Below are positions 1 through 46,091 of a stretch of DNA of 46,091 nt, piece by piece. Every line of letters begins with the position of its first letter. Position 1 is the stretch's first letter. This DNA comes from Chiloscyllium plagiosum (Eukaryota): NCBI RefSeq assembly GCF_004010195.1, contig NC_057752.1, forward strand, positions 12,435,925 through 12,482,015. Reading direction: 5' to 3'. Both the position numbers and the translations under genes were made by a program. Below the pieces are notes generated by a model. That model was not told where the DNA came from and made no database searches. It saw only the letters and a program-made list of their open reading frames with translations.

Positions 1-122
1 CACTATGGGACAATTTAGCGCGGCCAATCCACCCTAACCTGCACATCCCTGGGCACTATGGGACAATTTAGCATAGCCAATCCACCCTAACCTGCATATC
101 CCTGGGCACTATGGGACAATTT
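1..122 (-). repeat. 53-bp tandem repeat derived from an HE1-type SINE body segment
   Basis: Unit CACTATGGGACAATTTAGC..CCAATCCACCCTAACCTGCACATCCCTGGG starts at 1, 54 and 107. It matches the SINE segment at 9750-9790 and, reverse-complemented, 40925-40965. Confidence 0.85.
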
Positions 123-307
123 CCAAGGAAACTGGCAGAGGATTGGGAGGGTCAGGCGGGGAGTGTGAGTGAGTGTTTGCGGCATGTCAGGAGCGCACTG
201 CCATGAGCAGCAGAGTATGAGCATTGCTGGGAAGTGGGTCTGAGACCGAGTCAGCGTGGGGTAGCAGGAGATACCGGAGCGGGGATGGTCATTGACCTTC
301 CTCCTAC

Positions 308-1015
308 TGTTATGGGCCAGGCCGCCCCCCCTCCCCCTCACCCCTGCCTCCAAACACATGAAGAAGGGAAGCTCAGACCCTAACTGTTCGAGTTGTTTCA
401 GGCTGAGGTGAGGTCGATACCCCAGGAGCGATGCAGCTGCTCAAACCACATGGCTTCAAGTGAAACAGAATTCCACACCACCGAGGGAAACACAAACCAC
501 AGGAAACCCAATTTCAACTAGCAACGATTTGCAAACCCAACCCAGACAATATTCCCCCACTTTCCTTCCCCCACCCCCGCAACGTAACAAAGGAACGGTT
601 TCGATTTCCTACAACATCCCCATAAACACACCCCTTGGCAAAAAAAAGGGTAAATTCAAGCCCAAGTTCTTACAGGAGAGAGAGATTGCAGAGAGGATCA
701 GCCAGGGATCATTGGCTGAAACATGGAAGCTGGGTTTTTATCCCCATGCAGCTGTCAATTTGGGCTCCCAGCTAAAACTAAAAACCAAACTAGAAAACGC
801 TGAACTGGGAGCACGGGCCACTCCCCTTTGATTGTACATGTGTTTGTAAAAAAAACCCTAAAAGCCCTTTTCCCTGCCTCTTGCCTTAGGCAGTATCTGT
901 TAGACATTAGCAAAGTGGCCTAAGCCCAGACATATCGAAACCTTTGCCTTTTACAATTCCCTTTTGGAAAAAACCAAGGACAACATCACCTTGTTAAAAG
1001 GGCAGCATTGTCACA
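308..1015 (-). mobile_element. Solo LTR (Gypsy-type)
   Basis: TGTTA...TCACA termini, with near-matching 4-bp flanks CTAC/GTAC. Shares blocks (GGTCAAACCA-like, AAGGACAA, terminal CATCRTCACA-like) with LTRs at 20598-21128 and 37844-38452. Confidence 0.7.
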
Positions 1016-1050
1016 GTACACTGTTGGGCATTCCTCCACAGCGTGGAGAC

Positions 1051-1660
1051 TGTGCCGACCAGACTGACAACCTCAAACCAGGGTGGTTATCTTATTTAAA
1101 GGCAAGTACATGGTACTGTGTTCCAGATGTAAGTTAATTGATCCACACCACTCAGCTTTAAGCAAACCACACTTTACTCTTTCCACTAGTTAAAATGCAA
1201 GCAAAAGAAAAAATGATTTGGAGAATTATTGGAAAGCTTAACAGAGTAGTGGATGATTTAACCAGTACCTGTTCCAATATAGTACCATACCATAAACTTG
1301 GCAAAGGCACATGCAGTGAAATAGATTGTCCCACATGCAGTTCTCCAGTCTGGGAGGAAAGAACATCAAGAGAAAACTCTCTGGCAGACAGGGATAATTC
1401 CAGCTTTTTCGCTGTAGCAGGGAGAGACATGTGGCAGCTTTCACAACTAACTTCAAAACCCCAGCAAAAAGCTAAACTAAAACCCTGGTTCTGTGGGAGC
1501 CAGACTCCACCCATTCAGGCTGCTTCTATTGTTCGAACTCCAAATGAAAAAAAAAACCCAAGCTTTATTGGCTTGGAAGAGAGAGCTGACTCCTCCATCT
1601 CAACCTCTATTCATATGAAAAAAAGGACAAAATGCACGTCTTAAAGCCATGGTATCACTC
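1051..1660 (-). mobile_element. Diverged LTR of the same superfamily
   Basis: GACCAGAC..CCTCAAA, GTGTTCCAGATGT, AAACCCTGGTTCTGTGGGAGC and AAGGACAAAAT..CTTAAAGC blocks also occur in the LTRs at 37844 and 40493. Confidence 0.55.
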
Positions 1661-2445
1661 CGTTGCAATAAATATTTTCTTGGTAATGATAAAAACCTGG
1701 TGTGGATGTTATTTAACCTGAATCAAGACAGGAAACGTAAATTGGCCATTATCGTACTTTAATCAAATTGGCAGACTTGTGGTGACTCAAGGCTCAATAT
1801 TGGTGTAATCTTCCAAGGGGACTGTTGCACTGTAACCCTGCCACTTCGGTCTGAATGATACCGTTTCTTTTGGCTCGGTCCAAGTTGCTTTGTATTTTTT
1901 TCGGAGGGATTTCCGCTGTAAGGCTGAACGTGTTTTTCTTGCCTTCTTGATATATCTGACCGTGCCAGTCATGGCGTCCCGATCCGGGTCTAACCTTACC
2001 ATGTGCCATTCCCCGAACAACCCGTCACTCACCAGACAGCCGCCAAAAGGCTGGCACCCCTGTGTCATTTGTAAAAAGGCCGCTGAGCACCCAGCTGGGC
2101 ACAGGAATTCCAAAACAGCCCTGCTCACTCAAGGACTGATTGCGAACACAGGGGAAGACGGTGCTGTGATTCTCCAGATGTGCTGGAGGGTGTGGGAGAG
2201 GGGAGGGCTGCACTCCTGAGTGGGTTCCCTCCAAGCTAGCTACAGAACCAGGGAGTACACACATGTTGGTGGCAGGGAGAGGAGAAAGAGGACCGACTGA
2301 GGGCACTTGGGAGACATGAATAAATACTGGAATGGTGTGTAAAGGTCACACCTCACATCTGGTTGTTTTTTTATTCCTCTGTCGAGCCCTGACTGGCTTT
2401 GTTCAACTTCCTGGTCAGAGATAAGATTCCATTTGTGAGAGTACT

Positions 2446-2575
2446 GTTCCTGAAGAAGGGCTCATGCCCGAAACGTCGATTCTCCTGTTCCTTGGATGTT
2501 GCCTGACCTGCTGCGCTTTTCCAGCACCACATTTTTCAGCTCTGATCTCCAGCATCAGAGACCTCACTTTCTCCT
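2446..2575 (+). mobile_element. Penelope (family A) terminal-repeat fragment
   Basis: Near-identical to the ends of the Penelope element at 14052-14180 and 16795-16889. Confidence 0.8.
2450..2477 (+). ncRNA. Minimal hammerhead ribozyme motif
   Basis: CUGAAGA-A-GGGC(UCAU)GCCC-GAAA-C-GUC: intact core, 4-bp stem II, predicted cleavage after 2477. Confidence 0.7.
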
Positions 2576-2576
2576 A

Positions 2577-3120
2577 CTGTCCCTTTAAGAGAGATTTATT
2601 CTCTGCTATTTCTCTTACAGGGATGTGTTGTCAGTGCTACATGAATGCCTGCCTCAGAAACACTGGGGAAACGAGGTCTGAGCTCCCTGAGTGTGTTTTT
2701 TTAAAGTGTTGGTAGGAGTAACAGAGAAATTCTCTGTTTTGGAACACAGTTTAACGTTGGTATCTGGATCACAGATAGGAGTAAGCTCTGATCCCCAGCA
2801 TCTGCGGACCTCACTTTCTCCTTGTGCCAGTGGAAAATCAAACAGCCGAGGTGTTACAGGATGGATACCCTGGGACTTTTTCCTGACTGTGTGATAACAA
2901 GGTCACAATGCTCCAGGTAAAAACATGCGTAGAAATCAAAGAAGAAGAGGGAAGGAAGTTGAAGCTCAATTATCAGAAACTATACTTGATCAAATGGTTG
3001 AGAAAGAAACAAGGACAGATAAAAGCCTTTTTAGTTCAGTTAGCTGACTTACAACAGAAGATGAAAAGTTGACACAATTGTATCAAATAGCATACACGGA
3101 AGAAGATCCCAGAATTTTGA
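2577..3120 (+). mobile_element. Gypsy LTR and internal fragments, with a small Penelope tail at about 2784-2821
   Basis: Starts TGTCCCTTTAAG; 2940-3110 resembles the protease-integrase linker seen at 27780-27960 (minus). Confidence 0.45.
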
Positions 3121-3505
3121 GAAGATTTGTAGCTCAGGTTGAGGTTCTGGATGTAGGTTTGCTTGCTGAGCTGGAAGGTTTGTTTTCAGACGTTTCGTCA
3201 CCATACTAGATAACATCATCAGTGAGCCTCCGGTGAAGCGCTGGTGTTAGTGACCCGCTTTCTATTTATGTGTTTAGGTTTCCTTGGGTTAGTGATGTCA
3301 TTTCCTGTGGTGAAGTATCCTCACATAAGGATGAGGAAGGGCACCACTTCGACTGGGACAACACATCCATCCCTGGACAAGCCAAACAGAGACACGCACG
3401 AGAATTCCTAGAAGTACGGCGTTCCCACTGGAACTCTATCAACAAACACATCGAGTTAGACCCCATCGACCACCCCCTGAGAAAAAGGGCAGGAAGTGAC
3501 ATCAC
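3121..3505. mobile_element. Penelope (family B) inverted fragment: minus-strand terminal repeat plus plus-strand GIY-YIG C-terminal piece
   Basis: The plus frame reads EEGHHFDWDNTSIPGQAKQRHAREFLE..SINKHIELDPI. 3299-3308 (CATTTCCTGT region) is the inverted match of 3490-3503 (CAGGAAGTGACATC). Homologous to 30652-31050. Confidence 0.8.
3189..3222 (-). ncRNA. Minimal hammerhead ribozyme motif (family B)
   Basis: Minus strand UCA-CUGAUGA-U-GUUAUC(UAGUAU)GGUGAC-GAAA-C-GUC-UGA: 6-bp stem II and 3-bp stem I. Confidence 0.75.
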
Positions 3506-3620
3506 CACACACAGACACGGGGAGAATGTGCAAACTCCACACAGGCAGTCACCCACGGCTGGATTCGGACCCGGGTCCCTGGTGCTATGAGGCAGCAGTG
3601 TTAACCACCATGCCACCCAT
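3503..3620 (-). mobile_element. HE1-type tRNA-derived SINE, 5' part
   Basis: Minus strand shows box A (TGGCATGGTGG-like) and box B (GGTCCGAATCC), followed by GGAGTTTGCACATTCTCCCCGTG. Confidence 0.85.
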
Positions 3621-4515
3621 ATGGGCATGCTGAAATGCTTGTCAGATGAAGAATGGTTGGACAGGGCACCTCTGCAGAGGAAATAAGAAGTACAGAGATA
3701 CAGAACGATGACTGAGAGCGAAGGACCTACTTCTAGCTTTGTGCACACGGTGACCGGCAATCGTTTGCACTGTTGCCCAGCGTTTGATGTAAACGTTCTG
3801 AAGTGGACTCCGAGTTAACCTGGGCCCAGTTTCCGCTGCCAGGACTGCTGCCCTCTCACCCTGCCTGGCGTCCTCACACCTTGGGTGTCAGGAGGAGAGT
3901 GGAAAACGTATGAAGGACATCATGAGGCCAGTGGAATGAGCAGACAAGCAGCAGATTACAACTCAACACAGAGCTGGATGGAAAGCTTCTGTTTGGTTGG
4001 AAAAACACAGTTTCGAATTGACTCCTTGATTTCGCGTTACCTTTCTGAGTGTCAGGGCAAAAGGGAGCTGTGGCGGCCTGAAAGAGGTTGACAATGCAGT
4101 TAATAATGCAGACAGCATTCTGAGCGCAAGCAAGAGGGTACAAAAGAGTCAAAACTACTGGTTCAAGCTCAGAGAAGGCATCAGAAAGTCAGGGAAGGAA
4201 AAGGATGTAGGAATGATCTTCCATCGGTGAACAGGTTCGGAAAGAGCATTTGGCACTGCATCCAAGATGTCAGTTTTCAGACAATGCGGTATCCAGAAGA
4301 AATAGGCCACGAAGGCATTCGGATCGGATCGGCTTTCAACAGGAATGCCTCAGGTTGGACCAACATCACCCGTGGCATGGCAGCAGAAAGAGCTGCAAAC
4401 GGGTTCAACTCCTCCAGGAAAGCCCGGGTTGACGGAAGGCTGAAAACACCATTGGAAGTGAGCAGATTTTCGGATACACACCTGCCAAGCTCCACTCACA
4501 CTCTTCAAATCTTGG

Positions 4516-4613
4516 TGCCAATCCCCTTTCACCCCACTCTGCCCTCAGCGCCAATCCCCTTTCACCCCACTCTGCTCTCAATGCCAATCCCCTTTCACCC
4601 CACTCTGCCCTCA
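4516..4613. repeat. 33-bp minisatellite running into an assembly gap
   Basis: Three copies of GCCAATCCCCTTTCACCCCACTCTGCCCTCA(GC/AT). Confidence 0.9.
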
Positions 4614-5221
4614 NNNNNNNNNNNNNNNNNNNNNNNNNNNNNNNNNNNNNNNNNNNNNNNNNNNNNNNNNNNNNNNNNNNNNNNNNNNNNNNNNNNNNNN
4701 NNNNNNNNNNNNNNNNNNNNNNNNNNNNNNNNNNNNNNNNNNNNNNNNNNNNNNNNNNNNNNNNNNNNNNNNNNNNNNNNNNNNNNNNNNNNNNNNNNNN
4801 NNNNNNNNNNNNNNNNNNNNNNNNNNNNNNNNNNNNNNNNNNNNNNNNNNNNNNNNNNNNNNNNNNNNNNNNNNNNNNNNNNNNNNNNNNNNNNNNNNNN
4901 NNNNNNNNNNNNNNNNNNNNNNNNNNNNNNNNNNNNNNNNNNNNNNNNNNNNNNNNNNNNNNNNNNNNNNNNNNNNNNNNNNNNNNNNNNNNNNNNNNNN
5001 NNNNNNNNNNNNNNNNNNNNNNNNNNNNNNNNNNNNNNNNNNNNNNNNNNNNNNNNNNNNNNNNNNNNNNNNNNNNNNNNNNNNNNNNNNNNNNNNNNNN
5101 NNNNNNNNNNNNNGGAACAACAAAAATCCTGACACACACGACACGGAGTGAATGAAATATTGACAAATCACGAAGAAATCCGGGTAGGCTCCACCTATCT
5201 TCATTGACAGCAGGGTATTAA

Positions 5222-5985
5222 TGTTATGAAGTTGAAAGTGTGCACTGTACCTTTAAGGGAAAGGGAAAGCTGTTCTGAACTGAGAGCTTCTGAGCACCTG
5301 TGGTATGAGAGGATGGCAGACCCTGAGTGTCAAAGACACCTGAAAATATATCCCATTTGGCTATGACATAGATCCCTGAGATGGTTGCTCTTTGGACAGC
5401 TTTTCGAATTTTGACAATCAGGATGACTAAAACCTGGAGACTAAAACCAAATCACGTTTGAATTTGTTGTTTTTCGAAAATCGAACCAATGAGATAATAC
5501 AATGTTGTGGATATTAAGAATGCAGGCATTTTGAAAATTGCAGACAGAGCAAATGCCATCAACACAGATCCAAGAAATTAGGAAACGCTCTCTATCAAAG
5601 GTACCTTCTCATATGGAACATATCCGCAGTAAACAGAAAGAAGATGACCCAGGGAGATCTATAGTGAAGAAGACATCGAAATCAACAGCTGCTGTGTGGT
5701 TTTGACATTAAGTTAATGCAATTTCAATAAGCAGCTATTAAAACAGTATATTGCTATATAGCTGGAGTTGGTTAATAAGCAGTTTAGAGAAAGAGGGTCT
5801 CAGAGTTGTGAATAGTTGATGTAAAATGTTTACTTTCAGAGTAAAAAAAAAATTGATTTTTTTTATTTAAACATTGGAATTTGGGGGTTTTCTGCGACTC
5901 ATTTTTTTATATTTTATGAGGTGAATTGAGCATTTCTTTATATTTAGTTTATATTCCAAGATGTGCTTCACGCCGTGTCCTAACA
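5222..5985 (+). mobile_element. Solo LTR
   Basis: TGTTATGAAG...CCTAACA termini. The start matches the reverse complement of the LTR end at 25290-25316. Confidence 0.7.
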
Positions 5986-6189
5986 AATGTTGTGTGTTGT
6001 ATCTGTGTGTCTCTGTGTGGGGCAGGTCTGGCAGTCTCCGTGCTCTTTAAACTGATGCAATGCCTCCCTCTGCTGACCTCCACACGCCACTGCACAGACA
6101 TTGGTAGAGGGGGAAAACCAACAGGGATTCATTCAGAGATGGGGAGGGAGAGGGCAGTTGCTCACAGCACCATCCAAACTGATGTATTA

Positions 6190-7035
6190 TAAACGTACTG
6201 ATCTAAATCTCCTTTAAAATTTTTAACTGTCCCTGCTTTCACCACTTCCTCTGGAAGTTCATTCCACACACAAGCCATCTTCTGTCCAAAACAATTGCCT
6301 TTCAAGAGTTTTGTAAATCTTTTTCTGCGCACATTAAACTATCCCCCAGTCTTGAATCCCCCGACTCTAGCGAAAAGACATCAGCCCTTCAGCTTATCTG
6401 TACCCCTCATGATGTTATAAACCTCTGTAAAGTTACCCTTTAATCTCATACTCTCCAGTGAGAAATTTTCCATCCTATCCAGCCTCTCCTTATAGCTCAA
6501 TCCCTCCATTCCCAGCAACATCCAAGTTAATCTGTTCTGAACCCTCTGCAGCTTAATAATATCAAGGTCAATAATATCAAAGTGAATAGTCAATTCCTTT
6601 TCTGAGGGTAGGGGTGGACCAAAACGAGACAGCATAGCTTTAAGGTCTTACGGCTAACATTTAAAAGTGACCTAAGGGGCAGCTTTTTCACCCAGAGGGT
6701 AGTGTGCTTATGGAATGAGCTGGCAGGATGACCAGACTGGACACAGTATTCCAGAAGAGGTCTCACCAATGTCCTGTACATCCTCAACATGACTTCCCAA
6801 TTCCGATAAACAAAGGTCTGACCAATGAAGACAAGTGTGCTGAACGCCTTTTTGACCACACTATCTATATGAGATGCAAATTCTAAAGAATTATACCTGA
6901 CGGCCTAGGTCACTGTTCTACAACATTGCCAAAGGCCCTACTTTTAATTGTATTAGTCCTGCTCTTTTTTGATTTACCAAATCCAATACCTCGCATTAAT
7001 CCAAACTATACACCATCTGCCACTCCTCAGCCCAG
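6190..7035. mobile_element. Rearranged CR1 LINE ORF2 C-terminal fragments (minus/plus/minus)
   Basis: Translations read LQRVQNRLTWMLLGMEGLSYKERLDR and VKKAFSTL..RTLVRPLLEYCVQ. Confidence 0.85.
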
Positions 7036-7611
7036 TGAGTGATATCACTGTCTCCTCACCTTCCCCGTTTAATTTTAAAATTCCATCCCCATCTCCAGGA
7101 AGCCTGCATACTCCGGCCTTGATTTTCGCAAATACCCTGAGCTTGGGTTGCCTTGTGTGGTTGGGGAGGAGGGACAGATTGCAGACACAGTCAGGGGGGT
7201 GAGGAGGGGAGGCTTGAATGTAAACAGTGGTCAGGTAACATTTCATGGTTTTAGGCAGAGGGCAGACACACGTGAGAGTTGGGTAATACTGAGCGGTGTT
7301 TTGGGGCCAGAAATTATGGTCTTTCTCCGTCTCCGGTGATCAGTAATAAATATCTATTCGAGACTGTTCAGTCTGCAGAGTGTGCCTGCAGGATTTCTTT
7401 CCCTAATATTGCAGACTACAGATAATAGCAATTAAAGACGATCATAGTTAATTTCAATGGCACAGCCCGTGCACTCAACATCCTATAGTTGAGACAAATA
7501 TCCTGCATTTGTTTAACAAAGAAAGTGTTTTGTGTAGTTCAGTAATGGTAACCTGATTATACTAAATCCACACCGAGCTGAAAGCTGACACTTAAAATAT
7601 GACACAAAATC

Positions 7612-7862
7612 TGGGTATGGTAGTGCAGTGGGTAGTGTCCCTGCCTCTAAGCTACCACTCTGTATTTGGTTCTAATTCCTGAATTCGTGTGGTAATGTTC
7701 ATACCTCTGGACTAGAAGGTCTGGATTCAAGTTCCGCTTATTGCAGAGGTTGGCATAGCATGTCAGAACAAGCTGATGAGCAAACGCATCTCCAGGATCA
7801 AAGGTCTAGGTGTAAATCCCACAGAAGTGTCTCATGATACATCTGAACAAACTGATTGAAAT
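7612..7862 (+). mobile_element. Three adjacent degenerate tRNA-derived SINE heads
   Basis: Repeated GTGCAGTGG(G)TAGTGTCCCT.CCTCT, GGATTCAAGT and CATG/ACATCTGAACAA.CTGAT blocks. Confidence 0.5.
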
Positions 7863-7958
7863 AGATTTAGAATTGTGACTTGATGGAGAAGGAAGAGGTA
7901 TCAGTATTGAATTTCAGAATGTAGGCCCAGGATGACTGGAAGTGCAACTATTTGTGTT

Positions 7959-9564
7959 GATTGGAGTCACATTTCGCAACAGTAGAGGTTTATAAAATCA
8001 GAATGGTCATGGATAGGGTGAGTAGTCAGGTCTTTACCCCAGGTTAGGGGCGTCCAAAACTAGAGTGCATTGTTTGAAAGTGAAAGGGGAAAGGTTTGGT
8101 GAGGTCTCAGGGGCACCTTTTCATGAAGAGTGTGGTGTGCGCATGGAATGAGCTGCCAGAGGAGGTGGTGGAGGCTGGTACAACTACAACATCTAAAAAA
8201 ACATGCTGGGTACTGACAGGCCTGCCGAGCTTTTCCAGCAATTTCTGTATTTGTTCAAAAATGCATTCATTTTAACACAGCTATTCTGGATAAATTAAAC
8301 ATTTTATTTTTTTTAAATGACGCAGGGACATATAAACCTGTCTTCAAATCGGTGAGGTAAAAACAATGACTGCAGATGCTGTAAACCAGATTCTGGATTA
8401 GTGGTGCTGGAAGAGCACAGCAGTTCAGGCAGCATCCAAGGAGCAGCGAAATCAGTGACCAAGACCATTTTCTGCTCAGGATATAACTCTGTGTATGACA
8501 GCAGCAATGATGCACCTACATGGAGCAGTTATTGTGATGGAGACATAGTTTGGACAATGTACAAGGAGACCTCACATGGTCCAGTTTGGGAGAGGATGAT
8601 ATTACTGTGTGATTCAACTCAGAGAGGGAGAAAATGTATTCTGCCCGAGAAGGAATGGTGTATTGTACTCTCTGTCCTTCATTATTCCTCATCACAGCAA
8701 TGTGTGCGATTGGAGTCACATTTCGCAACAGTAGAGGTTTATAAAATCAGAATGGTCATGGATAGGGTGACTGGTCAGGTCTTTACCCCAGGTTAGGGGC
8801 GTCCAAAACTAGAGTGCATTGTTTGAAAGTGAAAGGGGAAAGGTTTGGTGAGGTCTCAGGGGCACCTTTTCACGAAGAGTGTGGTGTGCGTATGGAATGA
8901 GCTGCCAGAGGAGGTGGTGGAGGCTGGTACAACTACAACATCTAAAAAACATGCTGGGTACTGACAGGCCTGCCGAGCTTTTCCATCAATTTCTGTATTT
9001 GTTCAAAAATGCATTCATTTTAACACAGCTATTCTGGATATATTAAACATTTTATTTTTTTTAAATGACGCAGGGACATATAAACCTGTCTTCAAATCGG
9101 TGAGGTAAAAACAATGACTGCAGATCATTTTAACACAGCTATTCTGGATATATTAAACATTTTATTTTTTTAAATGACGCAGGGACATATAAACCTGTCT
9201 TCAAATCGGTGAGGTAAAAACAATGACTGCAGATGCTGTAAACCAGATTCTGGATTAGTTGTGCTGGAAGATCACAGCAGTTCAGGCAGCATCCAAGGAG
9301 CAGCGAAATCAGTGACCAAGACCATTTTCTGCTAAGGATATAACTCTGTGTATGACAGCAGCAATGATGCACCTAGATGGAGCAGTGAATGTGATGGAGA
9401 CATAGTTTGGACAATGTACAAGGAGACCTCACATGGTCCAGTTTGGGAGAGGATGATATTACTGTGTGATTCAACTCAGAGAGGGAGAAAATGTATTCTG
9501 CCCGAGAAGGAATGGTGTATTGTACTCTCTGTCCTTCATTATTCCTCATCACAGCAATGTGTGC
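7959..9564. repeat. Tandem duplication, 749-bp unit (7959-8707 / 8708-9564), with a nested 110-bp duplication (9015-9124 / 9125-9233)
   Basis: Direct comparison. The unit contains a CR1 3' fragment, a Penelope-type tail and unique sequence. Confidence 0.95.
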
Positions 9565-9609
9565 GAGCTAAAAAAAAAACCTCTACAGTCAAAGTTACCA
9601 TTCTTGTTT

Positions 9610-9945
9610 TCATAGAATTCCTGCAGTGTGGAAACAAGCCCTTTGTCCCAACACTTACATACCAAGCTTCCAAAGAACAACCTTCCAAGACTCGTTCCCC
9701 TCCATTTACCCCTGACTAATTTTACTAACCTAAAAATCCCTGAACAGTGTGGACAATTTAGCATGACAAATCCACCTAACCCTCACAGCATTGGACTGTG
9801 GGAGGGAACTGGAGCATTCATTAGAAGCTCACACAAACAGGGGAGAATGTGCAAACTCCACGCAGATAGTCGCCCGAGGCAGGAATCAAAACCAAGTTCC
9901 TGGTGCTGTGAAGCAGCGTTGCTAACCATTGAGCCACCGTGCTGC
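9610..9945 (-). mobile_element. HE1-type SINE, near full length
   Basis: Minus strand begins GCAGCACGGTGGCTCAATGGTTAGC; CR1-like tail near 9610-9650. Confidence 0.85.
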
Positions 9946-10061
9946 TCTTTGGGCGATCGCTGACCAGAATTCATTGGAATTTCCTCACTGCCTAATGCAA
10001 AGGGAATTCAGCGAAATCGAACGTTTCCAGGATGAAATCCCATTGCTAGGAGCTTGTGCGA

Positions 10062-10856
10062 GTAGAACAAAGAAAATTTACAGCCCAGCGAAAGGCCCTT
10101 CATTCCTCCCAGCCTGAGCCGATCCAAATCTACTGTCGGTCAACTCCTAAGCATCTGTAACCCTCTGCTTCCCACCTACTCATGCAGTTATCCAGATGCA
10201 TTTTAAATGAATCTACCATGCCTGCCTCTACCACTTCTGCTGGCAACGCATTCCAAATGCCCAAACCTCCGTGTGAAGTACTTGCCGTGTGTATCTCCCA
10301 TAAACTTTCCACCTCTCACCTTGAAACCGTGATCTCTCGTTATTGAATCCTTCACCCTGGGAAAAGAAGTTTGTCTCTATCTTTCCTGTCTATAACCTTC
10401 ATGATTTTGTAAAGCTCAATCAGGTTCCCCCTCAATCTCCTTTTTTCTAACCTACTCAACCTTTCTTCATAGCTAGCACCTTCCATACCAAACAACAGCC
10501 TCGTTAACCTTCTTTGCACCCTCTCCAAAGCGTCCACATTATTTTGGTAATGCGGCGATCAGAACTGTACACAGTATTCTAAATACGGCTGAACCAACGT
10601 CTTGTACAATGTTAACATGACTCGCCACTTCTTATAATCAATACCCCGTCCAATGAAGGCAAGCATGCCATATGCATTCTTGACCACACTGTCCACCTGT
10701 GCAACAATCCTCAGGGTAAAAAGGACCTGCACTTCCAGATCTCTCTGCACATCAACGTTTCCCAAGGCTCTTCCGTTCATTGTATAATTCGCTCTAGAAT
10801 AAGTATTGCCTACATGCATCACCTCACATTTATCTGGATTAAAAACTATCTGCCAC
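10062..10856 (-). mobile_element. CR1 LINE 3' portion (continues at 19490-19818 on the other side of the L1)
   Basis: FNPDKCEVMHVG..YKTLVQPYLEYCVQF and ALERVQRRLTRLL; joins seamlessly to 19490 onward across the TSD ATCTGCCAC. Confidence 0.9.
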
Positions 10857-10864
10857 GGGGATCT

Positions 10865-10874
10865 AAGATGGCGG
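10865..10874 (+). promoter_or_regulatory. YY1-type motif at the L1 5' end
   Basis: AAGATGGCGG lies 8 nt from the element start, as in mammalian L1 internal promoters. Confidence 0.6.
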
Positions 10875-11039
10875 TGATCTGAGAAGATCACACTGTAGAG
10901 CTTCGCATCGCACCAGTAGCAGGACGGTTCTTTACCCCACCCAACCCAGGTCATCAGGATTTCTTGGGGCATTGGAAAGATTGTGGAGCCCCAAGAAACA
11001 TTTAAAAATTGACTTACCTGTATTTTCAGCTGTACAGAA

Positions 11040-11870
11040 ATGCCTAATTAGGAGGAGGAGCATCTGAGGCAGGTCCTGCAGCTCAACCTGCAGCAGCCTT
11101 GGAGCCGATTACTCTCCAGGACCTGGTGAACCAGCTCGCGAAATCTCGCGAGATGTTGGGGAAACAGATTGAAGTGAAGCTGGCTCCAGTCTCTCTCATG
11201 CTGCAGAAGCATTAGCAGCAGCTGGGAGACCTGGAGAAGAGCATGGATGAGGTGGAGCACAGGGTCACAGTGGTGGAAGCTCAAGGAAGAGATTCAAGTC
11301 CTGAAGACGCAGGTTCGTAATTTGCGTGACCAAGTGGATGATCTTGAAAACACGGGCAGGAGAAAACAACATTTGGATCATCGGTCTGCCTGGGGGTAAA
11401 GAAGGTGAGCTGCCTGAGGATAAAGAAGTTGAGCGGCCTGCGGAATTTGTTGAAGATTGGCTTCCGAAATTCCTTGACTTGGAGACTGTCATAAGAGGAT
11501 TGAAGATAGAGAGGGCTCACCGGGTTGCAACACGCAGTCGGGTCTGGCTCAATGCCCTCGTCCTTTCCTGGTGCGGTTCCATCATTACCGGGATAAGGAG
11601 AGAGTCATGGAGGCTTCCTGACTCTAGGGGAAGGATCCAAATGCCCTAATTTATGAGGCGCATAAGATCATGTTTTTTCAGGACTTTTTAGCGGCGGTGA
11701 TCAAGAAACGAAAATCGTATGATGGTGTCAAGAGAAGACTGAAGGAGCTTGGGATTCAGTACTCCCTGAGATATCCAGCAGTGCTTCAGATCACCTTAGG
11801 TGGATCCATGCATCTCTTTGACACATCGGAGAAGACAAGAGACTTTGTGGACAAACTAACCGAATTTTAA
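11040..11870 (+). pseudogene. L1 ORF1 (coiled-coil/RRM/CTD), disrupted
   Basis: VDDLENT.., NNIWIIGLPGGKEG, IERAHRV and FFQDF..KKRKSYDGVKRRLKELGIQYSLRYPAVL; several stops and frameshifts. Confidence 0.9.
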
Positions 11871-14051
11871 CAAAAATGTAGTATGTATAAATATTGTTGC
11901 TCGTGTATGCGTTTAGCATTCTGTAAAAGAAATGGAGGATATCCGGTTGGAGCTTTGGTTTTCCTTTTTTTTCCTCTATTGATAATAATTTGGTTCAAAT
12001 TATGTCTGGCGGTTGTTAAGATGTACATTTAAATTTCTAAGTTAGGACATACCAAAGGATGTGTGGGGTATTTATTCCCCCTTTTTAAATGATAGCATGA
12101 TTTTATTCATATTGCTATTCTATGGGGTGTTTATTCTTTTTAGCTTGTGCTTGCTATGTGGCTCTAGCTGGGAGAAGTGAAGGTGGTTGAGATGGTTAGA
12201 TGCCTATTTATGGGCAGTTAGTGACGGGTAGTTGCCCCCCACCCTCCCCGGTAGGGGGTGAGTTCCCCCTACTCAGCGCTATTGGCGCTTTATATGTTGG
12301 TTTGTTGACTGTTTTTTGTTGTTTTTTTACTTTTAATAATTTTGTATGTTTGTTAAATGTAGTGGTTTTATATTTGGTGGACCATGCGACACTAAGGCTC
12401 AGCAATTTATGGTTCGGGTTTTTCCTCTCTGGAAATTAAATGTAATGGCAGAAGATTATGGCTAATGCTTTGATTAAATGGTGTACCTGGAATATCAAGG
12501 GAAGTCATTAACCAACTAAGAGGAAGAAGGTACACTTGAGTCTGAGAAAGGAGAAGGTGAATATTGGTTTGTTACAGGAGTCACATTTGGATGACAATGA
12601 GCATGTGAAATTACAGCAGAATGGCTTTGACAGAGTTTATTTTTCATCATACAATATCAGAAGTAGAGGAGTGGCTGTATCTGTAAGGAAAATTCTCTCA
12701 TTTAAATTGTTGGACGTTTTAAAAACACATACGGGAGGTTTGTAATTCTTAAAGCCTTAATAAATGGGGAAGAATATGGCATTTTAAATGTTTATTGTCC
12801 CCCAGCTCATCCTCTTAAATTCTTGGTAGATGCTTTTTCTAAACTGATAAGTCTCAAGTCTCGGCACATCATTATAGGGGGAGATTTTAACTGCCTCATG
12901 GACCCCACAGTAGACAGGTTGCCTAAAGGTCCCTCGATACCCTCTGCACAAACTAAATAGTTATTAGGTCTGTGTGGGGAATTAGGGTTGGTGGACGTCT
13001 GGAAGTATCTCCACCCTTCAGGTACGGATTTCACGTTTTTCTCCAATTCGCATAAATGTCACACAAGGACTGATTTTTTTCTGACCCCTGTCGTAACCCT
13101 GGATCTGGTGGCATCCTGTACGATTGGTAATATTGCCATCTCTGACCATGCTCCAGTTTACCTCATGGTTAAAATTAATGATGTTACAATGGATTCCATG
13201 TACTGGCGAATGGACCACTTTATTCTCATGGACATAAATATGCAGATTATTTCTCTAGGGAATTTCGGGCATTCCTAGACATCAACATAGGCTCGGTTGA
13301 TCGCTCATCTGTTCTCTGGGAAACTGCCAAAGCTTATGCCAGAGGGTTAGTTATTTCATATTCCACCAGTAGGAAGCAGCAGAAGAGTGAGCAGGAACGT
13401 CTCTTTAAAGCACGTTTGAAAGCAGCCGAGAAGGCCTATTTTGACAGATTCTCCTTGGTCAAACTACAGAGGATTACGGCACTGTGGTCGACACTAAATT
13501 CCGTGCTCATGCAGATGGCAAAGAAGGAGCTGGCTTTTGCAAAGCAAAGGTTATACGAGCATGGTAATAATCCGGCAAATACTTAGCATACCTTGCCAGA
13601 AAGGGAAGTGCCCCACAAACCATGACAGCAATTAGGGAAGGGTCTGGGTACCAAACGTGATTCTAAAAAGATGAATGTGGCGTTCCAGAGATTCTAAACT
13701 AAGTTATATCAGTCTGAGAATTGTGAGGAGGGGCAGGAAAAAATGGAATCCTTTTCTAGAGATCTGAAGCTCCCAGGTACGACTCCCGAACAACAGTCCT
13801 TTCTCAATGCCCCATTATCAGAGCAAGAAGAGCAGGAAGCTGTGAGGCAGCTTCAGAGTGGAAAGGCGCCCGATCATGATGGACCTCCTAGTGAATTCTA
13901 TAAGGATTTTATAAGTATACTGTCAGGCCCGATGCTGAATATGTTTAATGATTCATACAGGCATGTTTGTCTCCCACCATCTCTGAGAGAGGCCAATATT
14001 TCACTTATCCTTGAAAAAGGGAAGGATCCGGAAGACTGTGCTTCATACAGG

Positions 14052-16889
14052 AGAAAGTGAGGACTGCAAATGCTGGAGATCAGAGCTGAAAATGGGTTGC
14101 TGGAAAAGCACAGCAGGTCAGGCAGCATCCAAGGAGCAGGAGAATCGACGTTTCGGGCATGAGTCTTTCTTCAGGAATGAGGAAAGTGTGCCAAGAAGGC
14201 TCAGATAAAAGGTAGGGAGGAGGTACTTCGGGGAGGGGCGTTGGAAATGCATTAGGTGGAAGGAGGTCAAGGTGAGGGTGATAGGCCGGAGATGGGGGTT
14301 GGGGCGGAGAGGTCAGGAAGAAGATTGCAGGTTAGGAAGGCGGTGCTGAGTTTGAGGGATTTGACTGAGACAAGGTGGGGNNNNNNNNNNNNNNNNNNNN
14401 NNNNNNNNNNNNNNNNNNNNNNNNNNNNNNNNNNNNNNNNNNNNNNNNNNNNNNNNNNNNNNNNNNNNNNNNNNNNNNNNNNNNNNNNNNNNNNNNNNNN
14501 NNNNNNNNNNNNNNNNNNNNNNNNNNNNNNNNNNNNNNNNNNNNNNNNNNNNNNNNNNNNNNNNNNNNNNNNNNNNNNNNNNNNNNNNNNNNNNNNNNNN
14601 NNNNNNNNNNNNNNNNNNNNNNNNNNNNNNNNNNNNNNNNNNNNNNNNNNNNNNNNNNNNNNNNNNNNNNNNNNNNNNNNNNNNNNNNNNNNNNNNNNNN
14701 NNNNNNNNNNNNNNNNNNNNNNNNNNNNNNNNNNNNNNNNNNNNNNNNNNNNNNNNNNNNNNNNNNNNNNNNNNNNNNNNNNNNNNNNNNNNNNNNNNNN
14801 NNNNNNNNNNNNNNNNNNNNNNNNNNNNNNNNNNNNNNNNNNNNNNNNNNNNNNNNNNNNNNNNNNNNNNNNNNNNNNNNNNNNNNNNNNNNNNNNNNNN
14901 NNNNNNNNNNNNNNNNNNNNNNNNNNNNNNNNNNNNAAGGGGGGAGGTGTGGGCGCAAGTTTTGCATTTCTTGCGGTTGCAGGGGAAGGTGCCGGGAGTG
15001 GAGGTTGGGTTGGTGGGGGGTGTGGACCTGACGAGGGAGGCACGGAGGGAGTGGTCTTTTTGGAACGCTGATAGGGGAGGGGAGGGAAATATATCCCTGG
15101 TGTTGGGGTCCGTTTGGAGGTGGCGGAAATGACGACGGATGATACGCTGTATATGGAGGTTGATGGGGTGGTAGGTGAGGACCAGTGGGCATCTGTCCTG
15201 GTGGCGATTGGGGGTTGGGGCTCAAGGGCGGAGGAGTGGGAAGTGGAGGAGATGCGGTGGAGGGCATCGTCAATCACGTCTGGGGAGAAATTGTGAGCTT
15301 TGAAGAAGGAGGCCATCTGGGTTGTACGGTATTGGAACTGGTCCTCCTGGGAGCAGATGCGGCAGAGATGAAGGAATTGGGAATTACGAAGGAGTGATGT
15401 CCTCCCTGAACGACTTCTCTTTGCAATCCTCCCTGAACAACTTCTCTTTCCAATCCTCTGCCTGTCCCCCTTAGTCCAAGACCTCCCCACCCCAGTTCGG
15501 GACACCACCCAGGCCCTCCACCTCCTCCATGATTTTCGCTTCCCCGGTCCCCAACACCTTATCTTCACCATGGACATCCAGTCCCTGTACACCTCCATCC
15601 CTGATCACAAAGGACTCAAAACCCTCCGCTTCTTCCTTTCCCGCCGTACCAACCAGTACCCTTCCACTGACACCCTCTATCGACTGACTGAACTGGTCCT
15701 CACCCTGAACAACTTCTCTTTCCAATCCTCCCACTTCCTCCAAACCAAAGGAGTAGCCATGGGGACCCGCATGGGCCCAGCTATGCCTGCCTCTTCGGAG
15801 GATATGTGGAACAGTCCATTTTCCGTAGCTACACTGGCACTAACCCCCACCTTTTCCTCCACTACATCGATGACTGTATCGGCGCTGCCTCGTGCTCCCA
15901 CAAGGAGGTTGAAGAGTTCATCCACTTTACCAACACCTTCCATCCCGACCTCAAATTCACCTGGAACGTCTCAGACTCCTCCCTCCCCTTCCTAGACCTT
16001 TCCATTTCTATCTCGGGCGACCGAATCAACACGGACATTTACTATAAACCGACCGACTCCCACAGCTACCTAGANNNNNNNNNNNNNNNNNNNNNNNNNN
16101 NNNNNNNNNNNNNNNNNNNNNNNNNNNNNNNNNNNNNNNNNNNNNNNNNNNNNNNNNNNNNNNNNNNNNNNNNNNNNNNNNNNNNNNNNNNNNNNNNNNN
16201 NNNNNNNNNNNNNNNNNNNNNNNNNNNNNNNNNNNNNNNNNNNNNNNNGGATCCTTCCATATCCGCCACAAATTCACCTGCACCTCAACACACATCATTT
16301 ATTGCATCCGCTGTATCCGATGTGGCCTCCTCTATATTGGGGAGACAGGCCGCCTTCTTGCGGAATGTTTCAGAGAACACCTCTGAGACACCCGGACTAA
16401 CCAGCCCAACCACCCCGTGGCTCAACACTTCAACTCCCCCTCCCACTCCACCAAGGACATGCAGGTCATTGGACTCTTCCTTCGCCAGACCATAGCAACA
16501 CGACGGTTGGAGGAAGAGCGCCTCATCTTCCGCCCAGGAACCCTCCAACCACAACGGATGAACTCAGATTTCTCCAGCTTTTTCATTTCCCCTCCCCCCA
16601 CCTTGTCTCAGTCAAATACCTCGAACTCAGAACCGCCTTCCACACCTGCAATCTTCTTCCTGATCTCTCTGCCTCCACCCCCACTCTGGCCTATCACCCT
16701 CACCTTGACCTCCTTCTACCTATCGCATTTCCAACGCCCCTCCCCCAAGTCCCTCCTCCCTACCTTTTATCTTTGCCTGTTGGACACATTTTCCTCATTC
16801 CTGAAGAAGGGTTCATGCCCGAAACGTCGCTTCTCCTGCTCCTTGGATGCTGCCTGACCTGCTGCGTTTTTCCAGCAACACATTTTCAG
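14052..16889. mobile_element. Penelope retroelement (family A) in inverted tail-to-tail form
   Basis: 16-bp TSD CTGTGCTTCATACAGG (14036-14051 and 16890-16905). Plus arm: RT (MDIQSLYTSIP, GVAMGTRMGP, YIDD at 15863-15874, YYKPTDSHSYL) and GIY-YIG (IIYCIRCIRCGLLYIGETGR). Left arm (14052 to about 15390) is the 3' part in reverse. Confidence 0.92.
16801..16828 (+). ncRNA. Minimal hammerhead ribozyme motif in the Penelope terminal repeat
   Basis: CUGAAGA-A-GGGU(UCAU)GCCC-GAAA-C-GUC. The inverted copy at 14147-14174 has a damaged stem II. Confidence 0.7.
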
Positions 16890-19489
16890 CTGTGCTTCAT
16901 ACAGGCCCATCTCGCTCTTAAATGTGGACTTTAAGATCCTCTCGAAGGCTCTTGTGTTAAAGCTAGAGACTGTGTTACCCTCTATTATTAAAGAGAATCA
17001 GACGGGCTTCATAAAGGGTCGCAGATCCTCCAACGACGTTCGGAAGCTGCTTAACGTAATTCAAGCATGACCACAGCAGTCAATACAGGGATTGGTGATT
17101 TCTTTAGATGCAGATAAGGTATTTGACCAGGTTGAGTGGCCGTACCTTTTATATACTCTAGACCAGTTTGGTCTGGGTGAAGTTTTCATAAGATGGATAA
17201 AGGTTCTCTACAGTGTACCTCCCGCTGCGGTCATTACCAACGGGGTACGATCAAGCAATTTTAATATTTCTAGGGGCAGCCGGCAGGGCTGTCCCTTTTC
17301 ACCATTACTTTTTACGTTGGTGATTGAAACGTTGGCAGCGGCCATTGATGGGGATCTCAATATATCAGCTTCAAAAGTGGGGTCAAAATTACATATGATC
17401 TCGCTGTATGCAGGTCATGTTGTAATTTTCTTTACAAATCCAGCAGTCTCAGTGCCTTGCCTGATACAATGCATTCACGCGTTTGGCGCTTTTTCAGGGG
17501 GAAAGATTAATTTTGCTAAGTTAGAGCTATGCCTGTGGGTGGTCTTACGAAAGAGTTGGCTCTTGAGAGTGACTATAGATTCCCATTTAGGTGGTCACAG
17601 GGGGGTTTTGTGTATTTGGGCATATTCATTACTCCAATTCTGGATTGTCTGTTCAAAGCCAATTTTACTCAATTATTTGAAAAAAATAAACAAGTTCTTC
17701 AAAGATGGGAGGCACTTCCAATCTCATGGTTGGGTTGGATAGCGCTTATTAAGATGAATCTTCTCCCTCGTTTGCTACACCCTATATGGATGCTCCCCCT
17801 GATTTTCAATAAACAAACGCTGAGGAGACTGAACAGTTGGTTCAGCTCTTTTATCTGGCACCATAAACGGCCCCTCATTAAATTAATCAAACTGCAGTTG
17901 CCTCACAGATTGGAGGGAGTAGATCTTCCGGACATTAAAAATTACCAATTAAGCTCGTTTTTGACCTACGTAAGTGATTGAGTTTGTGTGGACCCTCTTT
18001 TAATATGGCTAGATATCGAAGTCTCCCAGGCAAGGTGCCCCCTTACTGGTTTGCTGTTTTTGGACAAAGTGAGGACAGTTAAGTCATATTGCCATAACCC
18101 AATAGACATCAATACTGTTAAAGCATGGCGGGCAATTCGGCAGAGGGAAGGTAATATTGGTAAAACATCTTTATTTACACCTTTAGTGTGTATGCCGAGT
18201 TTTCAACCAGGTATGATAGAGTCAGGATTTAAATGTTGGGTAGAGAGGGGTATATCTTGCATGAGCGATTTATTTGAGGGAGATGTAATGATCTCCTTCT
18301 ATCAGTTAGTATGGAAGTACGAGTTACCTAACATAGACCTCTTTGTTTTTTTTTAAAGTTAGGGATTTTATTCAAAAAAGACTTCACTTTTGACTGATCC
18401 CTACAAATCTGACATAGAAAGCGGGGTACTAAGGGCTAAGAGCACACTCTCTGTCAGGACTCTATATAACCAATTGCGGGGTGCCACCTCAGACGAGTCT
18501 GATCGACTCTGCAAGACGTGGGAAAGAGACCTGGGTGTCGACTCTGCAAGACGTGGGAAAGAGACCTGGGTGTTCAAGTTTCTTCAGAGGCATGGGAGGA
18601 TATTTGGGAGAATGTAAGGAAGATAGCAATTTGCAATAGAACCCGTGCTTTACAGTTGCAAATTCTCCACAGGGTCCACTTAGCCCAGACCGTTTGTCAA
18701 AATTTAAACTGGGGACACCTTCAGCATGTCCCGAATGTCAGGTCTGTACGGGTATTCTTACCAATTGTCTTTGGTCGTGTGACAGGCTTCAAACATATTG
18801 GAGCGCTGTGGTGGATGCAATGGAGAGGGTTTTAGGTGTAGGCGTGGAGAAGGACCCTATTTCGCTCCTTTTGGGCCTACCTATTGCATTTTATGCAGAC
18901 TTGCATGAGGAAATACTTTTCAATATTCTTACATTCTGTGCAAAGAAGAATATCTTGCTAGGTTAGGTTTCAGAACCCCTCCCCCCACCCCCTGACACCA
19001 GGCTTGTCGGGTTGCCGGAAGATTGTTATGGAGCATATTTCCCTGGATTTTCTCACCAATATGATACACCACAAAACTGAGAATTTTTACAAGATATGGC
19101 AACCCTTTTTGAAATACCTGGACATAGATTTATCTGCCACACGAACAAGGTCTTTTATATCGCCGTAACGATTGTGTTTCATGATTCCAATATCCAGGGA
19201 AGAGGAACTGTGAATTTATGAGTGTTTTGTTTGGCTGGGCTGAGTTAACACTATTTATTTGTTTGCTGTTAGGTATCTAGTTAGTTAGTTAAATAGCTAG
19301 TTTCGTTTTTTTTAATTTTATACTTCTCTATATATGTTTATTCATTCGTATATGAGGGTGGGTTGGGGAATTTTTTTATTATTTGGGTTTAGTTTTGTAC
19401 TATTTTTGTATTTTTTGAATTGCATTGTTTTGTGTTTGTTGTAATATTTAAGAATCTATTTTTTGATAATAAAAATATATTATAAAAAA

Positions 19490-19818
19490 ATCTGCCACTT
19501 TTCCGCCCAACTCTCCAGTCTATCTATATCCTCCTGTATTCTCTGACAGTCCCTTGTGCTTTCTGCCAATCTTCGTGTCATTTGCAAACTTGCTAATCAT
19601 ACCAACAGTGCCCTTTTCCAGATCATTTATATATATTACAAACAGTGGCCCCAACACTGGCCCCTGTGGAACACCACGAGTCACCTTTCTCCATTTTGAG
19701 AAACTCTCTTCAACTACTACTCTCTGTCTCCTGTTTCTCAACCAGTTATTTATTCACCTAGCTAGAATACCCTACAAATCATATGACTTCAATTTCTCCA
19801 TTAGTCTACCATGGGGAA
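19490..19818 (-). mobile_element. CR1 RT fragment (5' continuation of 10062-10856)
   Basis: RRQRVVVE..GVPQGPVLGPLFVIYINDL..ISKFANDTKIG. Confidence 0.9.
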
Positions 19819-19821
19819 CAC

Positions 19822-19857
<36 letters not shown>

Positions 19858-19869
19858 GTGTGCGCATAC
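19818..19869. repeat. (GT)n(GC)n alternating purine-pyrimidine microsatellite
   Basis: Read directly from the sequence. Confidence 0.9.
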
Positions 19870-20139
19870 CAGTGTTTTTAGGAAGGGAAATATCGATTCG
19901 TTATTTGCAATATCCAAACGGTTTGCCATTCATCTTTCCATCATAGACTGAGTAACATTTCTCTGGGTCATAAACGTGCTATTTCAGCTGATTAAAGAAA
20001 CTAACCTGACTTGTTCCTAAAACTGACCCTGACCCAGTCTGAGACCAATATCATCGGCCATATCACCGACCTGCTTACATTTAACATTTGTTGTGAGCAT
20101 TGGAAGAGTGGGACTAGAAAAGGATACAGTGACCCCAAA

Positions 20140-20598
20140 AGCCGGGGAACTAAGGATCGGTGAGCCTGATGTCAGTGGTGGGTAAGTTGTTGGAGGAGAT
20201 TCTCCGGGACAGGATTTACATACATTTGGAAAGGCAAGGACTGATAGGAGTTGTCAACGTGGCTTTCTGCATGGGAAATCATGTCTCATTAATTTGATTG
20301 CATTTTATGAAGAGGTGACAAAGAAGATTGATGAAGGCAGTTTGGTAGACATTGTCTACATGGACCTCAGTAAGGTGTTCACAACATTCCGATTGGTAGA
20401 TGGGTTAGGAAGTTTTGGTCACATGGGATACAGAGGAAGCTAGTCACAATTGACTTGAAGGAAGAGGGGTATTTTCCAGACTGGAGGCTTGTGAGTAGCA
20501 GTGCGCTGTAAGAATCAGTTCTGAGTTTTTTGCATTTCATCATTTATATCAAGAATTTGGATGTGAATATTGGGGCCATATTTAGTAAGTTTACTGAT
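20140..20598 (+). mobile_element. CR1 RT fragment
   Basis: VSLMSVVGKLLEEILRDRIY, GKSCLINLIAFYEEVTKKIDEG, VDIVYMDLSK. Confidence 0.85.
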
Positions 20599-21128
20599 GC
20601 AATGTGACTGGTCAAACTATTCGTTGTGAAGCAAAACACAATTTATTTAAACACGACAGATAAAATGAAAACAAAGAAAGACGAATTTAGAATAAGGTAA
20701 TTCTATTGGACAAGTTAACAGAATAATAGATCTAAGAGCTATTACTAATGAACTGTTCAAATATAGGAAAATCGCATAAACACAGCCCCTGGCAGAAAGG
20801 AAAATGCAGACCCAGAATGTCACAAACATTTCTCCAATCCAGGAATTAAAAACTGCATATAGAGAGAGTAGCAGCCTGGAGACATTCACCGAAGCTTCCA
20901 ACTCTGTTGAGACCCCAATAGTTTCTGATGTTACTGAGAAACCAAACCCCAGAGATCCTACTCTCTGAGAGCTGGCCACACACATTCAGCCTGCATTAAA
21001 ATTAACCCAATGCCTCCCTAGCTGTTTACTCAAGTGGCCTTAACTAACCAGCTTGGAAACGGTCATTCAATCCCTCTCTGAAAAGAAATAAGGACAAAAT
21101 AGCCTCTTAAAGCTGCAGCATCATCACA
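20598..21128 (-). mobile_element. Truncated LTR
   Basis: GACTGGTCAAAC..AAGCAAAACAC and terminal GCAGCATCATCACA, shared with the LTRs at 308-1015 and 37844-38452. Confidence 0.65.
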
Positions 21129-21149
21129 CTTATCAGCACATCGAGCTGT

Positions 21150-21460
21150 AAACAGGAACCAGAGATAACCCAATCAGGCCCTTGGCCCTGCCCAATCGGA
21201 CGAGGAAGAAGCCATTCAGTCCATGAGTCACTGACACAGGAACAGTAGGAGTAATTCAGCCCCTTGAGTCTCTTACACAGGAAAATGAGGACGCCATTCA
21301 CCCCTTTAAGTCACTTCCACAGCAACAGGATGAGGCCATTCAGCCCCCTCAGTCGCTTACACAGGAATAGGAAGAGGCCATTCAGCCCCTTAAGTCATTT
21401 ATGCAGGAACAGGAGGAGGCCATTTCCCCCCTCAACTCATTTACAAAGGGACAGAATGAG
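21150..21460. repeat. About 42-bp minisatellite derived from a CR1 3' tail
   Basis: Units ACAGGAACAGGAGGAGGCCATTCAGCCCCT..AGTC..TT. The same family occurs at 42780-42960 and 43986-44166. Confidence 0.8.
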
Positions 21461-21469
21461 GTAGTTGAT

Positions 21470-21822
21470 GCTGATTCCTGATGAATGGCTTATGCCCAAT
21501 CCTCATTTTCCTGTGTAAGAGACTCAAGGGGCTGAATGACTCCTACTGTTCCTGTGTCATTGACCCATGGGACTGAATGGCTTAATCCTCGTCCGATTGG
21601 GCAGGGCCAAGAGCCTGATTGGGTTATCTCTGGTTCCTGTTTAACAGCTCGATGTGCTGATAAATGTGATGATGCTGCAGCTTTAAAAGGCTATTTTGTC
21701 CTTATTACTTTTCAGAGAGGGATTGAATCCTCCTGCTCCTCGGATGCTGCCTGACCTGTTGTGCTTTTCCAGCAATCCACTCTCTACTCTGATCTCCAGC
21801 ATCAGTAGAACTCACTGTCTCC
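21470..21822 (+). mobile_element. Penelope terminal fragment interrupted by an inverted copy (21500-21728) of 21065-21291
   Basis: ATTCCTGATGAATGGCTTATGCCC, then the insert, then TCCTGCTCCTCGGATGCTGCCTGACC..CTCACTGTCTCC. Confidence 0.85.
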
Positions 21823-21859
21823 TAATTGATGCTTTAATATGATGAACAAGTGGGGCAGA

Positions 21860-22150
21860 GGCTGCACAGACAGACTGCTCCACGTTGTTCCTCCTGGCTC
21901 CGTTGCTCATGATACACACGTGGGACTTTAACGTGGTTTTCTAGCGGTGAGGAGGGAAGCCATATGCCTTGTGTGAAGTCTCAAGAAGGCATCTTCCATT
22001 TCCGAGGAGCCAGCCTGGTGTTCTCTATGTAGGTCGGAAGTGGGTGGGAATGGCTACCTGTTTCAGAAGGAAGGTATTGTGGCTGCTGTTGGGGATTGTG
22101 AGCAATATGGTGTTCAGTACGGGCTCACACGCCGACTGCACAATAACGTA
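21860..22150 (-). pseudogene. PIF/Harbinger transposase fossil
   Basis: Minus strand reads VIVQSACE..IPNSSHNTFLLKQVAIPTHF..GWLLGNG..SNGARRNNVEQSV. This matches the DDE_Tnp_4 pattern NVQxVCD..PGSSHDxFIL..GWLLGDxGY..HxxTRxxIEQxIG. Confidence 0.7.
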
Positions 22151-22549
22151 GGGAGAGTTAATTAAGGCATATAAACTATTAGGAAAGTCACGTTAGACTG
22201 ATGAATGGACTCTCTAAGCTCAAATATTTCTGATCTTGTTCATGTTAATATTGTCCAGTGCACGTCCTGTGCAGTGTAACCTGTATACCTTACTCTGTCC
22301 AAGTCTACTTCCACCCTATGATCTACCTGGCCATGCTTACTATGATCTGCCTCCACTGCTCTTAAATTAAGTGTTTTCCTGCACTGAGGTACACGTGACA
22401 AGAAATCAAACCAATCAATCTTGGTGAAAGTATGGAATTTCTAACCCTATCAATGTATCTTTTGGAAATAAGTGATCACTGCCATTCCTCGTATTCAGCG
22501 TCACCATTTCTTCGTCTCTCACAGGTCTACAGATTAAACACTCAGCTTC

Positions 22550-23781
22550 TTTACTCTATCCTCATGTTACCATCATCCGTGTCTGTGGTGAGGTGATCAT
22601 TCCTTACAAAGTAGATCAAATCTGTACAGAGTGCCCCTAATGCTCTCTCAGCAAGGCTCTACAACAGCAGGAAGATGGCTTTACTTATGTACACGAATCA
22701 TCTTACAATGAAGGACAGCATACCATTGTCTGCACCCATTGCTTACACAGGGATAGATTCGGAGCAGTCAGCATAGACTTATGAGTGGGAGATCATGCTT
22801 CCCAAATTTGTTAGAGTTCTTTGATGAATTGACCAAGAAGGTTGATATGAGGGCCGAGCGGTAGACGTAGTTTCAATGGATTTCAGTAAGACCTTTGATA
22901 CGGTTCCACATGAAAGGCTGCTCTGGAAGTTCCGTCACGTAAAATTCTGGCGGAAATGGCCAGTTGGCTTGATGGTAGGAAGCAGAGGGTTCAGTAGAAG
23001 GATGCTTGTCAGACCGGAGGCTGGGTGCATGGCTGTTTGTTATCTATGATTTGGTTGAGAATGTGCAAAGCATGATTTGTAAGTTTGCAGATGACACTAA
23101 AATAAGTGGTATCGTGATCAGTGAGGAAGTTTAACAGATATTGCAACAAGACATTAATCAGGTGGTTTACTCTATCCTCATGTTACCATCATCCGTGTCT
23201 GTGGTGAGGAGATCATTCCTTACAAAGTAGATCAAATCTGTACAGAGAGCCCCTAATGCTCTCTCAGCAAGGCTCTACAATAGCAGGAAGATGGCTTTAC
23301 TTATGTACACGAATCATCTTACAATGAAGGACAGCATACCATTGTCTGCACCCATTGCTTACACAGGGATAGATTCGGAGCAGTTAGCATAGACTTATGA
23401 GTGGGAGATCATGCTTCCCAAATTTGTTAGAGTTCTTTGATGAATTGACCAAGAAGGTTGATATGAGGGCCGAGTGGTAGACGTAGTTTCAATGGATTTC
23501 AGTAAGACCTTTGATACGGTTCCACATGAAAGGCTGCTCTGGAATTTCCGTCACGTAAAATTCTGGCGGAAATGGCCAATTGGCTTGATGGTAGGAAGCA
23601 GAGGGTTCAGTAAAAGGATGCTTGTCAGACCGGAGGCTGGGTGCATGGCTGTTTGTTATCTATGATTTGGTTGAGAATGTGCAAAGCATGATTTGTAAGT
23701 TTGCAGATGACACTAAAATAAGTGGTATCGTGATCAGTGAGGAAGTTTAACAGATATTGCAACAAGACATTAATCAGGTGG
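22550..23781. repeat. Tandem duplication, 616-bp unit (22550-23165 / 23166-23781)
   Basis: Direct comparison; few substitutions. Confidence 0.95.
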
Positions 23782-24540
23782 GGACGTGGGCCGAGAAATC
23801 GCAAATGGAATTCAATATTTTTGTGTGAGGTCTTGCATTTTGGAAACTCAAATCAAGGTAAGTTGTTCATGGTGAATGGGAGGGTATTTAGGGGTGTAGT
23901 GGGCAGAAAGACCTTGGCGTTCAGGTGCACAATTGTCTGAGAGTTGAGTCACAGGTAGACAGTGCAGTGAAGAAAGGTTTTGGCACACTGGGCTTCATCA
24001 ATCAGGGCATTGAGTGTAGAATTTGGGAATTTATGTTGCAGTTACCCAGGATTTTGCTAAGGCCGCACTTGGAGTATTGTGTTCTGTTTTTGTCACGTTG
24101 TTTTAGGGAGGATGTCATGAAATTAGAAAGAGCGCAGAAGAAATTTCCAAGGACATTGCCAGGACCCAACGGTCTGAGTTATAGGGAGAGGTTGGGCAAG
24201 GTCGGACGTTTTCTTTAGAGTGTTGGAGATTGAGGGGGAACCTTATAGAGCTATTTCAGATCACGAGGGGTATGGGTATGGTTAATGTTCTCAGTCTTTT
24301 TCCAAGTTATAGAGAATCGAGGATTAGAGGGGATCAGTTTAAGGTTAGAGTGGAAGGAATAAAAGGGAACCTAAGGGGCCACTTCTTTACACAGAGGATG
24401 GTACGTGGATGAACTGCCAGCAGATGTTGTTGAAGGGGGTATATTAACAACATTTGAAAAGCATTTGGATAAATATGTAGATAGGAAAGGACTAGAAGGA
24501 TGTGGGCCAACTGCAGTGAAATGGGGTGAGCGTGGATGGA
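23365..24540 (+). mobile_element. CR1 LINE RT to 3' end (first part also duplicated at 22750-23165)
   Basis: VDVVSMDFSKTFDTVPHERLL, KFADDTKI, CEVLHFG, RPHLEYCV. Confidence 0.9.
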
Positions 24541-26317
24541 CATTTACAAGGTGGAGTCGAACCCCTCCCTTAATTATAACCAACACACAGAAAAGCTCGC
24601 CTCACCTCATAATCTTTTAAAATATGAGCGACACAAATCTCCTACATTCTACTATTTAAACAAAAATTAACAAGTTAGTTTCTTTACTGTAATAGTGAAC
24701 ACTAAGCAACAACTATTCACAAATACAAGCTCCTCTTTTCTGAACTACTTACTATCTGCATCCAACTCTGTAAAAATATGCTGTTCCAACAACCCAAATA
24801 TTAAACATTACAATCTTAAGACCACACAGTCTCTATCTTCCCCGCTGAGTTCACTCTTCCAGCTGCTGATCTCCCTGGGTCATGTTTTTTTTTACTGCAA
24901 GTAGGTTTGCCATGTACATGCATCTTTGATAGAGAGTGTTTGAGATGGCCAGTTAGCACTCCTGATCTATAGCAGTTACTCTGCTGTTGGATGGCAGTAG
25001 CTGTCCCTTCAGTGTTCAAAATGCTGGCTTTACATACTCCCCATGATACAATCATTCTCATAATTTGATTGCTTTCCAGGTGTTCAAACAATAATATTCA
25101 AATTCAGTTGGCTTCTGGTAACCTGAGCGTTATTTAAACTCTTTGCTTGCATTTGAATTGCTGTCAAAACAGCAACCAAAACTCAGGTATCCATTTCCCA
25201 GCTAATTGTGACATGTGGAACAGTCTGACCTTTAGCTGGCATCTGTGGCTGTACTTTCTATTCAGCAAAACCTGTTCTGTTTTAAAGTGACCGGACAAGC
25301 TTTCGGCTTCATAACACATTCCCACTTCAGAAAAGAAAATGAACCATCAGAATGAAAATATGGCATCAATTCTTTTCCTCTAATTCTTAATCCCAATATT
25401 ATAAAATACAAAAGTATTAATCTCAGTTATACCATTCATATTAATTCTGCGCACCTATATAACACTGGAATAAGTCAAATCTTATCTAACCGTTTTTCTT
25501 TAAATCTGCGATAACACATCTGCTATCACATTTTAGTACGCACAGCATGTACATTTTGTAAGTTTAAAGCCAGTAACATAAGACTGCAATGAAATAGTCT
25601 CACATCCTAATCTTTAAATATTCCAAAAAAATGCGAGAGCTTTGTCGTTGTCCACAATCATCTCCGACAATTTGTTTGTCATATAAACATTAAAATATTG
25701 TGAGTCTAGTGCGAAACTTAATCATTCTTTTTCAATCATGGAGACGTTGTATTTTTTTTCTGGTGGACATTGATTTTTTTTGACAAGTAGCCAACTGACC
25801 ATTCAATTCCATCATCTTTCTGTATCAATACATCTCCAAGCCCTATATCCCTAGCATCAAGCACAATTTTCTTTTTTTTTCAAAATATTTGGTGTAGCTC
25901 TAACGGTGAGAGTGAGTGACAGAGTGTCAGTTCCAGGAATGCAGTTTGTTCTTGGGAACGATTTATCTGGATCCAAGGTGGGAGAGGCACTCCCTGTGAT
26001 GGAGAAGTCAAAGGAAGACTAGGGAACTGGGGAATTGAAAGAAAATTACTCAGGATGTTTTCCAGACTGTGTATTAACAAGCTCCCATAAGTTACAGCAG
26101 GAAGGAAAAATATAAGAAAAAGACAAAGGAGTTGATGTTCAGTTAACTGACACCCTGTTTGATGTGACAGTGCAGAAAAATTCCTGAACAGGCAGAGGGT
26201 CAGGCAGGGGTGGGAAATCGTCAGAGTTTCAGAGTTTATATCTGCCACCTGCTTTACTCAATGATGTGTCCTTTTCGGGTGCTGTTTAGACAACTGACCT
26301 ACTCCATCTAATCTCTA

Positions 26318-27459
26318 CCTCAACTCACATACATAATCCAAGTGTGAGATCTCTGACTTTGGTCCTGTCAATTTATATTTAATTTATTTTAAGGACCTCT
26401 CACTTCATGTAAGAATATTAACTCAAAGGAAGTAAACTGAGTAGATTTATTTGGGGCATCTCCGATGGCAAGCAATTTAATGGAACCCTTTATCATAATC
26501 ATTCAGGCAATCTTGACATTATGCTGTTAACATGGTCTTCAGCGTTTGATGCTAATTTTCCAAGGCTCTCCGGGATTCAGGATGGGATACACTTGATTCG
26601 AAGTGCTATATGCCTAAGCTATCCATCACTTCTTAAAAGGTAAAATGAGGTAAAATGAGAACCTTGATCTGACTGAATCTCTCTGCGTAACCCACAGTGA
26701 GTAAAGAAAGCTACCAAATCCTCCACCTCCCTTTTTTGCCTTTACACTCCATAATGGAATTGCCTCTGGAAATCTGGGAGACACATCCATTATCGACATC
26801 AAATATTAGTTTCCACTTTTAGTTTAGAAAGAGGAGCTACACAATTAGTCATAACGTAAGGGAAATGTTCTTCGAATGCAGGAATTGGCCTCAACTCACA
26901 TACATAATCCAAGTGTGAGATCTCTGACTTTGGTCCTGTCAATTTATATTTAATTTATTTTAAGGACCTCTCACTTCATGTAAGAATATTAACTCAAAGG
27001 AAGTAAACTGAGTAGATTTATTTGGGGCATCTCCGATGGCAAGCAATTTAATGGAACCCTTTATCATAATCATTCAGGCAATCTTGACATTACGCTGTTA
27101 ACATGGTCTTCAGCGTTTGATGCTAATTTTCCAAGGCTCTCCGAGATTCAGGATGGGATACACTTGATTCGAAGTGCTGTATGCCTAAGCTATCCATCAC
27201 TTCTTAAAAGGTAAAATGAGATAAAATGAGAACCTTGATCTGACTGAATCTCTCTGCGTAACCCACAGTGAGTAAAGAAAGCTACCAAATCCTCCACCTC
27301 CCTTTTTTGCCTTTACACTCCATAATGGAATTGCCTCTGGAAATCTGGGAGACACATCCATTATCGACATCAAATATTAGTTTCCACTTTTAGTTTAGAA
27401 AGAGGAGCTACACAATTAGTCATAACGTAAGGGAAATGTTCTTCGAATGCAGGAATTGG
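26318..27459. repeat. Tandem duplication, 571-bp unit (26318-26888 / 26889-27459), inside the Gypsy integrase
   Basis: Direct comparison; near-identical copies. Confidence 0.95.
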
Positions 27460-28315
27460 CAACAAAGGTCCTGGTTTTATTACTGCCTGTGACTTACCGA
27501 CCATTTGGCATGTATGACATTTAGAACAAAAAATAACCACGTCCTTGTGCACTCCAGGCCAATAGAAATGCTTATGTACCTTAGCCCGAGTCTTCCGTAC
27601 ACCTAGGTTATCTCCTATAGTTAGTTCATGTGCTACCCATAACACTGTATGCTATCCGTAACACTATATGCTACTAGTAACACAATCTGTTGCAGTTCTG
27701 CCCATGTGTCTTCCGCACTAAACTATTGTGATCTCTATTTCAATTTTAGGATTTTATCTTTAAGTTAGTAACGTTCGACAATATATTCTGTTTCATTTTC
27801 TCTGTGTGTATATGTGTAAGTGTGTGTATCTGTTGTAAGTCCGTTAGCCTTTCAGGACAAAACACCTCTGCCTGACCCTCTGCCTCTTCAGGTATTTTTC
27901 TGCACTGTTACATCAAACAACATGTCACTTAACTGAACATCAACTCCTGTGTCTTTTGTTTTTCCTTCCTGCTGTAACTTATGACAATGGGATCTTGTTA
28001 CCACACAGTCTGGAAAAAAATCTGAATATTTTTCTTTCAATTCCCCAGTTCCTTAGTCTTCCTTTGACTTCTCCACCACAGGGTTGCCTCTCCCACCTTG
28101 GATCCTGTTAAATCGTTCCCAAGCACAAACTGCATTCCTGGAACTAACACTCTGTCACTCACTCTCACCGTTACTTCCCCAATCTTGATTTGGCACTCCA
28201 ACTTGATGTCACACAAGAGAATGCTTAATTTTTGTCCCCATTCCACAAGTTATCATGCTCTTGAGTAACATGTCAGAAAGAGTGAAAATACTTCCATCTC
28301 TTATTATTAGAGCGG

Positions 28316-28973
28316 GAGAGAAAGTGAAGACTTCAGATGCTGGAGATTAGAGTTGAAAAGTGTGGGGCTGGAAAAGCACAGCAGTTAGGCAGCATCCGAG
28401 GGGCAGGAGAATCGATATTTCAGGCAAAAGCCCTTCATCAGGAAAGTGGGGGGTAAGGGAGGGGGAAGAGGTTGAGAAATAAATAGAAGGGTGGGGGTGG
28501 AGCTGGGTTGAAGGGATCTTGGAAGGCGATAGGTAGATGCAGGTGGGTGAGGATGATGATAGGTCGAAGAATTTGGTGAAGTGGATAGGTGGTAGGACAG
28601 CTGGAACTCTCAGACTATACCACATCAACATCGACATAACCAATTTCCAAATCTCCCGTTCCCCAGCTTCATCCCAGATCCAACCGTTCAACTTAGCACT
28701 GCCCTCTTAAACTGTCTTAATTGTCCATCTTCCTTCCCACCTATCCAGTCCACCCTCCCTTCCGACATATCACTATCACTCCCACCTACATCTTCCTTTC
28801 GCCCTCCCAGTGACCCTTCCCCCAGCCTAGCTCCTCTCCTCCGATTTATCTTTCAGCCCTCTTGTCCGCCGCCACATTCCTGACGATGGGTTTATGCCTG
28901 ATATGTCGATTGTCCTGCTCTTCGGATGCTGCCAGATCTGTTGTGCTTTTCCAGTGCCCCAACTTCTCAACTT
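28316..28973. mobile_element. Old Penelope (family A) tail-to-tail inverted fragment nested in the Gypsy element
   Basis: Minus arm 28316 to about 28605 and plus arm about 28606-28973. Each carries a decayed hammerhead (28414-28441 minus; 28880-28907 plus). Confidence 0.8.
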
Positions 28974-30338
28974 TTAGAGACTGAGCAGATCCCGTATCTC
29001 ACAAAATTGTATCTGCTTGTCCTTCTCTCCCTATTTTTCTGAGTAAACTTCAACCACAGAGGCGAATTATTTATAGAGATCAGGCACTGCCTCCATACAC
29101 AGCCCCTGCCTCGGCAGTGCATTCTTCTGCAGCTCCTCGGCTCCAATTGGAGTCTCCTTTACCAGTTTCACTGATGTCACTGGGCTTAGCCTCTTCCACA
29201 CATTTCTTTTCAAAGTGCGTTCCTTCACTGCCCAGCGCTGTGTGTCCTAGCTGATTGCAGTGAAAACACCTTTTTCCCAGTGCCCTTCTTAAACCATCGG
29301 CACTGCAATTTTATGCTTTTCACTCCCTTATAGTGAGAACACCTGAGGCCTTTCATCCCCTTTCAACCCCTTTGGGCTTCATTTTTCACCTGTGGTAAAC
29401 TATTGTCAGTGTTCTCTACTGTTCGATTTGTCGTGTAGGATCTCTCCTTCTCCCAGTTTCTATCTCTCACAGGATGAAAATCCTCCCAGAAGCAAAATAT
29501 CATCTCATGCACCAATACATATTTACCTGCCATTTCTGCCGCGCTTTTCATTTCTTGAACTTTCTGATCATTCACATGAATTCTTACCATCTCTGGAAGT
29601 GAGTATTTAAACTCCTCCAGCAGAATGGTCTCCCTTCGAGCCTCACAGATCTTATTCATTTTCAAGGCCAGCACCCATCTATCAAAATGACTGTGTTTAA
29701 TTCTTTCAAATACAACATCAGCTTGCCCTGCTTCCGTCTCTTTATTTCTGAACCTCTGTCTATATGCTTCTAGTACCAACTCATAAGCACTCAAAATAGC
29801 ATGTTTGAAATCTACATAATCTCTTGACCTCTCATCTGACAGCGCTGCACAAACCTCACTAGTTGTGCTCACCAGCTTAGTCTGAACTAGCATTACCCAC
29901 AAGCTCACTTGACACGCCATCTGCCGAGCTATGTTTTCAAAAAATTTCAAAGATTTTGTCATTTTCTCAGCGAAATATGGCAATGTATTAACATAGCTGT
30001 ATACATAGCTTGACATTCTCCCTTCATCTCCATCCTGTTAATTTAACTTTCTTGTCTAATTCCCAACTTCTGAATTTCAAATTATCTCTCTTTTCTTCCT
30101 CTCTTTCTCTTTCTCTTTCTTCTCTCTCTGTTTCCGTCTCTTTCTTTATCTTCTAACTCGAGTTGCCATTTTTGCAATTTAAGTTTTTTTCTAACTCTAT
30201 TGCACTTGTCTGTTTCTCTGATACATCAAAGTGCTTGACCAACTCCATTACAACTTCAGCTTTCCTTTTCTCCTTGATTAAACCCAATTCCAAACTATTT
30301 GCTAATTCTAAAACATGTCCGTCTTTTGTCTTTCTAAA

Positions 30339-30682
30339 CTTTCTTGGAAAATTTGAGAACCTCTTTAGTAATGTTAATTAAAATCACACACCCAGAAAAG
30401 CTCACCTCACATCATAATCTGTTAAAATGCGAGCGACAGAGAACTCCTAAATTCCACTAATAAACAAAAAAATAACAAGTTATATGTATGCAAGTTGGCT
30501 TGCTGAGCTTCTTTCTTGGAAAATTTGAGAACCTCGTTAGTAATGTTAATTAAAATCACACACCCAGAAAAGCTCACCTCGCATCATAATCTGTTAAAAT
30601 GCGAGCGACAGAGAACTCCTAAATTCCACTAATAAACAAAAAAATAACAAGTTATATGTATGCAAGTTGGCTTGCTGAGCTT
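30339..30682. repeat. Tandem duplication, 172-bp unit (30339-30510 / 30511-30682)
   Basis: Direct comparison. The unit spans gag, LTR and Penelope junctions. Confidence 0.95.
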
Positions 30683-31050
30683 GAAAGTGTGTTTTCAGAC
30701 GTTTCATCACCATGGCTAGATAACATCAGCAGAGTCTCTGCTGAAGCGCTGGTGCTTTTTTCCCGCCTCTCTATTTATAGTTCTTGGTTTCTGAAAGGGG
30801 GTGATGTCATGTCCGGTTCTTTTGTTTTACAAGAGAAGTTCGATAGGATCTAAATTGATGCATTTATTGATGAACTTCTGGTTAGAATGCCATTCCTCTA
30901 AGAAGGTCCTTGCGTGTCTTAGTATGTGTGTGCTTTGTCCCAGTAAAAGTGTGCCCTTCTTTGTCTGTATGTATGGAACATAATGATAATGGGTCGTGTC
31001 TTTTGGTGGTAGTTGGTGTTGATGTATCCTGGTAACACGACAACAGGACT
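30652..31050 (-). mobile_element. Penelope (family B) 3' fragment
   Basis: LLGQSTHILRHARTFLEEWHS..INKCINLDPI. The hammerhead at 30698-30732 has a mutated core (CUGCUGA). Confidence 0.8.
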
Positions 31051-31709
31051 GTTTCAATGGCGGAAAAATGACTTTATATACACTGTTTAGTCAATGTGTG
31101 TGCGCGCAGATAAGTAACATTTTTCACATGTGCACAACACATTGTAAATGAACAGAGACACAATTAACGAAAAGTGATGCATATGGTGGATAAAATGTAT
31201 AAAACATTAAAACATTATTTGACGCTCATCCGGCGTGATATGTTCCCGTTCTCTCAACGTTCCCTCCCTTTCTGGAATTCTCTACTCTAATCTCTCATTC
31301 GTAACATGATGTATGCTCCAAAATCTTGCTTCTAGTGTCCCAACTTATTTCAATTAATCCCCTTTCTACCGAAAATTAAATATATTGGCCTGCTGAGTTC
31401 TTTTCAAAGCTAGTGTCTGTCATATTATTAGAGATAAATATTCTGGCATCAGACCCAGCATTTGAACATATTACTCTGTTGTACATGCACTGTCCAAAGG
31501 ACCACAGCATACAAAAATTGCCAAAATATTGGGGGATGTTCATCTACTCCTTTCGATGATCTGGTTTTCTCATTTTGCATATTTCCTCGTCTATATTGTC
31601 TCTCTTTCTCTCTTTGTTGCTAATTAAGAAATCTACCCATTATTCTTCGCGTCCCTTCTCTCAAAACTCCTTCTTTCGCTTTATATCGATTGCTCTCTTC
31701 TCGATGTAA

Positions 31710-31970
31710 TGTGATTATAATTGAGCAATGTAACTACAAAGAAATTCGGGAGGAGCTGGCCAGAGTGAATTGGAAAGGGAGCCGATCAAGGAAGACCATG
31801 GAGCAGCAAAGGTAGGAATGTCTGTGGATAATTCGGAGGATATCAGAAATTCATCGCAAAGAAGATGAAATATGCTCTTGGGAGGACAAGGCAGCCATGA
31901 CCAATACGGCATCAACCAAAAGAGGAAACGTACAATGTGGTGAAGATGATTGGTAATCCAGAGAATTCAT
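31710..31970 (+). mobile_element. Old CR1 fragment (EN-RT linker)
   Basis: NYKEIREELARVNWK and a QPW-like motif. Confidence 0.5.
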
Positions 31971-32489
31971 TGACTCTGAAATTACATACGGCTGGCATCA
32001 CTGACACGATAGAGCTCTTAATCATGGTCAGGGAGAGAAACAGAGGGAAAGACATCCACTTTAAACACAGAAGATGGCATTACTCAAGCAAAATAAGATT
32101 CCAATGAATTAAATAATTGAATTAAAATCTGTAAATTTGTTTTGGGGAATGTGTCAGTTTGGAAACATGACCTGGGGAGAGACCCTCAGCAGAATGAGAG
32201 CACAAAAATGGAAGTATTTCCACATTATAAACCAGAGTAGGTCACTGAGTACAGGGCTGATGGTTAAATGGGTCTCGATGTGATCTAAAGGACAGACAGC
32301 AGAATTACATTGCAGATATTGCAGCTCAAAACTGCATATTTATGTAGTGCTGCAGACCACAGCAGCAGGAGAAACAGACCTGCATTCAACCACATCCTGT
32401 CATTTTTAGCCTCGAATAATCTTTTCAGTCTGCCATTACCATCAACACCATCTGTGTTTCGGTAATTACTGTGGGTGAACATGTCACGG

Positions 32490-33090
32490 TCAGAACCATA
32501 TGAACCTAAACCTGATGCTGATCCATTAAAGCTAACGCACTTGACCAACAGATCTGATCGAAGCTCTGCAGTCCTGCCACATTCAGTCATAAATGGTGAT
32601 GGACGATTAAACAAATGACTGGAGGAAAGGGATCCACAAATATCCCCATACTAAATAGTCGAACAGCCCTGCACATCAGTGTAAAAGGCAAGGATGTAGT
32701 ATCTGCACCATCCTCAGCCAGAAGTGTTGAGTGGATAATCCACCTCAGCCTACTCATGATGCCAGTCTTCAACCAAATTGATTCGCTGCACGTGAAATGA
32801 AGAAACAACTGAACACAGCAGATACGACAAAGGCAGTGGGCCCTGACACCATTCCTGCAATCGGACTGAAGACTTGTACTGCACAATAAGCCGTGTCCCT
32901 GGGGAGGGTGTTTCATTCCAGCTCCAACTCTGACATCTCCCTGGTAATGAGGAAAATTACTCAGCTATGTCCAGTCCCCTAAGAGGAGAATAATTACAAT
33001 CTGACCATTTACCACCCCCTCAGTCCCATCACGACAGTCAAATTGGTGGGAGTTCTGTGCTGTCAAGCAGCACAGAAATAACCTGATCAG
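32490..33090 (+). mobile_element. Second CR1-clade LINE family, RT N-terminal fragment
   Basis: WTIKQMTGGKGSTNIPILN, AVGPDTIPAIGLKTC, and a degenerate NYRPISL. Confidence 0.75.
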
Positions 33091-33117
33091 TGGGGTCTCT
33101 GATTGGTCCCCATGTGG

Positions 33118-33570
33118 AGATGGTGCTATTGTGGAAATGTCACTGGATTAATAATCCATACGAGACTAATGCTCTGGCAGCTGGTGGAAGTTCAAAGCAA
33201 TTAATAACATATCTAGATGCATAACCTGGCTTCAGAATAGTGACCTTGAAGTCAATGTCGATTGTAAACACCAATTTCCTTCTCCAATGTAGTTTCCGGA
33301 AGTGAATCTCCCGTGCTTTGCTGGTCTGGCCTAAAAGTGACTCCAGACACACAGAGAGAAACTCTTCAGTGGTCCCTGAAACGGCCAAACAAGACACTCA
33401 ATTGTTGCGAGGTCTTAAAGCATAAATTCGGACAGAACATTCAGCGCCAGCAACGGTATCAGAAAAGGGATTGGGAAACACAGTCCTGTCGACCCTGCAG
33501 AGACCTCCTTCCTAACATCTGACATCTTATAACAACATTTACAGAACATTCCCACAGACTGCACAGAAAC
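33118..33570 (+). mobile_element. tRNA-SINE-like head followed by the apparent 5' ORF start of a CR1-clade LINE
   Basis: Degenerate box A (GTGG.AATGTCACTGGA), conserved CTGGTCTGGCCTA..GTGACTCCAGAC block, then CCTGTCGACCCTGCA..CTAACATCTG. Confidence 0.5.
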
Positions 33571-33989
33571 ACCGGGAAAGGAGTAGGTCATACAACATAA
33601 TGAGCCATCCCATTCAGTTCATGTTCAAATATTTCCTCAATGCACTTATCCGTTCATGTGATTAACCTTGGGAAGCTATAAAATGGGAATTGCAGTAGTC
33701 CTTTTGGTCGGTGGAGTTTGCTACCCAATTCAATATAATGATGGCTGGCCCTTTATTTCCACACCGTGCTCTTGCTCTCTCTCCCACCCCATCCCTTTTT
33801 GTCACAAAATCCTTATTTATATTCAGTGTCTTGGCTTGCAGGTGCGAGCACATTCCCTAGGTTCACCAATCTGTAAGTGCAGACATTTATTCTCATTTCT
33901 GTGCAGAGTGGCCTGCCTGTACATGGTACTGTGGCCATTGTTTTAGACACCTCAGCCTCGGGAATTATCACTGCTTCCAATCTGTCTCA

Positions 33990-34375
33990 CCCTGTCAGAG
34001 TTTTATATGTTTCACTGAGATCTCCACACATTTTTGTAAAGCCCATGGAATAAAGGCCCAGTAGCCCCAAACTCTGCTCCCACAACAAGCTTGTTATTCC
34101 AGAGATCAGTCTGGTCATCCTTCACTGCTCTCCCTCAGTGTCAGGTTTGTCCTTTATTAGGTACGGAGATCAAAACTGCACACAATACTGCACAATGTTC
34201 GAGGTTGGGGTCTCCCCAAGGGCCTGTACAGCTGCAGTAAGACACCCTTACTCCTGGACTGAAATCCCCCTGAATTGAAGGGCAACACACCATTTATCTT
34301 CCTACCTGCTTTCTGTTCTTGCACTAATGTTTTCAGCGACTGGTTTACAGGGAGATCCAGATCATTTACAGTGTT
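33990..34375 (-). mobile_element. CR1 3' fragment
   Basis: AAACTGCACACAATACT reads as EYCVQF on the minus strand; flanking motifs are consistent. Confidence 0.7.
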
Positions 34376-34761
34376 ACAGCTCCCACCTGGTGGGTCTATT
34401 TATACTGGTCAGCCTGCCAATGCCATTCTTAGTATTGACTTCTGGCTTCAGAACTCACTGCCCTACATGGGCCTCGGAGGTTTATGCAGAAGGAAACAAT
34501 GAAAATGAGCATACGCGCCTTTGTAGGTCAACATGTTTCAAACAATCCCTTTTCAAACCATAGGCTGCCAATCAACGTTGCCACTGTCACCTCTCCTCAT
34601 ACTGCTCTCCAACTGCCATGTATTCGTGCATTCACTCCAATCGTCTCAGTCACCTTGGAGCATTTTAACGACTTCCTCATCCATACACAATCAAACGTCC
34701 TTTCGTGCTGTCAGCAGGCTGGGATATATTGTATTTAACTCCCACAACCAAATGTTTCATG

Positions 34762-35437
34762 GGTATTGTGAACATCTGGGGCCAAGCACTGATCCCTTTG
34801 ATACTTCGGCAACCTTCCTCTGTTAAAACAAAAGGTTTCCAAAAATGTCTTTATTTCGTGAATCTGGGTGTGACTGGCTGGGCCAGCATTTCTTGCCCGT
34901 ATCTAGTTGGCCTTTTAGAAGGTGCTGGTGTGTTGCCTTGTTGAACTGCTGATTTCCACCTGCTGTGGTTGACCTCCAATGCCATTACGATGGAATTCCA
35001 GAATTCTGACCCAACGACAGTGAAGGAACGGTGATATATTTCCAAGTCAGGATGATGAATAGCTTGGAGGGGAACTTGAAGATGGTGGTGTTCCTTTACA
35101 GGTATTGTGAACATCTGGGCCAAGCACTGATCCCTTTGATACTTCGGCAACCTTCCTCTGTTAAAACAAAAGGTTTCCAAAAATGTCTTTATTTCGTGAA
35201 TCTGGGTGTGACTGGCTGGGCCAGCAGTTCTTGCCCGTACCTAGTTGGCCTTTTAGAAGGTGGTGGTGTGTTGCCTTGTTGAACTGCTGATTTCCACCTG
35301 CTGTGGTTGACCTCCAATGCCATTACAATGGAATTCCAGAATTCTGACCCAACGACAGTGAAGAACGGTGATATATTTCCAAGTCAGGATGATGAATAGC
35401 TTGGAGGGGAACTTGAAGATGGTGGTGTTCCTTTACA
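34762..35437. repeat. Tandem duplication, 339-bp unit (34762-35100 / 35101-35437)
   Basis: Direct comparison. Confidence 0.95.
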
Positions 35438-35945
35438 TCTACTGCCCTTGTCCTTCTAGACAGACGTGGCCGTGTGCTGGGAAGATCTGAGGATATTTGG
35501 TGAATCATTTCAGTACAGCTTGTAGATAGTAAAACACTGCTACTGCTGAGTGTTGATGGTGGAGCATTGTGGATGAAGTGACAGACAAACTGGTTGCAAT
35601 GTCCAGGATGGTATCAAGCTTCTTGAGTGTTGTTGGGGATGCACTCATCCAGGCAAATGGGGAGTATCCTACCACACTTATGACTTATGCATTGTAGTTG
35701 ATGGACAGGCTTTTGGAAGTCAGGATGTGAGTTACTCGCCGCAGTAGTCATAGGTTCGGATCTGCTCTTGTAGTTACTGTGTTTATGTGGCGAGTCCAGT
35801 GAGTTTCTGAGCAATGATTACCCCCCAGGAGTTTGATACTGGGGGATTCAGTGATGGTAACACCATTGAATGCCAAGGGTCCGTGGTTAGATTGCATTTT
35901 ATTGGTGATGGTCATGGTCTGATATTTGTGTGGCGTCAACATTAC
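35190..35945 (-). mobile_element. 3' end (ORF C-terminus and 3' UTR) of the second CR1-clade family; tail also duplicated at 34850-35100
   Basis: FNGVTITESPSIKLLG, HWTRHINTVTTRA, TTLKKLDTI-like. Confidence 0.75.
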
Positions 35946-36044
35946 TAGAATCGGACAGATGGCAGGAAACAGTGAATAGAAATAAACAGACTCGTCAAGC
36001 AATAGCCTGACATTGTCTGTAAGGTATGATCCTGTGAGTATGAC

Positions 36045-36425
36045 TATGTCCCAGACAACCCATCATCTTCCCCGGATATCCCCTGCCTCACCAGCAGGAC
36101 AGACACAGCAGAAGTGGCGGCGCAGTGGGATACAATTGGAAGGGAATTGCTCTGGTAGTCCTCAACAGTGACTCCGTATCCCACGAAGTCTTATGGTGTT
36201 AGTTTACACATGGGAAAGAAAACCTCCTGCTGATTACCATGTACGAGCCTCTCTTAACTAATGAGTCAGTACTCCTCCATGCTGAACAACACTTGGAGGA
36301 AGCAACATGTACTCTGGGTGGGGGATTCCAATGTCCATCACCAAGTGTGGCTCAGCTGTAGCATTACTGATCGAACTGGTCGGGTTCTAAAGAATATAAC
36401 TGCTAGGCTAGGTCTGCCGCAGTTG
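36045..36425 (+). mobile_element. APE endonuclease fragment of the second CR1-clade family
   Basis: QQDRHSRSGGAVGY, LLLITMYEP, VLWVGDSNVHH. Confidence 0.75.
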
Positions 36426-36859
36426 CTCCTCGTCCATATTCAGCGTTTCGACCGTGTTACACAGTAATGGGGGAGCACTGTGTATCAAACAAGAAGCAGT
36501 TCCTCCAGATAAATCAGTCTTAATCAGTTTTACAGAATGTCACCAGTGGAGTCACACAGTGACCTGTGCTGGGTCCTCAACTGTTTACAATCGATATCAA
36601 TGATCAGGACGATAGAACAGATATACAAATACTGAGTTTGGTGATATCGCTGGGATAAGGACGAGATTAAATTATCAAGAGACGGTGGAGAGTCTGAAAA
36701 TAGATACAGAGAGATAAAAGCAATGGGTAATAGTTTGAGAGGTGCAATATAACATAATATAACCTGGCATTTCATTTACAGGAATAATAGAAAGCAGTAT
36801 GTTACTGAAATGGAGAGGGATTACAGGACTGAATCATACTGTGTACTGGAGGTTTATTT

Positions 36860-37480
36860 AGACCCGTTCAGACATGGGAGGTTTTGTCCATCCCTTATCG
36901 TCTGCTACCAGACACTCCAAGTGACCCCATTGCTCTCCGTCCACATGGAATATTTTGATGTGATTGGTTGGTGGTGGGGATGGTGTTTTGAAACGTGCAT
37001 CAAGGGGACGGCCTTTATCCAATATACATTCATTCCTTTCTACATGGAGACCCGAAGACGATGGGAATTGCTGCCTGCTTCTGAATGAAGAAACTGTGGC
37101 TGCTGTCAGGACAGGGGTATTCACCAACATGATGCACTGTGCATGGACACACCATAACATTCATAGAGTGAGATCTCCTTCAGTTCCCCTATCTCTCCCC
37201 ATTGACATGGCTACTCCGCAGATGCCATGTGCACCATCAGGATAGCAGCAGCTCCCTGCTGAGGGAGAAACATTATATTTACCTCATCCACTATTTTTAT
37301 CCTCTGTCTCCGAATGGTGACATTGATGTTGAGATACTGGGAGATGATGGACATGTCACACAGTCCTGCCTGGAAAGGTCAGGATCATCGACGCTGAATG
37401 GAACATGACCCTAACAATCACTGACAGCACTATCCTCCCTCTGGTGTGAAGCTGCAGGCCATGTTGAAGGAGGTAACACT
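36860..37480 (-). pseudogene. PIF/Harbinger transposase fossil
   Basis: Across frameshifts the minus strand reads FQAGLCDMSIISQY..QGAA..N*RRSHSMNV..QCIMLVN..PDSSHSFFIQKQAAIP..ILDKGRPLDARFKTP. Homologous to the copy at 21860-22150. Confidence 0.75.
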
Positions 37481-40214
37481 GATCTGTGACCAGCTCCTTG
37501 TTCAATCAGTGTCCCCTCACACTCTGCTCCTGGGTTAAGTGTCCCTTAGGAAGCTGGTCTTGGAAATCCCAGAGTGCATACAGCAAATCCCTTTCCCCAC
37601 ACACACTCACTCCGTGGTTTCAGACCTTCCCCTCTCTGCAGCCTCTGCTCCATTTAGTGTTCATGTTACAGACCCAGATGCTGTAACTGCAGTTTCCATG
37701 GTCCATCCAAAGTTGGGTCACCAAATCCTCAGGTCTCTCTGAATGTCTGAGGCAGCTCACAGCACAACCTCCAGCAAATCATCCCCAGCCCCTCCACTAA
37801 CTTTTCAACAACAGGAGTCATTCAGAAAACCCTCAGCCAGAAGTGTTGTGGACCAGACCAGTTCCCCGCAAAATATTTTAAGAAAGCCGCTTAGACCCAA
37901 ACCTTTCCTTATTTTACAAATAGATGTGAAGTGTGCCTTACAGATATGTTGTGACTGGTCAAACCATCGACATTAAGCAAAATATAATCTATTCAAATGG
38001 TTTAGTTAGAATACAATCAAAGAAATGAACATTTTTGGATAGCTTATATGTGAGAACAGTTAAACAAACAATATATACCGTACTTTCTTAGTATACACAG
38101 TTTGGCACAAAGATACATTCAAATACAGATTCTTACATGCAGTGTTCCGATCCAGGAGAAATCAACATCACAGAGATCTCAGAGAGAAAGGCAGCTGGGG
38201 ATCATGTATTGAAACTTCCAAACCTTCTTGGACCCAAACAGCTTCTGAATGCTGCAGCTAAAAGCAAAATGAGAAAACCTGGTCTGGGAGAGCTGGCCAC
38301 TGCCCTTCCATTGTTCCCAGCGTTTTAATAAAACCTAAAGGTCTCCTCAGTTACTTACTTAAACTGTTTTCAGTTCTTCACCGCTGCCTTTAAAACCAAT
38401 CTTCAAAAAACCCAAGAGTAAATAACCTTTTTATAGTGATAGTATCCTCACAACTCCACCTTTAATAAAATGATCCATCAATTTACAAAGTTGGATTTAC
38501 TTTAGACCTCCTAATCTTCCTCTATTAGCAGACTGCGATGCATAAACATTACATTGACTCTGACCATATAAATGTTCACAACTAGATTCGATTTTTGTCA
38601 TTTTACTCCTGCCACAGAATGCCTTTGCCTTTCTTCATCCAAGTCTCCACATCGTGTCAAAACTTAGGTTTTTTCGCCCTGTCAACTGTATAATTTCAAA
38701 TTGAATGGCGAAATAATAAGCTCAATCAAAACAGACTGGTATGTTTCTCCCTAAACTTCTCCAAAAACTTTAAGTGGTCACAATCAGTGATAAAGATTTG
38801 TTTCAGGTACGTTATTCGCAATTTAAATTCTGAAATGTTGTAACGCCAACACCAAGCTCAAGGCCTCCTTCCCCATTGTGGAATAAATCTGTTGATGTTT
38901 CCACCGGACGCTCCAACCACACGTTACATAATGGAGTACTTCTCATCTCTCCAACAGTCCTTCTGAAAGACATAGCTCCTCATGCCTCAGCATAAAAGAA
39001 TTACATCCTTCTATACCTCTTAATGTTGTAACCTCTTTACCTGCTACTCCTGGCCTATGCCAGTAAACCTTACTTTCACAGATACATGTTTTAAGAAGAT
39101 CTCGCACATTCTTCTCAAACTCTCAAAGAAACCAAACTTCGATTTCTGAACTCAATTATCATCATCAGCCATTTCAGCTTCTCATCTTGCCATTTTAACG
39201 ATCTGCTATTCCACACGAGTTCTCACGCCTGCAGGAAGTGAATTGTTGAACTTCTCCAAAATAACAATCTCTCTAAGAGCATCATAGTTTTGCTCTGTTT
39301 ATAATACCCTTATCCACATTTCAAAATTATTTTGTTTGATCCTTTCAAACTCAATGTACGTTGAACCAGGGACACTATTTTAGGATCCTGAAACAGTGTC
39401 TGTTGGCTTCTGGCACATGGTCATATACGCTTCAGAAGGCTTTCTCCACCTCCTCATACTGACCAGATACCTCCTCTGATAGGGATGCAAATACCTATCA
39501 GCTTCGTTTGAATCAACTAAATCCACATGGTCACTGGCTGCTGCATTTGTTTAACCACCTTCTGAAATGAAATTAAAAAGGCTCCCCCATCCTTCTCATC
39601 AAATTTAGATAATGCCTGGATGTATTTAAACAGAACCCCATCAGGCTCTTTGCTACTATAGGGTTGCTCATTCTGACTATCCTCCTCATCCAGCCTACCG
39701 TCTACCTTCATCGCCACCTTCTATGTCAACTTTCCTCTCTAATTACTAACTTTTGAAGTTGAAACTCTGCTTTTCTTCTCTCTTTTTTCTCTCTTTCTTC
39801 TTCATTTCCTTTTCTTTTATTTCTGCTTTTGATCATAATTCAAACTGTTTCGATTCCTTCTCATGTTCATTTGAAATTGAGTTCTAGCCGTTTCCAAAGA
39901 TTCTGATGGCAGTTCCATCAAATGTATTTGCCGAGCTATAGCTGTAATTATCTCTCACTTTCTCACGGACAAACGCAACCCCAACTCCAGCTTGTCTGCC
40001 AATTCCAACAGCTTGCCTTCATTACCTTTTGCAAAACCCCCAACTTTACTTCTACCACATCCAGAAAGCTCTTAATGACTGTAAGAATATTTATACACGA
40101 AACACTACTCAAACCAACCGAATTCAACATCCGGAACCAAAGATACTAATAACTACCATACGCGAACTTTGAACCCAATAGTCTCCCAGTGCATACTCTC
40201 CAGTGTCTGCATGA

Positions 40215-40445
40215 GATTAATCTGGATTCTCTGGTTTTCTCCCACAATCCAAAGATGTGCATGTCAGGTTAATTGGCCATGCTAAATTGCTCGTAGTTTT
40301 CAGGGATGTGTGGGTTAGGTGCCTTGGGGTAAATGTGTAATAATAGGGTAGAGGAATGGGTCTGGGTATGGTACTCCTCGAAGGGTCGGTATCGACTTGT
40401 TGGGTCGAATGGCCTGTTTGCACACTGGAGGGATTGTAATTCTAA
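40215..40445 (+). mobile_element. HE1-type SINE, 3' part
   Basis: GGTTTTCTCCCACAATCCAAAGATGTGCA..TTGGCCATGCTAAATTGC..GGCCTGTTTGCACACTG. Confidence 0.85.
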
Positions 40446-40776
40446 ACCCAATTTGGTGTTATCGATTTAGAACCAGACAAGAGACCGCAGTTTGCAATAG
40501 ACCAACCAGACTGCCTCAAACTATTTTAAGAAGGTAGCTTGGATGCCAACCTTTTCTTAATTTAAAGTTAGATGGGAAGTGGGTGTTCCAGATGTGATTT
40601 TACTAGTCAAACCACTCACCATAATGCAAAACACAATATGGTTAAACACTCTAATGAAATTCCATACAAAATGAAGAGGAATTTGGATTAACTTATCTAT
40701 TGGAAATCTTACAGGAATGATGGATACAGTACCTTCTTCAAATGAACTGTTCCAATATACTAACATCACCTAAACC

Positions 40777-41085
40777 CAGTGTGGTTAGCACTGTTGCCTC
40801 ACAGCACCAGAGACCCGGGTTCAATTTCCACCTCAGGCGACTGACTGTGTGGAGTTTGCATGTTCTCCCCGTGTCCGCGTGGGGTTTCTTTGGGTGCTCC
40901 GATTTCCTCCCACAGTCCAAAAATGTGCAGGTTAGGTGAATTGGCCATGCTAAATTGCCCGTAGTGTTAGGCGAAGGGGTAAATGTAGGGGAATGGGTCA
41001 GGGTGGTTTGCGCTTCAGCGGGTCAGTTTGCACTTGTTGTGTCGAAGGGCCTGTTTCCACACTGTAAGTAATCCAATCTAATCTA
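40777..41085 (+). mobile_element. HE1-type SINE inserted in an LTR
   Basis: GTGGTTAGCACTGTTGCCTCACAGCACCAG, box B GGTTCAATTTCC, and a (CTAAT)n-like tail. Confidence 0.9.
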
Positions 41086-41667
41086 AACACCCCTTGTCAA
41101 AAAAGGAACATTCAGACATACATTCTTGCATACAGTTGTCCAATCGAGTAGGAAACAGTATCAAGTGAGATTTCAGCGAGACTAGCATCGACGGATAACT
41201 TATTAAAACTGCCAACCCTTCTGTGTTCATGAGAGACTGAGAGAGAGTGTGTGTGTGCGCGATACGCGTGGTTAAATGCGAAGCTCATTGTTTCAGAAGG
41301 AACGCACATGGAGGAAACTATTTTAAATACGAACAACAGGCAGGCTTCTTGTTAATCAACAGAGAGAACGAGGGAGGCTTCATGGACAGATGAGGTAAAT
41401 TGTTTGAGAATGTTAAAAAAAAGGCATTGCCAGACATAATAGCAATATACATCGGCGTGCACATGAATGACAGATGGATGAGGGTTTGGTGTGAATTCGA
41501 ATCAGATTTGCTTCNNNNNNNNNNNNNNNNNNNNNNNNNNNNNNNNNNNNNNNNNNNNNNNNNNNNNNNNNNNNNNNNNNAGTGGCAAGAAGTGTGGACT
41601 ATATGAAAGAACAATACTACAGTCATAATTGGTTTATACAAATCAAACTCTGGACAGTGACGCTTGC

Positions 41668-41925
41668 CAGGAACACCAACGATAGCCAGGAAGGGAAAAT
41701 AATAGTATTGAATAATGAGAACAACGTAATAGATCTGCGATGATACTGATAAAAAATCAAATGCAGAATGATACCAAACATAATCGGATAAGCGCCTGTC
41801 GATTGTTGGAATATTCAGTCTAATATTCTCAGATTCTGATCCATTGCTGAAACATTCCAGTCTAATGTTCTCAGATTCTAATCCATTGTTGGAATATTCC
41901 TGTCTACCGTTCTCAGATTCTGATC
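41668..41925 (-). pseudogene. Disabled exon 1 of a GPR139/GPR142-like class A GPCR
   Basis: Minus strand reads DQNLRTVDRNIPTMD*NLRTLDWNVSAMDQNLRILD/fs/NIPTIDRRLSDYVWYHSAFDFLSVSSQIYYVVLIIQYYYFPFLAIVGVP, then G|GCAAGC. The TM1 motif YYPxLAxxGxP ends at a phase-1 junction, as in GPR139. Lesions: TAG at 41878-41880, a 1-bp deletion near 41816 and a GC donor. Confidence 0.8.
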
Positions 41926-42037
41926 TCTCGTCCCCTTTCTCTGGAGCTGCTGATCCCTGTCAGTGCTGTCGGTGATGCTCCCGCTTATGTTTGGGATAAC
42001 ACATTGAACGTAGCCCATTTAAATTAAAAGATGGAAA

Positions 42038-42057
42038 CCCTCCACTGGGATAATTAG
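42038..42057. promoter_or_regulatory. Adjacent O/E(EBF)-like and homeodomain sites upstream of the GPCR exon
   Basis: TCCACTGGGA (one mismatch to TCCCNNGGGA) is directly followed by TAATTA, about 115-130 bp upstream of the coding repeat. Confidence 0.35.
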
Positions 42058-42575
42058 AATCCATGGAGGCTGGCATTAATCACAGTCACTGAACAAATAG
42101 GCTCAGTTAACCAGTTCCATACATCACTTTTCATAATACTATAAAAGAGAACATTAACTGGGTTTGGATGGAATGGATGAGGGTTGCTGAGGGATGGATC
42201 ATAAACCTTTCAATCTTTTTAATCTTTTCTGCCTTGTATATGAGAGTATTAACAGGACACTGCAGGGATCTATATATGTTCCACTCTGTTTATGAAAAGA
42301 AGCAGTTATAAAATAACAAATCGGCTGCATAAAAAAAGTCGGGTGGGAAAGATTCGAGACACCTTAACACAAAGTACGGTACTTATTGACCAGTGTGAGG
42401 CTACTCCTGGTTTTAATGCCCTGTTATCAAATCCTTGCATAACCTTGAGACAGAGCATTGTGACTGCTGAACAGGAGCAGACCGAAGCAATTCTGTCCCT
42501 ATGGACCTATTACAGAGGGATAAGTGAAGACAATTCAGCTCATATTAGCCTGTTGCTACTTGAAAGGTGGAAAGC

Positions 42576-44976
42576 TGGAATATTGGCACATTTTGTCAAC
42601 AGAATCATTCAGAACAAAGGGATGTGTGGCTGCAGCTGTATGAAGTGATACTGAGAGGGAACCTGGAGTACATTGTGTTGTTTGTGTTTCTGTAACTGAG
42701 AAGGAATGGGCCTCCATTAGATACAGTTTACTGGCTGCTCATAATCCACGGGTTACTGTGTCATTTAATGTCGCGGATCTGTTACACAGGGACAGGAGAA
42801 GGCCATGAAGCCTCTCGAGTGTGTTATAGAAGAACAGGAGGAGGCCAATAAGCCTCTTGAGTCTATTACAGATGGACAAGAGAGGGTTATTCAGCCTCTC
42901 CAGTCGTTTACAGAGGGACAGGAGGAGGCCATTCAGCATCTTGAGCCTGTTACAGAGGGGCAGGAAGTGTGTATTTAACATGTCAAGTCTGTTACGCCAA
43001 ATATTAGTTTTAAACTAGTTGTGGAATAGGAAAGACCTGATGTAAACATTAAAGTTCTAACTTTGACTAAGGCCAATTTTGAAAGTCTTGGCGAATCCTG
43101 TGAAAGGCTGATGGGGATACCCTATTCACATGTAAAGGGATGGTTGGAAAACGCAAGGCCATCAAAACTTGGGTTCAGAGAGTCCAGAGCCAACGTGCTC
43201 CTATTAGTGAGATGGGCAAGGCTGGTGGGTGCAGGGAGTGCTGGATGGCTAGATATATTGTTGCTCTGGTCAAGGTCAGGTAGGAGGCATATGTCAGGTA
43301 AACAGAGCTGAGAGCAAGTGAATCCCGAGAGGAGTATAAGGGCAGTTAGTGCATAGTCAATGGGGAAATCCGGCCAGAAAATTGTGTACATGAGATGGCT
43401 TGAGAAATAGAGTTAACGAGGCATTGAAGAAATTCTACAAATCCGTTAATGGCAAAATATTAACTAGGGAGAGAATAGGGCCCCCTTAAAGATCAGGAAG
43501 GCTAGCTATGTGTGGAACCACACGAGATGGGAGGGATACGAAACAAGTATTTCTCCTCAGTATTTAATGTCGAGGAGGTTACAAGAGCGAGAGAATGAAG
43601 AAATATAGTGATACCTTGAAAAGTATCTATATTAAAAGGAGATGTAGGACATTTTAAAATATATAAAGGCGAGCAAATTCCTGGGACCTGATCAGTTGTA
43701 TCCCAGAAGTATGAGGGAAACTAGGAAAGAGTTTGCTCAGCATTTTGCTGATATACCTGTATCATTGATTTCCACAGGTGATGGAATATTGGCACATTTT
43801 GTCAACAGAATCATTCAGAACAAAGGGATGTGTGGCTGCAGCTGTACGAAGTGATACTGAGAGGGAACCTGGAGTACATTGTGTTGTTTGTGTTTCTGTA
43901 ACTGAGAAGGAATGGGCCTCCATTAGATACAGTTTACTGGCTGCTCATAATCCACGGGTTGCTGTGTCATTTAATGTCTCGGATCTGTTACACAGGGACA
44001 GGAGAAGGCCATGAAGCCTCTCGAGTGTGTTATAGAAGAAAAGGAAGAGGCCAATAAGCCTCTTGAGTCTATTACAGAGGGACAGGAGAGGGTTATTCAG
44101 CCTCTCCAGTCTTTTACAGAGGGACAGGAGGAGGCCATTCAGCATCTTGAGCCTGTTACAGAGGGGCAGGAAGTGTCTATTTAACATTTCAAGTCTGTTA
44201 CGCCAAATATTAGTTTTAAACTAGTTGTGGAATAGGAAAGACCTGATGTAAACATTAAAGTTCTAACTTTGACGAAGGCCTTTTTTGAAAGACTTGGCGA
44301 ATCCTGTGAAAGGCTGATGGGGATACCCTATTCACATGTTGGAAAACGCAAGGCCATCAAAACTTGGGTTTAGAGAGTCCAGAGCCAACGTGCTCCTATT
44401 AGTGAGATGGGCAAGGCTGGTGGGTGCAGGGAGTGCTGGATGGCTAGATATATTGTTGCTCTGGTCAAGGTAAGGTAGGATGCATATGTCAGGTAAACAG
44501 ATCTGAGAGCAAGTGAATCCCGAGAGGGGTATAAGGGCAGTAAGTGCATAGTCAATGGGGAAATCCGGCGAGAAAAATGTGTACATGAGATGGCTTGAGA
44601 AATCGGGTTAACGAGGCATTGAAGAAATTCTACAAATCCGTTAATGGCAAAATATTAACTAGGGAGAGAATAGGGCCCCCTTAAAGATCAGTAAGGCTAG
44701 CTATGTGTGGAACCACACGAGATGGGAGGGATACGAAACAAGTATTTCTCTTCAGTATTTAATGTCGAGTAGGTTACAAGAGCGAGAGAATGAAGAAATA
44801 TAGTGATACCTTGAAAAGTATCTATATTAAAAGGAGATGTAGGACATTTTAAAATATATAAAGGCGAGCAAATTCCTGGGACCTGATCAGTTGTATCACA
44901 GAAGTATGAGGGAAAGTAGGAAAGAGTTTGCTCAGCATTTTGCTGATATATCTGTATCATTGATTTCCACAGGTGA
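42576..44976. repeat. Tandem duplication, about 1.2-kb unit (42576-43781 / 43782-44976)
   Basis: Direct comparison; scattered substitutions and an about 11-bp deletion in copy 2. The unit holds the 42-bp minisatellite and a CR1 fragment. Confidence 0.95.
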
Positions 44977-45084
44977 TGTGTCAAAAGACTTGGAGGGCTG
45001 CTAACATAGTGTCGTTTTTTAAGAAAGTAAGGAAAAAAAAGGTAACCCTAGATCGGTGAGCATGACGTCAATGGTGACTAAATT
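44215..45084 (+). mobile_element. CR1 fragment (EN-RT linker to RT start); duplicate at 43010-43781
   Basis: ILTRERIGPP, GPDQLY, DLEG/ANIVSF, GNPRSVSMTSMVTK (NYRPVSLTS-like). Confidence 0.8.
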
Positions 45085-45904
45085 NNNNNNNNNNNNNNNN
45101 NNNNNNNNNNNNNNNNNNNNNNNNNNNNNNNNNNNNNNNNNNNNNNNNNNNNNNNNNNNNNNNNNNNNNNNNNNNNNNNNNNNNNNNNNNNNNNNNNNNN
45201 NNNNNNNNNNNNNNNNNNNNNNNNNNNNNNNNNNNNNNNNNNNNNNNNNNNNNNNNNNNNNNNNNNNNNNNNNNNNNNNNNNNNNNNNNNNNNNNNNNNN
45301 NNNNNNNNNNNNNNNNNNNNNNNNNNNNNNNNNNNNNNNNNNNNNNNNNNNNNNNNNNNNNNNNNNNNNNNNNNNNNNNNNNNNNNNNNNNNNNNNNNNN
45401 NNNNNNNNNNNNNNNNNNNNNNNNNNNNNNNNNNNNNNNNNNNNNNNNNNNNNNNNNNNNNNNNNNNNNNNNNNNNNNNNNNNNNNNNNNNNNNNNNNNN
45501 NNNNNNNNNNNNNNNNNNNNNNNNNNNNNNNNNNNNNNNNNNNNNNNNNNNNNNNNNNNNNNNNNNNNNNNNNNNNNNNNNNNNAGCTCTGGCCAAATCC
45601 CTCTCTCATTACCCTTATTTAAGCTTGGCACAGTTGTTTCTGACCCAAGTCACTCACTCTCAAACTGAATGCCAAATGTTATGGTCGCTGTTTTCTTTTG
45701 GAATAGCCTTTGTTGTCACATATACCCAATGAGATCAGTTGCCAATTACAGTGCCATCTTAGTTATACGATTTAAACAATGCAGAAATGAAGTGTCCAGC
45801 ACGACAGAGATAGAAGGGCAGTACAGTGGACCCACACCGGCACTAAGCTTCCAGTACACACCAGGCCCTGTCTCCACACCGAGCCGGTGACATACCACTC
45901 AAGC

Positions 45905-46091
45905 AGGCTGTCACAGCAACGCTGGGAGTTGGGGAGGCTGACACACCAACACTGGGAGGCCGGGAGGCGGTCACACCAACACTGGGAGTTGGGGAGGCTG
46001 ACACACCAACACTGGGAGGCCGAGGGGCTGACACACCAACACTGGGAGGCCGGGAGGCTGTCACACCAACACTGGGAGGCCGGGAGGATGT
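45905..46091. repeat. 30-bp G-rich minisatellite extending past the window end
   Basis: At least six copies of ACTGGGAG(GCC/TTG)GGGAGGCTGWCACACCAAC. Confidence 0.9.

Follow-up and report, generated by a model that had tools for sequence, protein, structure and literature searches.

A probable non-functional first exon of a shark-expanded, GPR139-related class A receptor family in Chiloscyllium plagiosum

The window, by which we mean the whole 46,091-nt stretch of DNA analysed here, carries on its minus strand (41928-41668) coding exon 1 of a shark class A GPCR family, comprising a repeat-containing N-terminus and the first transmembrane helix (TM1). The TM1 peptide quoted in a preliminary description of this DNA occurs letter for letter and ends at 41669 on the minus strand, in a frame that is open from 41959 to 41582; a frame ending in a clear TM1 is thus present, as that description had proposed. 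Its further statement that the frame has no usable start codon is true of the TM1 frame, where no ATG lies ahead of TM1, but not of the repeat frame, which has ATGs at 41886 and 41844. Both are in good context (a purine at -3 and G at +4), and the second lies downstream of a TAG stop. Exon 1 ends at 41668 in phase 1 and is followed by GC at 41667-41666. The downstream sequence contains 1,296 N in four gaps, the first of which begins 87 nt past the donor. The features of the locus, from the promoter side to that gap, are as follows.

42018..42023, minus strand: putative promoter, a TATA-like element of the gene cassette, altered here
41929..42017, minus strand: conserved 5' leader, probably untranslated, matching N-terminal extensions of some predicted shark proteins
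41803..41928, minus strand: 42-nt repeat unit (14 aa), present three times and built of two diverged 21-nt halves, from Tandem Repeats Finder and the register
41878..41880, minus strand: premature TAG, two codons past ATG 41886, where the family has CAG
41815..41817, minus strand: 1-nt deletion (frameshift) in the third repeat unit, shifting the repeat frame into the TM1 frame
41668..41815, minus strand: juxtamembrane N-terminus and first two thirds of TM1, to the end of exon 1 (phase 1), from phmmer and the family profile
41662..41667, minus strand: splice donor with GC for GT and a poor downstream match, where the family has GT
41581..41661, minus strand: start of intron 1, still family-like and running to the assembly gap, covered by family contigs in four of four runs
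41515..41580, no strand: 66-N assembly gap, with scaffold continuity past it unverified

To compare this copy with family DNA, we placed contigs from four public sequencing runs of three organisms on 41581-42400 (820 nt) at a likeness of at least 82%. The runs contributed 2,759, 4,399, 1,917 and 2,414 contigs, which covered 30 of 30 bins, indicating that the whole cassette, including the promoter side and the start of the intron, is highly repeated. Because summed contig depth does not measure copy number, no copy number was derived from it. The AT-rich hexamer at 42018..42023 lies about 130 nt upstream of the repeat's first ATG; family contigs carry a slightly different hexamer there, and loose ends fall at 42023 in 35, 54, 26 and 45 contigs of the four runs. 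In the leader, the matched protein extensions sit in different frames and family contigs have 1-nt indels. At 41988-41986 the family has an ATG and the window ATA, near the presumed transcription start and, at this copy's spacing, in the repeat frame. No start at this position in the repeat frame was visible among the 124 family N-termini compared; the ATA is possibly a fourth lost start, or a start that was never used.

The identity of the exon was established by protein comparison. When the 49-aa piece of the TM1 frame was searched with phmmer against 1.84 billion representatives (E<=0.001), we found five matches, with E from 9e-6 to 1e-3. Four are members of the shark receptor family: three NCBI shark proteins with a 7tm_1 domain, and one unnamed read-through of a family exon 1. 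The GPCR match anticipated for the repaired peptide was therefore recovered; the fifth match, an unrelated repeat protein, was set aside. Using a profile of 81 full-length members, picked for likeness over TM1-TM5 from the top of 1,411 clusters (see below), we obtained 35.1 bits for the same piece, against a best of 10.4 bits in 1,000 shuffles (888 reported), so the TM1 likeness is not a product of chance. A six-frame profile scan of the window gave exon 1 a score of 32.6 bits over profile positions 6-60. By both phmmer and profile, the exon-1 product is homologous to the N-terminus and TM1 of the shark family. Its nearest relatives are whale shark and zebra shark members, with 56-60% identity over 46-50 aa, which fall in one clade of the tree.

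The donor position of the exon, with the family's GT at 41667-41666, places a phase-1 intron after the Gly-x-Pro of TM1, a position (GxP|xN) that we take to be the same as that of the intron in human GPR139. Six predicted proteins (P0059, P0064, P0105, P0115, P0117 and P0126) break exactly at this exon boundary, with either unrelated sequence upstream of it or none; as shark models that start or join at the start of exon 2, they suggest that lone exon 2 models may be common. The relatives bear the marks of class A GPCRs, namely 7tm_1, seven helices, N1.50, D2.50, a DR motif, W6.48 and Y7.53. Paralogues listed in RefSeq as 'probable G-protein coupled receptor 139' (whale shark XP_048456466.1 and XP_048455653.1; zebra shark XP_059500132.1) share with this copy the 14-aa Met-led repeat, the juxtamembrane segment and the TM1 splice point, the carpet-shark members being nearest, whereas in this copy exon 1 is interrupted by a stop and a frameshift, the donor reads GC, and exon 2 is not linked. 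Other searches were uninformative: Pfam gave no match for the exon alone, and Rfam none in the window; word-indexed protein searches with pieces of the window, which are too short for the index, returned nothing at E<=10 among six candidates in one case and no candidates in another; and a PDB sequence search with the 49-aa piece returned one match that we judged to be chance.

The family itself is large. With residues 1-215 of one phmmer match, a full-length relative, as query, a search drew 2,334 candidates and retained 1,411 protein clusters at E<=1e-5. All of the best 120 of these clusters come from sharks, nine species in total (70 from horn shark, 14 from zebra shark and 12 from whale shark), and their automatic names are GPR139 in 111 cases and GPR142 in one. 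The many shark GPR139-like paralogues that the preliminary description had mentioned thus exist, as seen both in these clusters and in the at least 1,917 contigs per run on the cassette. In the tree, the family forms species-specific clades. Among the best 120 matches, 10 of the 12 from whale shark lie on one 94-Mb sequence, and 8 of the 15 listed members of one 90% cluster lie on one 16-Mb scaffold. Pattern matches in metagenome contigs (115) and viral contigs (9) were not confirmed in any case. Lineage-specific expansion, very young duplicates and a disabled copy agree with the earlier suggestion of a birth-and-death member of an expanded family, in which copies would multiply through tandem and segmental duplication and many would die. 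The family proteins are already in RefSeq, under automatic names only. A literature search, with most subscription journals out of reach, turned up no paper describing the shark expansion; the main text of PMC11979771 does not contain '139', and 12 of the 24 whale shark supplementary files (PMC8455134) make no mention of the family.

What relation does this family bear to GPR139 and GPR142? In a search of the PDB with the family profile, GPR139 led the 43 matches, with an E of 4.9e-14 compared with 1.8e-8 for the runner-up; none of the 43 was GPR142. The family consensus and the human GPR139 chain are identical at 79 of 282 positions (about 28%, by hand count), or 20-21% in a fold alignment. 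Foldseek placed GPR139 at rank 18 amid near-equal class A scores, and with this model (pTM 0.63) the fold ranking does not discriminate among class A receptors. The description of the exon as GPR139-like therefore holds in that GPR139 is the nearest solved relative by sequence, but not in any closer sense: the distance is large and the fold search does not single GPR139 out. Judging by these alignments, we would describe the family as a divergent offshoot of the GPR139/142 branch and regard 'GPR139' as a best-hit label.

The binding pocket bears on the same question. GPR139 senses L-Trp and L-Phe, and its activation needs F109, H187, W241 and N271, according to PMC5430874. At these positions the family has Tyr (F109, 3x33), His (H187, 5x43), Trp (W241, 6x48) and Phe (N271, 7x38), so that two are identical, one is conservative and one, Asn 7x38 to Phe, is non-conservative. 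Arg 6x51 and Pro 6.50 are not kept. The family resembles GPR139/GPR142 in having two coding exons (as stated for human GPR139 in PMC7318219), His 5x43 and Trp 6x48, an aromatic residue at 3x33, and no Pro in NPxxY, which is absent from GPR139 as well. It differs in being multi-copy, in its repeat N-terminus, in its fast evolution outside the cell, and in its low identity. Two further observations concern the core: in place of Pro 6.50 the family has Val, Met, Thr or Leu, and Asp occupies the position of GPR139 H113 in 80 of 81 members. These may point to an unusual activation switch and to a cationic group on the ligand.

Outside sharks, the nearest look-alikes in a protein atlas are FMRFamide-receptor-like and Srw-bearing invertebrate GPCR clusters. 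A common origin of FMRFamide-receptor-like, MIP-receptor and Srw-type GPCRs with GPR139/142 is reported in PMC8514136, which would put these invertebrate expansions on the same deep branch, and an expansion of the FMRFamide-like/Srw-type group is described for a snail in PMC11589774. The invertebrate and shark expansions are presumably independent.

We next consider the repeat. Tandem Repeats Finder detected a 42-nt unit in 3.0 copies with 84% matches at 41802-41925, together with a weaker 21-nt sub-period, in agreement with the 21/42-bp coding repeat reported earlier ahead of TM1. In register, it consists of six 21-nt half-units running from 41928 to 41803. The encoded unit is of 14 aa, Met-led, with two diverged 7-aa halves, and its number varies between family members. 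The N-terminus had been described as a heptad repeat; we found that the unit is not a coiled-coil heptad, a reading rejected on the grounds that a structure model of a family member appears disordered there (pLDDT <50 over residues 1-16).

The same 14-aa unit is N-terminal in intact family proteins, again in variable number, and most members open each unit with Met. The length encoded by exon 1 follows a ladder: 66 of the 81 aligned members are within 2 aa of 46+14n, and exactly 60 aa, the commonest length, is found in 26. In 63 of 81 members a Met occupies the first position of the 46-aa form, and in 60 the exon-1-coded part contains one or more N-glycosylation sequons. Among 13 near-identical paralogues from horn shark the length changes in a step of 7 aa: nine have 88 aa and three have 81 aa (one was not scored). 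These observations, taken with the model, portray the repeat as an unstable, probably glycosylated tether with built-in alternative starts.

From these data we propose the following scheme for intact members. A compact promoter would drive exon 1, which would encode most of TM1, preceded by a short variable helix and by a flexible N-terminus that is usually glycosylated and holds 0 to 4 of the Met-led 14-aa units; after a phase-1 intron, one long exon would supply the remainder, from the rest of TM1 to TM7. The 21/42-nt repeat would gain and lose units by slippage or unequal crossing-over.

To ask what the living family might do, we examined where its members vary. Over the 81 members, mean entropy is 1.76 bits in extracellular versus 0.99 in intracellular parts (2.14 outside versus 1.15 inside in the part not used for ranking), and the variation lies in the N-terminus, ECL2 and ECL3. 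In contrast, the positions equivalent to the GPR139 pocket are nearly fixed, with Tyr in 71, His in 78, Trp in 81 and Phe in 75 members, in a sample chosen for likeness over TM1-TM5. The 13 very young paralogues gave no signal of diversifying selection: variable sites number 8 of 77 outside, 5 of 62 inside and 18 of 209 in the helices. On these patterns, the living family most likely consists of G-protein-coupled sensors that share one core chemistry and have diversified on their outer surface, a combination that would suit small odorants and, equally, ligands that are peptides or proteins. That the ligands come from inside the body, from microbes or from gametes has, in our estimate, slightly less than an even chance; that they are external is less probable, and that most copies are functionless is a little less probable still.

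One alternative at the level of the family is that it constitutes an unrecognised external chemoreceptor repertoire of sharks, for smell or taste, of which this exon is a casualty; we hold this possibility tentatively and think it rather unlikely. Size, clustering, lineage-specific expansion and pseudogenes would all be expected of such a repertoire, as would greater variability outside than inside the cell over the 81 members, and in these respects the family resembles the OR, TAAR, V1R/ORA and V2R families, which are likewise large and clustered with lineage-specific blooms and pseudogenes. Odorant receptors, however, vary most in the ligand pocket, whereas the pocket here is conserved in our sample and the young paralogues show no excess variation outside the cell; nor is the shark family a sequence member of any of those four. 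Further points in favour of an external role are that the nearest solved relative senses amino acids (PMC5430874), that the look-alikes include the invertebrate FMRFamide-receptor-like and Srw-bearing GPCRs, and that, of the known families of smell receptors in sharks, all but V2R are small (PMC6368271). In its fullest form, which we regard as doubtful, this idea would describe a shark repertoire of many hundred genes with an independent origin on the GPR139/142 branch, missed by smell and taste surveys; a conserved aromatic core would be paired with a diversified surface, start codons in each unit would let the N-terminus vary in length and tolerate upstream stops, and the present exon would be a fossil of turnover.

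A relative paucity of GPCRs in cartilaginous fishes is described in PMC8455134, whereas we found 1,411 clusters, with 70 of the best 120 from one species. If sensory, the family would be a new vertebrate chemoreceptor family; if immune or reproductive, it would still be among the largest undescribed vertebrate GPCR expansions.

We then assessed the fate of this copy. The stop, frameshift and GC donor that had been reported are all present (TAG at 41880-41878; deletion at about 41817-41815; GC at 41667-41666). At the stop site, the family CAG was found in 123, 122, 108 and 116 contigs of the four runs (counts up to 128), or 97-99% of depth. Behind 41815, one extra letter is carried by 11, 11, 8 and 5 family contigs, which make up the smaller share of the depth there. 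Contigs with the family GT at the donor number 46, 60, 43 and 43, at >99% of depth in all four runs, each with a small non-GT remainder. The stop, the 1-nt deletion and the GC donor are thus departures from family DNA; we think it likely that the animal's own DNA carries them too.

The three lesions are not of equal weight. Because the TAG lies upstream of the good ATG at 41844, the stop can be bypassed and kills only the longest form; a start at 41844 would yield 59 aa, where the family's commonest form has 60. The frameshift is therefore the fatal lesion. The deletion cannot be bypassed in the same manner, since no ATG follows in the TM1 frame and the family's next in-frame Met is Ile here; near DNA relatives often have Ile at this position as well. 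The proposal of a disabled copy is supported. The window also encodes Phe at a position that is Tyr in 79 of 81 members and Phe in none. Of 14 selected sites at which this copy departs from the family letter, 11 alter the amino acid, but this is weak evidence of decay: the region is highly variable in intact members too. In sum, translation from 41886 would halt after two codons and translation from 41844 would leave the frame at the deletion; beyond this, the downstream Met is Ile, the donor would be weak, and exon 2 is absent from the scaffold in this assembly.

We conclude, with a probability of about 0.8, that the locus is a non-functional copy of exon 1 from a class A GPCR gene that has two exons, is expanded in sharks and belongs to the GPR139/GPR142 branch. 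It is an ordinary pseudogene fragment of an interesting, under-described family; the exon itself is inert, and its value is as a pointer to that family. Several observations weigh against this conclusion. The comparison is with family contigs and not with the copy's own, which leaves some chance of an assembly error; the best sequencing run carries only 0.45 of the sampled words. The window contains seven near-identical tandem duplications with a draft-assembly look, among which there are six 1-nt gaps in 3,800 aligned nt. The deletion contracts a GG, and the extra letter at 41815 appears only in a minority of depth. Finally, GC splice donors can function, and a non-GT remainder is present in four of four runs.

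If the exon is a fragment, where is the remainder of the gene? Among all 140 minus-strand stop-free frames of at least 57 aa, Pfam identified no 7TM family, and the family profile, run in six frames with stops as X, scored at most 3.2 bits anywhere outside exon 1. When decayed copies of a whole exon 2 were planted, all 20 at 15-25% divergence were recovered with 42-222 bits, and those at 35% gave 7-61 bits. Because such copies are detected while the window does not exceed 3.2 bits, we conclude that no exon 2 lies in the sequenced 41.5 kb; the power of the search drops for fragments, as planted 30% pieces at 35% divergence gave 4.6-25 bits, and short old pieces would often be missed. Two candidates were rejected: the best tblastn match of the 81 exon-2 parts (32 bits at 17947-17759), which is on the strand opposite a LINE frame and has a profile score of 3.2 bits, and a frame at 45085 that resembles the beginning of exon 2 by chance, is upstream and has no profile score. 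Exon 2 may be in a gap, on another scaffold or beyond the window, or may be lost. Four brownbanded bamboo shark predictions lack exon 1, indicating that split annotation is common in this family. The orphan exon of the preliminary description is thus upheld for the sequenced window, but with the first gap so close behind the donor it may be a scaffold artefact.

An origin as a lone exon would also account for the missing part. In this alternative, the promoter and exon 1 were copied alone, by partial duplication or as a non-autonomous mobile or satellite-linked cassette, and were never accompanied by exon 2 here. Family likeness extends over all 820 nt, promoter and intron start included, the surroundings are retrotransposon debris, and the window holds no second family piece, all of which would be consistent with such an event. 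Against it, neither terminal repeats nor a target-site duplication were found around the exon, many full-length members exist, and the viral contigs contain no relative. We judge this origin unlikely; it is compatible with the pseudogene reading, which we retain.

Less probable again, with perhaps slim chances, is that the gene is intact in the animal, in which case the frameshift would be an assembly error, translation would start at 41844, the GC donor would be used, and exon 2 would lie in a gap or on another scaffold. The position of the stop upstream of a good ATG, the GG-to-G contraction within an assembly with error-like duplications, and the gap just past the donor fit this scenario, and the bamboo shark predictions provide its mirror case, exon 2 without exon 1. 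It requires three separate excuses, however: moreover, the donor is poor even among GC donors, the near-invariant Tyr is altered, and every downstream gap is nominally shorter than exon 2 (about 900 nt). We therefore continue to favour a non-functional copy.

We dismiss as very improbable the possibility that what is broken here is a genuine orthologue of GPR139 (or GPR142), sensing Trp/Phe in the brain: the automatic names and the best PDB match speak for it, but the identity of about 28% falls far below the 70% between the zebrafish orthologue and human GPR139 (PMC7318219), Phe replaces Asn 7x38, neither Arg 6x51 nor Pro 6.50 is retained, and there are hundreds of copies rather than one.

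The remainder of the window was surveyed for its repeats. A 26-bp array was absent from 42101-45084 (best autocorrelation 0.41; none by Tandem Repeats Finder). A second 42-nt tandem repeat, unrelated to that of the receptor, occurs at 42782-42965, 43977-44201 and 21203-21461. One site lies about 800 nt upstream of the receptor promoter and is doubled by tandem duplication, and the copy at 21203-21461 sits within a nested inverted repeat (21065-21728). On the minus strand, 27373-30037 contains LTR retrotransposon remnants in pieces, with a SCAN domain at 29366-30037 (E 1.7e-6), a weak zinc knuckle and, at 27373-27651, an integrase zinc-binding domain (E 7e-13). On the plus strand, about 11300-19000 is occupied by what we take to be a decayed LINE-1/Tx1-like element, with frames at 11305-14060 and 17071-18966, presumably split at about 14040-16900 by a Penelope-like element, whose long inverted arms lie at 14081-14380 and 16596-16894. 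The seven head-to-tail duplications, of 170-1,200 nt and 96-99% identity, lie at 42576-44978, 22550-23781, 26318-27460, 7953-9566, 34762-35437 and 30339-30682, and probably stem from overlapping haplotypes or faulty gap filling in a draft assembly. At the end of the window, a 30-nt GC-rich tandem array (45905-46091) continues off the last position.
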